Assembly: GCA_000146045.2 (NCBI GenBank)
Contig: BK006937.2
Coordinates: 1 to 64,000 of the forward strand
Reading direction: 5' to 3'
DNA from: TPA_inf: Saccharomyces
Lineage: Eukaryota
DNA length: 64,000 bases
In this document: in pieces, positions 1 through 64,000 of the stretch
Position numbering within the stretch: position 1 is the first letter of the stretch
How the letters are laid out: each line of letters opens with the position of its first letter
Made by a program: the position numbers and the translations under genes
Notes under the pieces: generated by a model
Database searches by the model: none
Told to the model about the DNA's origin: nothing
Seen by the model: only the letters and a program-made list of their open reading frames with translations

Positions 1-360
1 CCCACACACCACACCCACACCACACCCACACACCACACACACCACACCCACACACCCACACCACACCACACCCACACCACACCCACACACCCACACCCAC
101 ACACCACACCCACACACACCACACCCACACACACCCACACCCACACACCACACCCACACACACACCACACCCACACACACCACACCACACCCACACCACA
201 CCCACACCCACACACCACACCCACACCCACACCCCACACCCACACACCACACCCACACACACCACACCCACACACACCCACACCACACCCACACACCACA
301 CCCACACACCCACACCCACACACACCACACCCACACCACACCCACACCCACACACCCACA
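1..360. repeat. Telomeric C1-3A/TG1-3 repeat tract (chromosome end)
   Basis: Irregular CCCACACACCACACC-type repeats run from base 1 to about 360. Orientation (C-rich on + strand) indicates a left telomere. Confidence 0.95.
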
Positions 361-630
361 CCCTAACACTACCCTAACACTACCCTATTCTAACCCTGAT
401 TTTACCTGTCTCCCAACTTACTCTCCATTACCCTACCTCTCCACTCGTTACCCTGTCTCATTCAACCGTACCACTCCCAACCACCATCCATCTCTCTACT
501 TACTACCACCAACCCACCGTCCACCATAACCGTTACCCTCCAACTACCCGTATCCAACTCCACTACCGCTTACCCTACCATCGACCATGTCCTACTCACT
601 GTACTGTTGTTCACCCACCATATTGAAACG
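361..630. repeat. Subtelomeric X-element combinatorial repeats with TTAGGG-type Tbf1 motifs
   Basis: CCCTAACACTACCCTAACACTACCCTATTCTAACCCTGA carries several CCCTAA (TTAGGG on the opposite strand) units, followed by C/A-rich degenerate repeats. The boundary is approximate. Confidence 0.5.
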
Positions 631-1100
631 TCTACAAATGATCGTAAATAATACACATATACTTATCCTACCACTCTAATCCCACTACCACATGCCATAC
701 TCACCTTCACTTGTATTCTGATCGGTCATACGCACACGGATGCTACAGTATATACCATCTCAAACTTACCCTACTTTCATATTCCACTCCATCACCCATC
801 TCTCACCATCAGTACCAAATGCACTCGCATCATTATGCACGGCACTTGCCTCAGCGGTCTATACCCTGTGCCATTTACGCATAACGCCCATCATTATCCA
901 CATTTTAATATCTATATCTCATTCGGCGACACCAAATATTGTATAACTGCCCTTAATACATACGTTATACCACTTTTACACCATATACTAACCACTCAAT
1001 TTATACACACTTATGTCAATATAACCACAAAATCACCACTAAAATCACCTAAACATAAAAATATTCTACTCTTCAACAATAATACATAAACACACTCAAT
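631..1100. repeat. X element core with ARS consensus and putative Abf1 site
   Basis: An 11/11 ACS match, TAAACATAAAA on the + strand (reverse complement TTTTATGTTTA), lies at 1050-1060. A match to the Abf1 consensus RTCRYNNNNNACG (ATCATTATGCACG) lies at 829-841. Both sit directly proximal to telomere repeats, as in core X. Confidence 0.5.
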
Positions 1101-1178
1101 TGCGTATCTATACCACCATGACGTCATTAACGTAAAAGTTCCTTAATATTGCAAATTGCTTGAACGGATGCCATTTCA

Positions 1179-1429
1179 TGTTGAATGTGGTAACCCAATA
1201 GCATGATATGAGTAATGCTTTAGTATTGTTTCAGAGTTGTTTCAGTAATGTTTTAGACAAGGAGAACATATAGTAGCAAACCTCTAATCCGGTAGTACTT
1301 AAGAAACTACAGTTTCTATGTACGAAAGCAGTAACTATGTAATTATTACATTTACATGACATATAGGAAGGTCCAATAAACTTACTACATTATGACCTAT
1401 AAGCTAGATCGTAATTCATTACGTCAACA
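1179..1429 (+). repeat. Ty5 5' LTR
   Basis: Direct repeat partner of 4073-4322. I count roughly 10% divergence by eye. It has TG...CA termini. Confidence 0.8.
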
Positions 1430-2135
1430 GGTTATGAGCCCTCAGAGCAATGCTTCTGAGAACATAATCAATCTATCTAGCCCCAACAATTATAAACAGT
1501 GGCTGTACGGTATCGAGACCGCTGCTGAATATGCTAACGAATATATGAACGAATTCGTTCATACCGGAGATATCCAATCAATGAAAAGGGATTACAATCT
1601 CAGCGCGAATGATGAAAGCTTTGTCAAAACCGTATTTAACAGTTTCCTGGTAAAGCTCTACAAGAAAACTATCGTGGGTGAAGCTGCATGTGAAATGAAC
1701 TGGATATGTGATGATTCGCTTGGAAGGGTCTCTGCTTATGATATTTTCTCGCACTTCGAAGAAAACTATAATGAAGTCACTATTGGATCCAGGCTTACTC
1801 TTATAGAGGACCTACCAAATATATCCTCCAAGCCTGTAGATGAAATTGCTTCCTTTTTGAAAACTCTATTCACGATGCTTGAAGACAATAGCGAAGAACA
1901 GGACAAAAAAAAAAGACGCGACACCAATATCGCGTTGTTATTAATGACCTTCTTACCCGAGTTAAAAGAATCATTCCACGAGAAATTCGGTGACTCTAAG
2001 GCTCTTCAGCTATCACAAGTCATTAGATTCTGTAAATTAAATGCGTCATCGAATTCATCATCTTCGGTCTCAGATGCATTGGTTGCACAAGACAGAAGAA
2101 ACTATCAAAAGAAAGGAAATAAGGGATGTATATAA
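1392..2135 (+). pseudogene. Ty5 Gag-like fragment (YCL076W-type pseudogene ORF)
   Basis: The ORF starts inside the 5' LTR and is hydrophilic with a basic tail. It is separated from the next frame by a frameshift. Confidence 0.6.
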
Positions 2136-2566
2136 TTTACGGAGCTGATCATCGCATAAGCAACTGTTCTCTGCTTAAACGAAGAATACCAGAAGCACGA
2201 ATCTTTAAATTATATCCTAATGACAAAACGAGTAGATCTTCATCTGCTAGTGTCGCGATTCCTGACTATGAAACGCAAGGCCAAACAGCAGGACAGATAA
2301 CACCGAAGTCCTGGCTCTGTATGTTATCTTCGACTGTTCCAGCTACCAAATCCTCAGAATGGATTTTTGACACAGGATGTACTTCCCACATGTGCCACGA
2401 CCGTTCCATTTTTTCATCATTTACTAGATCCTCTAGGAAAGACTTTGTCAGAGGAGTTGGCGGTTCCATACCCATCATGGGCTCCGGAACTGTAAACATT
2501 GGCACTGTTCAATTACATGACGTATCTTACGTTCCTGATTTACCAGTTAACCTGATATCCGTTTGA
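2126..2566 (+). pseudogene. Ty5 Pol fragment (protease region; YCL075W-type pseudogene ORF)
   Basis: It overlaps the previous ORF in a different frame. It carries a D(T/S)G-like motif, IFDTGCTSHM, typical of a retroviral aspartyl protease. Confidence 0.6.
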
Positions 2567-2823
2567 AAACTATGCACTAAATCAAACTCTTCTGTTACGT
2601 TCACAAAAGAGGGTGTCACTGTGCAATCACCTGATGATGTGGTTTCTACAGCTGGGTATTCACAATAAAAGACTCTGGGAAGTACAAAGCTCGCCTTGTC
2701 GCCCAAGGACATACTCAAAAGGCTGGTATTGACTATCAGGAAACCTTTGCACCAGTCATTCGATATGACTCTGTTAGATTATTTCTGGCCCTTGCTAGCT
2801 GCCTCAAACTAATAGTATATCAG

Positions 2824-3750
2824 ATGGACGTTGACACTGCGTTTCTAAACTCAACCATGGATGAGCCGATCTACGTAAAACAACCACCCGGGTTTGTTAA
2901 CGAGAGGAATCCCGACTATGTATGGGAACTATACGGCGGTATGTATGGACTCAAACAAGCCCCATTACTATGGAACGAACATATCAACAATACTCTTAAA
3001 AAGATTGGTTTCTGTCGACATGAAGGCGAACATGGCTTATATTTTCGTTCCACATCTGATGGTCCCATCTACATTGCCGTATACGTAGACGACTTACTTG
3101 TTGCTGCTCCCTCTCCTAAAATATATGACAGGGTTAAGCAAGAATTAACGAAATTATACTCAATGAAGGATCTCGGTAAAGTTGACAAATTCCTCGGTCT
3201 TAACATTCATCAATCGTCAAACGGAGACATCACTCTCTCCCTTCAAGACTATATTGCTAAAGCTGCATCTGAAAGCGAAATAAACACATTTAAACTTACA
3301 CAGACTCCGCTCTGCAACTCAAAGCCTCTTTTCGAAACAACTTCCCCGCATCTAAAAGACATCACTCCTTATCAGAGCATAGTTGGTCAGCTTCTCTTTT
3401 GTGCAAATACTGGTCGTCCGGACATATCGTATCCAGTCTCATTACTCTCCAGGTTCCTTCGAGAACCTCGCGCAATCCATTTGGAGTCTGCTCGGCGGGT
3501 TCTACGGTACCTATATACCACCAGAAGTATGTGTCTCAAGTATCGTTCTGGATCTCAGTTGGCATTAACTGTATATTGTGATGCATCTCATGGAGCTATT
3601 CACGATCTACCACACTCTACTGGGGGGTACGTGACTCTACTTGCTGGTGCTCCCGTTACGTGGTCATCGAAGAAGCTCAAGGGTGTGATTCCTGTACCAT
3701 CTACTGAGGCAGAATACATTACTGCAAGTGAAACTGTCATGGAGATATAA
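2824..3750 (+). pseudogene. Ty5 Pol fragment, reverse transcriptase (YCL074W-type pseudogene ORF)
   Basis: It has the IAVYVDDLLVAAP (YVDD) RT active-site motif and copia-type RT context. Confidence 0.75.
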
Positions 3751-3762
3751 TGGATTCAAAAC

Positions 3763-4041
3763 TTGTTTGAACACTTAGGCCAGCCACTTATCTCATCAAC
3801 ATCATATGTAGATAATAAACCTGCTATAAAACTGTCTAAACATCCTGTATTTCACACGAGAGCAAAACACATTGCTTTGAGATACCACAAGCTAAGAAAT
3901 GCAGTGGCAGCAGGCATAATTACCATAGAACATGTTATCACAAAGAAACAAGTTGCTGACATATTTACAAAAATCCTTCCAGCTGAATCATTTAAAACAC
4001 ATAGGGCTGTCATGATAAGGGAACCAGAAACTACAAAATAA
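3763..4041 (+). pseudogene. Ty5 Pol C-terminal (RNase H) fragment
   Basis: A short ORF ends just before the PPT and 3' LTR. The motif ADIFTK is typical of copia RNase H C-termini. Confidence 0.5.
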
Positions 4042-4072
4042 CCATACTCATGCGTATTCAGTTATGGGGGGA

Positions 4073-4322
4073 TGTTAAATGTGGTAACCTAATAGCATGA
4101 TATGAGTAATGCTTTAGTATTGTTTCAGAGTTGTTTCAGTAATGTTTTAGACAAAGAAAACATATAATAGTAAACCTGTAATCAGGTAGTACTTAAGAAA
4201 CTATACTTTCTGTGTACAAAACACTAACTATGTAATTCTTACATTTACATAACATGTAGAAAGGTCCAATAAACTTACTATATTATGACATATAAGTTAG
4301 ATCGTAATTCACTACGTCAACA
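4073..4322 (+). repeat. Ty5 3' LTR
   Basis: Direct repeat partner of 1179-1429, preceded by a GGGGG polypurine tract. Confidence 0.8.
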
Positions 4323-6199
4323 TATCCCACGATAAAAAAAATACCTTGACTCAAGTGCCGAAACAGGAAATAATGAAAGATTTCATACAAGGTTGTTTCT
4401 AAGGTGCTATATGTCCCTACGGCCTCGTTTAGCCCCATCTCGCATGCAATACCGTAACATAGGTATATACACACAGAGAAGTAGTAATTTTACGTGTCTT
4501 ATACTTATTTTATATAGAAATGTCCGACACTTGCGCTACACTAAGGCATATAAGATAGATCTTAATTCCTTGTATTAACATATAAACAGACAACATAACA
4601 TAGCCAGTTTATCTTACTTATCTTTTCCTGGAAGAGATGGCATTATTTGTGTGTATCAAAGAGGCCTTTTTCAATTTTCATTTTAATATTTTTTTAATAT
4701 TCTTATATTGAACACATTTTTCTCCCCTAGATTTATGTTTCCTATTGCTCTCCATATCACATTATATCTATGAATGAATATGCATTGCTCTTCTGATACT
4801 ATGGTATGAGAGGCCTTGGTAAAGGGCATCGATAACCGAAAGAATCATCCGCAGAGAAGTAGAATCTTAGAGCATATCGTCTCGTTGAGACCGTATAGAT
4901 TCGCAAAAATAACAGAAACTTGCGTTAACATTGAATTTCAAACTCAGTTTTCCATAATTAACTGTTAAAAAAGGCTACTATAAGGGTGTCAATTACTGTT
5001 CTGTTTCGCAGGATTAATTCCGTTATGTGCTCTTGTAATTGAGTTAGCGCTTCTTATATCTCTTCAGTAATGCAGCAGTAATAAAACACATTGGCTTCGC
5101 TTTCGCTTTTTTTCCAAATCATTATCGAAGATTCTTTGCTTATGATATACTGGTGCTCGAGGATGATGAGAGGACACAACTTTTTGAGGCTTATCGTTAT
5201 CGTCTGAGTCACAACAACATACATTAACTGTCCACGATTCAGGGATGTGCTATGAGTTCAATTTTCGCTGTAGTGCTGCCATTGGCGCTGCTACTGGTGT
5301 CTGGAAAAACTCCACAGCTTTCAATGGAGATGTGACTGCACGAGTGAGACATTATCTGTATTAGCTTCACAACCATACTCTGTTAGTAAGGAGCCATAGT
5401 CGACATCTGTCCAGCTCAATCGGGTATGATATTTGATATCCCCAAAATACATGGCTGTACCATGTAAAATGAGCGGTATATCGAAGATCAGTATATTTCA
5501 GCCTATACAGGATCCTACTATTTCAACAAAAATGATTTCATCAAAATTAAATCACGCTGCAACATTGGTGAAGAATCTCAAAAGGTTAGTAACATCAATA
5601 TATCGCGGAGTAGCTATCATTGTGGCAGTTAACTTAAAGGATATACAGTTAATTCAACAAGATTTTCAAGTCCATTTTTTTTGGGCACGCTGAACACGCT
5701 CAATGTAGTACTTGTTTTGGAAATCACTCGCAAGTTTAATGGGACGAATTATATCAGTAATGTGTAAATTCCGACACAATGTTCGGTTAGTAGATTTACT
5801 GCTGGATTATTGGGTTCACCCGTAGACTGTTGCCGACTCCAAGAAAACTATGATCTCAATACAGGCATAAAGAATTGTTGTATCTGTGCCCATGTGATCT
5901 GTACCTTTTTTGCGGTACCAAAATCGCATGTTGCACTCACACTACGGAACACATCAACTTGTAACGACAACAATACAAAATACCAGGAGACATATCACTT
6001 TTTTTCGCCTAGAATGATTTACAATGGCATACACTTAGAAAAGTGCTATGACATGACGCCCTTACTAGAAGTTACATGATTCTCCTTTTTTTTCTTTCTT
6101 TCTTTCTTTTTCGGTACAACATAATTAATGCATTCATACAGAGCGCATTTCCAGCATCATTTATTGGATAGTAACTCCTCCCGCACTTTCAATATCAAT

Positions 6200-6290
6200 G
6201 ACGCTGACTCTTTTACTGACGCTGAGTCTTTACCGACGCTGAGTCTTTACCGACGCTGAGTCTTTACCGACGCTGAGTCTTTACCGACGC
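6200..6290. repeat. Tandem minisatellite of about 5 copies of the 17-18 bp unit GACGCTGAGTCTTTACC
   Basis: Direct reading shows gacgctgactcttttact followed by four exact gacgctgagtctttacc copies. Confidence 0.9.
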
Positions 6291-6478
6291 TTGTGAAAAT
6301 AAAAAGTACGACACAGCTATATGCGTCGCAAGTTCAGATGTGGGTCTATCGAGCATGTTTATCCTATCCTGTTATGTCATTTTTATCGGAAGTAATAAAA
6401 GTGTAGAAATCACTTGTTTTTGCCTTTTTTGTGATTTTGCTTTCATTTTTTTTTGCCCTTTTTTCACCAGCTTGGGGA

Positions 6479-8326
6479 TCAACATCCTAATTTCTTGTTA
6501 CTTCGATTATGTCTAAAAAGTGCCTTGATTTGAGAGAAAATATTTTCCTCATCTGGCAAGACAACCAAACCATCTTCAGTGAATTCTTCGTGTGTCGCCT
6601 TGTCTATTAGTTCCGGGTCTCTCATGAACATTGTAAACGCAAAGAACGGTACCGTACATGCCAAGCCAACCGTCATTATTATTCGTTGAACATATCTGTA
6701 AGATTCAACCACAGCATCTCTTTCGGGTGAGCCCCAAGGATAATCACTAATGAATGTATAAGGTGATGCATATGCTATTTCTGCCAATGTATCGTTTCCA
6801 AGGTTCTTGTAGAGTTGGTTAGGCATGGTTTGTGTCCATATGGCACCAGAAACGGAGGCACCGATAGCAGCGCCTAGCTTTGAAAAGGTATACTGGATGC
6901 CGGTTATTACAGCCATCCTACTATGCGTAGTCATGGCTTGCAGTATGACGATCACTGAATTGCTGCATAGGAGACCACTCAAACCCATGATAACAGATGC
7001 AGCGATAACACCTTCATGAGACCCAGATCCTCCTCTGTATTTGTAAAAAAGGCCCATGCACACCATCCATGCAGCACAACCTCCGATTACAGAAAGTTTC
7101 AGTTTCCTTGTCTTTGCCACCAACAAACTGTAGAATGGAGATGCAGTAGCAGCAACAAAGTCAGGAAGGTTTACTATCCGAGCAGCCGAAGTGGACGATT
7201 CTTTCATCGATACCAGCAAAACAGGATACAGATAGTCACACGAAATGAAAAAGGTGAAAAAATTGAAAAAAGTAACACCAAGGGGTGCCCAAATTCCACG
7301 ATCACTTAGTAATTTGAACGGTAGAAGAGGAGATTTGGCAAATTTGGCCTCCCAATATAAAAAAATGAAAAATAAACAGCCACCTGAAACTAAAGTGGCA
7401 ATTATTTTTGAATTGTGCCACTTCTGTGATGTCTCATTAGCCAACGTCAAAGGGACAAGGATACACCCTAGCGACACAGTTATTAATAATATGCCAACAA
7501 TATCGAGTTTCCAGAATAGAAACACCAAATTCTCAAATAATCCGCCCGTTCTTTCCTTTCTAGCCTGTTCTTTGAGAGATCTCCACTCAGCAGTCTTTGA
7601 AGATTTGTACTTCATATAAAGAATAAGAAATATAATTGGCAAGGCAGAGAGTGGGTAAATAAAAGCCCACATTGCAATATTCCAGGACCAGTTTTTCTGA
7701 GGATTTGCTGCTGTGATAATATTACCTGAAATCCATGGTATTATGATATATGGCCAATATGAGGCGTACTGGTAAAACATTCTCCACTTCAAGGAGGAGA
7801 AATCAGAAAGTATTAATGTCAGGAGCAGATTTGTTCCGACGTATCCACAGTTATAGAAAACCGATCCTGCTGCATACATTGTGAGACGGGTCGCCTGTGA
7901 TTGAATGATGGTTCCCATTATATAAAAAATAGTTGCAACTAAAAAAAGCCTTAGTCTTCCGAAGTGGTCAGAGAGTCTGGAGTAGACAACTTGGGATCCG
8001 ACACTTACAACAGCATTGATAACTTGGACAGTTGAAAGTAAGGAGTGTTCTGAATATGAGTTCGTCGCATAGCCCGTATAGGTCGATCTAAGTGTGTAGT
8101 CTAAACTAATTCCAAACCCACATACAAACGCGGTACTTATCAGTAGAATTTTATATTTCAAGGAATCAAACTGTGCAGACATAATTTCGTTTTCTTTGAG
8201 CTTAAAAAAGGTCGATGTCATAGAGTACGTGTCATCGTTTGAGTGACGTTCTCGCTCAATAATCTCACAGGACTGCCTAATTCCACTTTTTTTATTACTT
8301 GAGGCACCAACAACACTAGAACTCAT
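6479..8326 (-). CDS. GEX1: Major facilitator superfamily transporter, glutathione exchanger (ARN/siderophore-transporter-like)
   Basis: 615 aa with many predicted TM helices. The protein is recognised as Gex1, subtelomeric paralog of GEX2. Coordinates agree with my recollection of the reference. Confidence 0.9.
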
Positions 8327-9705
8327 CCGATAATTTATTTACTTGATTATTCCTTTTTTTTTTTTTTCTCTTTCCAGTCCATAAAACTATTTTACTTTTC
8401 TTATTTATGTAAATAGTATTTAAGATTCTACGGTCGCTACATCTGCTAGAAATGGAATTACTTTAATACATTCCATGTTCTCATATATACTTTTACTGAC
8501 ACCTTTCGTCACTATTTTTTGTTTAACTTTTTTTTTGGAAGTACTAAAATTATATGCTCGTAATTATTGAGTATCAAAAAAAAAAAAAAAAAAAATTGCT
8601 GTGACACCCCTTCAATGTGGTGTCTATACACCTGGTGACTTTAACTTTAACTTTGACCTGTCGTCGTACAATCAACTTAGTTTCCGAAAATCCACGACGA
8701 ACCAGTTATACCGAAGACTTTTGTACGACAAGAATACTGTACCGTCGAAACTATCTCTTTTCAAACTGATGAGTGAAGCTTGTGTTTATGTCTGTTGAAA
8801 CAAGGAAAAAAATGCGGTGCCTGTCGACAGGATATGCGCACAAGTGCAAAATCATCAAAAAATTGAGTACCTAGATCCGGTGGTGTAGGACGAGCAAAGT
8901 TCCTTCATAAACAAACCGTAAGGGTTACTGATACACAATTTCCTTTTTGTAAAGAGTATTTGAGCAAATTAGTCAGCGATTGAAAACAACACCCTTTTTT
9001 CTATATATAGTAGGTGAAAGTTAACATGCGAGTAAAAGTAGTGCCACATTTCCTTTGCAGCAGGTGCAAATTGGTACATATTTAACAGATAGCGCCGCAC
9101 CTCATATGCAGCGCGTACATGATACGAGACGACAAGATATGCAAAAGATAATAGTGTCATCACACCTTTATGAGAAGCGAATTTTTTTTTTTTTTTGGTT
9201 TAAATATATATATATACATATATATAGATATAGATATACACATGTATAGATGTATTCTAGTTATGCTTATACCTAGAACTGATCAGACCAGATCATACCT
9301 GGTATAGAGCTTAATCGATAGAAATTCAAAAATATGGAGGAAACTAAGTACTCTTCGCAGCAGGAGATAGAAGAAGCATGTGGTTCAGACGCTTCATTGA
9401 ATGCTAGAGGTAGCAATGATTCTCCAATGGGACTTTCCTTGTACCTCTGCCTGGCTTCGTGAACTCTTGTACTATTCATAACTGCACTGGATATTTTGAT
9501 AGTGGGAACTATTATTGACGTGGTCGCAGAACAGTTCGGAAACTACTCCAAAACAGGTTGGCTCGTTACAGGCTACAGTTTACCAAATGCTATTCTGAGT
9601 CTCATTTGGGGAAGATTCGCATCTATCATAGGTTTCCAGCATAGTCTCATTTTAGCAATACTTATTTTTGAAGCCGGATCCCTAATTGCTGCCCTTGCCT
9701 CTTCA

Positions 9706-11082
9706 ATGAATATGCTCATTGTCGGTAGAGTTGTTGCTAGTGTTGGGGGAAGCGGACTTCAAACGCTTTGCTTTGTTATTGGTTGTACGATGGTTGGTGA
9801 AAGGTCACGTCCATTGGTGATTTCCATCCTAAGTTGTGCATTTGCTGTAGCTGCTATCGTTGGTCCTATAATCGGAGGTGCCTTTACAACCCATGTTACC
9901 TGGAGGTGGTGCTTCTATATCAATCTTCCTATCGGTGGTCTTGCCATTATTATGTTTTTACTCACATATAAGGCCGAGAATAAGGGTATACTTCAACAAA
10001 TTAAAGATGCTATAGGAACAATCTCGAGCTTTACTTTTAGTAAGTTCAGACACCAAGTTAATTTTAAAAGACTTATGAATGGCATAATCTTCAAGTTTGA
10101 CTTCTTTGGTTTTGCCCTCTGCTCTGCAGGGCTGGTCCTTTTCCTACTGGGGCTAACCTTTGGTGGTAATAAATATAGTTGGAACTCTGGCCAAGTCATC
10201 GCATATTTGGTTTTGGGTGTCTTACTTTTTATTTTTTCATTGGTGTACGATTTCTTCTTATTCGATAAATTCAACCCGGAACCTGATAATATATCCTACA
10301 GGCCTCTCCTTCTAAGAAGATTGGTAGCAAAACCAGCCATAATAATAATAAACATGGTAACATTTCTATTATGTACCGGTTACAATGGGCAAATGATATA
10401 CTCTGTCCAGTTTTTCCAACTTATATTTGCGTCGAGTGCATGGAAAGCCGGTCTTCACTTGATACCAATCGTTATTACCAACGTTATTGCGGCCATTGCA
10501 AGTGGTGTGATTACCAAAAAGCTCGGTTTAGTTAAACCACTCTTAATATTTGGAGGCGTTCTTGGGGTAATTGGAGCAGGGCTTATGACACTTATGACAA
10601 ATACGTCCACGAAGTCAACTCAAATTGGTGTTTTGCTATTACCGGGGTTTTCCCTTGGATTTGCTCTACAAGCATCGCTCATGAGTGCACAGCTTCAAAT
10701 TACCAAAGATCGTCCAGAAGCTGCTATGGACTTTATTGAAGTAACAGCTTTCAATACATTCATGAAGTCATTAGGTACAACTCTTGGTGGTGTGCTTTCA
10801 ACCACTGTTTTTTCCGCCTCCTTTCACAACAAAGTATCACGAGCTCATCTAGAGCCTTACGAAGGAAAAACGGTTGATGACATGATTTTGTATCGTCTTC
10901 AAAACTACGACGGTTCTCATTCGACTATTGGAAACATTTTAAGCGACTCCATTAAGAACGTATTTTGGATGGATCTAGGGTTTTATGCCTTAGGATTTTT
11001 GTTTTGTAGTTTTTCATCCAATAAGAAATTAATCATACCAAAAAAGGACGAGACACCAGAAGATAATTTAGAAGACAAGTAG
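9706..11082 (+). CDS. VBA3: Vacuolar basic amino acid transporter (DHA2-type MFS), annotated short form. The frame is open upstream to 9463, with an upstream in-frame ATG at 9334 separated by one TGA.
   Basis: 458 aa from ATG 9706. The track ORF begins at a TTG at 9496. Upstream in-frame sequence encodes additional MFS helices. See findings. Confidence 0.8.
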   Translation: MNMLIVGRVVASVGGSGLQTLCFVIGCTMVGERSRPLVISILSCAFAVAAIVGPIIGGAFTTHVTWRWCFYINLPIGGLAIIMFLLTYKAENKGILQQIKDAIGTISSFTFSKFRHQVNFKRLMNGIIFKFDFFGFALCSAGLVLFLLGLTFGGNKYSWNSGQVIAYLVLGVLLFIFSLVYDFFLFDKFNPEPDNISYRPLLLRRLVAKPAIIIINMVTFLLCTGYNGQMIYSVQFFQLIFASSAWKAGLHLIPIVITNVIAAIASGVITKKLGLVKPLLIFGGVLGVIGAGLMTLMTNTSTKSTQIGVLLLPGFSLGFALQASLMSAQLQITKDRPEAAMDFIEVTAFNTFMKSLGTTLGGVLSTTVFSASFHNKVSRAHLEPYEGKTVDDMILYRLQNYDGSHSTIGNILSDSIKNVFWMDLGFYALGFLFCSFSSNKKLIIPKKDETPEDNLEDK

Positions 11083-11234
11083 CGCAGTTATTTTCTTATT
11101 TTCATTTTATTTTTTTCGCCTTTTATACAGACTTCAACACAATCAGAATCAAATAGGTGTATCGCAATGGAATGTAATTTCTTAAGTATTCTATATGTAC
11201 TTAAAACCTATTAATATATGGATCAACACAGTAT

Positions 11235-11270
11235 CTTATGAATGGGTTTTTGATTTTTTTATGTTTTTTT
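11235..11270. promoter_or_regulatory. Candidate HML-E silencer core: ACS (ARS301-like) plus degenerate Rap1-like site
   Basis: An 11/11 ACS match TTTTATGTTTT lies at 11257-11267. About 10 bp upstream, on the minus strand, AACCCATTCATAA is a 10/13 match to the Rap1 consensus ACACCCAYACAYY. The assignment is by position relative to HML. Confidence 0.45.
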
Positions 11271-11502
11271 AAAACATTAAAGTTTTCGGCACGGACTTAT
11301 TTGGAATTCAAATTATTAATGAAAGAACAATTAACTAATTAATGTACTTAGTATTTGGCCATTATTATCGATTTCGGGGGCCAAATCTAACCAAATTCAA
11401 CCTACATTTTTTCAAATTGATTCAAACACCTTTCACAATAAGATTTTTATATCTAGCGCACATAGAATGAAATGTAAACAAAGATTTCAGAAAAATCGTC
11501 AT

Positions 11503-12285
11503 TCAAACTTGTATTAGACGAGGGACGGAGTGATTTTTGTGTTTGTTTTTATTAATTGTGGGATAGGATAGTAGCAACTCTTGGAGGAGAGCATTGTCAG
11601 TTGTCCAGTCTCTGAAGTTAAGTAGTAAGTTTGCGGAGTCAAAGGGGGATGGCTTTTGCCATTTGTGAGAGTTGTGCGGCAGCATCTTATTCAAATAGAG
11701 CTGTATTCTGAAGACCTCTTGTAGAACATCATCCATACTAAAAAGTAAATCGTCCTGTCCCATTACGAGCTGTAGTAGTGCTGTGACCCTCTGTATATTT
11801 ACGTTGCCATGAAGAAGGTAATGGGCGATATTTTGATACAATTCCTGAGTTGCATGTTGGATTGAGTTTACGAAGGGTCGCCAGACGGCCAGAAACCTCC
11901 AGGCGGAGTTAACAACTAGTAATACGGCATCCATGTTTGCATCAGCGCCGAGCCTATACCAGTCACTGAGTAGACGTTTTCTTGCTCTTTTTATGTCCTG
12001 ACTTCTTTTGACGAGGGGGCATTCTCTAGAGACACAGGCAGTTGCTTCCAGCAACTGCCGTACGGCCGTTCTCATGCTGTCGAGGATTTTTTTTGGGACG
12101 ATATTGTCATTATAGGGCAGTGTGTGACTTATGAATTGTTGTAGAAGGACGTCTGTGATGTTGGAGATATGTATTTTGTTAACTCTTCTTGAGACAATTT
12201 GGCCCTGGATAGCGAAGCGTGCGGTTACAAATAGGTCGTCTTGTTCAAGAAGGTAGGCGAGGACATTATCTATCAGTACAAACAT
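11503..12285 (-). CDS. BUD5-related ORF lying in the W/X homology region shared with MAT-proximal sequence (YCL068C-type)
   Basis: 260 aa from the internal Met MFVLIDNVLAYLLEQDD. The track ORF is longer (303 aa). It is recognised as the HML-proximal partial duplicate of the gene that flanks MAT. Confidence 0.6.
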   Translation of the reverse strand: MFVLIDNVLAYLLEQDDLFVTARFAIQGQIVSRRVNKIHISNITDVLLQQFISHTLPYNDNIVPKKILDSMRTAVRQLLEATACVSRECPLVKRSQDIKRARKRLLSDWYRLGADANMDAVLLVVNSAWRFLAVWRPFVNSIQHATQELYQNIAHYLLHGNVNIQRVTALLQLVMGQDDLLFSMDDVLQEVFRIQLYLNKMLPHNSHKWQKPSPFDSANLLLNFRDWTTDNALLQELLLSYPTINKNKHKNHSVPRLIQV

Positions 12286-12385
12286 CTTAGTAGTGTCTGA
12301 GGAGAGGGTTGATTGTTTATGTATTTTTGCGAAATATATATATATATATATTCTACACAGATATATACATATTTGTTTTTCGGGC

Positions 12386-13018
12386 TCATTCTTTCTTCTT
12401 TGCCAGAGGCTCACCGCTCAAGAGGTCCGCTAATTCTGGAGCGATTGTTATTGTTTTTTCTTTTCTTCTTCTATTCGAAACCCAGTTTTTGATTTGAATG
12501 CGAGATAAACTGGTATTCTTCATTAGATTCTCTAGGCCCTTGGTATCTAGATATGGGTTCTCGATGTTCTTTGCAAACCAACTTTCTAGTATTCGGACAT
12601 TTTCTTTTGTAAACCGGTGTCCTCTGTAAGGTTTAGTACTTTTGTTTATCATATCTTGAGTTACCACATTAAATACCAACCCATCCGCCGATTTATTTTT
12701 CTGTGTAAGTTGATAATTACTTCTATCGTTTTCTATGCTGCGCATTTCTTTGAGTAATACAGTAATGGTAGTAGTGAGTTGAGATGTTGTTTGCAACAAC
12801 TTCTTCTCCTCATCACTAATCTTACGGTTTTTGTTGGCCCTAGATAAGAATCCTAATATATCCCTTAATTCAACTTCTTCTTCTGTTGTTACACTCTCTG
12901 GTAACTTAGGTAAATTACAGCAAATAGAAAAGAGCTTTTTATTTATGTCTAGTATGCTGGATTTAAACTCATCTGTGATTTGTGGATTTAAAAGGTCTTT
13001 AATGGGTATTTTATTCAT
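12386..13018 (-). CDS. HMLALPHA2: Silenced copy of the alpha2 homeodomain repressor
   Basis: 210 aa, [13 protein letters not shown]...; homeodomain [42 protein letters not shown]. Confidence 0.95.
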
Positions 13019-13281
13019 TTTTTCTTGCTTATCTTCCTTTTTTTCTTGCCCACTTCTAAGCTGATTTCAATCTCTCCTTTATATATATTTTTAAGTTCCA
13101 ACATTTTATGTTTCAAAACATTAATGATGTCTGGGTTTTGTTTGGGATGCAATTTATTGCTTCCCAATGTAGAAAAGTACATCATATGAAACAACTTAAA
13201 CTCTTAACTACTTCTTTTAACCTTCACTTTTTATGAAATGTATCAACCATATATAATAACTTAATAGACGACATTCACAAT

Positions 13282-13809
13282 ATGTTTACTTCGAAGCCTG
13301 CTTTCAAAATTAAGAACAAAGCATCCAAATCATACAGAAACACAGCGGTTTCAAAAAAGCTGAAAGAAAAACGTCTAGCTGAGCATGTGAGGCCAAGCTG
13401 CTTCAATATTATTCGACCACTCAAGAAAGATATCCAGATTCCTGTTCCTTCCTCTCGATTTTTAAATAAAATCCAAATTCACAGGATAGCGTCTGGAAGT
13501 CAAAATACTCAGTTTCGACAGTTCAATAAGACATCTATAAAATCTTCAAAGAAATATTTAAACTCATTTATGGCTTTTAGAGCATATTACTCACAGTTTG
13601 GCTCCGGTGTAAAACAAAATGTCTTGTCTTCTCTGCTCGCTGAAGAATGGCACGCGGACAAAATGCAGCACGGAATATGGGACTACTTCGCGCAACAGTA
13701 TAATTTTATAAACCCTGGTTTTGGTTTTGTAGAGTGGTTGACGAATAATTATGCTGAAGTACGTGGTGACGGATATTGGGAAGATGTGTTTGTACATTTG
13801 GCCTTATAG
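13282..13809 (+). CDS. HMLALPHA1: Silenced copy of the alpha1 transcriptional co-activator
   Basis: 175 aa, MFTSKPAFKIKNK.... It is divergent from alpha2 with a 263 bp shared promoter region. The HO site lies within its 3' part. Confidence 0.95.
   Translation: MFTSKPAFKIKNKASKSYRNTAVSKKLKEKRLAEHVRPSCFNIIRPLKKDIQIPVPSSRFLNKIQIHRIASGSQNTQFRQFNKTSIKSSKKYLNSFMAFRAYYSQFGSGVKQNVLSSLLAEEWHADKMQHGIWDYFAQQYNFINPGFGFVEWLTNNYAEVRGDGYWEDVFVHLAL
13691..13718 (+). other. HO endonuclease recognition site at the Yalpha/Z1 junction
   Basis: The sequence CGCAACAGTATAATTTTATAAACCCTGG is the canonical MAT-alpha HO site. Confidence 0.85.
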
Positions 13810-14119
13810 AGTGTGGTCGTGGCGGAGGTTGTTTATCTTTCGAGTACTGAATGTTGTCAGTATAGCTATCCTATTTGAAACTCCCCATCGTCTTGCTCTT
13901 GTTCCCAATGTTTGTTTATACACTCATATGGCTATACCCTTATCTACTTGCCTCTTTTGTTTATGTCTATGTATTTGTATAAAATATGATATTACTCAGA
14001 CTCAAGCAAACAATCAAAGAAATCTTTCACTGCTCTTTTCTGTGTTCCATTTAGTTTTTAGTACGATTGCATTGTCTATATACTGTATTTACCAAATCTT
14101 AATTTTAGTCAAACATTAA
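13751..14119 (+). CDS. Dubious ORF overlapping the alpha1 3' end and the Z region (YCL065W-type)
   Basis: 122 aa with Cys/Leu-rich low complexity. It overlaps a real gene and silencer-proximal DNA and is probably not a gene. Confidence 0.2.
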   Translation: MLKYVVTDIGKMCLYIWPYRVWSWRRLFIFRVLNVVSIAILFETPHRLALVPNVCLYTHMAIPLSTCLFCLCLCICIKYDITQTQANNQRNLSLLFSVFHLVFSTIALSIYCIYQILILVKH

Positions 14120-14599
14120 TGTTTACTTTCGTATTTAAGGATGTGTATACTAAGCCTTGGGAAAATGCGTGTTCCTTGTGCCATCCGAAAGCTACTTCAT
14201 AAAAAAGATACTGTTCATTTTCAAGCCCGCATAGTTGGATCAAATATTAACTATATATCAACATGGTCCAAAGATCGTAAGTTTGGTCTAATGTTGTTTT
14301 AGCAAAAAAAAATACTATACCTTTCATTAACGTTTATTGAATTTCTTGAAAAAAAAACCCTAAATTATTATAAAATTATAGCAGGATAGTTCTTAGTGGA
14401 AGATATTAAGCAAACTATTTTCTGAATTGCTATGCGAAATTTCTCTAATGCCAGCTGAGTAACTAACTCTCATGGTACATAAAAATACGCATCTTAAAAA
14501 ATTTGATATTTCATGATTTATTTATAGAAATAACGATGCTTATTGTGCTTTGTTGGGTGTTTGACTTCTATGTTAACTTACTTCAACATGAAAGCCCGA

Positions 14600-14711
14600 C
14601 GTTTGCAATGATATCCTCTTTTTCACCCGATTATTTTCATTTATTAGTAAGTGGGGTTCTGGGTGAAAAAATCAAAACAAAAATATGAATTTGTAATGAT
14701 TTTTATATTTT
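14600..14711. promoter_or_regulatory. Candidate HML-I silencer: Abf1 consensus match plus ACS (ARS302-like)
   Basis: CGTTTGCAATGAT at 14600-14612 matches CGTNNNNNRYGAY. TTTTATATTTT at 14701-14711 is an 11/11 ACS match. Both lie at the expected distal edge of HML. Confidence 0.45.
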
Positions 14712-15797
14712 CGCCGGAGGTGCTGGAAATGGCAAACGAAAATACTATGACATAAAAGCTGGGCACACTATGTACGTTCTTTTTAATTTTTTATCAACAT
14801 GAGAAAAATTCATGAACACTGTACCTTATATTATCTAATAAATGAAGTAAGCTTTGCATCTCCGTAACAGCTGCATATATATAATTAAGCGGGAGCTTTC
14901 TTTCGATCTCTTTCATTCCATATGTTTATTATGTACTGATGAAAAGCATTTTACTAAGTTGAGGTCTCTGTAAGTATATTGTGACCATTATGCTAAAATA
15001 CTGGGGTCTTCATTTGTGTCAAATTCTACGTAATAGTTCCCCTTTTTCTTACATTTTTATACTAAAGAGTTACGGTATTTATACAAACGAGGGGCTTTAC
15101 TGTAATATATGATTAAGATTCAAGCTGAAACATTCTAAGTTAGAGGTATAAAATGATTATTGATGAAAGAGCTGCAAATGTCGGCAAAATATAAATACCT
15201 TAGATGTTACCAGCTGGGAAGATTATTACGGAACACATTCTTATAAATCTATAGGAATACATAGGATTGTATTTCTATTGACAAAGTACAACCTATATTT
15301 TATGTTATGTTATGTTATGTTTGCTATGACTATAGTTGCTTTTCTTCACTTAGTAAGGATTAACTAACTCTCGAGCTAGTAAATTTGACGTGAGAAGCAT
15401 AATTATATTACTAATAGAACGATATCTGGTGTGTTTTATTACAGACTGCACTGAGTGTTAGAGGTAGAAATTATAAGTTAAAAAGCAGTAGTTTATGCTT
15501 TATGCTCGAGTATCAAGTGAATTTGAACAGGCTAGTGCTTCATTGGTACTTCTTTCATGGATAATTTTGAGCAAATTTCTGCAGCATGTCCCCCTTTATA
15601 CAAATTCTGTGCATTGCCGGCCTAGAAATATGTCAACGTTTTGGATATGTTGATGCTTACTTCGAGAAATCTTACACTAATACTTCTGGAAAAAATCAAT
15701 ACTAGCAAAATAGTGATATATGAGTAAAATGTATGTAGTACATGTATGAAAATTATCAAGGGCAAATTGATGCTTCAACGAAAAAGTTATTGGATTT

Positions 15798-16880
15798 TCA
15801 AGCACTTTTTAAATTCACAATATTTTTTTCTGGAAATATGAAATTGTCAGCGACTTCTATTACAGGAGTGTCTTTTTTTCTCATGCTATCCAACGCTTCT
15901 TCCAAGTCCTTTATAGTATTAGAGGAGCCGCCACAAGCAATAATTATCACAATGTCATCCGCAGCTAATTTTGAGCCCAGTGCATTTTCTAGGATCTTAG
16001 TGTTGTAACCCAAATGCAATGCGGCGCCACATGCCGGTTCAATCACCATATTGAATTGATGTGTATATTTAAGACAGGTTTCAATAACATCTTTGTCCTC
16101 TATTACAACGGATCTGGTGTTGTATTTGCGAGCGTATTCGAAAGTTTGATTAGAGATCACGGCCGTTCCTAGAGAAGTAGCAATACTTGTTATCTTCTTG
16201 AATTGAACTGGTTGGCCTATTTTCAAAGAAGTATTGAAAACATGACATCCATTCGTTTCCACCCCCACAATAGGGATCCTATCAGCTAAACCATACCTTT
16301 CCAAACCTTGAATAATACCATTGTATAAACCACCTCCACCAACGCTGCATACTATGCCTTTAACCTTATTCACGGAAATATGTTGCGATTTCAAATCTTG
16401 TACTATTTCATCTATCATAGATGAATGTCCTTCCCAAATATCCGGATTATCGAAGGGATGAACATAAATGGGCTCAATGACCTGAGAGTCTATTTTATTC
16501 ATGACATTTGTTTTTAAAAAAGTATCTGCTTCTTTCCAGTAGGCACCACTCACGATAACCTGGGCACCGGTGTTCCTGATTTTATCTACCATTCTCTTCT
16601 TTGTCGCTGTAGGAACCACGACTGTACATGGTAGAGACAGTCTTTGACATGCTGTTGCAGCAGCAAAACCGGCATTACCGCCAGAACTAGCGAAAACCTG
16701 AGGAGATCTTTTACCGTCCTTTTGAATTCGAATGGCACTTTTCATGATGAGATTACCGATTCCTCTACTTTTGAAGGAGCCACTTGGTTGAAGGCATTCA
16801 TATTTCAAGAAAAATTGTGCAGAAGCCTTTCCGGGGAAGAATTGACGTAATAATGGTGTTTTATTGTAGACTATCGACAT
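15798..16880 (-). CDS. CHA1: Catabolic L-serine/L-threonine deaminase (PLP-dependent)
   Basis: 360 aa from MSIVYNKTPLL. The PLP-lysine motif SGSFKSRG and a glycine-rich GGGGL loop are present. The track ORF has 13 extra N-terminal codons. Confidence 0.95.
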   Translation of the reverse strand: MSIVYNKTPLLRQFFPGKASAQFFLKYECLQPSGSFKSRGIGNLIMKSAIRIQKDGKRSPQVFASSGGNAGFAAATACQRLSLPCTVVVPTATKKRMVDKIRNTGAQVIVSGAYWKEADTFLKTNVMNKIDSQVIEPIYVHPFDNPDIWEGHSSMIDEIVQDLKSQHISVNKVKGIVCSVGGGGLYNGIIQGLERYGLADRIPIVGVETNGCHVFNTSLKIGQPVQFKKITSIATSLGTAVISNQTFEYARKYNTRSVVIEDKDVIETCLKYTHQFNMVIEPACGAALHLGYNTKILENALGSKLAADDIVIIIACGGSSNTIKDLEEALDSMRKKDTPVIEVADNFIFPEKNIVNLKSA

Positions 16881-17289
16881 CTCGCTGGTTAATTTTCCTG
16901 TCTCTTGTCTATCCAGCACTTAAAAAAGAGAAAACTGTATAAACATTTTCCTTTTATTTGGCGATATTTATATACCTGTGTTCCTCCTCATATTGTCCCT
17001 TTTATCTTATCTCATCGCAAACAATTTGATAAAGCTTTGGCACTATTTAATGACACTCAGTGGAATTACATTTCCGCTGGGGCTTAACAGGAGCCGCCCA
17101 TGCGGAATCATGTCTCCGCGCAGAGGACTCATTAGTTTCCGTTCGCGGTGATTAGTACTCGCGAAAAGAGAAAAAGAAAAATAGTAGGAACATTTCGCAA
17201 TTGATCAAAATGTAAACAGTGCAGTAAAGAATGGGACCATAAGATAGATAAGAAACAGCTCGCATAAGGAAACAAGGACACATCGATTA

Positions 17290-18561
17290 ATGGCAACCCA
17301 AGCCCTAGAGGATATCACGGAGAGGCTTTTAATAAGGTCGCAAGAGGCTATCTTGCAATTAGATCTGTGGATACAACGTCAGCAGAGATCATCAATATGC
17401 CAGACAACAGATCAAGAGTCATTGGATAAGTTATCCCAACAGTACAACCAGTATATGTCTCAACTGAACTCTTTGTATGTTAGATCGGAATCTGTTCGAG
17501 ACAAGTTGAGCAAGGAACAACAACGCAGATTGATCACAGAGGATAATGAGCATCAACGCATAGAAGACTTGGTTCGTGAATTCCAGGATATCACTTTGAG
17601 GTTGAACGAGCTGGCCACCGTCCCAAATGAAGCGCCTAATGATTCTCCACAATCGCAATCCACCAGAAGTAGTTTAGGGTCATTTCAACCTCGACCATTG
17701 AAAATAATTGAGAGGCAACGTCTGTGTATGGTAACTCCATCGAAACCACCAAAAAAATCGGTAGGCTTTAACCCCATCAATGAAGTCGATTGTCCTTCGA
17801 AAACTAACTCTTTACCGTGCTCACCTAAAAAACAACCTGCAAGAAATCGCACTTTACGTGCAGCCAAATCACATGATACTGGCTTGAACAAAAGTAAGAA
17901 ACCGTCTTCCTCGGATACGTATGAGTCTTTCTTCAAAAATAGACAAAGACTTTCGTTGACCTTCTTTGATGAAATGGATGATGAAGATTTTGATTCTGAT
18001 CAAGATACTATCATTCTACCAAACATAAGTACCCCTCCACATGTTGGTGTGACCGCAAAGGGTGCTGAATTCGAACCTTTAAGGAGATATAACTCTCACG
18101 AAAGTATACTATCTAACAAACCAGCACCTTCTAAGTCGCTCAATCTGGGAAGTTTCTCCGCCTCATTCTTCAGGCCATCTAATCCGACGTTTGGAACTTC
18201 GATATCAAATGTCCAAGTGAACTGTCATCCAACTGTTGCAGCGACAATGGCTCCTAGTCGTAATGGTCCTCGTATTTCAAGTTCTAAGGCGTTGTTATCA
18301 TCATTCATTGCACGATCAGATACACATACGGTAAAAGAGAACAACACAAATCTTAAGCATGCATCTTTTATGGATAAGTTTAATTCATCGTTAAGCACAA
18401 TATCAGAATCTTTTCAAAGTAAGAGGGGGAGAAAGAATAAGGGCATGAATGAAGAACGAATATCAAATCATAATGTAGCACAGGAACAAAAAAATAATAT
18501 GGATATAAGCGTCTCTATAGAAGAATTGCAAGATGCTTTGAATACAGAACTGCTGTTTTAA
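17290..18561 (+). CDS. VAC17: Vacuole-specific Myo2 receptor / vacuole inheritance adaptor
   Basis: 423 aa, MATQALEDITERLLIRSQEA.... It is Ser/Pro-rich and PEST-like, and is recognised from sequence. Confidence 0.9.
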   Translation: MATQALEDITERLLIRSQEAILQLDLWIQRQQRSSICQTTDQESLDKLSQQYNQYMSQLNSLYVRSESVRDKLSKEQQRRLITEDNEHQRIEDLVREFQDITLRLNELATVPNEAPNDSPQSQSTRSSLGSFQPRPLKIIERQRLCMVTPSKPPKKSVGFNPINEVDCPSKTNSLPCSPKKQPARNRTLRAAKSHDTGLNKSKKPSSSDTYESFFKNRQRLSLTFFDEMDDEDFDSDQDTIILPNISTPPHVGVTAKGAEFEPLRRYNSHESILSNKPAPSKSLNLGSFSASFFRPSNPTFGTSISNVQVNCHPTVAATMAPSRNGPRISSSKALLSSFIARSDTHTVKENNTNLKHASFMDKFNSSLSTISESFQSKRGRKNKGMNEERISNHNVAQEQKNNMDISVSIEELQDALNTELLF

Positions 18562-18815
18562 TTAATGCCTCCTTTACCTAACCTACTCTTCTTTTGCTCC
18601 AAATGTTTATTCTTTTTTTTTTTATTCAGAATATCTTCAAGTTTTTTTGTATCTTTTTGTATTATTATTAAACTTCTTTATAATATTTGTCTTATAAAAT
18701 CCTATCATAACATGACTATGGCTTGGCCTAGACTCGGGTGCCATCTTTTTTAATGCGACTACTTCAAGACAGCTTCTGGAGTTCAATCAACTTCTTCGGA
18801 AAAGATAAAAAACCA

Positions 18816-21800
18816 CTAATTATCAAAGCTATCTTGTCCGCTTTCAAAAAGTTTATTCGATTTTGTTTTCGTTTTCATTTTCATTTTTTTATTATGATGG
18901 TCATGGTGGTAGCGGTGGCTCCCTTCAGTTTTCCTCTTTGGTGCTATTAATTTTCTCGTTTTCCCCATATATGTGATAGAAGCTTTTGAACTCCCCACTG
19001 TCTTGTAAGACTTTAGAATCTTGACTGTCTTGTTACCTTCTTTAAACTTATCATTTATGTCTGTTCTGGACGCAAAGGATTTGATTATTGATGGATGTTT
19101 GAAAACGCCAACTAGTGATGTATCTCCATTTTCCACCTCATCTTCATCCTCTGGGCGCTTTTCTAAGTCAATTATTGTGTTTACTGTTTTTGAAGTGGTC
19201 GAATCAGTTTGAGAATTTGTGAATGACTTTATCGAACTATTCTGTTTTAGGGTATATAAATCTTCAATTGCTTCATCATTGCCATGTTGTATCCTTGATA
19301 GCTCCTTATCCGTTTCAAAATCCTCATAATTATTACTTTTTAGGAAGGATAAGCTTTTCTGCACAAAGTCTTCAGATATGATAACCTTTTTGTTCTTTTG
19401 ATCTACAGGTTTCTGTTCATTATTTCCCGTATTATCACCTACATTAATGCTATTGTCCTGAGTATCTAGGTCAGTAGCCGTACTTGTAATGTCTAGGTTA
19501 TATTCCTCTTCAGCCCCGAAGGGGTTTTTATATTCGATAATATCTTCCACCATACTTTCAAAAAATGCGCTCGACTTTGGGTTTTTAACAAGCTTTGCAT
19601 CATCGCCAATTTCTAATCTCCTTTTTCTCATCAATTCTCTCCTTTTGAGACGATATTGTTGTAGTACGTCGTCTTCATCATCATCACTTAGTTCTAGCTC
19701 TAAGCTATTTTTTGCTCTTTTATTACGAAATCCTCCATTTTTAATGTCATAAAGAATTTTGTTTATCATTTTGATATCCATTTCCTTATTTTCTGCGGCA
19801 AGCATTTCTCTGATTTCATGAGGATTGAAATTGTTCTTGGAATAATCATCGATCATTTTTTCTAGGTCAGAATCATAGTCGTCAGATCCTTCTCCATCTG
19901 CACCACCGATACCATGCCATTCATCCTCGGATTCTTCGGCTTCCATTTCAAAGAAGTTTGTGACACCTCTTTTCTTCAACTCTTTTATCTTAGCCTCGTG
20001 CTCCTTTTCTTTCTGTTTTAGTTGCAATTTCTCTTTGTCAATCAGCTGACGGCGAATTGCTTCATCAGCTTCTTCATTGACGTATACATCATCTTTGACT
20101 TCATTTTCGATTGTATTTCTTTCGGCCATCACCTCTTCAATGTTTTGTGTATCTAGAACATTGGTTTCTTGAAATTTGTCGGTATCCTCTCCGATATTAT
20201 CACCGTAATGGCCCAGATTAATGGCGATCCTTTTCGGTAGACTTTCATCAGCTTTCTCTTTGGGTTTGGCTTCGACTTCGGTATCAGAGTCTGATTCGTT
20301 AATGATATGTTTCACGTGGTGGGATTTTTTTTGCTTTAGAATAATTTCATCATCTTCCTTTTCACTATCGGATTCTCTACGATTGTCATTTTCACTACCA
20401 GATGATTCATAATCGGCAATTTCATTACCACTCAATGCAAATCCAGAAGACTCTGACCCTGAGTCAGAACCGGAATCATGGGCGTTCAATTGAAAGTCAT
20501 TTTCTTCAAGTTTTTCCCTTCTCTTCTCTTTTTGTCTGATTCTTTTATTTCTAAGAATTTCTTGTTCTAGCAAGTTCTCTACTATTTCCTTTTCTTTGGC
20601 CATATCCTCCAGCTTCAGACCTTTCGTTTCAATCACTTCTTTCTGATGATCCAGAATTTGTTTCCTGCTAGCTTTCCTTAAGGTATTTAATAGTACATTA
20701 TGATCAACTTTTGGGTCTTTACTTTTATTCGGCCTTTGAGACAACTTTTGATTTTGTTTAGAGAGTCTTGCCTTCAGGTTTAATATAGTCGCCTTTGATA
20801 ACTGAGAGATTGGCAAAACGCTTTCATCTTTGGATAATTTAATGCTATCCATATCATCATCTCCATATTCGTCACTGTCGCTGTCGAGGTCCAGTGTTAT
20901 GCATTTCGAGGAGTCAATTTCCCGTTTCAAATTATTAGCATAGGAGCTCAATAGTGGAACCCTTTTCTCATTTATTCTTGTCTCATCAGTTAGATTTAAT
21001 TCAACACTTTTGTTCTCATGCAGTTCATCGTCATTCTGTACTGGTTTTGGATGTGCATTTTCCAGCTTTATATCATCGTCCTCATTTGAGGACGAATCGT
21101 CAAAATCAGCAAGAAAAGACTCTTTAGAAAAAAATTTTTTGGTTGGTATTGGCTTTTGCGGTTTTTTGTATTCGACATTTCTAGCTTTTTCCCTTTTAGA
21201 ATCTTCTGAAGCCAATTCGCTTTGTATTTCCCGAATTTTTAATGTGTGTGGTACTTCATCTTGAAGTGTTTGTGCGACTGTATCTATTTGGGTTTTCTGT
21301 TCCTGATGCGTAGCCTGTGGAATACCAATTGCTTGTGTCTTATCCTCATCATGCGCAGTCTGTGGTGGTACATCCATTTGGGTGTCAGGACCACGATTTT
21401 GAATGGACTGAAATAAAGGACTAGTTCCAATAAGTTCCGTTGGAATTATAGGAATTTTCGGCGACAGAGCATTAGAATGATTGCTGGAAGTCGTAATTAT
21501 TTGGGATTGTGGTTCAATTGATTTTATAGGCTGAGTTTGTGAGGTTGCACCGCTGCTATCTATACGCTGTGTAGCCCCTGGCCGTCCTGTCGTGAGAGGT
21601 GTTTTCAGCGCTTGAGAAGTTTCGTTGACGAGACCATCTTCTTTGATTAATTGGGTGGGTTTCCCGTCATTAACGGAATGGATAGGTACGTTAAACACCT
21701 TGTCTTGTTGGATGCTGACAGGTATTCTTTGCGTCTGCGTGAATGAAGAAGAGACATTTTTCTCACTGTAACTATTATCTTTAACTTCGGATTTCTCCAG

Positions 21801-22106
21801 CTCTTCACCACCATCGTAAAGATTAGAGATTAATTGAGTTGGTAACGAATTCTCACTCCTATCTTTTCCATTATTGTGATTCTGTTCGGGTGCTTTCTTG
21901 CCTTCTAATCTGTTCTTAACACGATTTAATGTGGCATTGGCAAATAAAAACCCGTTCCCAGTCAACTCTGGCGGATTGTCTATGTCATTGGGCCCATTTC
22001 CATTAGTATTATCGTTCTCATCTAGTATGGGAACAGCAACTTTTTTGTAGGTGGTAGTTCTCTTCTTTGCAGTCAACGAGGACAAAGCATGCAAGGCATC
22101 ATCCAT
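18816..22106 (-). CDS. MRC1: S-phase checkpoint mediator / replisome component (Claspin homolog)
   Basis: 1096 aa from MDDALHALSSLTAKKR. The protein is highly acidic and Ser-rich, with many SQ/TQ sites. The track ORF has 9 extra codons. Confidence 0.9.
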   Translation of the reverse strand: MDDALHALSSLTAKKRTTTYKKVAVPILDENDNTNGNGPNDIDNPPELTGNGFLFANATLNRVKNRLEGKKAPEQNHNNGKDRSENSLPTQLISNLYDGGEELEKSEVKDNSYSEKNVSSSFTQTQRIPVSIQQDKVFNVPIHSVNDGKPTQLIKEDGLVNETSQALKTPLTTGRPGATQRIDSSGATSQTQPIKSIEPQSQIITTSSNHSNALSPKIPIIPTELIGTSPLFQSIQNRGPDTQMDVPPQTAHDEDKTQAIGIPQATHQEQKTQIDTVAQTLQDEVPHTLKIREIQSELASEDSKREKARNVEYKKPQKPIPTKKFFSKESFLADFDDSSSNEDDDIKLENAHPKPVQNDDELHENKSVELNLTDETRINEKRVPLLSSYANNLKREIDSSKCITLDLDSDSDEYGDDDMDSIKLSKDESVLPISQLSKATILNLKARLSKQNQKLSQRPNKSKDPKVDHNVLLNTLRKASRKQILDHQKEVIETKGLKLEDMAKEKEIVENLLEQEILRNKRIRQKEKRREKLEENDFQLNAHDSGSDSGSESSGFALSGNEIADYESSGSENDNRRESDSEKEDDEIILKQKKSHHVKHIINESDSDTEVEAKPKEKADESLPKRIAINLGHYGDNIGEDTDKFQETNVLDTQNIEEVMAERNTIENEVKDDVYVNEEADEAIRRQLIDKEKLQLKQKEKEHEAKIKELKKRGVTNFFEMEAEESEDEWHGIGGADGEGSDDYDSDLEKMIDDYSKNNFNPHEIREMLAAENKEMDIKMINKILYDIKNGGFRNKRAKNSLELELSDDDEDDVLQQYRLKRRELMRKRRLEIGDDAKLVKNPKSSAFFESMVEDIIEYKNPFGAEEEYNLDITSTATDLDTQDNSINVGDNTGNNEQKPVDQKNKKVIISEDFVQKSLSFLKSNNYEDFETDKELSRIQHGNDEAIEDLYTLKQNSSIKSFTNSQTDSTTSKTVNTIIDLEKRPEDEDEVENGDTSLVGVFKHPSIIKSFASRTDINDKFKEGNKTVKILKSYKTVGSSKASITYMGKTRKLIAPKRKTEGSHRYHHDHHNKKMKMKTKTKSNKLFESGQDSFDN

Positions 22107-22428
22107 CACTAAAATATTTGGTGATAAGTTCAAAAGCGAATAACGAACTTCCTTAGTTGTTTGTCTGTTCTTGGTTTTTTTCCAACATAATGTGTTTGAA
22201 ATGCTATTGAAGCAAACGCGTTTTACGCATTCTATCTCTTCATGACGCGTCGAAGAAGGATAAGGAAAATTTCAAGTATTGATGTATATCTCTCTGCATA
22301 TGAGAGCCAGTAGAGTTGGTGTCCTAGTAAGAATTTCTTTCACTTTACAAACATATCTAAGTAAACGAAATGTGTGTGTGTTTCTATATATATATAGACA
22401 TATATGAAGGATTCCGTAGCGGTGTAAA

Positions 22429-23427
<999 letters not shown>

Positions 23428-23522
23428 TTACAATAGTTAACCTCATCATCTCTTTTTTTTGAAAATTTTCATATCTCATCGCTAAAAGAATTAGAAATAT
23501 AAGGAAAAAAAAATTTTCGTTT

Positions 23523-23981
23523 TCAGATGTGCAAGCCTGCTATAATAAGGTACAATAACTCAAGGGCATTTAGCAAGGAAAAAATGGGCAAGTGTAGCAT
23601 GAAAAAGAAAGGTGTGGGCAAGAATGTTGGTGTTGGCAAGAAAGTACAAAAAAAGAGGTCGATCAGCACCGCTGAAAGGAAGAGAACAAAGTTACAAGTG
23701 GAAAAGTTAAACAAAAGTAGTGAAACAATGATACCGACGCTGCTGCGGGAGGCAAGTACACAAGAGCCAGCTAAACTGAAAGCTGAGACTACTTTGAAAG
23801 CCGAGGAGCTGATCAAGGACCAGGAAAAGGACTCCAAGGTACGAGAGCAAATTCGGACAGAAAAATCAAAAACAAACGACAGCATGCTGAAGCAGATCGA
23901 AATGATATCCGGCTTTTCCTTATAGGGAATAGTGGTGAAAGTTACGTAAATATATACATATAGAGCGGAATGGTACTGCAT
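23523..23981 (-). CDS. FYV5: Small membrane protein (function required for survival upon K1 toxin exposure)
   Basis: 152 aa hydrophobic ORF that fully overlaps ADF1 on the opposite strand. Confidence 0.6.
   Translation of the reverse strand: MQYHSALYVYIYVTFTTIPYKEKPDIISICFSMLSFVFDFSVRICSRTLESFSWSLISSSAFKVVSAFSLAGSCVLASRSSVGIIVSLLLFNFSTCNFVLFLSAVLIDLFFCTFLPTPTFLPTPFFFMLHLPIFSLLNALELLYLIIAGLHI
23584..23925 (+). CDS. ADF1: Antisense-of-FYV5 ORF encoding a small lysine-rich nuclear protein
   Basis: 113 aa from MGKCSMKKKGVGKNVG... inside the 132-codon track ORF. It is fully antisense to FYV5. Confidence 0.6.
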   Translation: MGKCSMKKKGVGKNVGVGKKVQKKRSISTAERKRTKLQVEKLNKSSETMIPTLLREASTQEPAKLKAETTLKAEELIKDQEKDSKVREQIRTEKSKTNDSMLKQIEMISGFSL

Positions 23982-24031
23982 ATTTTTATTATTTTTTTTT
24001 TTGAATATATATAAAGCATCGTCGCTTAAGA

Positions 24032-24325
24032 CTAAACCTTCGAGGATCTGAGGCCAGCGCTGGATCTAAAGATGGCGTCGCCCTCGGCGTAGCCTCTTCC
24101 AACACCAAATCCAATGCCTAGCCATACAGGAAATGCACGGCGCTTGAAGAATAATACTGAGGTGAACACACCCACGCCAAAACCCATGGCAGTCTTGACC
24201 AGCATGTTGGACAGGACAATATCCCACTTAGTGTCGAGGATCGTGGACACGGAGCTGCCATTCTTGTTAGAATCCTTGGAGGGAGTGCTTTTCGCTGGTT
24301 GTTGTGTTTGTGCTTGTTCGGACAT
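24032..24325 (-). CDS. MIC10: MICOS complex subunit Mic10
   Basis: 97 aa. It has the glycine-zipper motifs [10 protein letters not shown] and GIGFGVGRG typical of Mic10. Confidence 0.85.
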
Positions 24326-24767
24326 GGTATATTTTGTCTTTTTCCGTGTTTATTCCCTCTCGTAGCAAAGTTAATCTGCCAATTGACAGTAGTTTAATAT
24401 ATGGTATTATCGTTGTTTGAAGCCCTTTAAAAGGAAAAAACGGGTTAGGGCCACCCGGCGCGAAGTAATAGCTGCTGATTGGTCAGAATAGTAAAACGGC
24501 TTGAATTGATAGTATATCGTACTGTATATACCTTATATTTGGGCTAATAATCATCTCCCAAATGCTCCAGTATACATGTCACCTAGCTATGTATGAGGTT
24601 GACTACCTTATATGCAGCTACTACACAATAACTGTAGTATCGCGCTGCACGAGCGTGACGGCGGTTAAATCTGGATTTTTTGCCACCTTTTTTATACGAA
24701 AATAAGAACTAGGTAAATAGGAAGGAATGGTTGGATTTGAGTTTAAAAATAGAGGGAATACTTGGAG

Positions 24768-26906
24768 ATGCGATTGTTGCTGTGCAAGAATTGGTTTGCG
24801 TCACCTGTAATCTCACCACTACTGTATACCCGCTCCTTATATTCAATGGCTAACACTACTAGTTTCCCTATTGCTCCCCAGGCCCCGCCTAATTGGTCGT
24901 TCACTCCCAGCGATATTAGTGGGAAAACCAACGAAATCATCAACAACAGCAACAATTTCTATGATTCTATGAGTAAGGTAGAGAGCCCTTCCGTGAGTAA
25001 TTTTGTGGAGCCTTTCATGAAGTTTGAAAATGAATTGGGCCCAATAATTAACCAATTAACTTTCTTACAGCATGTGTCGTCTGATAAAGAAATTAGGGAC
25101 GCATCTGTGAACTCCTCAATGAAACTGGATGAGTTGAACATCGATCTATCTCTGCGTCACGACATCTTTTTGCAATTCGCCCGCGTCTGGCAGGATGTTC
25201 AATCGAAGGCAGATTCTGTGGAAAGAGAAACTTTCAAATACGTTGAGAAGTCTTACAAGGACTACATTCATTCTGGTTTGGAACTTGACGAGGGAAACCG
25301 ATTGAAAATCAAAGAGATCAAAAAGAAGATCTCCGTTAACTCTATTAATTTTTCGAAGAATCTGGGAGAACAAAAGGAATACATCACTTTCACCAAAGAA
25401 CAATTGGAAGGTGTGCCGGATTCTATTTTGACGCAGTTCGAGACAATAAAATCTGACAAAGATAGCAATGAAACCTTGTATAAAGTCACCTTCAAATATC
25501 CGGACATTTTTCCCGTGATGAAATTGGCATCCTCAGCTCAGACTAGAAAGCAGGCCTTTTTGGCCGACCAAAATAAGGTCCCTGAAAATGAAGCTATACT
25601 GTTGGATACATTGAAGCTGCGTGACGAATTGGCCTCGTTATTGGGCTATGACACGTATGCGAACTACAACCTGTATGATAAAATGGCTGAAGATAGCACT
25701 ACGGTAATGAACTTTTTGAATGATTTGAAGGACAAGCTAATTCCGCTGGGCAGAAAGGAACTACAGGTCTTGCAAGATATGAAAGCCGAAGATGTTAAGA
25801 AACTTAACCAGGGTGCAGATCCAAACTACTACATTTGGGACCACCGTTACTACGATAACAAATATTTGTTAGAAAACTTCAATGTGGACCTAGAAAAGAT
25901 TTCTGAATATTTTCCACTAGAGGCTACGATTACTGGTATGCTGGAAATATACGAAACATTGTTTAATTTGAAGTTTATCGAGACGAAAGATTCTCAAAAC
26001 AAATCTGTTTGGCATGACGACGTCAAACAAATCGCCGTTTGGAATATGGATGATCCAAAGTCTCCAAACTTTGTTGGTTGGATTTATTTCGATTTACATC
26101 CTCGTGATGGTAAATATGGCCACGCTGCCAATTTTGGTTTATCGTCATCATTCATGATTGATGACACCACAAGATCGTATCCGGTTACTGCGTTGGTTTG
26201 CAATTTCTCCAAATCTACGAAGGATAAACCTTCTCTACTGAAGCATAACGAAATAGTGACCTTTTTCCATGAATTGGGCCATGGTATCCATGACCTGGTG
26301 GGACAAAACAAGGAATCGAGGTTTAATGGCCCCGGATCTGTTCCATGGGATTTTGTGGAGGCACCTTCCCAAATGTTAGAATTTTGGACTTGGAATAAGA
26401 ATGAATTAATCAACCTCTCATCACATTACAAAACGGGCGAAAAAATTCCAGAATCTTTGATCAATTCATTGATCAAAACTAAACACGTAAATGGTGCTTT
26501 ATTCACTCTAAGACAATTACATTTTGGGTTATTTGATATGAAAGTACATACTTGTAAAGACTTGCAAAACCTGTCAATTTGCGATACCTGGAACCAATTG
26601 AGACAGGATATTTCTTTGATTTCTAATGGTGGTACGTTATCCAAGGGTTATGATTCATTTGGCCATATAATGTCAGACTCTTACTCTGCCGGTTATTACG
26701 GTTATCTATGGGCGGAAGTCTTTGCAACTGATATGTATCACACCAAATTCGCTAAGGATCCGTTAAATGCCAAGAATGGGATACAATACCGTGATATTGT
26801 GTTGGCTCGTGGTGGCCTTTATGATATTAATGATAATCTGAAAGAATTTTTGGGTAGGGAACCTTCTAAGGATGCTTTCTTGAAGGAGCTGGGCTTACAG
26901 AACTAA
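24768..26906 (+). CDS. PRD1: Zinc metalloendopeptidase (M3 thimet oligopeptidase family; saccharolysin)
   Basis: 712 aa from MRLLLCKNW. The HEXXH motif FFHELGHGIHD is present. The track ORF starts at TTG 24762. Confidence 0.95.
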   Translation: MRLLLCKNWFASPVISPLLYTRSLYSMANTTSFPIAPQAPPNWSFTPSDISGKTNEIINNSNNFYDSMSKVESPSVSNFVEPFMKFENELGPIINQLTFLQHVSSDKEIRDASVNSSMKLDELNIDLSLRHDIFLQFARVWQDVQSKADSVERETFKYVEKSYKDYIHSGLELDEGNRLKIKEIKKKISVNSINFSKNLGEQKEYITFTKEQLEGVPDSILTQFETIKSDKDSNETLYKVTFKYPDIFPVMKLASSAQTRKQAFLADQNKVPENEAILLDTLKLRDELASLLGYDTYANYNLYDKMAEDSTTVMNFLNDLKDKLIPLGRKELQVLQDMKAEDVKKLNQGADPNYYIWDHRYYDNKYLLENFNVDLEKISEYFPLEATITGMLEIYETLFNLKFIETKDSQNKSVWHDDVKQIAVWNMDDPKSPNFVGWIYFDLHPRDGKYGHAANFGLSSSFMIDDTTRSYPVTALVCNFSKSTKDKPSLLKHNEIVTFFHELGHGIHDLVGQNKESRFNGPGSVPWDFVEAPSQMLEFWTWNKNELINLSSHYKTGEKIPESLINSLIKTKHVNGALFTLRQLHFGLFDMKVHTCKDLQNLSICDTWNQLRQDISLISNGGTLSKGYDSFGHIMSDSYSAGYYGYLWAEVFATDMYHTKFAKDPLNAKNGIQYRDIVLARGGLYDINDNLKEFLGREPSKDAFLKELGLQN

Positions 26907-26924
26907 ATTCGTTCAAGCATAAAA

Positions 26925-27359
26925 TTATACAATTATTCTACAAAGTGTTATTATGTTAGATAATCTTTTAAATAACCTCGTCCCTGGATAGATTAAAACC
27001 ATTAAATAGCTCAAATCTTGGAGTAAAGCAGCAGTAATATGTCTGATATGTTCGTTATATTTTTTCTTGAAGTTTATCAACTTATCCTTTACTAGACCAT
27101 TTCCCTCCCCATCCAATCGTTGATCGATTTTAAATTTCACCTTGCATAATTTTATTAATTTCCATACACATTTTATCACTGAAATGCACGAGTAACACAG
27201 CCAAACTTTCCGTAATAGCCCACTTACATATAACTTATCGTTGACCACGCCTAGGTTTTCCAATACTGCGAAGAAATCAAGCAGCGAACTTACACCACTC
27301 CATATATTCTCCCATATATCTTTTGCACTGATTTCAGCCGTATTTTTCTTCGAAACCAT
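26925..27359 (-). CDS. PEX34: Peroxisomal integral membrane protein
   Basis: 144 aa, MVSKKNTAEISAKDIWEN.... Recognised from sequence. Confidence 0.85.
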   Translation of the reverse strand: MVSKKNTAEISAKDIWENIWSGVSSLLDFFAVLENLGVVNDKLYVSGLLRKVWLCYSCISVIKCVWKLIKLCKVKFKIDQRLDGEGNGLVKDKLINFKKKYNEHIRHITAALLQDLSYLMVLIYPGTRLFKRLSNIITLCRIIV

Positions 27360-27928
27360 TCAACTTTCTTTTCTTCTTCCTTTACTTTTATTCATCTCCT
27401 CTTTACTTCTTACCTCAGAGTCGAACATTGAAATCATTTCCCGCGAATTTTTCGATTATAATTACCCTTTCTACTTAACAAGAAGCAATAAGAGCAAAGG
27501 GGCGAAATGCTTGTCCCATACTTTGGCTTTTGGATGTGACATTAGGAGCCTTATCTCCTCTTAATGCCTTAAGTCAAAAAATAGTTTTTGGGATATATCT
27601 TGTGATCAAATGCTTTGCAAAAGGGTAAAACAGCGTTTACAATAGGATAGCCAAAAGTAAAAAAAAAAAAAAAAAAAAAAAGAAGGAAGTTAGTATCGAG
27701 CTCAAACAATTTTAGTTTTGCTGGACATATTTTCAGTTTCATTACTGTATATTTGCAGCTTGGTTTTTGTCGCTCTGTAGTCTTGTTTCACACTTCGTCA
27801 TTTCCGAGTTTCATCTTGCGACATAACTTGTTTCAACTTTTCAAGTGCGACTTTTTGTTAAATATTATGACATAGAAGAAAGTAGAACAGCCATTATAAA
27901 ACAAAAGAGAAGTGAGAATACTATTAAG

Positions 27929-28936
27929 ATGGCATTCCAAGATCCAACTTACGACCAGAATAAAAGCAGACACATCAACAACAGTCACTTGCAAGGGCCA
28001 AACCAGGAAACAATAGAAATGAAATCTAAACACGTATCATTCAAACCCTCTAGAGACTTCCATACAAACGATTACTCGAATAACTACATTCATGGGAAGT
28101 CGCTACCGCAACAGCATGTTACTAATATTGAGAATAGGGTTGATGGCTATCCAAAACTTCAGAAATTATTTCAGGCGAAAGCTAAACAAATAAATCAATT
28201 TGCCACTACGCCATTTGGGTGTAAAATCGGAATAGATTCCATTGTTCCAACGTTGAATCACTGGATACAGAACGAAAATTTGACTTTCGACGTGGTGATG
28301 ATTGGCTGCTTAACAGAAAATCAGTTTATTTACCCAATTTTAACCCAATTGCCATTGGATAGATTGATCTCCAAACCAGGTTTCCTGTTCATCTGGGCCA
28401 ATTCTCAAAAAATCAATGAACTTACTAAACTTTTGAATAATGAAATATGGGCTAAAAAGTTTAGAAGAAGTGAAGAATTGGTTTTTGTTCCTATTGACAA
28501 GAAATCACCGTTTTATCCAGGTTTAGATCAGGACGATGAAACGTTGATGGAAAAAATGCAATGGCACTGTTGGATGTGTATCACAGGTACAGTAAGGAGG
28601 TCTACAGATGGACATCTTATTCATTGTAACGTAGACACTGACTTGAGTATCGAAACGAAGGACACCACTAATGGTGCTGTACCATCCCATTTGTATCGTA
28701 TTGCAGAAAACTTCTCTACCGCGACTAGACGATTACATATTATTCCTGCAAGGACTGGTTACGAGACACCCGTCAAAGTAAGACCTGGCTGGGTTATAGT
28801 GAGCCCAGATGTTATGTTGGATAACTTCTCACCCAAGAGATATAAAGAAGAGATAGCTAATTTAGGTTCGAATATCCCATTAAAAAATGAGATTGAGCTG
28901 TTAAGACCAAGAAGTCCAGTACAAAAAGCACAATAA
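27929..28936 (+). CDS. KAR4: MT-A70-family (METTL14-like) transcription/karyogamy factor
   Basis: 335 aa from MAFQDPTYDQ. A second in-frame Met at codon 31 (28019) is consistent with the known two isoforms. The track start at 27845 is a GTG. Confidence 0.9.
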   Translation: MAFQDPTYDQNKSRHINNSHLQGPNQETIEMKSKHVSFKPSRDFHTNDYSNNYIHGKSLPQQHVTNIENRVDGYPKLQKLFQAKAKQINQFATTPFGCKIGIDSIVPTLNHWIQNENLTFDVVMIGCLTENQFIYPILTQLPLDRLISKPGFLFIWANSQKINELTKLLNNEIWAKKFRRSEELVFVPIDKKSPFYPGLDQDDETLMEKMQWHCWMCITGTVRRSTDGHLIHCNVDTDLSIETKDTTNGAVPSHLYRIAENFSTATRRLHIIPARTGYETPVKVRPGWVIVSPDVMLDNFSPKRYKEEIANLGSNIPLKNEIELLRPRSPVQKAQ

Positions 28937-28999
28937 AGCATCAACACATAAATCCTTGCTTAGCTCAATTAAATATACTAGTAAATAAGTATATAAACA

Positions 29000-30700
29000 A
29001 TAATTTTGCATTTTATTTTACTGGAAACTCTTCTCAAAACCAAATTGCGCAAGGATTGATTCAGTACAATTATGCAAACTCGAAAAGTAAATAAACAAAA
29101 AGATACAGTTGAGTGAAAGGTAAATAAACATTATTCTACTTGATTTTCCTCTGTTTTTTCCATTTTTCTTTTTTGTCTTTTCGTGTTCTAGCGTGTTCAC
29201 TTTTTCAGCCATGTAATTACTTAAATAGGAAGTTTACACGATGTTCTCGCATAAAAAGCTGGAAGTGCAGAACAAAGAGGAAGAAAATAGGAACAGAGAA
29301 TTTGTTTGTTTATTTGTTTGTTTGCTTGTTTGTTTGTTTGTTTTGATTTGAAGTCGAGGTACTTATTCGAAATAATTATTTTGCCCAGGGTTTTGGATAG
29401 TTTTTTGTTTTCCAATTAGATTTTTAGAAATATTTTATCATAGTTTTTTGTTTATTTATTTGTTTATTTATTTGTTGATTTGTTTATTTATTTGTTGGTT
29501 TGTTTATTTAAGTTTGTAAATGTTTAATAAACAAAACAATATTTGCAAGCCATTGAAAACTTTGTAAATTTGTTTGAGAATTTACGAAACAATGAAAATT
29601 AAGGACTCTTTGATGGTGAACGAATTACTACTTTGCAGCAGGTAATTCTCTAAAACTCAGAAACAAGGCATGTATTTTTCACTAGGAAAAAGAAGGAAAA
29701 TGGGACTACAGTATTAGGGAAACAGGATTAAAATTCGTAGGTAATAATAACCCATACTTTCATTGTAGCAGTACTTTCGTTAATAAAATGGATATTGTTG
29801 TACTTCGGTAGATGTTATATTCTAAAGAGTTAAATTATCCAATTCCAAATTCTAGGGACGGTTTCCAAAGATTTGTATTGTCCAGTGACATAATTTTCAC
29901 TAAAACATTGATCTGTTTAATAGGTTTGCTATAAATGCACAATAATTTTTCACCCATGATACCCAATTTCAAGAGAAGCAATTGCTACATATAATTATTT
30001 AGGCTTTACTATCTACTACTCATTGACTGTGCCCTTTTACACAATTATAACAAATATGTCAAAGCAGATGCCATGAACTTTGTATCTGAATTTTTGATTT
30101 CCTTTTAATTCTAATTGCAGACGACGTAAATATAGTTCTGAATTTCAAAGTCACTGTTAATTAATTGTTCTAATTGTTTGGTTTTTTTAATATAAATCAC
30201 TAGTGCTTAAGTTCTGTTGACGCACACAGTACCTATCTTTGATTCCTTCGTGCAAACAGTATTCCGGCACGTTAATTGATACCAAAAAGATTTCAAAATC
30301 AGATGCTTCAAGACTAATTGTATACTTTATGTGACTTCTGGAGTTTAATTTGTTGTATTGATGAGATAATATTGTCTATTATATTGCCAATAACAACCAG
30401 CGCCAGGTGTACTAAGTCGAGATGACAGAAAATTTATAATAAGTGTAAATACAATAAATTTTGTAAATAAATAACTACTTCAATAGAAATCTCAAAGTCG
30501 AAGAAACACAGAACACAGAATGAAACTGGACTAAATGATTTTCAATAAAGGAAAAGCACGAAAAATTTTTTGAACTTTTTTGGGACAGCGTGGATCGTGT
30601 AATTACTGTATTGGGAAATTTACACGATTCTCGACAAATAAAGAAAAAGGCGCGTTTAAAGACTTACAAGCACACCTTTGAATTATTTTTGTTCTCTATG
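29000..30700. promoter_or_regulatory. Recombination enhancer (RE) region of mating-type switching, with two alpha2-Mcm1 operators and Fkh1-site arrays
   Basis: Operator 1 (29210-29240) is CATGTAATTACTTAAATAGGAAGTTTACACG. Operator 2 (30596-30626) is CGTGTAATTACTGTATTGGGAAATTTACACG. TTT(G/A) arrays lie at 29284-29345 and 29440-29515 and contain RYMAAYA forkhead motifs. It lies in the KAR4-SPB1 intergenic region. Confidence 0.8.
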
Positions 30701-31448
30701 ATTATCAAATGTGCTAGTGTTTGCAAGATGGTGCTTTTTTTTCTTTAGATTGCCACGTTTCTGCTCCTCTTTGTGGTTTTCTTTTTTTTTTTCAATCTTA
30801 CTTATAAAATGAATATTTCAATTGATGAATAGCTATATATTGGATACAAAAATTAGCATTTAATCGAAAACTGCAGCATGTATTTAATCGAAAACTACAG
30901 CATGTAGCTATGATACGACAGAAGATTTTTGTTTTTATAGTTAAGTCAAGAAGAAATTCTATTTGTCCAGCAATCCGGCGCAAAGAAGACTACTAAAGGG
31001 TATTGAAAAATTTCTAGAACCAGAAATAATCGAAAGCATTACTTTTTTTGGCTCTATAAAGGAGTTCTGGACAGCTTGAACTTCCGAAGTCTGTCTGTTT
31101 AGCTCGTTAAGATAAATCTCAAAAGAGTAGCAAGCAGGTGGGAGGGATAATTTGGATTAAAGTGTATATATTGCGTATATATAGCCACGTAAACCTCACA
31201 CTATTGAGTTTAAACATTTTTCACCTTACGTTATTATTCTTTTGTCTAATTTTAATCTCCTCCAGTATACTAAAACCGCAAAAGCGGGTTACCCAGCTTG
31301 TTTCTTTTTGTCTGAAAAATTTTTTGCGATGCCCATTATGAAAAATTGGCAATAATAGTATAGTAGTTAGTTTAAGTTTAGATTCTTTCAATACTCATTC
31401 TGCTTCAGTTTGTAGTTAGATTTAACTCAATAGAGGTGATTGGCAAAA

Positions 31449-33974
31449 ATGGGTAAGACACAAAAGAAGAATAGTAAGGGACGTTTAGATAGATACTATT
31501 ATCTAGCAAAGGAGAAAGGTTATCGTGCTCGTTCATCCTTTAAGATTATTCAGATTAATGAAAAGTATGGCCACTTCTTAGAAAAATCGAAGGTTGTTAT
31601 TGATCTGTGTGCTGCTCCTGGTTCATGGTGTCAAGTTGCATCCAAACTCTGTCCTGTCAACTCCTTAATTATTGGTGTTGATATTGTTCCAATGAAGCCG
31701 ATGCCCAATGTTATAACTTTTCAAAGTGATATTACAACAGAAGATTGTAGATCAAAATTGAGGGGTTATATGAAGACTTGGAAAGCTGATACAGTGTTGC
31801 ATGATGGTGCTCCTAATGTTGGTTTGGGTTGGGTTCAGGATGCTTTCACCCAATCTCAATTAACCTTACAAGCTTTGAAGTTGGCCGTCGAAAATTTGGT
31901 GGTGAACGGTACTTTTGTTACTAAAATTTTCAGATCCAAGGATTATAATAAATTGATTTGGGTTTTCCAACAATTGTTTGAGAAAGTTGAAGCCACAAAA
32001 CCACCCGCATCAAGAAATGTTTCTGCAGAAATTTTTGTAGTGTGTAAAGGTTTCAAGGCACCAAAGAGGCTGGACCCAAGATTACTGGATCCAAAAGAAG
32101 TTTTTGAAGAATTGCCAGATGGGCAACAGAATATGGAGTCCAAGATTTATAATCCCGAAAAAAAAGTTAGAAAAAGACAAGGTTATGAGGAAGGTGATAA
32201 TTTACTGTATCATGAAACCTCAATTTTGGATTTTGTCAGGACGGAAGACCCAATAAGCATGCTTGGAGAAATGAATAAGTTTACAATTGATGAGAATGAC
32301 CATGAATGGAAGATCTTGAAGAAATTGAAACAAACCACAGACGAGTTCCGTTCCTGTATTGAAGATTTAAAAGTCTTGGGTAAAAAGGATTTTAAAATGA
32401 TCCTAAGATGGAGAAAGATTGCAAGGGAAATCTTGGGCATCGAAGTTAAGGACGACGCTAAAACAGAAATTGAAGTAGTACCGTTAACAGAAGAGGAGCA
32501 AATTGAAAAAGATTTGCAAGGTTTACAGGAGAAGCAGCGTCTAAATGTCAAGCGCGAAAGAAGAAGGAAGAACGAAATGAAGCAAAAGGAACTACAGAGA
32601 ATGCAAATGAACATGATAACCCCCACTGATATTGGTATTGAAGCCGCAAGTTTGGGTAAAGAATCGTTGTTTAATTTGAAAACTGCAGAAAAGACTGGTA
32701 TCTTGAACGACTTGGCGAAGGGTAAGAAAAGAATGATTTTTACAGACGATGAATTAGCCAAAGATAATGATATTTACATTGATGAAAACATCATGATCAA
32801 AGATAAGGATTCTGCCGCTGATGCGGACGATTTAGAAAGCGAGTTGAATGCCATGTATAGTGATTATAAAACTAGAAGGTCGGAAAGGGATGCCAAGTTT
32901 AGAGCTAAGCAAGCACGTGGTGGCGATAATGAGGAAGAATGGACCGGTTTTAATGAGGGAAGTCTAGAAAAGAAAGAAGAGGAAGGTAAAGATTATATCG
33001 AAGACAATGACGATGAAGGTGTCGAAGGAGACTCCGATGATGATGAAGCCATCACCAATTTGATTAGCAAATTGAAGGGACAAGAAGGTGATCACAAATT
33101 GAGTAGTAAGGCACGTATGATTTTCAATGATCCGATATTTAATAACGTTGAACCTGATTTGCCAGTAAATACCGTCAATGATGGCATAATGAGTTCCGAG
33201 TCTGTTGGTGATATTTCTAAATTAAATAAGAAAAGAAAACATGAAGAAATGCACCAGAAACAAGATGAAGCAGATTCTTCGGATGAGAGTTCAAGTGATG
33301 ACTCCGATTTCGAAATTGTGGCCAACGATAATGCATCAGAAGAATTCGATTCTGATTATGATTCAGAGGAAGAAAAAAATCAAACAAAGAAAGAAAAGCA
33401 TTCCAGAGACATTGATATTGCTACTGTTGAAGCCATGACTTTGGCACATCAGTTAGCATTGGGTCAGAAAAACAAGCATGATCTTGTTGATGAAGGTTTC
33501 AATAGATACACCTTCCGTGACACCGAAAATTTGCCAGATTGGTTTTTAGAAGATGAAAAGGAACATTCAAAGATAAATAAGCCGATTACTAAGGAGGCAG
33601 CGATGGCAATTAAAGAAAAAATAAAGGCAATGAACGCCCGTCCTATTAAGAAGGTTGCTGAAGCTAAGGCAAGAAAGAGGATGCGTGCCGTAGCTCGGTT
33701 AGAAAAGATCAAGAAGAAGGCGGGCTTGATTAACGATGATTCAGACAAGACAGAGAAGGACAAGGCTGAAGAAATTTCTAGATTGATGCGTAAGGTTACC
33801 AAAAAACCAAAGACCAAGCCAAAGGTTACTTTGGTTGTTGCCTCAGGTAGGAACAAAGGTTTGGCAGGTAGACCAAAGGGCGTTAAGGGTAAGTATAAGA
33901 TGGTTGATGGTGTCATGAAGAATGAACAAAGAGCCCTAAGACGTATCGCAAAGAAGCATCACAAGAAAAAGTAG
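31449..33974 (+). CDS. SPB1: FtsJ/RrmJ-type 27S pre-rRNA 2'-O-ribose methyltransferase
   Basis: 841 aa from MGKTQKKNSKGRLDRYYY. The SAM-binding motif DLCAAPGSW is present. It has an acidic, Ser-rich middle and a basic tail. The track ORF starts at TTG 31440. Confidence 0.95.
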   Translation: MGKTQKKNSKGRLDRYYYLAKEKGYRARSSFKIIQINEKYGHFLEKSKVVIDLCAAPGSWCQVASKLCPVNSLIIGVDIVPMKPMPNVITFQSDITTEDCRSKLRGYMKTWKADTVLHDGAPNVGLGWVQDAFTQSQLTLQALKLAVENLVVNGTFVTKIFRSKDYNKLIWVFQQLFEKVEATKPPASRNVSAEIFVVCKGFKAPKRLDPRLLDPKEVFEELPDGQQNMESKIYNPEKKVRKRQGYEEGDNLLYHETSILDFVRTEDPISMLGEMNKFTIDENDHEWKILKKLKQTTDEFRSCIEDLKVLGKKDFKMILRWRKIAREILGIEVKDDAKTEIEVVPLTEEEQIEKDLQGLQEKQRLNVKRERRRKNEMKQKELQRMQMNMITPTDIGIEAASLGKESLFNLKTAEKTGILNDLAKGKKRMIFTDDELAKDNDIYIDENIMIKDKDSAADADDLESELNAMYSDYKTRRSERDAKFRAKQARGGDNEEEWTGFNEGSLEKKEEEGKDYIEDNDDEGVEGDSDDDEAITNLISKLKGQEGDHKLSSKARMIFNDPIFNNVEPDLPVNTVNDGIMSSESVGDISKLNKKRKHEEMHQKQDEADSSDESSSDDSDFEIVANDNASEEFDSDYDSEEEKNQTKKEKHSRDIDIATVEAMTLAHQLALGQKNKHDLVDEGFNRYTFRDTENLPDWFLEDEKEHSKINKPITKEAAMAIKEKIKAMNARPIKKVAEAKARKRMRAVARLEKIKKKAGLINDDSDKTEKDKAEEISRLMRKVTKKPKTKPKVTLVVASGRNKGLAGRPKGVKGKYKMVDGVMKNEQRALRRIAKKHHKKK

Positions 33975-34142
33975 TAACAAAGAGCATTATTTTTCCATTC
34001 CCTTGTATAATATTGAAAATAAAGGAAAAGAAAGCAATAGATATATTATGTATACATAGAATTAATCAAATTATCATCAAAAAACTTATAGGAAACCTAT
34101 CGTTTTGAATTCAGAAAATACGAGTGCACAGTAGAACAATTT

Positions 34143-35393
34143 TTATTCCCGTTTTACTGATCTTTTCTTCTTGTTGTTACCAAATACCTTGGAGAAAATG
34201 TATATGATGGAGATGAGTAAGCATAGTAACGTACCATTTTTGATCTTGGAATAATCCTTTGTGTCAGGCCTTGGAATTGGTACTAGAAGAGTTGTCGAGT
34301 TCAAATGGCGGAATGTAGTATCGTCTGTAAAGAGAGATTCATATCCTAGACCTTTTTTATAAAATGGATTACGGGAAACTTTATTGTCACCTGTGTCGCA
34401 GGCTAATATAACTTCTGGATCAAATGAAACTTCTAATTTATCCCCTTTATTATTAGAAGGCTCAATATATCTAGTATGCAATGTCACTTCATTCATTGTG
34501 CCGGCTTTCAATTCAAAGATACTTTCAGAACCCCATGCCTTATCTCGAAGAGAGTATTCTGGTAATTCTAAGTCGTCTTCTCCAAAAAGTAGTAAGGGAG
34601 AGGATTGGAATTTATCGATAAATAATTCTAACGGCAATTGCAGGTGCATTAGATACATGCATTTAGGGCGTTCTTCGAAATCTGTGAGATCAATCATGAT
34701 TTTTGGATGCAAACCGATAGGTTCATTCAGATATAGTGATGTCGTAGTCGTCGAGTGATTGTATGCGATATGGCCCTGTTTATACAATAAGGATGTTTTC
34801 TGACATCTTTCCATTTTACCATCGTCCATCCTCCAATTACAACGTATTCCACCAATATCGACATCACTTTCATCACTTGCATCCACAAAGAATACACCTA
34901 CTTCGAGTTTCTCATCTTTCACTCTTGCAATTGTAAATTCTTCACCCTGTTTCAACAGACGATATTCAACAATTTGGATTTGTGTGGGCTCCACTGATAT
35001 ATCATATGTAAAATCTTCTGGATTCCATGACAGATTCAAATCTACTTCGGGAGGCAAGTACTGCTCTATGTCAAACTTCTCACTGTGAAATGAATTGTAG
35101 ACTGGGTTAGTAATAAACCTTTCCGGCACATCCGAAGAATTTGAGTAAACTGAAAAGCCAGCACTCAGTTCATTTTCTATAACGCTTAAACTTCTAGCCA
35201 AGTCCGCTCTGGGCCTCCAAGTGATTCTCGTAAAGGATTTATCCAAGCTTCCAGTCCTCTCTAATAGCCACCTTTGTTGTAAAACCACACCAGAACCTCC
35301 ACGAACAGTCAAATGAGTGTCATTTTGGCGCATATGATTACCGATATCCTCAGGGGCATTGTAGAGTACAGTCACTCTATGTCTTGTCACCAT
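34143..35393 (-). CDS. PBN1: ER membrane protein, GPI mannosyltransferase I subunit (PIG-X-like) / protease B processing
   Basis: 416 aa, MVTRHRVTVLYNAPEDIGN..., with a C-terminal TM segment. Confidence 0.85.
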   Translation of the reverse strand: MVTRHRVTVLYNAPEDIGNHMRQNDTHLTVRGGSGVVLQQRWLLERTGSLDKSFTRITWRPRADLARSLSVIENELSAGFSVYSNSSDVPERFITNPVYNSFHSEKFDIEQYLPPEVDLNLSWNPEDFTYDISVEPTQIQIVEYRLLKQGEEFTIARVKDEKLEVGVFFVDASDESDVDIGGIRCNWRMDDGKMERCQKTSLLYKQGHIAYNHSTTTTSLYLNEPIGLHPKIMIDLTDFEERPKCMYLMHLQLPLELFIDKFQSSPLLLFGEDDLELPEYSLRDKAWGSESIFELKAGTMNEVTLHTRYIEPSNNKGDKLEVSFDPEVILACDTGDNKVSRNPFYKKGLGYESLFTDDTTFRHLNSTTLLVPIPRPDTKDYSKIKNGTLLCLLISIIYIFSKVFGNNKKKRSVKRE

Positions 35394-35864
35394 TACTCAG
35401 CTAGAAACGCACACTTCTTGCGTTTATTCTCCTCCCGATTTGATTATGATTAGCGTTTCCATTATTTGATCTTTTTTATCAGGGGGATCTTCAAAGAAAG
35501 GAACTTTTTTTAGGAAAAAAAAAATAATCATCTTTTATTACATGTGTAATACTTCAAGCAATCATAAACAAGAGTTAAGAAGGCAAAGTTCTGCTGTTAG
35601 TGTGTCCTCCAATACTCTTGCACGACAAAGTTTTAGTTATCCCCTTCTACGTGTATTGTTCCTCCGTGGTCGATTGTGTTCAAAGATTGGGAGCTCTTTT
35701 CGTGTTTTGCACTAAGAGCATACTGTTAATCCGCAAAGGCCACTAAAACTTACCTGCATTTGTCTACTTAAAGATACATTCCAACTATTTACATTCATTT
35801 TTATTTCTAAAAGAGCATTCTGAACCCTCGGCAATTATTTCATACTCCTTCTCAGAATAGGAAA

Positions 35865-37616
35865 ATGCCCAATACGCATACTCAACATGTGCAAATATCA
35901 GAGCCAAATCCTGTAAATACTTTGTCTACACCATCCAAAAGAGGTCACCGCCATCGCAGATCGCTAGCAATATCAGGAGATTTTGATTTTTTGAAACAGC
36001 CTGCAGCAATTGTGAATTTACCACCTCCACAGGCGGCTGAAAATTGTCCTTCAACTGCCCCAACTGCTGTATCAAGTACATTATCGCCAATACGCTACAA
36101 TAGATTTCCTTGCAAAACCAATGAAGACGCTGGAACGTTAGATTTGCCTGAACCAAGATTTTATCCGTTATCACCAAAGAACAATCTGCAAACACCAAGT
36201 CCACGATTTTTCATTAGTGAAGAGCCAAGTTTTTCATCGCCAGTTAAAGGCGTCCCAGATGCCATTATTAACCTTGACGATGCGTTGAAGACAAGGCCTA
36301 GGTCATTTAAATCACATAGAAGATCTGAATCCGCTCCTCCTGATTTGGAGGTTATGGTAGATAAGGGCAATTGTGCAGCCGGTTCTAACTCTATGATTAA
36401 AGAAGAAGAGGACTCCTTAATTGAACCAGAATCGAAAAATGAATATTATGAGCAAAAGCTTCCAACAGCACTATTATCCCCACTGCGGCCTTCCCTTTGT
36501 GTATCTGAACAGGCCATTGATGTAGATGATTCAGCTCTCAATGGGTCACCGACCCATCACAACCATGGGATGCAAAACGCCAATGCACGGAATTCCAACA
36601 CATTCAATTCGTTGAAGATCAAAGGCCAAAAGCAAAGATATTATCATTATACGAAGCAGCTACCTTTGACCGTAGGCTGTGACTCGCAATCTCCAAAAGA
36701 ACAAAGGTCGGCTGCTTCAATGACAATCAATCAGGCAATGACACCTTCTTCCCTGGCCTATACCCCTTCTAAACTAGCATCTACTCCCGCAACACCAGTA
36801 TCCTTTTATGACAGCAATGCGGACATTAACTTAGAAAGTGATAATTTTCCACTAAAAGATAACCCTAGATATGCCAAGGATGGTTATCCTAAAAAGTGCG
36901 GCAATTCACAGCTTAATCGTGTGCTGGATAGCGATAAAAGACAGGATTTTAGTGGAGAATCGAGAAGAAGAAGATCGGGCAGTCCTATCTCCCACATGCA
37001 ACACCGCAACCTGATTGATAATATGAAAGGTAGACGAAACAGTAACACGATAAACTCAATCTTCAACTACAAGAGTCAACATTATGAAATGCCATATGAT
37101 GATATGATGAAAAATGAAAACATTAATGCACAGTCCATGCCCTTTTCAGTCAACGGTGTCAACAATGAAAATAGTATCGGAGGGGTTATTACGAGAGCGG
37201 ACGATGCACCCCTTCAACACTCTGTGGTCAAATCCTGTACGCCTGATGGCAAGGAAGAAATGAATAGGCTTAAAAGTAATGACAGTAATGAATATTCCAA
37301 GTCTGAAGGGCAGATCAGAACCAATTCGCAACTAAGTAAGGACATTCTCATGGGTGAACCAGGTGATATGGTTGATCTGTCCTCTTTTGTCAACGCGCAG
37401 AGAAAAGCCTCAAATGAAACTGGTGACTTAGTCTTTAGTTTATCCCAGGATGATGACGCACTGAAAACGTTCCATGCGAGCAACAGCGCAGCAACAAGCA
37501 ATGAAAGCTGGTGTATTAGCGATGATGCGTTAGGAAAGCAGGCGCAGGACAGTGAAGTTAGGAGGAAAAGAAAATCCAAATTAGGACTCTTTAGACATAT
37601 TTTTTCAAGGAAGTAA
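35865..37616 (+). CDS. LRE1: Ser/Asn-rich regulator of cell wall integrity / laminarinase resistance
   Basis: 583 aa of low-complexity hydrophilic protein, MPNTHTQHVQISEPNP.... Confidence 0.85.
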   Translation: MPNTHTQHVQISEPNPVNTLSTPSKRGHRHRRSLAISGDFDFLKQPAAIVNLPPPQAAENCPSTAPTAVSSTLSPIRYNRFPCKTNEDAGTLDLPEPRFYPLSPKNNLQTPSPRFFISEEPSFSSPVKGVPDAIINLDDALKTRPRSFKSHRRSESAPPDLEVMVDKGNCAAGSNSMIKEEEDSLIEPESKNEYYEQKLPTALLSPLRPSLCVSEQAIDVDDSALNGSPTHHNHGMQNANARNSNTFNSLKIKGQKQRYYHYTKQLPLTVGCDSQSPKEQRSAASMTINQAMTPSSLAYTPSKLASTPATPVSFYDSNADINLESDNFPLKDNPRYAKDGYPKKCGNSQLNRVLDSDKRQDFSGESRRRRSGSPISHMQHRNLIDNMKGRRNSNTINSIFNYKSQHYEMPYDDMMKNENINAQSMPFSVNGVNNENSIGGVITRADDAPLQHSVVKSCTPDGKEEMNRLKSNDSNEYSKSEGQIRTNSQLSKDILMGEPGDMVDLSSFVNAQRKASNETGDLVFSLSQDDDALKTFHASNSAATSNESWCISDDALGKQAQDSEVRRKRKSKLGLFRHIFSRK

Positions 37617-37835
37617 TACAACAATATTAATAATAAGTAATAAAAAGGTGAATCGTAACCTTAACGGCATTGATTGCATGTAGTTTTAATAATAAAGTGT
37701 AGAATAATAAATATAAAATTTCAAAGTCATCAGAAATAAAAATTGAATAGACATATACATATAGAAATTACTTCTATCATTTAAATACATATATATACAT
37801 ACATGTATACGTGTATACTTGTACTTGTGAAGGAC

Positions 37836-38801
37836 TCAATAGTTGTATTCGTTTGGTTTTTGACCAGAAGTGTTTGGGAAACCACATTCCAATAAGATAT
37901 CGTTAATCAATTCAGGTTTTTCAGTAATCTTGGAGAAAACTTCATCATTTTTGGTTAAGATCATACCACAATAACCTGTGGAGTTGAAACCTATCTTCAT
38001 TTCATCAGAAAAGGCCTTCGAGCGTGGAACGACACAGATCCATTCCTTGGTTAACATAAGATTGTAGGATTTCTTTAGTTCTGGATTTTCGTTCAACCAG
38101 TCCTGGAAAAAGGTCAAAGCTCTTTGCAATATGGAGATGTAACACATAGCTAATAGGTCTTCATCAACAGTTTCTTCAGACTCCGGCATTGGCAAGACAA
38201 AATGAGCGAACGAGACTTTAGCATCTTGCAAAGGTTCAGTATTGAAAGTTGGTAGGAAATGTTCTTTACCATTACATAGTCTATCTTGGAAAGTGACGAA
38301 CTTTTCAGGCATTTGCAGAATTTGCAAATGTTTGTGGTCCAATGAAGAACCACTGGCTGGACCAGAATTGTAAAAGACCATGTGTCTCTTGTCGGATTCT
38401 TCATTGTCCAAGGCACACAGCAACTTATAAGCAGTCAATAAATCGGTTGGGGTCAAGGCATCAGTTTGATGTTGGTATTCGTTAGTTACCAATAAAGTGT
38501 GTTCAGGGATTACAGGGAATTTGTTTAATAGCAATTTATACGCTTTGTTATCGGCACCACCAAATTCTGGGATAACCGTTAATTCTTCCTCAGGTTTGCC
38601 TAGTGGATCCTCTCCTTCTGGAGTTTGGCCACGCTCTGGCTTTTCGATCAGACTTGGCATGTGACTAATCAAGTATGGCATGCTGGTTTTTGGGTCCTTT
38701 GTTTTCGTTGTTTCAGTCTGGATAAATTTTAAGTTACCATTATCGAAGGCACTTTTGTACTTGTCACTAATTAAAGATGCAATGTCAGCGGGGATACTCA
38801 T
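37836..38801 (-). CDS. APA1: Diadenosine 5',5'''-P1,P4-tetraphosphate (Ap4A) phosphorylase I
   Basis: 321 aa, MSIPADIASLISDKYKSAFDNGNLKF..., with an HxHxQ-like GAFT/HIT-related motif region. Confidence 0.9.
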   Translation of the reverse strand: MSIPADIASLISDKYKSAFDNGNLKFIQTETTKTKDPKTSMPYLISHMPSLIEKPERGQTPEGEDPLGKPEEELTVIPEFGGADNKAYKLLLNKFPVIPEHTLLVTNEYQHQTDALTPTDLLTAYKLLCALDNEESDKRHMVFYNSGPASGSSLDHKHLQILQMPEKFVTFQDRLCNGKEHFLPTFNTEPLQDAKVSFAHFVLPMPESEETVDEDLLAMCYISILQRALTFFQDWLNENPELKKSYNLMLTKEWICVVPRSKAFSDEMKIGFNSTGYCGMILTKNDEVFSKITEKPELINDILLECGFPNTSGQKPNEYNY

Positions 38802-39149
38802 TTTTATTTTAATTTTTACTTTTCTGTTTGTTCTAAAATCTATCTAAACTGGCTTTCAAGATCAATCTATTGTCTTTTAAGGTAAACTTTAAATTGGAAA
38901 TAATAGTAATGTTAGTTCCTTCATTTTAACCTTGTATTGTATTTCCTTTGCGTGATGAAAAAAAAACTGAAAAAGAGAAAAATAAGAAAATCTTCTAGAA
39001 CGTTCCGAAACAGGACACTTAGCACACAAATACAGAATAGGAAAGTAAAAGGCAATATATGAATGCAGTGCTTGTAACTGGTGCTTGTATCCAAGAATAG
39101 CTTCTTGCTGTAGGTTATGGGAATATCGTGTAAGCTGGGGTGACTTTTG

Positions 39150-39710
39150 AGCTATTCGCGACGCCCGACGCCGTAATAACTACTTTCGACAGACCACTTA
39201 TGACAGTATTTCAGGCCGCTCTTATAAAATGACATGTTAACAAACAGTTCTGATTATTCGCCTTTTGACAGGACGATAATGTAAATAGTTGTGGTAGTAT
39301 CATTCAGGTATGTAACTGTTTACTTTGTATCGCTTGAAAAAAATAAGCATTTCAGAGCCTTCTTTGGAGCTCAAGTGGATTGAGGCCACAGCAAGACCGG
39401 CCAGTTTGAATGCTCAACTCTTCAAAAGAAATTCCTCAAATATGTCCAGTTTCATGTACTGTCCGGTGTGATTTATTATTTTTTATTTACTTTGTAGTTC
39501 TTAAAGCTAAGATTTTTTTCTTTGATAAATTCTTGTTTTCATATCCTAAAATTAAAGGGAAAATAAACAATACATAACAAAACATATAAAAACCAACACA
39601 ATAAAAAAAAGGATCAAATACTCATTAAAGTAACTTACACGGGGGCTAAAAACGGAGTTTGATGAATATTCACAAGATAAAAATCATATGTATGTTTCTG
39701 ATATATCGAT
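39150..39710. promoter_or_regulatory. Candidate replication origin (ARS305 region) in the APA1-YCL049C intergenic space
   Basis: AAAACATATAAAAACC at about 39577-39592 is a 10/11 near-match to the ACS on the minus strand (TTTTATATGTTTT), with GTT just 3' in the extended consensus. Easily unwound AT-rich sequence flanks it. The assignment is from map position and memory. Confidence 0.4.
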
Positions 39711-39785
39711 ATACAATCAAACACTTTCAAGAATTTGTTTGTAGACTTTTTGCTAGAGACCTCATCAAAGTGCTACCAACTAAGA

Positions 39786-40724
39786 TCAACTTATACTTCT
39801 TTTAGAGAAAATTTTTTTCAATGTACTCCAAAGAGATTTAGATCCTGTCTCTTCCTCTTCCTCTTCCTCGAAAGTCAAAGAAAAATCAGAGTCTCCCTGC
39901 TTATTCAGGCGGAGAGGCTCTAGGGTAGTTGCGTTTCTCTCATTGGGACACTGAACCTCATTTTCCAACATTTTGGTCATGTAAGAGGCGACAGGCTCAT
40001 CGCAGGTGGGTGCATCAACATGGTAGTACCTGGACCAAGCGCTACATTGAGTCCCTCCTGGATAAACACCGCTACAATATTGTCTTTGGACGTTTGCCCA
40101 AACCATATCTTTTGAATACCAAAGCTGGACCACATTGTATGGCCTAATCATTGGTGCTACCATAATACTGGATTGGGAAACAGTCTGGTTAATTTTTTTC
40201 AACCAATTTTTCTTATCTAGCAATGATTTAATAAACCTGAAATCTAAATTGTCTTCGTTAGCGTCTGTGTCATAATCTACAATTGAGTACTGTGACGTCC
40301 AATTATATGGCACCGAGATGGGGAATCTGTCCGGTGTTTCGTCGCTGTTATCCTTCTCCTCCCTCCAAATGCAGTCAGAGGCAGGTGCCCATTCGGTTCG
40401 CCAGTCTCCGTTATTTACTACTTGGTACTGTTCCCAATCGTAATACGTTTCCTCTGGGTTGAAGATACTTGCTCTGCTCTTGACATTGCCCATAGCCACA
40501 CCACGAGAAACATCGTGGAAGATTACGGAGCTGTTTACGATAGCAGGAGCAATGGATTTGACGAATGACACTTGATAAAAGTCTTTGGTCGAAAATACAG
40601 TATCAACGCCGTCGTGGGACTCGACCCCTGGTAGAAGAAGCAGAGCATCTAGATCAACGGTAGATGCTGCAGAGGTCAAAGCCACAAAGAGGGAAGATGC
40701 AGTTACGAGGTATTTACTAAACAT
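39786..40724 (-). CDS. Secreted/luminal protein of unknown function with N-terminal signal peptide (YCL049C-type)
   Basis: 312 aa, MFSKYLVTASSLFVALTSAAS..., Trp/Tyr-rich with an acidic C-terminus EEEEEEE. Confidence 0.8.
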   Translation of the reverse strand: MFSKYLVTASSLFVALTSAASTVDLDALLLLPGVESHDGVDTVFSTKDFYQVSFVKSIAPAIVNSSVIFHDVSRGVAMGNVKSRASIFNPEETYYDWEQYQVVNNGDWRTEWAPASDCIWREEKDNSDETPDRFPISVPYNWTSQYSIVDYDTDANEDNLDFRFIKSLLDKKNWLKKINQTVSQSSIMVAPMIRPYNVVQLWYSKDMVWANVQRQYCSGVYPGGTQCSAWSRYYHVDAPTCDEPVASYMTKMLENEVQCPNERNATTLEPLRLNKQGDSDFSLTFEEEEEEETGSKSLWSTLKKIFSKRSIS

Positions 40725-41487
40725 TGGTTCGAAGTGATTACAGATTTTTCTCTCTTGAACCCTGGAATTGCAATAGCTTGGTTCCTATTGGGACCGGACC
40801 CTCTTGCGTAAAGTATATATTTAGAAGCAGCTATTTAAATCTGAATGCAAGACGAAAAAAAGCTCGTTTATAGGAGAAAAATACCAAAAAAAGGAAAACC
40901 ATACACATTCGGGTATCCCAGCTTTGCTTGCAAAATCAATCGATGAGCAAGACAAACAGGGCCAGCTGATGCATATGTTTTGTGTTGCTTTCCTACGATC
41001 AGCTAATGCGAGTGTTATAAATATTCCCCTAGTTTTCTTCTCCTCCTTTATGTAACAATAACTTGTGGACTTCCCCAACATAAGACTAAAAGCAAAGGGA
41101 TAACAAGGGATTTATCTTATTCCATCCCTTTGCCTAGCGCACTGTTACGCAGCTGATCTTATCAACAAGTGTGGTTCTTGCCTCTAAGATTTACATTGCC
41201 TTTTCCCAAAGGGAAGGTGGGACAAAACTCATTTTCCCTAAGGGGAAACGTAAGATACCCTTTAGGGAAGATAAGGGAAGTTAGTAGATTGACGACGTAA
41301 ATCTGTGATGAGATGAAAAAAAAAGATTAGCATCTATATAAGAAAGTACATAACCTCCATTTAAGTTGAAAAAAATTTGTATGTAATGTCTTTTCTTCCT
41401 CTTTTCTTTATTTCATTCTCACCGCTAAATCGATAACGGCTAAAACAATTAAAGCTCCCTTTTCAAACCTTATACTTCCGTTAAATA

Positions 41488-41727
41488 ATGCAAATCAAAA
41501 ACATTGTCGCTGTTCTAGCTACAGTCACTGCTATCAACGCCCAAGTTGGCATTGAACCTAACGCCACTACTCCAAATGCTACGCAGCCAAATGCTACGCA
41601 GCCAAATACTACTCTTCCTACCGCTTCGGTGACTACGACAGTTTCGATTGGCGAAGCCGTAGTTAATACCATGGCGGCGGGTGCCTTTGGAGCAGCAATC
41701 GCTGCCGGTGTTGCCTTCTTATTCTAG
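41488..41727 (+). CDS. Small secreted/GPI-like protein with PNATQ repeats (YCL048W-A-type)
   Basis: 79 aa with a signal peptide. The unit PNAT(Q/T)PNATQPNT comes from a 15-bp repeat CCAAATGCTACGCAG present twice, followed by a 12/15 partial third copy (CCAAATACTACTCTT), at 41572-41612. The tail is hydrophobic and Gly/Ala-rich. Confidence 0.7.
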   Translation: MQIKNIVAVLATVTAINAQVGIEPNATTPNATQPNATQPNTTLPTASVTTTVSIGEAVVNTMAAGAFGAAIAAGVAFLF

Positions 41728-42164
41728 GAACATTTTTATTTCCTTTATTTTTTTCTTTCTTTCTAATTCCATAACCGTTGTTCAAAATTGGGGAGCTTTT
41801 TAACTTTCGTTCCATTAAGCTTTTTCTTTGTTCTTTACGTTTGATTCTATTTCAACCATAATTTATTTTTTCGTTATTTAATAATTACTAATATTTAATA
41901 CTAGATGTATATACGTTGTGTGTATGCGCTACTATAGTATAGCTTAACTGTTTTATTATACCCTTTTTTTCTCTCTTTACTGTACAGAAGATGCGTCACT
42001 AATTCAAAAAAAAAAAAAAAAAAAAAAATATAAAAAAGAAAGATTTTGGAGAAGCTATATCCTTTTGTGACATACAATAGAGAAACTTGTTCTGTTGGTA
42101 AGATATCTCATCTGAAATACAACAAGGAAAACCAAAAGCCATTTTTTCATTACTTGATCGACTT

Positions 42165-43556
42165 ATGAACCGTATTACTAGGAAAAGTTGTTTATTCGCG
42201 ATTATATTTGCATCATTATTTGTGACACATGCATTGGGTGCCGCTATTGATCCGCCAAGGCGACCACATAATGTGAAGCCTTTTCATAACGGTAATCTCG
42301 AACTTCAAAGAAGAGCAAATGAACCGTTTTTTGAAATAGATGTCAAGAGTCTGAACACAAACTCACCGATATCAGAGTTGTGTAAAAAAGATTTGCACGT
42401 CATTGAATCGTCTCATGATCTTTTTCATTTACAAAACCAATGTGAATTCATCTTGGGGTCATTAAAAGTCACAAACTATGATTCTAACATTTTGGATTTG
42501 AACAGCTTGAGGGCCATTGGTGGTGACCTGATTATTCAGGATTCACCTGAACTGATCAGAATCCAAGCCGGGAACTTGAATAAAATCGAAGGGCTCTTCC
42601 AATTACAGGGACTAACCTCTTTGGTTTCTGTTGAAATTCCAACTTTGAAATTTTGTCAGTCACTGGAGTGGAAAGTTGTTCCCATCTTGAACTACGTCTC
42701 CATGGATTCTCAGAATATTGAGATTATAAAGGATATTGTCATATCGGATACTTCATTAGCAAACATCGAGAATTTCAACAAGGTTCAGGAAATTGATACT
42801 TTCAATATCAATAATAACAGATTTTTAGAAACTATTCATTCGAACGTTAAAACCATTAGGGGACAATTCAGTGTACATGCGAACGCTAAGGAGCTAGAAC
42901 TTGAAATGCCACACTTGAGAGAAGTGGAAAACATAACGATTAGGGACACATCATTGGTCTACCTTCCACAATTAACAAAAGTGAAAAGCTCTTTAGAGTT
43001 CATCGAAAATTACTTTTACGAATTGAACCTGAACAATTTGCAGAAGATTGGTGGAACATTAGGAATTATCAACAATGTAAATTTAATAAAAGTTAATTTG
43101 GAGAACTTAACAGACATTCAAGGTGGCTTGATGATCGCCGATAACGAATCCCTCGAGGATATTACTTTCCTGCCAAACTTGAAGCAGATTGGAGGTGCTA
43201 TTTTCTTTGAAGGTTCGTTCAAAGATATCATGTTCGATAGCTTGAAACTGGTGAAAGGTAGCGCTTTTATTAAGAGTTCATCAAACGTGTTGGATTGCAA
43301 TAAATGGACAAACCCATCAAATGGAAGATCAATCATCAGGGGTGGGAAATTCACTTGTATTTCTGGTAAGAAGGAAAATACGCTGAATGTTAAACAGGAT
43401 GGTACAATCATAGAAAAAGGGTACAAAGATTTAACGCAAGAAGGTGAAGACTCCAAGAAAAGAGTGATTTCAAAATACGCGAACTCAGCAAATCCAAGCA
43501 TGCAATTGGACCCCCTTCTTTTTGGTACATGCCTTGTTGCTATGTTATTGTTTTAA
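42165..43556 (+). CDS. SPS22: Sporulation-specific GPI-anchored cell-wall protein (Ecm33 family)
   Basis: 463 aa with a signal peptide. Leucine-rich receptor-L-domain-like repeats are present. The C-terminus is a hydrophobic GPI signal. Confidence 0.85.
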   Translation: MNRITRKSCLFAIIFASLFVTHALGAAIDPPRRPHNVKPFHNGNLELQRRANEPFFEIDVKSLNTNSPISELCKKDLHVIESSHDLFHLQNQCEFILGSLKVTNYDSNILDLNSLRAIGGDLIIQDSPELIRIQAGNLNKIEGLFQLQGLTSLVSVEIPTLKFCQSLEWKVVPILNYVSMDSQNIEIIKDIVISDTSLANIENFNKVQEIDTFNINNNRFLETIHSNVKTIRGQFSVHANAKELELEMPHLREVENITIRDTSLVYLPQLTKVKSSLEFIENYFYELNLNNLQKIGGTLGIINNVNLIKVNLENLTDIQGGLMIADNESLEDITFLPNLKQIGGAIFFEGSFKDIMFDSLKLVKGSAFIKSSSNVLDCNKWTNPSNGRSIIRGGKFTCISGKKENTLNVKQDGTIIEKGYKDLTQEGEDSKKRVISKYANSANPSMQLDPLLFGTCLVAMLLF

Positions 43557-43660
43557 GATTACTAGTCTAGTATAACAGAAAGTTTTTTTTGTTCCTAATA
43601 TTATCTTTATCTATATACATATATCTCCATGAAAGGCATTTGAATTTCTATCTTTCTCTT

Positions 43661-44437
43661 TCAATCAAATATTGTCTTATTATTGATCAAATAATCGTAT
43701 ATGCACAATGGCAACTCGTCTTTCAAACTCTCCACTTGCCCATTCTTCAGTTTGTTCCTAATCTCGGATGATGAAACATTTCTTAATGCTGGATAATCAT
43801 TTTGCATAACATGAATCCTAGCGCCCCATTCTCTTGGTATTACCGGTTCGAATTTTCCCTCAAGGATGTCACTGGCGTATCTTAGTTGCGATTCAGCACT
43901 GAGATGGCAATCGCCTCTCGCCAAGCAATATAATTGAGATCCCGACATGAAGCTCTCCATTACATCACTGATTTTTAAAGGATGATAATATTTTTCATCA
44001 AAGATCCTAGCAATTGTATCAAAACCAACTAAGTAGCCTATATCTGCACTGCATCCTTTAACAAATTGCTCATGTAATATTTTGTCCTTGTCGATGAATT
44101 TCGAGAAAACAGTCAACCCGACAGATACTACAGATTGGGGGAGCTTCTCCTGAAGGTAGTCAGCGAATAAGCACATCATTTCCAGACGAGTTGGAAAAGA
44201 TGCCGGCTTAGGCAACTTATCTGCATTATTCACCGCTAACAGTAATAAAACATGCGAACGGGTGTCCTTCAATTTGAAGTTTTTAATAGTCTGCGATAGT
44301 AGTTGAAAATGGGCCAGATGTGGTGGATTGAATGAAGAATCAAGGACAAATAACTTCTGACATTCTAGATGCTGGGGTCCTTTGAGAACCTGAAATAGTA
44401 AATTGCTTTTTCGAAACTGCTCGAACGTCTTCTTCAT
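43661..44437 (-). CDS. POF1: Nicotinamide mononucleotide adenylyltransferase-like nucleotidyltransferase
   Basis: 258 aa. It has the (H/T)xGH-type motif FNPPHLAHF of the cytidylyltransferase fold. Confidence 0.85.
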
Positions 44438-44622
44438 ATTAGTCTGCTAGTGCACGTACTGCTATCAACCGTCATTGATTAAGTGTCCATTTTCCAAAGA
44501 AGTAGGAGATTATATAACCACGAGTATGACGTCTTCCAGGGAAAAAAAAAAAAAAAAAAAAGAAAGCCAAAATAAGGAGCCTTGAAATGTGTATCTGATA
44601 TATATAATGTGTATGTAAATAT

Positions 44623-46905
44623 CTATTTAATTAGCCATTGGGATTTCAACTTCTTGTTTGAAACAGAAGGACGGATAAAATACGTGATCACCAACAAGAC
44701 GAATATAGTAATAAGCAATTTACCCTTTTCGAAAGTAGGACTCATTAAATCAAATTGGCCCGAAGGTGTGATCCTTGTACAAAATACATCAAGGCCTAGA
44801 TCACATATAATGCTTGTGGATTCCAGATTGGTTGGGATGGAGATCAACTGCGAATCGGATCCTGGCAATAGATTTCTGAAATGAGTGATAATGAAATTAT
44901 CATTAATTGGGATAACTGGCGTGTATGGGGTAGCCATAAACTCTTTTTTCTTATCCTTGGCCATTTCTTCTGCTGGTTTACCTCTTGCATTCAATAAAAG
45001 CTTTGGTATGTAGGTGATTTGTCCATTTTCTAATTCCATAACGATTGCCTTTGTGGTAATATCATCCGTTGTCTTGGAAATGGACATTGTTTTGATAATC
45101 TCGGGAAAAATGAATTGTTTAGTTTGAAATTGAGGTTTGTTAATGTGTCCAGTCAATGGATCATAAGAAAAATTGTCGCTTGAGTTAGACAAACGCTCAT
45201 CTGGGGTTAGTGACTCATATAATTCCACCACTACTAACTTTTGTTCTGGAACAGGTTCAGAACTGAAATAGGAATAAACGACCCAATATTCACCGAAAAC
45301 AATATCCATTGGAAACCTAAAATCCGGAGAATCCTTGTGCTCTTGGGTAATGAGGATTTCTCCTGTAATGGTATCAATTAAGTTAAAAGTGATTGTATGA
45401 TGTTCTTCATTAGCGATCAGATAAGCCGCTAGGTTGGGGTACAAATATTTATAAAGAACCGATTTGTCACCTAGTGTAATACCAAGAGTGTTTAGGTTTG
45501 TTGTTTCCCTCTTGCTATATGCCACCATTTTCTCTTTCGAATTTACGGCTTTTTTCCAAGTTTGTTTTACCGTATCGTTTTCGATTATGTAGCCATAAAT
45601 GCCATTCGTGTCATGCTCTGTGACGAATATGTGGGAACTAGAATGGTTGTTGGCAACTATTGGTACATCCGTATTCTTGCCGGGATTCAATTTGAACAGT
45701 AAATGATCCTTATCCTCAAACTTAATCAGATACTGGTGATCATGTTCATTCAGCCTAATAACGGAATCAACAGTTTTCCTTTCAGATAGGGGGGATCTTG
45801 ATTTGATAATCGGTTGATCTTTAGTAACTTCAATTGTCAAATAATGCCCATCATGCGAAAAAACAACAAGTTCGTCATGGTTTTTATCCGTCCAGAACAT
45901 TTTGACGCCCTGATCAATTTCTAAATCGAGTTTCCAGATAAGTTGGCCCTTATTGACCATATCAAGGCCGCCGATAAAGCCATCATGCGTCAAAACAATT
46001 AAGATTTTGGCGAATCCGAACTTCAAATCTGATACCGTGGTATCCTTAGCGTCTAGAGCTAGGAGTTTAGTGAAGACACGTCCTGGTGAGAATTGGTTTT
46101 CTTTCAATAAGTTGATAAGGCGATTCCAATTAGTTGTCAATCTAAGCCAGTAAGCATTCCAAAGCGAATTTGAATCAAGTTCCGCTTTCATATCTTTGTT
46201 CAACTCCACATCCCTAGAATCGAAGACGTCCAATACAGCATAGTCTACCACGTTAGTCAACCATTCATCTCTTTGCCAAACGGGGATCAATTCTGTGCCA
46301 TTGGCAGAGAATCCCATATATTGGGTATCATTAACGTTCAACACTAACGCCAGGGGATCTTCACGATGAAAATATTCCACTTTATTGAACCCTTGAGGTA
46401 ACTCCAATTTCCATTCTGCCAGTTTTGACTGCTCATCGAGAATATGTAGTTCATTGTTCTTAATAGATACTTGATCGTTTAAATATGAGGATTGAGGTAA
46501 AATGGTCGTAGAAGGGGCATTATCTACGCCTTCCTCTAGTAAAAACCAATCGTGTAAATCATATTTCTGCCAATGGTTGCTTGAAGAGTTCACACAAACC
46601 ATTGCGTTATGGTCATTACTATCCAGTTGAATCTCATCAATGGTAAAGGGTAAAACGTTTCTGAAAAGAATCTGTCCGGAAGAAACGTTAAACGAAGAAA
46701 CTAAGCAGGAAGTTTCGGTAGGGTTCGATAAGATGAGAACCCTGTTGCGGTCTCGAGAATCAGGGATGACTTTCTCCCAAGGACCTAAGTTAGCCAGTTG
46801 CCAATCAGTGATAAATGCATCATCTGAAAAAACGGCTTGGACACAACTCGTGTTTAGGAAGAGTAAAATGAAGACGTACACCAAGTCTGTACACGTTATC
46901 TTCAT
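44623..46905 (-). CDS. EMC1: ER membrane protein complex subunit 1
   Basis: 760 aa with a signal peptide MKITCTDLVYVFILLFLNTSCVQA. It has a large luminal beta-rich domain and a C-terminal TM. Confidence 0.9.
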   Translation of the reverse strand: MKITCTDLVYVFILLFLNTSCVQAVFSDDAFITDWQLANLGPWEKVIPDSRDRNRVLILSNPTETSCLVSSFNVSSGQILFRNVLPFTIDEIQLDSNDHNAMVCVNSSSNHWQKYDLHDWFLLEEGVDNAPSTTILPQSSYLNDQVSIKNNELHILDEQSKLAEWKLELPQGFNKVEYFHREDPLALVLNVNDTQYMGFSANGTELIPVWQRDEWLTNVVDYAVLDVFDSRDVELNKDMKAELDSNSLWNAYWLRLTTNWNRLINLLKENQFSPGRVFTKLLALDAKDTTVSDLKFGFAKILIVLTHDGFIGGLDMVNKGQLIWKLDLEIDQGVKMFWTDKNHDELVVFSHDGHYLTIEVTKDQPIIKSRSPLSERKTVDSVIRLNEHDHQYLIKFEDKDHLLFKLNPGKNTDVPIVANNHSSSHIFVTEHDTNGIYGYIIENDTVKQTWKKAVNSKEKMVAYSKRETTNLNTLGITLGDKSVLYKYLYPNLAAYLIANEEHHTITFNLIDTITGEILITQEHKDSPDFRFPMDIVFGEYWVVYSYFSSEPVPEQKLVVVELYESLTPDERLSNSSDNFSYDPLTGHINKPQFQTKQFIFPEIIKTMSISKTTDDITTKAIVMELENGQITYIPKLLLNARGKPAEEMAKDKKKEFMATPYTPVIPINDNFIITHFRNLLPGSDSQLISIPTNLESTSIICDLGLDVFCTRITPSGQFDLMSPTFEKGKLLITIFVLLVITYFIRPSVSNKKLKSQWLIK

Positions 46906-47110
46906 TGCTATGGGGGAAGGGGAGGATGAAAGTGTTGATATGAATGTAGGTATTAGTTATTAATGGAGTGTATATATATATATGTTATTATATATTTGCA
47001 TATATAATATGAAATCCCAGCCATATTTTCTCTGGTAGCCGTCTGAAAAATCACGGTGTACGAAGAAGGATTTAATATACGCACGGTACAACTAAGCAAT
47101 CCGCAAAGAC

Positions 47111-48364
47111 CTAATGTGTCTTTTCATTAGTGAGAGCCTTGGGGGTAGGCCCTGGTAACGGCTGGTCCGTGCTAGTGGGTGTCTTGGTATGGGAGGGCAT
47201 GGTAGTTGGTATGAATTTGATGCTTAGCGAAGTTTCTAAGGCCAAAGTCATCCATGGATCATAAAGCGATCTTATTGTATCGAGATCAATATCTTGCGGG
47301 CCTTTCGTGTCATGGGGCAAAATGACACCTCGGGAGAGTGTGGTGCTGGATCTCTTCTTTACTGGTGCGGAAATGGAATCTCCCGAAGATGCTAAGAAAT
47401 GCAGTCTTTTTTCCACATTTTGTAGATGGAGTTTTTTGGACTCGGAAAGACCTTCAAGGCCAGTAGAAGAAGACTGCGGATTGTGGGATATGGAATTGAT
47501 GAGTTCAATGGAATTTTCTCTAATGTTTCTTTTATTTTGAAAAAACTCGAACATGTCCAAGTGAAATTCCATGCGATTGAGGTACTCGTTGAAAGACATG
47601 GGCTTGTATTCCAAGGGTCCGAACCATTTAATAATGGGATTCTGCGCCTCAACTTGCGCTCTAGCGAGAGCGACGCTTTGTTTGACCTCAGGGATATTTG
47701 TCGAGAGAGGAGTACCGTTCATAGCATCCTTGACTTTTATTTTGGTGGGGTCTATGCCCTCGTGATAATATTTGACAATATTGTTGAAAAACTTCTTGTC
47801 ACGTACGGATTTCATTTCGTCGCACCAGGGGTCGTATTTAAGAAAGTTCAGGCGAGTAAGCTCCAACAGTGACTGAGAAAGTAGCAAAGAGCCAAACAAC
47901 CCCCATAAGAGCTTTCTGACGCTGACGAATCGAGATTGGCGAGGTATGATGGGAGGAGGGGCGAGCACAATGTCACCATGGGTGGTGGAGAAGCGGTTCA
48001 AAGTTGGAAAGTCAGCAATATCCTTTTTGATTTTAGTCTTGCCATTGACAATCATTTCACTGGGTAGTTCGCCAAAGGATAAATCCGAGTGAGTGCCAGT
48101 GGCAATGCGGCGCGGTGGCGGTAGTTTGTAGAGCCTTCTCAGTCTCCAAAGGGCAAAGAAACCCACTGCAGATTGGATAGTGATTAGAGTGTATAGTCCC
48201 GGTAGGTTATCAGGAGCGGGTACGAGCGGACCCCACAGTTTTAAGCCTAAACTTGGCCTTATGTAGAATTTCTTGATATCATTATCATCTTTGTCGTGGT
48301 CATCTTGTGTGTGAGTATGGTCGGTGGAATTGCTATTACCTGATGGAGGAGTAAATACAGCCAT
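47111..48364 (-). CDS. MGR1: Mitochondrial inner-membrane i-AAA protease adaptor subunit
   Basis: 417 aa, MAVFTPPSGNSNSTDHTHTQDDHDKDDND..., with two TM segments. Confidence 0.85.
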   Translation of the reverse strand: MAVFTPPSGNSNSTDHTHTQDDHDKDDNDIKKFYIRPSLGLKLWGPLVPAPDNLPGLYTLITIQSAVGFFALWRLRRLYKLPPPRRIATGTHSDLSFGELPSEMIVNGKTKIKKDIADFPTLNRFSTTHGDIVLAPPPIIPRQSRFVSVRKLLWGLFGSLLLSQSLLELTRLNFLKYDPWCDEMKSVRDKKFFNNIVKYYHEGIDPTKIKVKDAMNGTPLSTNIPEVKQSVALARAQVEAQNPIIKWFGPLEYKPMSFNEYLNRMEFHLDMFEFFQNKRNIRENSIELINSISHNPQSSSTGLEGLSESKKLHLQNVEKRLHFLASSGDSISAPVKKRSSTTLSRGVILPHDTKGPQDIDLDTIRSLYDPWMTLALETSLSIKFIPTTMPSHTKTPTSTDQPLPGPTPKALTNEKTH

Positions 48365-48652
48365 CTTTTATTACGGTAATTGGAAAAGGAGAGGGAATGG
48401 AGGAGGATGAGATAAGTAGTTTCCTAAGCAGTAAAGCAAGTGTCCACATTTAAGTAAAAGACGATGCCATGCACTTATTATTACTACGTGGTCAATTTTC
48501 TCTTTCCCTAAGGCGTTCGTGCAGTGTGACGAATATAGCGAACAACTATTGTGTTTGAATTTTAACGTTTATCTTTTTATGATTTTTTTAAAAAAACTTC
48601 CTAGAAAATTTCTTATATATCTCTATTTAATGAAAAACCAAAGTGATCAGAA

Positions 48653-50221
48653 TTACAATTCATCGTGAATGGCATCTTCTTCGTCAGCCAATTCAGCGTC
48701 AGCATCGGCTTCCTCAGCAGCTTTTTCCTGGGCTTCTTCGTACAAGGCCTTACCGTCGACGTCGAAGTGACCGTTTTCCTTGATGAAGTCGAATAAAGAG
48801 TCCAAGGATCTTGAACCTTGGTACACAACAGATTCGGACTTCTTACCACCTGGGTATAAGACGATTGTTGGGTAACCTTCAATTACGACGCCTCTGACAT
48901 CGTTTTCAGTGTGGTCTAGTTTAGCAATCAAAACGTCGGATGTGGCGTTGGCGTAGGTATCAGCTAGTTCTTGGTAAGTTGGGGCCAATCTCTTACAGTG
49001 ACCACACCATGGGGCATAGTACAAAACAAGAACGTCCTTCTTTGGGTCGTTGACGATTTCGTCATGGTTCTTACCGACCAATTGGAAGACAGAGGAATCT
49101 TGGTTCTCGAAGATCTCTTGGGACTTCACGATTGGGGAGGCATCACCTTTCAAGAAGTCCTTAACCAAAGATTCAATAGCCTTAGACTCCAACACGATCT
49201 TGTCGCTCAATTCGTCAAACGCCTCTTCAGAGAGTTGAGGCAAACCGTACTTCAAGTCTTCAGTCATGTCGTGGATGGCAAATAGAGGGAATTGTTCCTT
49301 CATGTTCAAGTTGCCGGCGTGTCTGCCGAATTTTCTGGCATCGATGCTAACAAAGTTCATTAGACCTCTGTTCTTTTTGGCCAACTCGGTAAAGAGAGGC
49401 TTGTATTCTTCCAATTCTTCCTCGTCATTGTAGAATAAGTAACCCAAAGGCAAACCGCTTTCGACGTATTGGGCGAAAACGGAACCGTCGATTTCACCAA
49501 AGTAGGGCAAGGCTTCCACTTGCAACCATTTTTCAAAAACATCAGCGTCAGCGATATCGGCTTTCTTACCGTTGTATACTACAGGCTCGTCCATGGCGGA
49601 GGGCAAGTAAATAGAAAGCTTGAAATCATCGTCTGCGTTTTCAGCGGAGACAAAGTCGTAGTCGTTGAAGTGTTTGTTGGCCATGGAGTAAAAGGTGGCG
49701 TTGAAGTCGGCGTCAATCTTACCGGATTGGACGATAACTGGAGTGACAAAAGTCTCGTTAGCAAGGTAAGCTGGTAGATCAGCAACAACGGCGACAGCCG
49801 GTTGGCTTTGCTTGATCATGAATTGGACAATGGCCTCGGCAGTTCTAGGTCCCTCGTAATCGATCGAGTTGTTAACATCGCTGTTTTTGAAAATCTTCAA
49901 GCTTGGGAACCCTGGAATGTTGTGTTCCATACACAGATCCTGGTTTTCAGTACAGTCGATCTGGGCCAAGGTAATGTTTTTCTCAACTAAAGTCTCGGCG
50001 GCTTTAACGTATTCAGGAGCCATGTTCTTACAGTGGCCACACCATGGAGCAAAAAACTCCGCAAGCACCAAGTCGTGCGACTGAATGTACTCATTGAAGG
50101 AGTCGGTGGCCAACTTAACGACAGCGGAGTCTTCAGGGGCCACAGCCTCTTGTTGGGCGAAAACAGAGGAGGCGAGCAGCAGGGAGGACCATGACAGGAC
50201 GGCACCAGCAGAAAACTTCAT
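48653..50221 (-). CDS. PDI1: Protein disulfide isomerase
   Basis: 522 aa with a signal peptide. Two thioredoxin active sites are present (APWCGHCK twice). The acidic C-terminus ends in HDEL. Confidence 0.97.
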   Translation of the reverse strand: MKFSAGAVLSWSSLLLASSVFAQQEAVAPEDSAVVKLATDSFNEYIQSHDLVLAEFFAPWCGHCKNMAPEYVKAAETLVEKNITLAQIDCTENQDLCMEHNIPGFPSLKIFKNSDVNNSIDYEGPRTAEAIVQFMIKQSQPAVAVVADLPAYLANETFVTPVIVQSGKIDADFNATFYSMANKHFNDYDFVSAENADDDFKLSIYLPSAMDEPVVYNGKKADIADADVFEKWLQVEALPYFGEIDGSVFAQYVESGLPLGYLFYNDEEELEEYKPLFTELAKKNRGLMNFVSIDARKFGRHAGNLNMKEQFPLFAIHDMTEDLKYGLPQLSEEAFDELSDKIVLESKAIESLVKDFLKGDASPIVKSQEIFENQDSSVFQLVGKNHDEIVNDPKKDVLVLYYAPWCGHCKRLAPTYQELADTYANATSDVLIAKLDHTENDVRGVVIEGYPTIVLYPGGKKSESVVYQGSRSLDSLFDFIKENGHFDVDGKALYEEAQEKAAEEADADAELADEEDAIHDEL

Positions 50222-50318
50222 AACGGGATAGATGTATGTTTTTCTTTATGTAGAGCTTGGCAGCTTTAAAATTACCAATTAGACATGCTGCTTGCAACAA
50301 GAAAATGCACGCGTAACA

Positions 50319-50352
<34 letters not shown>

Positions 50353-50503
50353 CCATACGGGTTTTTCGTTTTGTTGTGGTTGTAACAGCACAACAAAATG
50401 CTACACGGTGGCAAATTGGAAAAAGAGACTAGTGAGAGAAAAGGGAAAAAGAGGCGCCGCCCGACAGGGTAACATATTATCACGTGCAGCCCAGGATAAT
50501 TTT

Positions 50504-50522
50504 CAGGACACGTGTTTCGAAA
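50504..50522. promoter_or_regulatory. UPRE-like element upstream of PDI1
   Basis: CAGGACACGTGTTTCGAAA resembles the KAR2 unfolded-protein-response element GGACAGCGTGTCGAAA. It lies about 285 bp upstream of the PDI1 ATG on the minus strand. Confidence 0.5.
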
Positions 50523-50583
50523 GGTTTGTCGCTCCGAAAAAATCAAAAAAAACAAAAAACGGGAAATAACAATAACGACAAAA

Positions 50584-50943
50584 ATGGAAAAAAAAAAAAT
50601 TTTAGACGCGGCGCTTGCACCCCGCATTATAAGTGGTGTGCCGACGGACGGTCAACCCCTTTCAGGGGGCCCCCTATCTTGGGCGTGGTGTCACACCACG
50701 CTCAAACGGTGGGCACTAATGAAAACGCGCCCATATAAATATCCGCTATCAACAGAACCCCCAACCCCCCCATCAGTGCCCAACTCAGCTTCCGTAAACC
50801 ACAACACCACCACTAATACAACTCTATCATACACAAGATGTCATTCGACGACTTACACAAAGCCACTGAGAGAGCGGTCATCCAGGCCGTGGACCAGATC
50901 TGCGACGATTTCGAGGTTACCCCCGAGAAGCTGGACGAATTAA
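50584..50943 (+). CDS. Dubious/uncharacterised ORF in the GLK1 promoter that overlaps the GLK1 start (YCL042W-type)
   Basis: 119 aa from MEKKKILDAALAPRIIS. It overlaps GLK1 out of frame and is probably not a true gene. A 164-codon ORF on the minus strand (50133-50627) is similarly dubious. Confidence 0.2.
   Translation: MEKKKILDAALAPRIISGVPTDGQPLSGGPLSWAWCHTTLKRWALMKTRPYKYPLSTEPPTPPSVPNSASVNHNTTTNTTLSYTRCHSTTYTKPLRERSSRPWTRSATISRLPPRSWTN
50655..50678. promoter_or_regulatory. Cluster of three STRE (CCCCT/AGGGG) stress-response elements upstream of GLK1
   Basis: CCCCTTTCAGGGGGCCCCCT reads as CCCCT, AGGGG, CCCCT within 25 bp, about 170 bp upstream of the GLK1 ATG. Confidence 0.6.
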
Positions 50944-52340
50944 CTGCTTACTTCATCGAACAAATGGAAAAAGGTCTAGCTCCACCAAAGGAAGGCCACA
51001 CATTGGCCTCGGACAAAGGTCTTCCTATGATTCCGGCGTTCGTCACCGGGTCACCCAACGGGACGGAGCGCGGTGTTTTACTAGCCGCCGACCTGGGTGG
51101 TACCAATTTCCGTATATGTTCTGTTAACTTGCATGGAGATCATACTTTCTCCATGGAGCAAATGAAGTCCAAGATTCCCGATGATTTGCTAGACGATGAG
51201 AACGTCACATCTGACGACCTGTTTGGGTTTCTAGCACGTCGTACACTGGCCTTTATGAAGAAGTATCACCCGGACGAGTTGGCCAAGGGTAAAGACGCCA
51301 AGCCCATGAAACTGGGGTTCACTTTCTCATACCCTGTAGACCAGACCTCTCTAAACTCCGGGACATTGATCCGTTGGACCAAGGGTTTCCGCATCGCGGA
51401 CACCGTCGGAAAGGATGTCGTGCAATTGTACCAGGAGCAATTAAGCGCTCAGGGTATGCCTATGATCAAGGTTGTTGCATTAACCAACGACACCGTCGGA
51501 ACGTACCTATCGCATTGCTACACGTCCGATAACACGGACTCAATGACGTCCGGAGAAATCTCGGAGCCGGTCATCGGATGTATTTTCGGTACCGGTACCA
51601 ATGGGTGCTATATGGAGGAGATCAACAAGATCACGAAGTTGCCACAGGAGTTGCGTGACAAGTTGATAAAGGAGGGTAAGACACACATGATCATCAATGT
51701 CGAATGGGGGTCCTTCGATAATGAGCTCAAGCACTTGCCTACTACTAAGTATGACGTCGTAATTGACCAGAAACTGTCAACGAACCCGGGATTTCACTTG
51801 TTTGAAAAACGTGTCTCAGGGATGTTCTTGGGTGAGGTGTTGCGTAACATTTTAGTGGACTTGCACTCGCAAGGCTTGCTTTTGCAACAGTACAGGTCCA
51901 AGGAACAACTTCCTCGCCACTTGACTACACCTTTCCAGTTGTCATCCGAAGTGCTGTCGCATATTGAAATTGACGACTCGACAGGTCTACGTGAAACAGA
52001 GTTGTCATTATTACAGAGTCTCAGACTGCCCACCACTCCAACAGAGCGTGTTCAAATTCAAAAATTGGTGCGCGCGATTTCTAGGAGATCTGCGTATTTA
52101 GCCGCCGTGCCGCTTGCCGCGATATTGATCAAGACAAATGCTTTGAACAAGAGATATCATGGTGAAGTCGAGATCGGTTGTGATGGTTCCGTTGTGGAAT
52201 ACTACCCCGGTTTCAGATCTATGCTGAGACACGCCTTAGCCTTGTCACCCTTGGGTGCCGAGGGTGAGAGGAAGGTGCACTTGAAGATTGCCAAGGATGG
52301 TTCCGGAGTGGGTGCCGCCTTGTGTGCGCTTGTAGCATGA
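50838..52340 (+). CDS. GLK1: Glucokinase (hexokinase family)
   Basis: 500 aa, MSFDDLHKATERAVIQAVDQICDDF.... Hexokinase signatures are present: LGFTFSYP and the ATP-binding region GTGTNGCY. Confidence 0.95.
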   Translation: MSFDDLHKATERAVIQAVDQICDDFEVTPEKLDELTAYFIEQMEKGLAPPKEGHTLASDKGLPMIPAFVTGSPNGTERGVLLAADLGGTNFRICSVNLHGDHTFSMEQMKSKIPDDLLDDENVTSDDLFGFLARRTLAFMKKYHPDELAKGKDAKPMKLGFTFSYPVDQTSLNSGTLIRWTKGFRIADTVGKDVVQLYQEQLSAQGMPMIKVVALTNDTVGTYLSHCYTSDNTDSMTSGEISEPVIGCIFGTGTNGCYMEEINKITKLPQELRDKLIKEGKTHMIINVEWGSFDNELKHLPTTKYDVVIDQKLSTNPGFHLFEKRVSGMFLGEVLRNILVDLHSQGLLLQQYRSKEQLPRHLTTPFQLSSEVLSHIEIDDSTGLRETELSLLQSLRLPTTPTERVQIQKLVRAISRRSAYLAAVPLAAILIKTNALNKRYHGEVEIGCDGSVVEYYPGFRSMLRHALALSPLGAEGERKVHLKIAKDGSGVGAALCALVA

Positions 52341-52644
52341 TCTTTTTACATTTTTTTGGTTTGTGTACGTATCCCACCGTACTTACCATCTTCTCTCCTT
52401 TATATATATATATATATATGTATATTTTCAGTGTATATACATACATTCTTATACAATACCGTATAAGAACGTATGTATGTATGTATGATTTTCTCACATT
52501 AATGAACAATATCATCGGAAACGGGCCTTTGGTTTTTAAGGGAAAATGAAGAACAATAAATGCCTTGCTAGGTCTTCCTTTATCATTTTTGGAAGTCAAA
52601 TATGAAAAACACTTCCAAGGGGGCGTACTACTTCAACTAATAAA

Positions 52645-54882
52645 ATGTCACACACTAATAAGATCGCATACGTGTTGAACAATGACACGGAGGAAACAGC
52701 CTCGCCCTCTTCCGTTGGTTGTTTTGACAAGAAACAGCTCACTAAATTACTGATACATACTCTAAAGGAGCTGGGCTACGACTCCGCCGCTAACCAGTTA
52801 CTGCTAGAGAGCGGCGGATATCAAAATGAGTCTAACCACATCCAGACTTTCTTCAAACTCATCAAGACCGGCCAATTCCATCTTATTAATTGGCAGATTG
52901 TTTGCTCGCTGCCCCTTGCCCATAGCTCTCCGCTAAGGTCCGAATGGCTTCAAAGGCTGCTCATTCCCACGCCGACGCCCGCCACGACTTCACTTTTCGA
53001 CCACATGCTCCTGCAACTGCAATACCTGCAACAGCTGATGAGCTCTGTAAATTCATCTACTTGTTCGGACGCAGAGATCGCCACGCTCAGAAATTACGTA
53101 GAGATCATGATTCTAGTTAATAGACAAATATTCCTCGAATTCTTCCATCCAGTCACAAATTCCGCCTCTCACAAGGGCCCTCACACTGCACTGCCCGTCC
53201 TGTATTTGCGCAAAATCCTCAAAAACTTCATCGAGATATGGGATTCCCTGCTGGTGTCTAACGATCAGTTCCTAAATGAAGAAAACATCTTCAATCCGGA
53301 AACGACCTTGAGAGAACTGTCGACGTACCTGACCAACCCAAAACTAACCGCGCAGTTGAACCTCGAGCGAGACCATCTGATTGACGCCATCTCCAAATAT
53401 ATCGATCCGAACGAACTCGTTCCCAAGGGTCGTCTCTTGCATCTCTTGAAACAGGCCATCAAGTATCAACAATCACAAGACATTTTTAATATCATCGATC
53501 CGGATGATGACGCCTCTTTCTCCTCTCCACCCCACCGGATCAACCTTTTGCAGGATAACTTCTCACACGATCTGACTGTGACCTTTCAAGAATGGAAGAC
53601 TATCCAAGACACCACAGACGAAATTTGGTTTTTGACATTTTCGCCCAATGGCAAGTATTTGGCTTCTGCGACTTCCGAGTCTTCAAGAGGCTACTTCATT
53701 ACTGTTTATGATGTGGAACAAGACTTCAAAATTTATAAGACTTGCGTGAGCTTGTCACAATCCGTATTGTACCTCATGTTTTCTCCTGATAGCCGGTATC
53801 TGGTTGCTTGCCCTTTCAGCGAAGATGTTACCATTTACGACATGAATGCCACCTCCCTGCCCGATGCGTCTGCCACAGACTCGTTCCTACTATACCCTTC
53901 TACCAGGCTCTCGCCCATGGACTCGTTTAAACTGGACACCACCACGTACCCAGATGATACCGAATCATCAGCATCATCTTCCTCGAGGCCGGCAAACGCG
54001 AATTCTAATCAATCAAGAGTATGGTGCTGCGATGCCTTCCACACTGCGGAACGTGCGGGCTGGATGGTGGTTGGATCGCCCGACAGAGAAGCTATTGTAC
54101 ACTCACTCACCACGAAAGAGTCACTTTTTAGCTTAAAAGGCAGGACTTGTATCGCGTTGGGCCACGATGAAAACATCTCTGGGAGAAAATCAATCGATCC
54201 TGCAAAAGTCCTTTACAAACCAACAAGTAGCAATGGTAACTGGCAATATGTGGAGGACGACGAAACCTTTCCACGTGTGCACGACGTGAAAATCAGCTAT
54301 GACGATAAATACGTGCTTTTAATGACCCACCAGGGCGTTATAGATGTCTACGATTTCAGTGGGTTCCCCTCCAAAGAGGAGCTATCTAAGCAAACAGTGG
54401 ATCCCAAAAACTTTCTGATTCCAAGGATCGCAAGATTGGACGTGGGCAAAAACATGACTTGTATCTCATTACCGCTAAATACCACGCATCAAGGCTTCCA
54501 TAGGCAACAAATATCCGAGTCTCAACATTTGGTATTAGTTAGCCTTCAAGATAACGAATTACAAATGTGGGACTATAAAGAAAATATTCTCATACAAAAG
54601 TACTTTGGACAGAAGCAACAGCACTTTATTATCAGATCTTGCTTCGCCTACGGTAATAAGCTTGTCATGAGCGGATCAGAAGATGGTAAAATTTACATTT
54701 GGGATAGAATTAGAGGTAACCTAGTATCTGTTTTATCCGGTCATTCCACGGTAATGAGTAATTCCACAAAACCCATGGGGAAAAATTGTAACGTAGTTGC
54801 ATCAAACCCTGCAGATAAAGAAATGTTTGCTTCTGGCGGTGATGACGGTAAGATAAAAATCTGGAAAATTTCAAGAAATTAA
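52645..54882 (+). CDS. GID7: GID/CTLH ubiquitin ligase complex subunit (LisH/CTLH plus WD40 repeats)
   Basis: 745 aa, [17 protein letters not shown].... WD-repeat signatures occur toward the C-terminus ([23 protein letters not shown]). Confidence 0.9.
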
Positions 54883-54940
54883 TACTCCACCTTATATATA
54901 TACGTAAGCAAAGTTTTATGTAACAAAAAAAAAAAAAGAA

Positions 54941-56527
54941 CTAATCCAACCTTCTTTCACTTTCAGGTAAAACTTGACTGAGTTCTTCAGCCTCTCTTCT
55001 ACCTCTCTTGACATCCAAACAGTTTAGCACAGGCAATGATAGCATCAAAAGCAAAAAGAAGAAATAAAACGAATAGCGAATATTATGCGTTTTATCGGTA
55101 AGCAGTCCAACAAGGAAGGGTCCCAGGATGGACGACCCCTTATCTGTGATACTGAACATACTAAAAAACGTGGATTCTTTTCCTGGAGGTACAATCAAAC
55201 TGAAAACTGATCTTGAAACCGCGGACAGGCCACCTAGTGATAATCCATACCAAATGGCCAATAAGAACATTTCAAACTTATGCTTTAAACCGAACGCATT
55301 GAAGAAAAATCCAAGAATACCATAAAATGGTATGAAACTTGCCCAAATGATAATGTACATCAAAGTTTGACTAGAAGTCCACCGAAACTTTGTGGCAAGA
55401 AATTGTGGAATCATAAAGGCACCCAGCATTGCATTTACAACGGTCAAAACACTTATCATGATTAAATTGAGGGTACTCATGTGCAGTTCTGCCTTGGAGA
55501 ACAAAACCGCTGTAGAATTTATAGTTGTAATGGAATCACTAATAATAAACCACGCAATAAGAAAAATCATCACATCTTTCAATAGTCTGGCATGTTTAAA
55601 CGATTCGAAAAGCGAAACCCAACCATATGAAAGGTAATTCTTCCAGTTTAGTTGACCCAAGGCGTCTTGCTCACCGGGATACGGACTGCGGGCGGATGCT
55701 AATGTAGAATCGTCAACTCTTATCGGTATTGTCACATCGTCAATCAACCAGATCATGGGCAGTTGCCACACAAACCACCAAATCCCAACGAAAAGAACAG
55801 CCACTTGAACATCCTGCTTACTGCCCTTTTTAGATGCGACTAAGAACATAGATACAATCTGAACAATGAGGGCACTTGAATAACCTAAAGATGCACCTCT
55901 ACCGCTAATAACAGTAGTTAACGAGTCTACCTTATCAGGTTCATAAGCTCCTTGACTTTGACATTTCAAAGAATCCTTGACAAAAATGGGCAGAAGAGAA
56001 TTCCCAACAACATTGATAACGCCAAAACAACCATTGGCCACTATATAAAGCCCAGCCAGAGAATAAATCTGGGTATCATTCAATTTTGAAATCGCAACAG
56101 TCGACAATGCGCCCACAATACCAAACCAAACCAGAATTCTGCCTTTGAATTTAACGCTCCCCCAGAGATCTACTATCCCTGAAACGGAAATGACTATTAT
56201 AGTTTGGAATAAAACGCTAAGGGAAAAGACATATAATGCAAAACTTGAAGTATCTACGAAGATCCGATTGTTGAACAAACCAAGAACACACTTATCTGAA
56301 TCACTACCCGTTTCTGACAGGCAGGGTATGGAGTGATCGTGAACTTTTACACCATTTATACTCGCAAATTGCTGCAGTAGTAAGGGAATATACGTTGAAA
56401 CCGCAGAAACGACAAATGGTTCGCTAGAAAATGAGTAAGCGTACCATCCCTTGATATTGTTTTGGGCTTTTTTTATTCGATAGTTCGTTACCGATTCATT
56501 CATATCATTTATAGTTCCATAGCTCAT
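54941..56527 (-). CDS. ATG22: Vacuolar amino-acid effluxer required for autophagy recycling (MFS-like)
   Basis: 528 aa polytopic membrane protein, MSYGTINDMNESVTNYRIKKAQNN.... Confidence 0.9.
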   Translation of the reverse strand: MSYGTINDMNESVTNYRIKKAQNNIKGWYAYSFSSEPFVVSAVSTYIPLLLQQFASINGVKVHDHSIPCLSETGSDSDKCVLGLFNNRIFVDTSSFALYVFSLSVLFQTIIVISVSGIVDLWGSVKFKGRILVWFGIVGALSTVAISKLNDTQIYSLAGLYIVANGCFGVINVVGNSLLPIFVKDSLKCQSQGAYEPDKVDSLTTVISGRGASLGYSSALIVQIVSMFLVASKKGSKQDVQVAVLFVGIWWFVWQLPMIWLIDDVTIPIRVDDSTLASARSPYPGEQDALGQLNWKNYLSYGWVSLFESFKHARLLKDVMIFLIAWFIISDSITTINSTAVLFSKAELHMSTLNLIMISVLTVVNAMLGAFMIPQFLATKFRWTSSQTLMYIIIWASFIPFYGILGFFFNAFGLKHKFEMFLLAIWYGLSLGGLSAVSRSVFSLIVPPGKESTFFSMFSITDKGSSILGPFLVGLLTDKTHNIRYSFYFFFLLLMLSLPVLNCLDVKRGRREAEELSQVLPESERRLD

Positions 56528-57373
56528 ATCTAATGTAGAGAATATGTTATGAGCAAACTATTGCTTATAAGGGCAAAAACCGTGGTAATATAGGTACAGT
56601 TTGAAATCTTTCCTTTTGTTTACACTACGCATCTTTCAATAGCTGAGGTATTTTCGTTTAGGAAAATACCGTTTTAAGGAATTAATTTTAGCAATTTCCT
56701 AAAATTGTTGAGCGGCGCTATCAATGCCGCACAATACAACAATTAATAATCTAAGACACGTTGCATTATACATGACAGAAGCTAAAGCATGGTCTTAGAT
56801 GACAATAAAAAGGAATTTGACAGCACAAAAGAGAAAAAAAAAACTATACATAAAATTTTTTACATATGAATTGCTTAGAGTAAAATAGGCATTTTTCATA
56901 TCTTCTTCCCAATTATTAAATTAGCAAAAAATTGAATAAAAAAAGCAGGTGGTTTAAGAATTGCGCAGGGAGAAGAAAGAATATCATATCTCATGATGGT
57001 AGCCACTTAGACAGAGAGAAAACGAAGTGAGAAGAGGCTAGTATTTTTATATCTTAAAAAAAAAAAAAAACAAAAAAAAAAAAACATAAATATTTGTATC
57101 TTATTGCTTATGATGATAATGTACAATGAATTCAAAACATGAAAATTGTTCAAAGTTTTTATTTTTATTTTCTCTTTCGTATTAAACTGATGGAACAAAT
57201 GAAAAAAATGGATAAAAAAACAAAAAAAAAAAAAAAAACAAAAAAAAAACAGCTTTGCTGGAGGATGATTAACTTTTAATTTTTTTAATTATTAGGTTTT
57301 TCAATTTTTTATGGTTTTTTGTGTAAAATGCAATGAACGAATCCATTTTTTATTTTGCAAGTGTGAGAGGCCT

Positions 57374-58678
57374 TTATAAGGAAGACTCGGATTCACCGGC
57401 AGCAACCGGCGCAGAGTCTTCTTTGGTTTCTTGTTCTTGAGAAGCGAGTTCAGTGGATGATTCCTCTTCTTGTTGAGGAACAGGTGGTAGGGATATCATG
57501 AATTGGTCCAATGCATCGCCGACCAGTTCTTTTTCAATATTAATTTCAGTTTCAAAAGTTTCTGGTAACCAGTTTGACCAGCTCTTGGAACGAACGAAGT
57601 ACTTATCCAATGGAGATGGTTCTTTGGCTTCACCGGTAACGTTATCACCTTCCTTGGCGGCCAAAGTACCTTCTGCAACATTGACGGTAGCGGCTTCGTT
57701 AGCGACAATTTCTCTCAATGCGGCTAAAATCAGGTTAGTGTCACCTCCGAAGGACATGTTAACAACTCTGTAAAACTTAGAGATTAAAGACAATGGAGCA
57801 AAACCATCCTTGGAGAGTTTGGACCTTAAGTAATTGTCGACGGTCAAGTTTTCTTCGCTGAAATAGTATTCAATTTGTCTAGCAATGTTGTTGATGGCCA
57901 TTAACACTGGTTGGACTGGATAAAACTGTTGCTGTAATTTGACCATAGGTTGTTGAGGATGTTGTTGGTTGTGATGGAAGTGGTTGTGGTATTTAGAGCG
58001 GTTGTTGTTGTTATTACGAGCGTTGCGTCCTTGGTAAGGTTTAAACTGTGGTGGGAAGCCTTGGTTCTGAGGCATACCGGCGTTATTACTGTTGTGGAAC
58101 TTTCTCCTTTGAGGACCATTGCTGTTATGGTGATGACTGTGGTGATGATTACGGTGGTGAGGTGGTTGTTGCTGTTGTGTAGATTGACCATTTTCTTGAG
58201 AGGTAGCGTCTTTTGAATCTTCCTCACCTACTGCCGATTCAAAGCCATCTTTCTTCATTTGTTGTTGCTTCTTAGCATTATGTTGGTGATGCTTCTTTTT
58301 CCTGTTAGCATTACTCGACGATGTCGACGATGCTGCAGTTTTGTTGTTTTTGCTCTTGTTGCTGTTGCCATTACTTGCACCATTCTTGGAACCGGATCTT
58401 TTGGTGCCAGAGACGGTAATGGAGGCCTTGATGGGAACCCACTTGGTAGCAGTCGATGATTTCGGAGTGGGTGTTCTGTTCTTCTTCTTTCTTGTGGCAT
58501 CCAAGTCTTCTATTGAGATAGTAGAAACAGGGATCTCAGTAGGAGCAAGTTTCCATGGGGAAGATGTGGGCAATGGTGCCGGCGTCAAGTTGACTTGCTT
58601 GCTCTTGGAGCTCTCTTGTTCTTGCACTTCTGGGACTGGGGCAGTAGCAGTGTTTGCGGCGGCGGTTTCAGCAGACAT
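57374..58678 (-). CDS. SRO9: La-motif RNA-binding protein, cytoplasmic, ribosome-associated
   Basis: 434 aa from MSAETAAANTATAP. It has long N/Q/H-rich low-complexity tracts (HHRNHHHSHHHN). The La-motif region is YYFSEENLTVDNYLRSKL. The track ORF has 32 extra codons. Confidence 0.9.
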   Translation of the reverse strand: MSAETAAANTATAPVPEVQEQESSKSKQVNLTPAPLPTSSPWKLAPTEIPVSTISIEDLDATRKKKNRTPTPKSSTATKWVPIKASITVSGTKRSGSKNGASNGNSNKSKNNKTAASSTSSSNANRKKKHHQHNAKKQQQMKKDGFESAVGEEDSKDATSQENGQSTQQQQPPHHRNHHHSHHHNSNGPQRRKFHNSNNAGMPQNQGFPPQFKPYQGRNARNNNNNRSKYHNHFHHNQQHPQQPMVKLQQQFYPVQPVLMAINNIARQIEYYFSEENLTVDNYLRSKLSKDGFAPLSLISKFYRVVNMSFGGDTNLILAALREIVANEAATVNVAEGTLAAKEGDNVTGEAKEPSPLDKYFVRSKSWSNWLPETFETEINIEKELVGDALDQFMISLPPVPQQEEESSTELASQEQETKEDSAPVAAGESESSL

Positions 58679-59025
58679 CGTGGGCAGAGAAGTGAAAAGA
58701 AGATGAAACACGTTAGCAGGTCCAGAGTAATCCTGATGTTCTATTACCGATCTAGGATCCCAAAAGATCTTCATAAAACCGAAAAAGATGTTAAGAAATG
58801 TTTACACTTGTACTTTTCTTTCTTTGTTCTTGACCTACCAGAAGTGAAAAAAATTTTTCATTGCGTGGGTACATCCGTGCACCATTTCTGAAAAATTTGC
58901 GATGAGCATCCCTCAAAATCCGTATTATCCGCTAGTGTTTTGAGGTTCAACAAGACAACATATAAGAAGGGAAGAAGGAAAGGAGGCAATGAGAACTTGG
59001 GTCTTGCTCGAGAGTCCAGATCCAC

Positions 59026-60726
59026 ATGCAGGTTCAAAAAATGGTGAGAGATAACAGTAATAACGGTAGCGATAAAAGCGTCCATTGGGAGAGGAGGAAT
59101 AATAACGGCGCAGGCCCCCGTTATCGTTCCAGAAGCGGTAATACCGGTGCTTTGGCAACAAAACTAAGTAATGGGACGCTCTCTGTCAGAGGATTAGTGA
59201 AGGACCGAACAGGAAGCGGCAAGATCGCGGGCTGTGTGGAGGCGTTTCTGGATGCCAGGACCCAATTGAATACGCCCTGGGACCGTGCTAAGTGCAATTG
59301 GCTGGACCAGATAGATTACTATGTACAGTTGAGAAAGACCGCGTTTTCTAAGGAATTGGACCAACTAAGGAAGCCCATGATCGATGCATATGTGGCGGAG
59401 ATGAGGCAGAAGTTTGATGCCTCCTATGGACAATCCAGGGCGCAATTGGAAGCCAAACTGGCGCAGGTGGACAGTGAATGGCATATGGTACATGGTGATG
59501 TGCATGCAAAACTGGAAAAACTCGTGGAAGAACGCCGGTTTTTGAAAAGATTAAGCGACACGATCGTACCACCCAGGTCCAAAAGATCACAGCGGCTGTC
59601 TCCATTGACCAAAGAGGACCGAGCCAACTGTATCTGTCCGCAGCCCAAAGGAATGAGCGACACCGCTTGGTTCGAAGCCATTCAGAAGAAAATGTTAGGA
59701 ATGAATGGTACCATCAAGCTCCTAGAGACAGAACAGAAACTACTGGCTGACGAGAAAAACAGCGTGAGGAAGACGTTCTGGCCCATGGTGGAAGCACATT
59801 CACGCTCGAATGAATTTGCTTATCTGGAGAAATGCATCAGGCTGATGGCCTCTCAGAGAGCAATATGCTTTTGTCTTGATATAGAGGCTTTCGAAACAAA
59901 CCAGAACGTAATCACCGAAATTGGGATTTCAATTTATGACCCCAGGGAAAATATGGTGCCGTCAATGGTTCCAATTACAAAGAATTACCACCTAATTATC
60001 GAGGAGTCCCTGGAACTTAGAAACCAAAAATGGGTCTGTGACTACAAGGATTGCTACTTATTGGGAGAAAGCTATGTTTTGAGCTTGAAAGAGTGCGTGC
60101 ATTTCATTCAATCACTAATAAACTATTACTTGGTCCCGGTGACCGAAGAAGACAAGACATGGTCAAGGGCATTTGTTGGTCATCACGTGAGCGGGGATCT
60201 TAAGTGGCTGGAGACTATTGGTGTCAAATTCCCTGGCAGAGGGTATGAAGGCCATCTGGACCATACGCTGCTTTTGGCTGAAACTCCCGGTGATCTAGAC
60301 GTGTTCATCTTGGACACTGAGCAGTTTTACAGGAAATCGTATGGCGAAAAGGGCAGCAGTCTGGGCAAGATTCTGCGGTTGTTCGAGATACCGCATGCGT
60401 TTCTACACAATGCCGGTAACGATGCCTACTATACCCTGCATTTGTTCATGAAGTTTTGCGATGTTAATTTCAGGAAAATAAGCGGCATGGACGATGTTCT
60501 TAAAGTAATGGGCCAAGTAAAAGTTTGGGGAGAACGAGACGTACGAGAGCCTAAAGTGGTGCCCATGTCGTATGCCATCTCCATCGAGGAGGCAGTCAAA
60601 AATCGGACGTACCGCAAGGGCGTCAAGAGCAGTAGGAAGGAAAGAGTCTGCCAAACGGAATTCGGTGGGTTAACGTATTTCGGAACTGCTAAAGACGCCT
60701 TCACAAGCACTCTTCCGACACACTAA
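59026..60726 (+). CDS. GFD2: Protein of unknown function, high-copy suppressor of dbp5 (YDR514C paralog)
   Basis: 566 aa, MQVQKMVRDNSNNGSDKSVHWERRNNNGAGPRYRSRSGN.... Recognised from sequence. Confidence 0.8.
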   Translation: MQVQKMVRDNSNNGSDKSVHWERRNNNGAGPRYRSRSGNTGALATKLSNGTLSVRGLVKDRTGSGKIAGCVEAFLDARTQLNTPWDRAKCNWLDQIDYYVQLRKTAFSKELDQLRKPMIDAYVAEMRQKFDASYGQSRAQLEAKLAQVDSEWHMVHGDVHAKLEKLVEERRFLKRLSDTIVPPRSKRSQRLSPLTKEDRANCICPQPKGMSDTAWFEAIQKKMLGMNGTIKLLETEQKLLADEKNSVRKTFWPMVEAHSRSNEFAYLEKCIRLMASQRAICFCLDIEAFETNQNVITEIGISIYDPRENMVPSMVPITKNYHLIIEESLELRNQKWVCDYKDCYLLGESYVLSLKECVHFIQSLINYYLVPVTEEDKTWSRAFVGHHVSGDLKWLETIGVKFPGRGYEGHLDHTLLLAETPGDLDVFILDTEQFYRKSYGEKGSSLGKILRLFEIPHAFLHNAGNDAYYTLHLFMKFCDVNFRKISGMDDVLKVMGQVKVWGERDVREPKVVPMSYAISIEEAVKNRTYRKGVKSSRKERVCQTEFGGLTYFGTAKDAFTSTLPTH

Positions 60727-60840
60727 ATATATTCATCGATTTTTTTCCTGTAAATACAAACACATGCTTGTATACATATACATATACATATATATAAGCT
60801 CATTATAAACCTGTGTGCATGGAAAAAACTTTGTCTGCCC

Positions 60841-61245
<405 letters not shown>

Positions 61246-61657
61246 TTATTTTATGCTAAAGTCCCTTTTTATATTATATAAACTTTTCATTTATTTTATA
61301 TATTTACTCCTTTCAAGACAAAATTCCCACATCACGTGAATCAGGAGGCGCAAGGGGGGTAGTAAGGCAGTAGTAGATAAAGAAAACAAGCATCGCAATC
61401 TGGAAACGCCGTTGCGGCTGCTCGTTATCTGTAGACAGCTCACTTGTGCATGAAGTTCATGTTTTATAGATGATGGAGCCATACTTCAAGGTGATAACTA
61501 TGAAACTGTTTTGACCTTGACGTGTAAAGTGATCAAGGTAATAGTTAAACTTTATATATGTTGTTTATCAATGTGGTATCCTTTCTAAGGATGAAGACAA
61601 CACGATTGTGACAGTGTGAGAGAGTGATAAAGCATTGGAGGCAGGCAAAACAAGAAC

Positions 61658-62722
61658 ATGGGGTTTCTTTCGGATCATCCGCATACAGCTATCACCGAGA
61701 CGATCTTTCGAATTGTCTCTTCAAGGGACTATACGCTAGAAGTGGAGTTAGCTCCCTTGATTCAGCTTATCAAAGCAGATCACAACGATTATAACTATAC
61801 CGTGAACCAAGAAGAAGCTGCGCGAGCACTTAGAAAGAAAATAAAGTATGGGAACCGGCTGCAGCAGTCCAGGACTCTGGACCTCTTGGATCTGTTCATC
61901 TCACAAGGCGTGAAGTTTACAGTCATGTACAATGATGACAAGCTGCTGCAAAGGCTGAGAGGGATGGCTACGAACTCTGAAAACAGCGGGTCCGGTGAAA
62001 AGTATGAGCCTAGGATTATTAAGAAGTGCGCGGCGTATGCTATCTCGTGGCTAAACTATATTACGCAGAACAACCTTGAGAATGCGAGGGCGTATTCAGG
62101 TCTTTATCAATTGGGTCAAACAGTCAAACAGAGGTACTCGAAGAGCAGCCGTTCCCGCCGTAGCGGCGGAGGCTCTGGCGGACGGTCTAACTTCATGGAT
62201 GATAGCGCCGACGACACTTTGTACCAGTCCAACTCGCTGACTAGTGCCGATAGATTGTATAGGATTCCACAGATCAACATGAACAAAGAGGCACCCAGGA
62301 TTCGGCTCATAATCAGCGATGCTCTCGCGTCTGCTGTGTCGTTACAGAACTCGCTGATCGGGCTGCCCAAGGGCAAGTTCTCCACAGACGATGAAGAGGC
62401 CACGTCCAAGTTCATCCAGGCAAGGGCGATCAGAAGGAAAGTTCTTAGATATCTGCAATTGGTCACGGAGGGTGAGTTTCTGGGTAGCTTAATTCATGCC
62501 AATGATGAACTGGTGGCTGCGTTGACTGCATACGACGACCGAAGCGCTCAGGACGATAGCAGCGATGAAAGTGATCACGGCTCGTACGATGACGGTATTT
62601 ATGATGAAAACGAGCAGGATAACAGCAGGTATATTGATAGCGAGTCCTCAGAGGAAGAGAGCTTGTCTTCTTATCAGCCGTCCACGATCTCAAACCCTTT
62701 CGGTGATCATAACAAAATTTGA
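61658..62722 (+). CDS. LSB5: Las17-binding, VHS/GAT-like actin patch protein
   Basis: 354 aa, MGFLSDHPHTAITETIFRIVSSRDYTLEVEL..., with an acidic, Ser/Asp-rich C-terminus. Confidence 0.85.
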   Translation: MGFLSDHPHTAITETIFRIVSSRDYTLEVELAPLIQLIKADHNDYNYTVNQEEAARALRKKIKYGNRLQQSRTLDLLDLFISQGVKFTVMYNDDKLLQRLRGMATNSENSGSGEKYEPRIIKKCAAYAISWLNYITQNNLENARAYSGLYQLGQTVKQRYSKSSRSRRSGGGSGGRSNFMDDSADDTLYQSNSLTSADRLYRIPQINMNKEAPRIRLIISDALASAVSLQNSLIGLPKGKFSTDDEEATSKFIQARAIRRKVLRYLQLVTEGEFLGSLIHANDELVAALTAYDDRSAQDDSSDESDHGSYDDGIYDENEQDNSRYIDSESSEEESLSSYQPSTISNPFGDHNKI

Positions 62723-62775
62723 AGAAGTATGTACGTATGCATACACACATATATATATATATATATATAGTACAT

Positions 62776-63282
62776 TTAATCCTTCTTGAGGTTTAAAGAC
62801 GCACTGTTCACACAGTGTCTGGTGTCCTTGGGCAAGTTTAGCAACTGTTTCCAGCCTTCACCTTCAAACACATGTCCCAAGTGTCCACCACACCTTGCAC
62901 AACATATCTCCACCCTCGCAGGCATTAAAGAATTGTCACGATGATATGTGATGGCTCCAGGGGATACCTCTTCGTAGAATGCGGGCCATCCACAACGAGC
63001 GTCGAACTTGGCCTTGCTCGAATACAACGGTCTGTCGCAGTTGGCACAATGGTAGACACCGGACTCGTTGGTGTGTAAATACGCACCGGTGTTGGGCCTT
63101 TCAGTGGCCTTATCTCTCAGCACCATCAGCTGCAATGGTGTCAGGGCATCGTTCCACTTCACGTCATTCGATTCGTCACTCATTTTCTTGCTCTTATTCC
63201 AGTACTGCGTCAGTACAATGTTTCTTCTCCCTGGAAAAGTCCTGCGTACAGTTATAACGTACAGCCTGCTCCACTTATTCAT
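62776..63282 (-). CDS. MXR2: Methionine-R-sulfoxide reductase (MsrB/SelR family)
   Basis: 168 aa. Two CxxC zinc motifs are present (CANCDRPL, CCARCGGHLGHVF), and the catalytic RxCxN-type region. Confidence 0.9.
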   Translation of the reverse strand: MNKWSRLYVITVRRTFPGRRNIVLTQYWNKSKKMSDESNDVKWNDALTPLQLMVLRDKATERPNTGAYLHTNESGVYHCANCDRPLYSSKAKFDARCGWPAFYEEVSPGAITYHRDNSLMPARVEICCARCGGHLGHVFEGEGWKQLLNLPKDTRHCVNSASLNLKKD

Positions 63283-63440
63283 TTTTTGATATTGCTTCCT
63301 TTCTCCCTTTATTTAAACTATCATCGGCGACATATTTCCCAATAGGCAAAGCTGAAAAATACTATCGCTAATTATAACAAAGAAGCTAGGTCGAAGGACT
63401 CGAAAAGACAGAGGTCGTACTAGCAGAGATAGCAAATCAG

Positions 63441-64000
63441 ATGGAGGACGGTAAACAGGCCATCAATGAGGGATCAAACGATGCTTCGCCGGATCTGGAC
63501 GTGAATGGCACAATATTGATGAATAATGAAGACTTTTCCCAGTGGTCGGTTGATGATGTGATAACTTGGTGTATATCCACGCTGGAGGTGGAAGAAACCG
63601 ATCCATTATGTCAGAGACTGCGAGAAAATGATATTGTAGGAGATCTTTTGCCGGAATTGTGCTTGCAAGATTGCCAGGACTTGTGTGACGGTGATTTGAA
63701 TAAGGCCATAAAATTCAAGATACTGATCAATAAGATGAGAGACAGCAAGTTGGAGTGGAAGGACGACAAGACTCAAGAGGACATGATAACGGTACTGAAA
63801 AACTTGTACACTACTACATCTGCGAAATTGCAAGAATTTCAATCGCAGTACACAAGGCTGAGGATGGATGTCTTGGACGTAATGAAGACCAGCTCAAGCT
63901 CTTCTCCGATTAACACACATGGAGTGTCCACTACGGTACCTTCTTCAAACAACACAATTATACCCAGTAGTGACGGTGTGTCTCTTTCACAAACAGACTA
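63441..64000 (+). CDS. STE50: SAM-domain MAPK pathway adaptor, N-terminal 186 codons, truncated by the window end
   Basis: [50 protein letters not shown]... is open to base 64000. It is absent from the ORF track because there is no stop codon in the window. Confidence 0.85.

Follow-up and report, generated by a model that had tools for sequence, protein, structure and literature searches.

The VBA3 gene (YCL069W) of the Saccharomyces cerevisiae reference sequence is, with an estimated probability of about 0.92, a lineage-specific nonsense allele. In its intact form the gene has 582 codons, specifies a predicted 14-helix DHA2-type MFS transporter and is the young subtelomeric paralogue of VBA5. 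The window, i.e. the whole stretch of DNA that was analysed, comprises the first 64,000 nucleotides of contig BK006937.2 and represents the left end of chromosome III in the reference (S288C) lineage. The disruption itself is already known, since Dias and Sa-Correia (BMC Genomics 2013, PMC3890622) give the same translation and the same stop codon in their main text and Additional file 10; the literature on a YCL069W stop codon or on VBA3 as a pseudogene, nonsense or truncated allele yielded nothing further beyond that paper.

The interrupted reading frame and its intact alleles

The VBA3 reading frame is opened by an ATG at 9334 on the forward strand, situated in A-rich surroundings (AAAAATATGG), and proceeds through 42 sense codons (MEETKYSSQQEIEEACGSDASLNARGSNDSPMGLSLYLCLAS) to the TGA at codon 43, which is the sole interruption of the frame. 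Past this TGA, another 81 sense codons lead in frame to the ATG at 9706 and the frame stays open until the TAG at 11080–11082, the entire stretch 9334–11082 amounting to 1749 nt, or 582 codons and a terminal stop (Table 1). The first-pass annotation had proposed that the ATG at 9334 shares its frame with annotated VBA3 and that a single in-frame TGA, followed by uninterrupted frame, splits a 582-codon DHA2-type MFS ORF; its coordinates and translation proved exact, retranslation confirmed the continuous frame into annotated VBA3, and the split ORF is supported by the comparisons below.

The 42 codons ahead of the stop match the N-terminus of intact alleles except for strain SNPs, and in the reference strain they constitute an upstream ORF. 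The following segment, 9463–9705, is without coding annotation in the reference strain. The 458-residue sequence of the annotated CDS is on record exactly as NP_009864.1, "basic amino acid transporter [S. cerevisiae S288C]". On the minus strand, the ORF at 9273–9479 lies wholly opposite conserved VBA3 coding sequence and shows no evidence of a gene, in line with its initial description as the mere antisense of the N-terminal region.

Table 1. Features of the VBA3 locus in window coordinates.
Positions	Strand	Feature	Basis
689..11225		Subtelomeric segmental duplication shared with the chromosome XI right end (GEX2-VBA5)	blastn
9273..9479	-	Antisense mechanical ORF of 68 codons that covers the 5' end of the VBA3 frame	ORF list
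9334..9459	+	Codons 1-42 of the ancestral VBA3 ORF: predicted unstructured N-terminal tail and first third of helix 1	sequence, translation
9460..9462	+	Premature stop TGA, codon 43; T>G transversion at 9461 from ancestral TTA (Leu)	allele comparison
9463..9705	+	Codons 44-124: predicted remainder of helix 1 and helices 2 and 3, with the motif-A-like loop (WGRFASIIG) between the last two	
9706..11082	+	Annotated VBA3 (YCL069W) CDS, 458 aa: ancestral codons 125-582 and TAG, predicted helices 4-14 only	
9739..9739	+	A for G, Gly136Ser (G12S in 458-aa numbering), predicted helix 4, MFS motif B region	

Comparison of alleles shows that the TGA arose from TTA (Leu) through a single base, T>G at 9461. 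The codon is TTA in 14 other alleles, that is, in all those fetched from other strains, comprising seven VBA3 alleles on chromosome III, five VBA5 copies and two short contigs of unassignable locus. Among the VBA5 copies, four are confirmed on chromosome XI (L007–L009, L002), while the fifth (L010) encodes the same VBA5 protein on a contig that ends short of the unique flanks. An intact 582-codon ORF is present at the syntenic position in four of the seven chromosome III alleles (L006, L017, L011, L001), so that the in-frame stop of the reference can be set directly against intact orthologues from the same locus. In L006, for example, VBA3 is surrounded by a GEX1-like gene, a YCL068C-like gene, HML alpha2/alpha1, a CHA1-like gene and VAC17. 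The remaining three (L012, L015, L016) carry TTA at codon 43 too. Likewise, the codon encodes Leu in S288C VBA5 (Additional file 10 of PMC3890622), and Leu is found in S. paradoxus (P0134), S. eubayanus (P0003) and other relatives; the position is hydrophobic (L/V/I/C/M/A) in all 118 full-length homologues. A sense codon in other strains, which the first-pass annotation had mentioned as an alternative, is therefore what the alleles actually carry.

TGA carriers among the alleles compared are restricted to the window itself, L014 and L013. L014 is an independent long-read assembly with the same VBA3 region as the window, its five differences all falling within 7633–8254, and L013 is the synthetic chromosome derived from the reference, recognizable by three loxPsym sites and a TAG>TAA swap. 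The lesion is thus confined to one lineage, with Leu in the outgroup species indicating a derived state, in a small sample of seven non-reference chromosome III alleles that gives no population frequency for TGA.

A second change accompanies the stop. Base 9739 is G (in GGT, Gly) in every other allele compared and A only in the window, L013 and L014, replacing Gly136 by Ser. This glycine belongs to the conserved G-R-V-x-A-G-x-G-G segment of helix 4, is invariant in 118 of 118 homologues and also forms an invariant column of alignment A1. The changes private to the reference lineage are these two, L43stop and G136S, both non-synonymous and too few for a test of relaxed constraint.

Intact chromosome III alleles such as those of GCA_029991875.1, GCA_029990965.1 and YJM1252 occupy the same locus as reference VBA3, with a GEX1-like gene upstream and a YCL068C-like gene, HML alpha2 and alpha1 downstream as in the reference. 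They share 95.8–99.6% DNA identity with the reference over the compared DNA, differ from it by TTA at codon 43 and by a glycine codon (GGT) at position 136, and specify a 582-aa product where the ORF is intact. Two broader readings of the deposited sequences were rejected. The 458-aa "Vba3p" entries of other strains could suggest a widespread stop, but YJM1252 (L011) is deposited with a 458-aa "Vba3p" despite TTA and an intact 582-codon ORF, which marks that entry as an annotation artefact. Recurrent natural inactivation, as might be deduced from P0128 (469 aa), P0131 (311 aa) and the split gene in L012, was not accepted, as assembly errors are possible: L015 displays about 10 clustered single-base indels, as unpolished long-read assemblies typically do, and L012 and L016 have one extra T each in a T5 run, for which a real frameshift and an assembly error are both possible.

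Predicted architecture of the intact and truncated proteins

The translation of 9463–9705 is homologous to the N-termini of related transporters. This 81-aa piece passes the Pfam MFS_1 threshold on its own (E 1.8e-9; 37.4 bits where 33.4 are required; profile positions 3–82), which argues that the pattern is not due to chance. The MFS_1 match of the annotated 458-aa protein begins only at profile position 87, whereas the translation of 9334–11082, with the stop entered as X, matches from profile position 3 (E 2.1e-38) and also matches TRI12 (E 6.7e-9).

The AlphaFold2 model of an intact allele (P0001) was obtained with a pLDDT of 86.2 and a pTM of 0.86, residues 1–27 being of low confidence, and it contains 14 long helices with which the hydropathy peaks agree. 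Helices 1–7 are placed at residues 34–68, 71–99, 101–120, 125–153, 159–187, 197–211 and 257–276, and helices 8–14 at 286–313, 334–364, 377–397, 401–418, 427–454, 463–504 and 531–559. Codon 43 accordingly falls in modelled helix 1 and the annotated start, Met125, at the first residue of modelled helix 4. The intact protein is therefore predicted to be a 14-helix DHA2-type MFS transporter, and the 458-aa form to be without helices 1–3 and several invariant residues, with 11 helices left. The first-pass annotation had anticipated this absence of the first transmembrane helices, which is borne out by both the model and the MFS_1 alignment. It had also described the segment upstream of 9706 as canonical MFS helices with a G-R motif; the helices stand, but the motif is not the canonical one, W92-G93-R94...G100 between helices 2 and 3 being the degenerate motif A of the family.

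Invariant family residues encoded within 9463–9705 are D53, W76, G80, G100, F112, E113, G115 and S116. The family-invariant set is consequently not intact in the annotated product: D53, G100 and R132 are all encoded, the first two of them upstream of the annotated start, and G136 is replaced by Ser in the reference allele.

Membership of the DHA2 group is indicated by the MFS_1 match from the first helix and by a fold nearest to solved members of the group. The best PDB matches of the P0001 model in Foldseek were EmrB, QacA, MHAS2168, EfpA and NorC, ranked above 12-helix MFS proteins. With the bacterial DHA2 exporters EmrB (8zal), QacA (7y58), EfpA (8ufd/8x6x) and NorC (7d5p) the model shares the 14-helix MFS architecture (E 5.5e-15 to about 1e-9; TM-scores 0.73–0.78 by target length; 530–555 columns) at a sequence identity of just 16–22%. 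These exporters carry drugs, whereas yeast Vba3 and Vba5 are reported as basic amino acid transporters, and the yeast proteins differ from them further in that a long loop on the cytoplasmic side bears additional short helices (residues 219–254).

Consequences for the product and competing explanations

The sequence of events that accounts for the reference allele is short. A T>G change at 9461 converted Leu43 in helix 1 to TGA, and annotators then chose the next long ORF, from Met125, as the gene. Ribosomes initiating at the well-placed AUG at 9334 would terminate after 42 codons, and production of the 458-aa protein would need either the bypass of six upstream AUGs or a transcript starting inside the gene. 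The ATGs preceding 9706 are located at 9334, 9378, 9401, 9416, 9427 and 9587, and the -3 base is A at 9334, in its A-rich context, as against T at 9706. Any such product would be without helices 1–3 and would carry G136S at an invariant glycine. The missing helices, the upstream AUGs and G136S together make it most likely that the reference allele is pseudogene-like or causes a strong loss of function, though some activity, residual or altered, may be left.

Whether the nonsense mutation could instead have made a functional short isoform, and not a dead gene, has to be judged in the light of published phenotypes. Under this explanation, which we consider unlikely, an 11-helix protein of 458 aa is made by an internal transcription start, leaky scanning or reinitiation and works as a transporter at the vacuole and not at the plasma membrane. 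S288C-background deletions of the annotated ORF do have reported effects: Vba3p is credited with a role in vacuolar histidine and lysine uptake, which is reduced on deletion (Shimazu 2005, cited by PMC3890622 and PMC4021133), deletion of the BY4741 VBA3 allele from a wine x lab hybrid leads to less growth on methionine than in the heterozygote (PMC3691127), and a screen for CdtB toxicity picked up the vba3 deletion (PMC6497811). Moreover, reports place full-length Vba5p at the plasma membrane but Vba3p at the vacuole, and the extra N-terminal peptide has been proposed as the determinant of localisation (PMC3890622). Such localisation data, however, presumably come from tagged constructs based on the annotated ORF, and a marker cassette inserted so close to HML, in a subtelomeric region, may disturb neighbours and might itself cause the deletion phenotypes. 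The isoform would also have to operate with half of its N-terminal six-helix bundle (helices 1–3) and the eight invariant residues from D53 to S116 missing, with Ser at invariant position 136, and from a start codon with a poor -3 base behind six AUGs. Overall, the structure and the logic of translation favour loss of function, while the deletion phenotypes suggest that 9706–11082 is not inert. These objections bear on the loss of function; nothing found speaks against the sequence facts.

Programmed read-through of the TGA at a useful rate, by which the strain would keep a full-length 582-aa transporter, had been raised in the first-pass annotation and appears very improbable. Near-cognate tRNAs read UGA as Trp, Cys or Arg, and read-through would place a non-native residue in helix 1 at the very position where homologues are uniformly hydrophobic. 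Although UGA is the most permissive yeast stop (PMC8087045) and the downstream frame is fully open, the openness is explained by a recent mutation. Programmed sites are expected to be conserved, and this stop is a sense codon in every other allele and species examined. Its context, UCG-UGA-ACU, combines a low +4 A with C at -2 and C at +5, the least permissive bases (Table 2 of PMC8087045), and holds none of the promoting features (UGA-C; A at -1 and -2; A at +5). Read-through was rejected on these two grounds, the non-conserved stop and the unfavourable context.

The early chromosome III sequence did contain single-base errors. That the TGA is one more sequencing or assembly error can nevertheless be practically discounted and was rejected, as the same base is common to the independent long-read assembly L014 and to L013, the synthetic chromosome built from the reference, and the version analysed by Dias and Sa-Correia (2013) has the TGA as well.

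Paralogy, published allele effects and annotation

The locus lies in a subtelomeric duplication with the right end of chromosome XI. Alignment of the chromosome XI locus (L007) with the window by blastn gave 96.4% identity across 689–11225, where the homology stops, and the duplicated block holds VBA3 in full, together with its 5' region and the first 143 bp after the stop codon. The YKR105C/YCL069W duplication is listed in PMC2728529. VBA5 (YKR105C) is the young segmental-duplication paralogue of VBA3 with the same 582-codon frame, and the coding region differs from that of the chromosome XI copies compared in about 10 of 1749 bases. Residues 44–124 of the VBA3 frame are 100% identical to Vba5p 44–124, the N-terminal 124 residues being the same apart from codon 43. 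VBA5, in which codon 43 is TTA (Leu) and residue 136 is Gly, is predicted to yield the full 14-helix protein, for which lysine and arginine uptake at the plasma membrane is reported (PMC3890622, PMC4021133). The two genes can be told apart by their downstream neighbours, an NFT1-type ABC transporter and a flocculin at VBA5 (L007) as against YCL068C and HML at VBA3. Aft-type iron-response sites (YRCACCCR), sought between GEX1 and VBA3 as a pointer to the working promoter, were absent from 8000–9334; the matches were telomeric repeats and three distant sites.

Gutierrez et al. (2013, PMC3691127) reported that reciprocal hemizygotes of the wine strain PDM and BY4741 differ in methionine growth, and invoked cis-regulatory variation since the "ORF" sequences appeared identical. 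Their sequencing amplicon begins at window position 9697, i.e. 236 bp downstream of the nonsense site. It could tentatively be proposed, as a doubtful but real possibility, that TGA/TTA at codon 43 together with G136S is an unrecognised cause of this VBA3 allele effect. If so, the full-length and truncated forms would differ measurably in physiological effect, and the "vacuolar Vba3p" of the reference would be a property of the truncated lab allele and not of the gene of the species.

Laboratory S. cerevisiae harbours a class of strain-specific pseudogene-like ORFs, in which a single premature stop interrupts a gene that other strains keep intact and annotation takes the longest remaining ORF. 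VBA3 would be unusual in this class only in that the truncated ORF has been characterised and named as the whole gene. The VBA3 name, the length of 458 aa, the localisation and the transport data attached to the reference strain describe a truncated lab-lineage allele and not the gene present in most strains. The practical value of this reading lies in annotation and in the interpretation of experiments, the understanding of MFS transporters and of nonsense mutations being unchanged. The 458-aa model has been copied to at least one strain with an intact gene (YJM1252), and the short model has shaped the wine-yeast deletion cassette and sequencing primers as well as the CDS boundaries retained in the synthetic chromosome.

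The reading frame upstream of VBA3

Direct reading of the window bore out each coordinate proposed for VBA3 in the first-pass annotation, and its claim that an in-frame stop splits a longer open reading frame is supported by the sense codon (TTA) that non-reference alleles carry at the same place. The 458-aa translation from 9706 matches exactly NP_009864.1, the S288C [quoted passage not shown]. Judged from its predicted product, the open frame upstream is more than chance. The translation of 9463-9705 alone (81 residues) exceeds the Pfam curated threshold for MFS_1 (E 1.8e-9, profile positions 3-82), while the MFS_1 match of the annotated protein starts only at profile position 87, and alignment with 118 full-length homologues places the family-invariant residues D53, W76, G80, G100, F112, E113, G115 and S116 within the un-annotated stretch; the proposal that this stretch encodes transporter sequence is thereby sustained. 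Window 1-360 is rich in telomeric repeats of the C1-3A type (such as CACACCCA), so the window begins at a chromosome end, the left one of S. cerevisiae chromosome III in the reference lineage.

Features of the VBA3 frame (window positions), helices of the intact-allele model (residues of the 582-aa form) and related loci
Feature	Position or locus	Codon 43	Remarks
Upstream start codon	9334		A-rich context; followed by 42 sense codons
Premature stop	9460-9462	TGA	in the VBA3 frame; followed by 81 open codons
Annotated start codon	9706		Met125
Final stop	11080-11082		TAG
Whole ORF	9334-11082		1749 nt; 582 codons plus final stop
Helix 1	34-68		contains codon 43 (AlphaFold2 model)
Helix 2	71-99		AlphaFold2 model
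Helix 3	101-120		AlphaFold2 model
L006 (GCA_029991875.1)	chromosome III	TTA	neighbours: GEX1-like, 260-aa YCL068C-like, HML alpha2 and alpha1, CHA1-like, VAC17
L017, L011 (YJM1252), L001	chromosome III	TTA	
L012, L015, L016	chromosome III	TTA	
L007, L008, L009	VBA5 copies	TTA	run on into an NFT1-type ABC transporter gene
L002	VBA5 copy	TTA	window homology lost at the 11225 boundary
L010	VBA5 copy	TTA	same VBA5 protein encoded; contig stops short of unique flanking sequence
L003		TTA	last part matches the VBA5 side, as in L002
L004, L005		TTA	too short for assignment to either locus

Codon 43 across strains, loci and species

DNA of related loci was fetched and compared base by base with the window, and TTA (Leu) was found at codon 43 in all 14 non-reference alleles as against TGA in the window, the lesion coming down to one T>G transversion, at 9461. 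Loci were assigned to a chromosome by the sequence beyond the duplicated block, the homology between the window and chromosome XI stopping at window 11225; continuation into YCL068C-like and HML genes, or unique chromosome III sequence, identified the chromosome III copies. The 582-codon ORF is fully intact in L006, L017, L011 and L001 (4/4). The S288C paralogue VBA5 is likewise free of the stop, with Leu43 (PMC3890622, Additional file 10), leucine is present in S. paradoxus, S. eubayanus and more distant relatives, and every one of the 118 homologues has a hydrophobic residue there.

Among the alleles compared, TGA was seen in three places only, namely the window, L014 and L013. L014 is an independent assembly that departs from the window at five places in 7.4 kb, each of them within 7633-8254 and outside VBA3. 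L013 (CP111106.1), corresponding to window 6738-17981, carries three loxPsym sites, one of them near window 9066, ahead of the ancestral start codon, has its VBA3 stop changed from TAG to TAA and lacks the HML region, and is therefore a synthetic yeast chromosome derived from the reference; it retains the codon-43 TGA and G136S, with 9706-11082 treated as the CDS. On the alleles compared, the VBA3 stop is thus a derived, lineage-restricted nonsense mutation, and of an ordinary type, in which a subtelomeric paralogue carries a nonsense allele specific to one lineage. The suggestion of a strain-specific sense codon proved to be the right one. Sequencing error is ruled out by the same base in L014 and L013, and a conserved stop by TTA or Leu in the other alleles and relatives.

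The only other change private to the window among these alleles, common to L013 and L014, is an A at 9739, which converts Gly136 to Ser (G12S in 458-aa numbering) in the helix-4 segment G-R-V-V-A-G-V-G-G. Gly136 is invariant in 118/118 homologues (family segment G-R-V-x-A-G-x-G-G; an invariant column in alignment A1), and with the substitution even the annotated short protein would probably work less well. Neither private change is synonymous, and each falls at a strongly conserved position, which fits relaxed constraint after inactivation, two sites being too few for a statistical claim.

Three chromosome III loci have frameshifts in VBA3: one extra T in a T5 run in L012 (insertion at window 9664) and in L016 (window 10225), and a cluster of about ten single-base indels in L015 (window 10566-10937). 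These look like long-read assembly errors but may include real additional disabling alleles.

Predicted consequences for the protein and its synthesis

AlphaFold2 modelled the intact allele P0001, which shares 99% identity with the window, with 14 long helices (pLDDT 86.2, pTM 0.86), in agreement with a hydropathy scan. Among solved structures the model comes closest to the 14-helix DHA2 pumps EmrB, QacA, EfpA and NorC, which fits the published DHA2 classification of Vba3/Vba5 (PMC3890622). Helix 4 begins with Met125, so that the annotated 458-aa form, on this model, would be an 11-helix fragment without half of the N-terminal bundle, in line with the first-pass expectation that it lacks the first transmembrane helices.

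On an mRNA starting upstream of 9334, a scanning ribosome would reach AUG 9334 first, which has A at -3 and an A-rich leader, and would terminate after 42 codons. Five more AUGs (9378, 9401, 9416, 9427 and 9587) precede 9706, which has T at -3; with this arrangement, such an mRNA is unlikely to yield the 458-aa form efficiently, and the short form would require an internal transcription start. Nonsense-mediated decay in yeast should destabilise an mRNA with an early stop in a long ORF. The window VBA3 is best read as a strong loss-of-function allele.

This reading is genuinely uncertain because phenotypes have been published for deleting 9706-11082 in the S288C background, namely lowered uptake of histidine and lysine into vacuoles (as cited in PMC3890622 and PMC4021133), an effect on growth with methionine in hemizygous wine x lab hybrids (PMC3691127) and a hit in a CdtB toxicity screen (PMC6497811). 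Either the truncated product is made and active, or these are side effects of a marker cassette at a subtelomeric site adjoining HML. Stop-codon read-through, also raised in the first-pass annotation, is a poor explanation and found no support: UGA is the most permissive stop codon, but the stop at codon 43 is not conserved and its context, UCG-UGA-ACU, has unfavourable bases at -2, +4 and +5 (ranking: PMC8087045, Table 2).

Published record, annotation and neighbouring genes

The disruption of VBA3 is already in the literature, the same observation having been made by Dias and Sa-Correia (BMC Genomics 2013;14:901, PMC3890622), who found that, among the VBA3/VBA5 homologues, only S288C VBA3 and one contig-end fragment lack an extra N-terminal peptide, and noted that this peptide is still encoded upstream of S288C VBA3. 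The same translation, "MEETKYSSQQ...CLAS*TLVLFITALD...", appears in their Additional file 10, in an alignment with Vba5p and a YJM789 orthologue, which have Leu at the stop position. According to Shimazu et al. 2012, as cited there, Vba5p differs from Vba3p by 124 additional N-terminal residues and five substitutions, and the N-terminal piece could determine plasma-membrane localisation. Our additions are modest: the DNA-level cause (TTA>TGA at 9461), syntenic chromosome III confirmation in several complete assemblies, placement of the stop and Met125 on the 14-helix model, G136S, the upstream-AUG count and the read-through context check. What value the VBA3 finding retains is in keeping annotations clean and in offering a testable reinterpretation of a single published allele effect.

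In YJM1252 (L011 2629-4377, CP006335.2) a 458-aa "Vba3p" was deposited over an uninterrupted 582-codon ORF with TTA at codon 43, so the short model there is a transfer from the reference annotation. The VBA3 sequencing amplicon of Gutierrez et al. 2013 (PMC3691127, Table S1) starts at window 9697 (primer 9697-9717) and therefore left the nonsense site 9461 unsequenced; the VBA3 allele effect was put down to cis-regulatory variation in that study. The deletion-cassette homology arms (9656-9705 and 11088-11138) both fall within the duplication and fit VBA5 on chromosome XI just as well, the reverse verification primer (11422-11442) being the only chromosome III-specific one among the sites mapped from that study.

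An ORF of 303 codons that starts with GTG occupies 11503-12414 (-), downstream of VBA3 and a little beyond the limit of the chromosome III/XI duplication; at the corresponding site in other strains, between VBA3 and HML alpha2, a 260-aa gene is called, with no Pfam match. The GEX-type transporter gene beside VBA5 in L007 (GCA_030036375.1, chromosome XI, 5806-7246) is called as two pieces of 242 and 227 aa, versus 615 aa, and that in L014 (1-1516) as 580 aa; behind this variation between strains may lie more subtelomeric transporter alleles that are disrupted, or errors of assembly.

Follow-up and report, generated by a model that had tools for sequence, protein, structure and literature searches.

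The alpha cassette at 11146–14849 as HML-alpha, with its silencers, homology blocks, and HO site placed in a 64-kb window

The mating-type cassette at 11146–14849 of the DNA analyzed here (the window, 64,000 nucleotides in all) is almost certainly HML-alpha, the left-arm silent donor of the three-cassette mating-type system of Saccharomyces cerevisiae. The window coordinates coincide with the published coordinates of S. cerevisiae chromosome III, both for the HML-E deletion (11187–11409) and for the extent of HML (11146–14849), and the span that an earlier note had assigned to a complete silent alpha cassette is the published E-to-I span of HML. The identity of HML is textbook knowledge, fully described beforehand, and our analysis adds nothing to it. 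HML is one of the founding models in the study of heterochromatin and silencers, of programmed gene conversion, and of donor choice, and its right recognition matters for annotation of the window. The locus also serves as a positive control, a complex real locus whose parts were placed to the base from sequence alone. There is no sequence evidence against the HML-alpha reading. Searches for tRNA genes and Rfam families returned none anywhere in the 64-kb window.

Alignment to the MATalpha loci of other assemblies shows a shared stretch of exactly 11509–14017, 2,509 bp at ~99.7% identity, and alignment to the HMRa loci of other assemblies shows homology at 12239–12943 and 13691–13929. With MATalpha and HMRa as references, the comparison with MAT that the earlier note had proposed gave the edges of all five blocks. 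The W block (11509–12238) is common to MAT only, beginning with the MATalpha homology at 11509 and ending where the HMRa homology sets in at 12239. The X block (12239–12943) is common to MAT and HMR, with 99.7–100% identity to HMRa loci L012–L016. Yalpha (12944–13690, 747 bp) lies between the X and Z1 homologies with HMRa and is present in MATalpha loci. Z1 (13691–13929, 239 bp) is again common to MAT and HMR, the HMRa alignment collapsing after 13929, and Z2 (13930–14017, 88 bp) is common to MAT only and ends where the MATalpha homology stops at 14017. The classical lengths of these last three blocks are 747 bp for Yalpha, 239 bp for Z1, and 88 bp for Z2. HML duplicates all five of the MAT blocks. 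HMRa loci L012–L016 served to set the X/Y and Y/Z1 borders, and one further locus, L011, was left out. L011 had been taken as a MATa locus, an assignment that we dropped: its Y region of 739 bp is 79% identical to Yalpha, has Ya-like ends and broken ORFs, and probably arose when a and alpha reads were merged into one assembly consensus.

Both alpha genes are full length, as the earlier note had read them. The silent copy of the alpha2 gene (12386–13018, minus strand) encodes a homeodomain repressor as a 210-aa ORF with a Pfam Homeodomain match (E = 4.7e-9), and the silent copy of alpha1 (13282–13809, plus strand) is a 175-aa ORF with a Pfam MATalpha_HMGbox match (E = 1e-13). The alpha1 protein is identical at HML and MAT of other assemblies, and the alpha2 of MAT has the same length and the same position. 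The divergent promoter that the earlier note described as shared by the two genes is present, and two elements can be added to that description. One is a match at 13168–13184 (plus strand) to TGTNNWNANNTACATCA, which we take to be the consensus of the a1-alpha2 (haploid-specific-gene) operator; it is unique in the window, with 0.05 matches expected. The other is a Rap1 site, AAACCCAGACATC, at 13126–13138 on the minus strand, the only place outside the telomere repeats at which the window matches ACCCANNCAYY exactly. The HML promoter is bound by Rap1 in ChIP-seq (PMC10556627).

The HO endonuclease sequence was placed within alpha1 by the earlier note, and the 28-mer CGCAACAGTATAATTTTATAAACCCTGG is indeed found there, at 13691–13718 on the plus strand. 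It occurs once in the window, with a chance expectation of 0 even at 3 mismatches, is the same at MATalpha and HMRa, and is invariant in 5 strains. The 28-mer starts at the Yalpha/Z1 junction, with the first base of Z1. HO recognition needs the last few Yalpha bases besides the Z1 side, and the 28-mer is therefore the Z1 side only and not, as the earlier note had it, the whole site. The junction sequence is identical between HML and MATalpha from 50 bp upstream to ~40 bp past the border. HO has been reported to cut HML in sir mutants, HML being otherwise protected.

The HML-E silencer can be placed with particular precision, as positions 11230–11303 (plus strand) match exactly the native part of a 79-bp fragment, the wild-type oligonucleotide of a published dissection, that is sufficient for HML silencing (PMC3001064). 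The HML-E deletion of the same study, chromosome III 11187–11409, has the same coordinates in the window. Within the core lie a Rap1 site, AAACCCATTCAT (11238–11249, minus strand), an exact ACS that is the ORC site of HML-E (ARS301), TTTTATGTTTT (11257–11267, plus strand), and the Sum1-binding D2 element, TTTTCGGCACGGAC (11283–11296, plus strand). These are the spans altered in the rap1-, acs-, and D2- mutant oligonucleotides, respectively, and all three elements are essential in the minimal silencer (PMC3001064). The ACS and Rap1-like site named as candidates in the earlier note are thus the very bases whose mutation inactivates the minimal silencer; the D2/Sum1 element had been omitted. Recognition of the Rap1 site depends on the pattern used. 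The strict pattern ACCCANNCAYY hit the promoter site and telomere repeats but nothing else, and the validated HML-E site escaped it, whereas AACCCANNCA, a core derived from three validated sites, recovers both the HML-E and the promoter sites. Outside the telomere repeats, AACCCANNCA matches the window at only 6 places, the HML-E site among them, and that site does not vary in 5 other strains.

HML-I corresponds to a 275-bp HpaI–HindIII fragment (14575–14849; ARS302), bounded by an HpaI site at 14572 and a HindIII site at 14849, that is used as HML-I in the literature and has silencer activity. I silencers are described as an ACS plus an Abf1 site. The fragment contains one match to the Abf1 consensus RTCRYN5ACG, ATCATTGCAAACG (14600–14612, minus strand), and one exact ACS, the putative ORC site TTTTATATTTT (14701–14711, plus strand), each invariant in 5 strains. 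Both candidates of the earlier note therefore lie inside the fragment and are the sole exact matches there, and this uniqueness within a defined 275 bp supports their assignment as the predicted Abf1 and ORC sites of HML-I. Even with 1 mismatch allowed, the Rap1 motif AACCCANNCA has no match in HML-I. A Rap1 ChIP peak has nevertheless been reported at HML-I, besides those at E and the promoter (PMC10556627); a peak that has no recognizable motif would fit Rap1 being captured indirectly, in a Sir-dependent manner, instead of binding the DNA itself.

Could the named ACS, Abf1, and Rap1 matches be chance occurrences in AT-rich DNA, with the true elements at other offsets? Such matches are certainly frequent. 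The exact ACS occurs 8 times in the window against 2.9 expected, with three of the eight within 4 kb around the cassette, and the Abf1 consensus occurs 14 times against 7 expected, such that the match at 14600–14612 is unremarkable by itself. The literature also describes several sequences close to the ACS in the neighborhood of the HM loci, and comparison of five strains is a weak test of conservation, with only 2–5 variant sites per silencer region. For HML-E, however, the chance explanation is excluded by the correspondence of the inactivating rap1-, acs-, and D2- mutations with 11238–11249, 11257–11267, and 11283–11296. For HML-I, it is countered by the finding that the two matches are the sole exact ones in the active 275-bp fragment, in which ~0.012 exact ACS and ~0.03 Abf1 matches would be expected by chance. 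Overall, we consider misplaced silencer elements highly improbable.

The left part of the cassette also carries an ORF of 260 aa (11503–12285, minus strand), a truncated BUD5 duplicate with 99.2% identity to residues 35–294 of the 642-aa RasGEF protein at MAT. The earlier note was right to call this ORF a partial duplicate of the gene that flanks MAT. It had also held that the ORF marks the W/X homology; what it marks is W, as it spans all of W and 47 bp of X, and its stop codon lies one codon past the left W edge. The ORF would represent the 5′ part of BUD5 and would have come along with the cassette as W/X and BUD5 overlap at MAT. That it might instead be an independent functional gene is suggested by its intactness, with its own ATG and an open frame in the HML copies of all five other strains. 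However, gene conversion with BUD5 at MAT, the copy under selection, accounts for this intactness. Moreover, the ORF has no Pfam domain and lacks the RasGEF domain, the W boundary sets its end to within one codon, and it lies inside a Sir-bound, H4K16-hypoacetylated domain. We therefore regard an independent gene as very unlikely and continue to describe the ORF as a passive BUD5 fragment.

Sequence exchange between the cassettes may be visible in a (TA)n tract in X (12335–12351), which is 17 nt long in the window and 15 or 17 nt by strain. HML and MAT carry the same tract length in five of five strains, as does HMR in the one strain in which all three were compared. BLAST summaries show that HML and MAT differ by 1–15 substitutions over 2.5 kb inside single strains, and these few substitutions, together with the concordant tract length, are signs of ongoing gene conversion. 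It is conceivable, though doubtful, that the tract toggles the BUD5 frame. In this scenario, the 15-nt allele would bring an ATG overlapping the alpha2 stop codon into frame, adding 34 N-terminal residues to give the 642-aa BUD5, whereas the 17-nt allele, as in the window, would have no in-frame 34-residue extension. Given the concordance between HML and MAT, silent cassettes could then store a BUD5 N-terminal variant and reintroduce it at MAT on switching.

What distinguishes HML from MAT is the surroundings of the cassette. Alignment shows that divergence from the MAT flanks begins at 11508 on the left and 14018 on the right, and HML-specific DNA with the E and I silencers brackets the 2,509-bp copy. 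A 122-aa ORF at 13751–14119 has no Pfam domain. Telomere repeats open the window at positions 1–360, placing the cassette 11–15 kb away. In five assemblies, the HML neighbors are an MFS transporter and a PALP enzyme and the MAT neighbors are a RasGEF and TAF2, with both contexts on one contig or chromosome in each of the 5. The 2.5 kb alone cannot separate HML from MAT, as the W–Z2 sequence, genes, promoter, and HO site are ~99.7% identical to those of MATalpha, but the idea that we are looking at expressed MATalpha and not at a silent copy is refuted by the flank alignment (unlike MAT directly outside 11509–14017) and is left with a vanishingly small probability by the MFS and PALP neighbors in place of full-length RasGEF and TAF2 genes, the telomere repeats only 11 kb off, the truncation of BUD5 at the W edge, and the published HML-E and HML-I DNA in the flanks.

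That HML-alpha is silent is known from published genetics and Sir ChIP at these coordinates and cannot be read from its sequence. The earlier note had pointed to Sir ChIP profiles as a check, and in published Sir ChIP-seq, peaks mark the two silencers and the Yalpha/Z1 border. H4K16 hypoacetylation is reported to be uniform across HML, and ORC signal has been published at ARS301 and ARS302/303. The literature on these same coordinates describes how Sir1, followed by Sir2/3/4, is recruited by ORC, Rap1, and Sum1 at HML-E and by ORC and Abf1 at HML-I. The resulting Sir complex deacetylates H4K16 and spreads over the cassette, such that neither alpha1 nor alpha2 is transcribed and HO does not cut its site. 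On the established model of switching, an HO cut at MATa would be followed by invasion of HML by the Z1 side of the break, copying of Yalpha, and resolution in X/W, and the recombination enhancer would drive the choice of HML in a cells. This enhancer is published to lie ~17 kb from HML, and matches to its alpha2-Mcm1 operators are found at 29212 and 30598 of the same window.

Overall, the cassette is identical to the published HML-alpha of S. cerevisiae chromosome III, with HML-E/ARS301 and HML-I/ARS302, with agreement in every block, gene, and silencer element and no difference of substance; the window carries the 17-nt (TA)n allele in X and six substitutions absent from the five other strains compared. 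It shares with MATalpha the W-X-Yalpha-Z1-Z2 blocks, both alpha genes with their Rap1-dependent promoter, and the HO site at ~99.7% identity. MAT, by contrast, lies mid-chromosome between full-length BUD5 and TAF2, has neither an E nor an I silencer, and is a transcribed locus that HO cleaves. HMRa has X and Z1 in common with HML, and it too is a cassette set between an E and an I silencer with ORC, Rap1, and Abf1 sites, but it contains Ya (642 bp) and lacks W and Z2. The silencers of the two loci differ in sequence and make-up as well, with HMR-E composed of an ACS, a Rap1 site, and an Abf1 site and HML-E of a Rap1 site, an ACS, and the D2/Sum1 element.

The cassette at 11146–14849, an interval that coincides with the curated extent of HML, is a complete, intact MATalpha copy whose HO site is undamaged, and its HML-specific flanks carry experimentally defined silencers. 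The earlier note had described a silent alpha cassette; that observation is confirmed, and its interpretation is supported with small corrections. Both mating-type genes are full length, as had been proposed: alpha2 (12386–13018, minus strand) is an intact ORF for a 210-aa protein with a homeodomain (Pfam E = 4.7e-9), and alpha1 (13282–13809, plus strand) is an intact ORF for a 175-aa protein with a MATalpha_HMGbox (Pfam E = 1e-13). The genes are indeed divergent, and the 263-bp promoter between them contains the sole non-telomeric exact match in the window to a strict Rap1 pattern (13126–13138, minus strand) and a match to the a1-alpha2 operator that is unique in the window (13168–13184). This promoter is bound by Rap1 even when silent (PMC10556627). 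A 122-aa plus-strand ORF (13751–14119) overlaps alpha1 at its 3' end and extends across Z1 and Z2 as far as HML-specific DNA; a Pfam search with it gave no match, and it looks like a chance ORF.

MAT itself is absent from the window and was found via other loci encoding exactly the alpha1 protein. This look-up gave two contexts on one chromosome in each of five assemblies, one subtelomeric (MFS transporter, 260-aa ORF, alpha2, alpha1, PALP enzyme, Vac17) and one mid-chromosome (RasGEF protein of 642 aa, alpha2, alpha1, TAF2). The subtelomeric copies match the window throughout, and 11509–14017 is the only stretch of the window that matches the mid-chromosome MATalpha copies (2,509 bp, ~99.7% identity). 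HMRa loci, looked up through the a2 protein (identical to alpha2 residues 92–210), share 12239–12943 and 13691–13929 with the window. These comparisons delimit W (11509–12238, 730 bp) and Z2 (13930–14017, 88 bp), common to MAT only; X (12239–12943, 705 bp) and Z1 (13691–13929, 239 bp), common to MAT and HMR; and Yalpha (12944–13690, 747 bp), common to MATalpha. One MAT locus (L011, GCA_029989845.1, ~5000–5800) was set aside: its Y region, 739 bp long, has 79% identity to Yalpha, its ends resemble those of Ya, and all its ORFs are broken, so that it looks more like a consensus of mixed MATa and MATalpha reads than a real allele.

The 28-mer put forward as the HO cleavage sequence lies within alpha1 at 13691–13718 as claimed, occurs once in the 64 kb, and was matched by no shuffle even with three mismatches. 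Because its first base is also the first base of Z1, the 28-mer represents the Z1 side of the HO site; HO recognition also involves the last few bases of Yalpha. Around the Y/Z1 junction, HML, MATalpha, and HMRa have the same sequence except on the Y side.

None of the silencer motifs put forward falls in DNA shared with MAT, as is required of silencers. Could these motifs be chance matches? The window holds 8 exact ACS against 2.9 expected and 14 Abf1 matches where 7 are expected, so that short motifs such as these, taken alone, are weak evidence; three of the eight ACS, however, lie within 4 kb around the cassette. The HML copies of five other strains show no change in any of the eight named elements, but variant sites are so few that this comparison has little power. 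At HML-E, chance is excluded by mutagenesis. A 79-bp core is sufficient to silence HML, and in a scrambled minimal HML-E, mutation of the Rap1 site, the ACS, or D2 abolishes silencing and Sir3 recruitment (Weber and Ehrenhofer-Murray, PMC3001064). The wild-type oligonucleotide of that study matches window 11230–11303, and the mutant oligonucleotides change exactly the Rap1 site (11238–11249), the ACS (11257–11267), and the Sum1-bound D2 (11283–11296). The ACS and Rap1-like site listed in the earlier note are thus real HML-E elements, but its list omitted D2.

At HML-I, chance matches are unlikely. The HpaI-HindIII fragment used as HML-I by the Bi laboratory (sites at 14572 and 14849; 275 bp) contains exactly one exact ACS (14701–14711) and one Abf1 consensus match (14600–14612), both where they had been placed, in agreement with a published description of the two I silencers as each having an ACS and an Abf1 site. 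ORC signal has been reported at ARS301 and ARS302/303. The assignment of these two sites as HML-I elements is strong, short of base-level proof. A Rap1 site and ChIP-seq peak have been described at HML-I (Bondra and Rine, 2023), although a scan of the fragment (14575–14849) for the Rap1 core AACCCANNCA, allowing one mismatch, found nothing. Rap1 at HML-I could reflect indirect capture, which the fall in Rap1 occupancy at silencers in sir4-delta cells (Bondra and Rine, 2023) would fit. A third exact ACS (15186–15196, minus strand), ~340 bp to the right of the fragment, probably belongs to the inactive-origin cluster beside HML-I (ARS302/303).

The 260-aa ORF to the left of the alpha genes (11503–12285, minus strand) is very unlikely to be an independent gene, a reading that nothing supports. 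A Pfam search found no domain in it, and its product is 99.2% identical to residues 35–294 of the 642-aa RasGEF protein beside MAT; it is, as suggested, a partial BUD5 duplicate, a truncated copy, without the catalytic domain, located in Sir-bound chromatin. It ends one codon beyond the left edge of W. As a marker of W/X homology it holds for W, all of which it covers, but it reaches only 47 bp of X. A (TA)n tract in X (12335–12351) is 17 nt long in the window and 15 nt in other strains, and its length is equal in HML and MAT of each strain; in the single assembly where all three cassettes were compared, HMR agrees as well. The 15-nt allele places an ATG that shares bases with the alpha2 stop codon (ATGA, 12386–12389) in the BUD5 frame, yielding the 642-aa product; the BUD5 gene call is absent from the record at both MAT loci with 17 nt (L005 and L009). 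The length polymorphism would toggle a BUD5 N-terminal extension and is homogenized between cassettes.

That the cassette is the expressed MAT locus is excluded by its flanks and the telomere. C1-3A telomere repeat fills 1–360, and a published HML-E deletion (chrIII 11187–11409) and its flanking oligonucleotides have the same numbers in the window, which is therefore the left end of Saccharomyces cerevisiae chromosome III in reference coordinates. An X-element-like stretch follows the repeat, with an Abf1 consensus match (829–841) and an exact ACS (1050–1060, minus strand); window 1–1100 is a chromosome end with subtelomeric protosilencer-type sites. The window differs from HML of all five other strains at 11775, 12196, 14139, 14191, 14356, and 14631, either as private alleles of its strain or through shared lineage of the other five.

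According to the literature on these coordinates, Sir1 and Sir2/3/4 are brought in by ORC, Rap1, Sum1, and Abf1; Sir binding shows peaks at the two silencers and at the boundary between Yalpha and Z1, the whole locus has hypoacetylated H4K16, and HML is uncut by HO unless SIR genes are mutated. From established knowledge, HO would cut MATa, the Z1 end would invade HML, Yalpha would be copied, and resolution would occur in X/W. In each strain, HML and MAT are nearly identical (1–15 substitutions over 2.5 kb) and agree in microsatellite length, as expected for repeated gene conversion. Donor choice would be governed by a recombination enhancer ~17 kb away. Two strong alpha2-Mcm1 operator matches (29212–29238 and 30598–30624; 1–2 mismatches per 27 bases, 0 expected by chance), ~15 kb to the right of HML-I, fit the enhancer that directs MATa cells to HML as their donor. 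HML is among the best-studied loci in biology, and the Yalpha, Z1, and Z2 lengths measured here equal the classical ones.

Follow-up and report, generated by a model that had tools for sequence, protein, structure and literature searches.

A coordinate map of the KAR4-SPB1 spacer of Saccharomyces cerevisiae chromosome III, almost certainly the bipartite recombination enhancer

The window analysed here is a 64,000-nt stretch of DNA, the S288C reference sequence itself, and its positions are S. cerevisiae S288C chromosome III coordinates as used in the literature on the recombination enhancer (RE); this numbering is adopted because the published RDT1 open reading frame (ORF), DPS2 deletion, and Fkh1 site and ChIP coordinates fit features found here. 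Translations and Pfam domains identify KAR4 and SPB1 on either side of a 2512-bp spacer with a GC content of 30%, and the HMLalpha genes further out. The spacer lies ~15-17 kb centromere-proximal to HML, the position expected of the RE. The features are:

12386-13018: HMLalpha2, alpha2 homeodomain gene
13282-13809: HMLalpha1, alpha1 gene
27929-28936: KAR4, 335 aa, MT-A70 domain
28981-28999, plus strand: GTAAATA and ATAAACA forkhead-type motifs, just 3' of the KAR4 stop codon
29082-29097 and 29115-29130 (within 29080-29133), plus strand: direct repeat, two copies of GAAA(A/G)GTAAATAAACA
29179-29185, minus strand: SCB 1 (Swi4/Swi6 cell-cycle box, CACGAAA), 24 bp upstream of operator 1
29210-29240, plus strand: alpha2-Mcm1 operator 1 (DPS1), CATGTAATTACTTAAATAGGAAGTTTACACG
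29301-29343, minus strand: (TTTG)x10.8 array (TRF), with 8 overlapping RYMAAYA motifs on the minus strand
29443-29545, minus strand: TTT(G/A) array with flanking ATAAACA and GCAAATA, 12 forkhead motifs
30400-30431, no strand: conserved block GCGCCAGGT...GAGATGACAGAAA, with no binding factor assigned
30445-30473, plus strand: GTAAATA, GTAAATA and ATAAATA forkhead-type motifs
30557-30563, plus strand: SCB 2 (CACGAAA), 32 bp upstream of operator 2, opening the published DPS2 deletion
30596-30626, plus strand: alpha2-Mcm1 operator 2 (DPS2), CGTGTAATTACTGTATTGGGAAATTTACACG
30701-30800, plus strand: 100-bp Sir2/condensin/Fob1 recruitment site, also the RDT1 promoter (published coordinates; PMC6736312, PMC10132618)
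30858-30905, plus strand: 24-bp tandem duplication, just before the RDT1 ATG
30910-30996, plus strand: RDT1 (R2 RNA), 28-codon MATa-specific small gene
31449-33974: SPB1, 841 aa, FtsJ and Spb1_C domains

The two 31-bp sites had been proposed as operators in an earlier reading of the letters alone (here, the sequence-only reading), and they score as such at the positions it gave. Its operator pattern, at up to 3 mismatches, has two matches in the 64 kb, DPS1 and DPS2 alone, and no match at all in any of 100 shuffled sequences. As an independent test, Hamming distance to the 26-nt site in the alpha2-Mcm1 crystal structure (PMC5946862) again ranks them first and second in the window: they differ from it at 4 and 5 positions, and the next best at 8; in 100 random 64-kb sequences the best site had at least 6 mismatches (median 8). 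Both are 4-5 mismatches of 20 from the BAR1 half-operator. Each contains exact alpha2 half-sites (CRTGTAATTAC and TTTACACG) inverted around a central Mcm1 box, as a 31-bp alpha2-Mcm1 operator should, with the box degenerate: CT..GG, not CC..GG (CTTAAATAGG and CTGTATTGGG). A search of the spacer with the strict Mcm1 box, CCNNNWWRGG, was blank because of these degenerate centres. The sites had been called near-identical and palindromic; they agree at 25 of 31 positions, and the palindrome holds for the outer 7-bp arms but not for the whole site, where 14 and 18 of the 31 positions are self-complementary. The published DPS2 deletion (30557-30626) stops at the final base of operator 2 (PMC6736312), and DPS2 is reported to gate RDT1 expression and the binding of Fob1, Sir2, and condensin (PMC6736312; PMC10132618). 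Between the DPS1 and DPS2 blocks, similarity reaches only ~18 bp past the operator on the 3' side, in a stretch poorly conserved across species; the case for a recent duplication of the blocks is weak.

Around the first operator, forkhead motifs are multiple and dense. RYMAAYA peaks at 26 per 500 bp (~29051-29550), compared with a window mean of 2.1, a next distinct peak of 9, and a maximum of 11 per 500 bp in 500 Markov simulations. By far the densest in the window, this cluster comes from the TTT(G/A) arrays, on whose opposite strand such motifs had been predicted. The first array is real but begins, according to TRF, at 29301, rather than at 29284 as earlier read (29284-29345); the second, read as 29440-29515, is placed at 29443-29510, with 4-, 12-, and 20-bp periods including a 20-bp super-period. 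We take the (TTTG)n array at 29301-29343 to be RE "region D" and the 29443-29545 array to be "region E." In the former most motifs are ACAAACA, and one of the eight meets the stricter RTAAAYA core. The two GAAA(A/G)GTAAATAAACA copies at 29080-29133, presumably "region A" of Sun et al. (2002), form overlapping plus-strand forkhead sites conserved in four species. Additional GTAAATA and ATAAACA motifs had been noted at 29060-29130 and 30440-30470, and a motif scan does recover them (29087, 29091, 29120, and 29124; 30445, 30463, and 30467), while strict GTAAACA and MCB had no match in the spacer. Published Fkh1 PWM sites are at chr3 29081-29100, 29114-29133, 29331-29353, and 29336-29358, and a published Fkh1/Fkh2 ChIP-enriched region, chr3 27510-31788, spans the motifs.

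The strand of the forkhead motifs flips at operator 1, with strict polarity in all four Saccharomyces species compared: the strand counts are 7:0, 6:0, 10:0, and 13:0 to its left, and 1:21, 2:20, 1:13, and 5:19 to its right. This flip had escaped the sequence-only reading.

An alignment of S. cerevisiae with S. mikatae, S. kudriavzevii, and S. eubayanus recovers both operators and the arrays at orthologous positions in each of these relatives, and the RE subdomains are conserved among Saccharomyces, including the arrays whose persistence in sensu stricto relatives had been expected. Nowhere is the spacer better conserved than in the operator blocks, where 76% of positions are invariant for SCB1 plus DPS1 and 68% for SCB2 plus DPS2, compared with 21% for the middle of the spacer. 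The 68 bp around DPS1 (29178-29245) are 82% invariant across the four species, and the 58 bp around DPS2 (30576-30633) are 78% invariant. The (TTTG)n array is present in all four species; the 29443-29545 array is strong in S. mikatae and weaker in S. kudriavzevii and S. eubayanus; and the counterpart of 28981-28999 in the other species is a longer (TAAA/CAAA)n run. Further right, the segment 30391-30475, which holds the 30400-30431 block, is 50% invariant (again compared with 21% mid-spacer), and the 100-bp site is 55% invariant, with conserved cores AAATGTGCTAGTGTTTGCA (30707-30725) and TACGTTTCTGCT (~30755-30766). The RDT1 ORF segment is 23% invariant.

Each operator subdomain also contains an SCB. 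SCB 1 is kept in S. mikatae and S. kudriavzevii, with one change in S. eubayanus, and SCB 2 is invariant in all four species; region C of the RE is known to contain an SCB (PMC3320585). The SCB by each operator, the condensin-loading right half, the conserved block at 30400-30431, and RDT1 were all missed by the sequence-only reading. That reading did mention an a-specific transcript that it could not place, which is RDT1 (R2 RNA), just outside its interval: the published ORF coordinates translate here to exactly 28 aa. Its "2.5 kb gene-free" interval is accordingly right as to length, but the spacer contains this 28-codon ORF and, from the literature, ARS304. [quoted passage not shown] As a conserved coding gene RDT1 can be rejected, the ORF not being kept in other species: S. 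mikatae has an unrelated 20-aa peptide in its place, and S. kudriavzevii and S. eubayanus lack the ATG. The 24-bp duplication upstream of it was found in S. cerevisiae only, among the species compared.

Two further ORFs, at 29140-29346 (+) and 29221-29415 (-), had been dismissed as genes, and rightly so. They arise only under bacterial TTG starts, their low-complexity products are LFVYLFVCLFVCLF and KQTNKQANKQINKQ, and they carry indels in relatives. An Rfam scan of 28900-31460 at E<=1 found no known structured RNA; a CRISPR-DR match there is attributed to chance (24.9 bits; gathering score, 47). The 11-bp ARS consensus WTTTAYRTTTW has no exact match in the spacer, with one-mismatch sites at 30187 and 30440-30450 (-). 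Published work puts ARS304 next to the Fob1 site on its upstream side, with the Mcm1/alpha2 site as its marker, and reports it inactive in the chromosome (PMC10132618).

Gene neighbors, coordinates, operators, forkhead arrays, and conservation therefore agree in identifying the 29-31 kb stretch, almost beyond doubt, as the bipartite RE of S. cerevisiae chromosome III, the element that biases MATa cells toward HML as donor. This is known biology, as the sequence-only reading itself said, with RE studies running from 1996 to 2026. Nearly all of its statements about the sequence hold up, and it was incomplete, not wrong: it assumed one donor-preference element, whereas the literature distinguishes a left Fkh1 module from a right one that loads condensin (PMC6736312; PMC10132618; PMC13144730). 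All protein binding and function discussed here come from that literature. What the present sequence work shows is how the RE is built, how far its features exceed chance, how well they are conserved, and that they coincide with published coordinates.

Read with the published work, these parts give the following scheme. Operator 1, an SCB, and the forkhead sites make up the left module (~29060-29545). There, in MATa cells, Mcm1 by itself occupies the operator and keeps the chromatin open, with Swi4/Swi6 on the SCB and many Fkh1 molecules on the arrays (Fkh1 FHA domain, SCB, and alpha2-Mcm1 repression: PMC3320585). Once HO has cut MAT, Fkh1 grips phosphoproteins at the break, such as Mph1 (a Fkh1 partner; PMC4892509), through its phosphothreonine-binding FHA domains; the left arm, and with it HML, is tethered to MAT, and HML is used in ~90% of cases. 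The right module (~30550-31000) runs from an SCB through operator 2 and the 100-bp site to RDT1. Here Mcm1 on operator 2 allows Fob1 to bind, and Fob1 recruits Tof2, cohibin, and condensin, with Sir2 recruited too (Sir2, condensin, and RDT1: PMC6736312; Fob1, Tof2, and cohibin: PMC10132618). Condensin then extrudes a loop one way, toward MAT, folding the chromosome and modestly raising donor bias; oriented loop extrusion is reported to be independent of the Fkh1 module (PMC13144730). In MATalpha cells both operators hold alpha2 together with Mcm1, the spacer is then covered by positioned nucleosomes, both modules are off, and HMR is used. MATa-specific activity, with HML use raised and the RE repressed in MATalpha, is published (PMC3320585; PMC13144730).

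One alternative is that the operators are plain promoters or operators of a-specific units (R1L/R1S and RDT1), with the RNAs or small protein functional and the arrays of DNA-bound protein not. MATa-specific RNAs do arise beside each operator, RDT1 is translated (PMC6736312), and left-half transcription has been proposed to be important (Ercan 2005, cited in PMC6736312). However, it is the promoter and operator of RDT1 that are conserved and not its ORF (23% invariant), and deletion of the ORF had no measurable effect on switching (PMC6736312). Four LexA sites together with LexA-FHA can substitute for the RE (PMC3320585), an experiment that in part shows function kept when factor binding is preserved and transcription blocked, and RE-right, when placed ectopically, still works as an oriented condensin anchor (PMC13144730). 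On balance this alternative seems unlikely.

A second alternative, which takes the TTT(G/A) arrays for neutral AT-rich microsatellites and their forkhead motifs for a by-product of low complexity, draws on the 30% GC of the spacer, on array lengths that differ between species (18-22% gapped columns), and on the fact that any TTTG/TTTA repeat has RYMAAYA on its opposite strand. Against it, the arrays keep motif, strand, and position relative to the operator in four Saccharomyces species, and motif strand is strictly polarized around operator 1 in all four; in addition, the non-repetitive GTAAATAAACA pairs are conserved base for base, Fkh1 ChIP has been published for the locus, and small modules of Fkh1 sites derived from the RE are functional, four copies of a 22-bp Fkh1-site sequence lifting HML use to >60% (PMC3320585). 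We give this explanation very little credence. Just as improbable is that conservation at operator 2 reflects an Mcm1-using replication origin and not mating-type control: ARS304, as noted above, does adjoin the Fob1 site and is marked by the Mcm1/alpha2 site (PMC10132618), and 30440-30450 is one mismatch from the ARS consensus, but the spacer has no exact consensus, the one-mismatch site is poorly conserved, ARS304 is reported inactive in the chromosome (PMC10132618), and the conserved site has full alpha2 half-sites, for which an origin has no need.

With the two-module RE as the preferred reading, its recognition from letters alone by a tool-free reader serves as a positive control, and for S. 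cerevisiae itself nothing new is added. The outcome is a compact coordinate map of the RE parts, including both SCBs, the Fob1/condensin site, RDT1, and the conserved block at 30400-30431.

Outside Saccharomyces, the syntenic KAR4-SPB1 spacer of Naumovozyma castellii contains one strong alpha2-Mcm1-like operator (L006:7502-7532, minus strand, CGTGTAATTACCCGATTAGGATAAATACATG), with many forkhead motifs and a perfect (TTGT)x11.5 array on its flanks. The same spacer in N. dairenensis has a perfectly palindromic 30-bp putative operator (L008:7699-7728, CATGTAATTACCCGAATAGGTAATTACATG), also flanked by forkhead motifs, among them a 17-mer, AAAAGTAAATAAACAAA, identical to 29083-29099 of S. cerevisiae. 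Neither a second operator nor an SCB was found in this spacer in either species, which suggests that Saccharomyces gained the SCBs and the condensin-loading right half at a later stage. Nakaseomyces bracarensis has an operator-like site without arrays, the spacer of Kazachstania africana is only 326 bp long, and those of Vanderwaltozyma polyspora and Torulaspora globosa have neither operator nor arrays. A search for alpha2 homologues, aimed at Naumovozyma HML, returned no Naumovozyma protein among its matches. It is conceivable, if somewhat less than an even bet, that the left, Fkh1-type module predates the genus Saccharomyces. The literature searched, which did not extend to key older RE papers, makes no mention of an RE in Naumovozyma, and the operator and forkhead cluster may be a new lead. 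If functional, it would date the origin of donor-preference control, and would set the origins of the Fkh1 and condensin modules apart.

Among known systems, the S. cerevisiae RE (Wu and Haber, 1996; Szeto, 1997; Sun, 2002; Li, 2012; Li, 2019; Dinda, 2023) is the same locus: the flanks, coordinates, DPS1 and DPS2, Fkh1 arrays, SCB, 100-bp condensin site, and RDT1 all match, with no difference. The Schizosaccharomyces pombe elements SRE2 and SRE3 are likewise cis elements that steer the choice of donor during mating-type switching according to cell type, but their sequence and factors are unrelated: they adjoin the donors and work through Swi2/Swi5 in heterochromatin, unlike the RE, where Fkh1, Mcm1, and condensin act from 15-17 kb away. 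The operators of a-specific genes (STE6, BAR1, and others) have the same 31-bp design of alpha2 half-sites around an Mcm1 box; in the RE, by contrast, the Mcm1 boxes are degenerate, and the sites govern a recombination and chromosome-folding element instead of a conventional protein-coding a-specific gene. Finally, the right module shares its recruitment hierarchy with the rDNA replication fork barrier (Fob1-Tof2-cohibin-condensin loading), and also binds Sir2 (PMC10132618; PMC13144730); in contrast to the rDNA barrier, the RE site is under the control of an Mcm1 site that alpha2 can repress, and hence is mating-type specific.

KAR4 (ORF 27929-28936; 335 aa, MT-A70), which shares a protein cluster with S. 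cerevisiae Kar4p (NP_009876), and SPB1 (ORF 31449-33974; 841 aa, with FtsJ, DUF3381, and Spb1_C domains) bound the spacer considered here. The numbering is that of S288C chromosome III: the published RDT1 ORF (30910-30996; PMC6736312) begins with ATG here and gives exactly 28 residues, and the published DPS2 deletion (30557-30626; PMC6736312) stops at the final base of the second operator. The HMLα cassette lies upstream, as two genes:
12386-13018, minus strand, homeodomain protein
13282-13809, plus strand, MATα1 HMG-box protein

The earlier description of the region, made from sequence alone, matches the sequence on re-reading; its observation is confirmed and its interpretation as the recombination enhancer (RE) supported. 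Central to it are two α2-Mcm1 operators, the published DPS1 and DPS2:
29210-29240, operator 1, 31-mer CATGTAATTACTTAAATAGGAAGTTTACACG
30596-30626, operator 2, 31-mer CGTGTAATTACTGTATTGGGAAATTTACACG

These positions stand, but "near-identical" and "palindromic" were loose terms: 25 of 31 positions are common to both, and the inverted repeat is limited to the outer 7-bp arms. With up to 3 mismatches, the operator pattern of that reading matches these two sites only in 64 kb, and nothing in 100 dinucleotide-preserving shuffles. Independent references were two printed sequences from papers unrelated to the RE locus, the α2-Mcm1 crystal site AATTACCTAATAGGGAAATTTACACG (PMC5946862) and the BAR1 half-operator CATGTAATTACCGTAAAAGG (PMC6004586). 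The best crystal-site matches in the window are operator 2 (4 mismatches) and operator 1 (5), with the next best at 8; 100 random sequences of 64 kb gave best matches with 6 or more mismatches (median 8). Both thus score as operators, although a strict Mcm1 regular expression missed them because their central boxes (CTTAAATAGG and CTGTATTGGG) are degenerate relative to CC(A/T)6GG. The likeness runs about 18 bp beyond the 3′ ends (29241-29258 vs. 30627-30643, GATGTTCTCG-CATAAAAAG vs. GA--TTCTCGACAAATAAAG), an extension only partly conserved across species.

Each operator also has a neighboring Swi4/Swi6 box (SCB), overlooked in the sequence-only reading; there are only nine CACGAAA boxes in the entire 64 kb:
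29179, minus strand, CACGAAA, adjoining operator 1
30557-30563, plus strand, CACGAAA, 32 bp upstream of operator 2

No base of the second differs among the four Saccharomyces species. The published dps2 deletion takes out both this SCB and operator 2, so its effects are those of their joint loss. [quoted passage not shown] The a-specific transcript that could not be placed from sequence is RDT1, or R2 RNA; the R1L and R1S RNAs arise in the left half (PMC6736312).

The mechanism of RE action is literature-derived throughout, and nothing in it is shown by the present analysis. In MATα cells, α2-Mcm1 binds the RE, which is then covered by organized nucleosomes that exclude other proteins, while in MATa cells the left module is bound by Mcm1, Swi4/Swi6, and multiple Fkh1 (PMC3320585). 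Enrichment of Fkh1 and Fkh2 by ChIP spans 27510-31788, with Fkh1 sites called by PWM at 29081-29100, 29114-29133, and 29331-29358 (PMC3913637, Tables S2 and S3). The RE can be replaced by four LexA sites together with a LexA fusion to the Fkh1 FHA domain. This activity requires phosphothreonine binding, and the fusion protein is found on the chromatin surrounding the HO break at MAT (PMC3320585); one partner of the FHA domain is Mph1 (PMC4892509). At the right module, Sir2 and condensin are present in MATa cells only and depend on DPS2 (PMC6736312), recruitment going via Fob1, Tof2, and cohibin (PMC10132618). Autonomous and oriented, this module anchors loop extrusion that runs in one direction; it functions without the Fkh1 module and forms an RE-to-break loop (PMC13144730).

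One alternative is that the operators are mere promoters of functional RNAs. The RDT1 promoter is conserved. Among the four species, only S. cerevisiae has the reading frame: S. mikatae has an unrelated 20-aa ORF, and the ATG is missing from S. kudriavzevii and S. eubayanus. Such a pattern fits a young or non-coding gene. Directly upstream of the ATG, a 24-bp tandem duplication (ATTTAATCGAAAACTRCAGCATGT x2, 30858-30905) is found in S. cerevisiae only, the other species having one copy of the unit or none. The promoter reading is weakened by this lack of ORF conservation, by the absence of a switching phenotype on deletion of the RDT1 ORF (PMC6736312), and by the replacement of the RE by LexA-FHA (PMC3320585).

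The relatives were found via KAR4 orthologues sharing its 90% cluster: S. mikatae (locus L001), S. kudriavzevii (L003, L004), and S. eubayanus (L005), each with a spacer of about 2.5 kb. In the four-species spacer alignment (A1), 31% of columns are invariant overall.

Invariant columns by feature, alignment A1
SCB and operator 1 block, 76%
SCB and operator 2 block, 68%
100-bp site (30701-30800), 55%
Block 30391-30475, 50%
SPB1 promoter, 50%
Two GTAAATAAACA copies, 44%
Array 1, 43%
Array 2, 31%
Mid-spacer, 21%

Every species has both operators at the orthologous sites, none departing from a general consensus by more than 3 mismatches (null best 5-8). A further conserved block, overlooked before, is 30400-30431 (GCGCCAGGT...GAGATGACAGAAA), of which the GATGACAG part resembles the α1 "Q box" (AATGACAG) of α-specific genes. 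That the conservation around operator 2 is owed to the replication origin ARS304 is a weak proposal: the spacer has no exact ARS consensus, and ARS304 is reported inactive (PMC10132618).

Between and around the operators, forkhead (RYMAAYA) motifs number 41 in the 2512-bp spacer, both strands counted. They peak at 26 in the 500-bp window starting at 29051, against a mean of 2.1 per 500 bp across 64 kb, a next distinct peak of 9, and a maximum of 11 when the spacer was simulated 500 times with a first-order Markov model. The GTAAATA and ATAAACA motifs noticed earlier were found again, at 29087-29130 and 30445-30473. Tandem Repeats Finder recovers both TTT(G/A) arrays, the first having been started 17 bp too early, at 29284:
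29301-29343, array 1, (TTTG)x10.8
29443-29510, array 2, periods 4, 12, and 20

Two ORFs here were rightly discounted as genes; they need bacterial TTG starts, and their products are of low complexity (e.g., LFVYLFVCLFVCLF).

Each Saccharomyces species has a forkhead cluster (14-24 motifs per 300 bp; null maxima 7-8), and S. mikatae, S. kudriavzevii, and S. eubayanus all keep the arrays, on the same strand. In all four species the motifs change strand at operator 1 (28937-29600 and the orthologous parts of L001, L003, and L005), with plus:minus counts of 7:0, 6:0, 10:0, and 13:0 to its left and 1:21, 2:20, 1:13, and 5:19 to its right. Because the motifs are all plus on the left and almost all minus on the right, the layout is a mirror image about the Mcm1 site of operator 1. 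The idea that the arrays are neutral microsatellites is contradicted by this conservation of position, strand, and motif polarity.

KAR4-SPB1 synteny is kept in six further species outside Saccharomyces. The V. polyspora and T. globosa spacers have neither operator nor forkhead cluster, and that of Kazachstania africana, at just 326 bp (L009:6967-7292), leaves no room for an RE. Nakaseomyces bracarensis has an operator-like TTGTAAATTTCCTAAAAAGGATAATTACATG (L007:7283-7313), in which the Mcm1 box is perfect and one α2 half-site is good, and no forkhead arrays in the spacer. In the SPB1 promoter, the window has an invariant TTTTTTGCGATGCCCATTATGAAAAATTGGCA (31315-31351), and other genera have one to three copies of GCGATGAG with AAAATTTT nearby (L006:8420-8445; L007:8560-8600; L008:8368-8395), motifs which look like the PAC and RRPE elements of ribosome-biogenesis genes. 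Separately, an additional gene of about 290-330 aa, without a Pfam match, lies between a PEX34-like gene and KAR4 in five of five non-Saccharomyces loci shown and is absent from the Saccharomyces loci:
L006:4392-5255, additional gene
L008:4196-5188, additional gene
L009:4578-5522, additional gene
L010:3752-4666, additional gene
L011:4568-5494, additional gene

The two Naumovozyma spacers were searched for a second operator and an SCB, and neither was found. In N. dairenensis, a 30-bp operator-like site that is a perfect palindrome (CATGTAATTACCCGAATAGGTAATTACATG, L008:7699-7728) is flanked by forkhead motifs (L008:7400-7910; 10 per 300 bp, null maximum 7), among them a 17-mer (AAAAGTAAATAAACAAA, L008:7617-7633) identical to 29083-29099 of the window. 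In N. castellii there is one strong operator-like 31-mer (L006:7502-7532; 4 mismatches, null best 6), with many GTAAACA, GTAAATA, and TGTTTAC motifs on either side (17 forkhead motifs per 300 bp in L006:7060-7812, null maximum 8) and a perfect (TTGT)x11.5 array 230 bp downstream (L006:7766-7811). This layout appears RE-like; a limited literature search found no published report of such an element in Naumovozyma. The RE of the present locus is itself an already known element, and what might repay more work is confined to the second SCB, the motif polarity, the conserved block at 30400-30431, and the Naumovozyma architecture.
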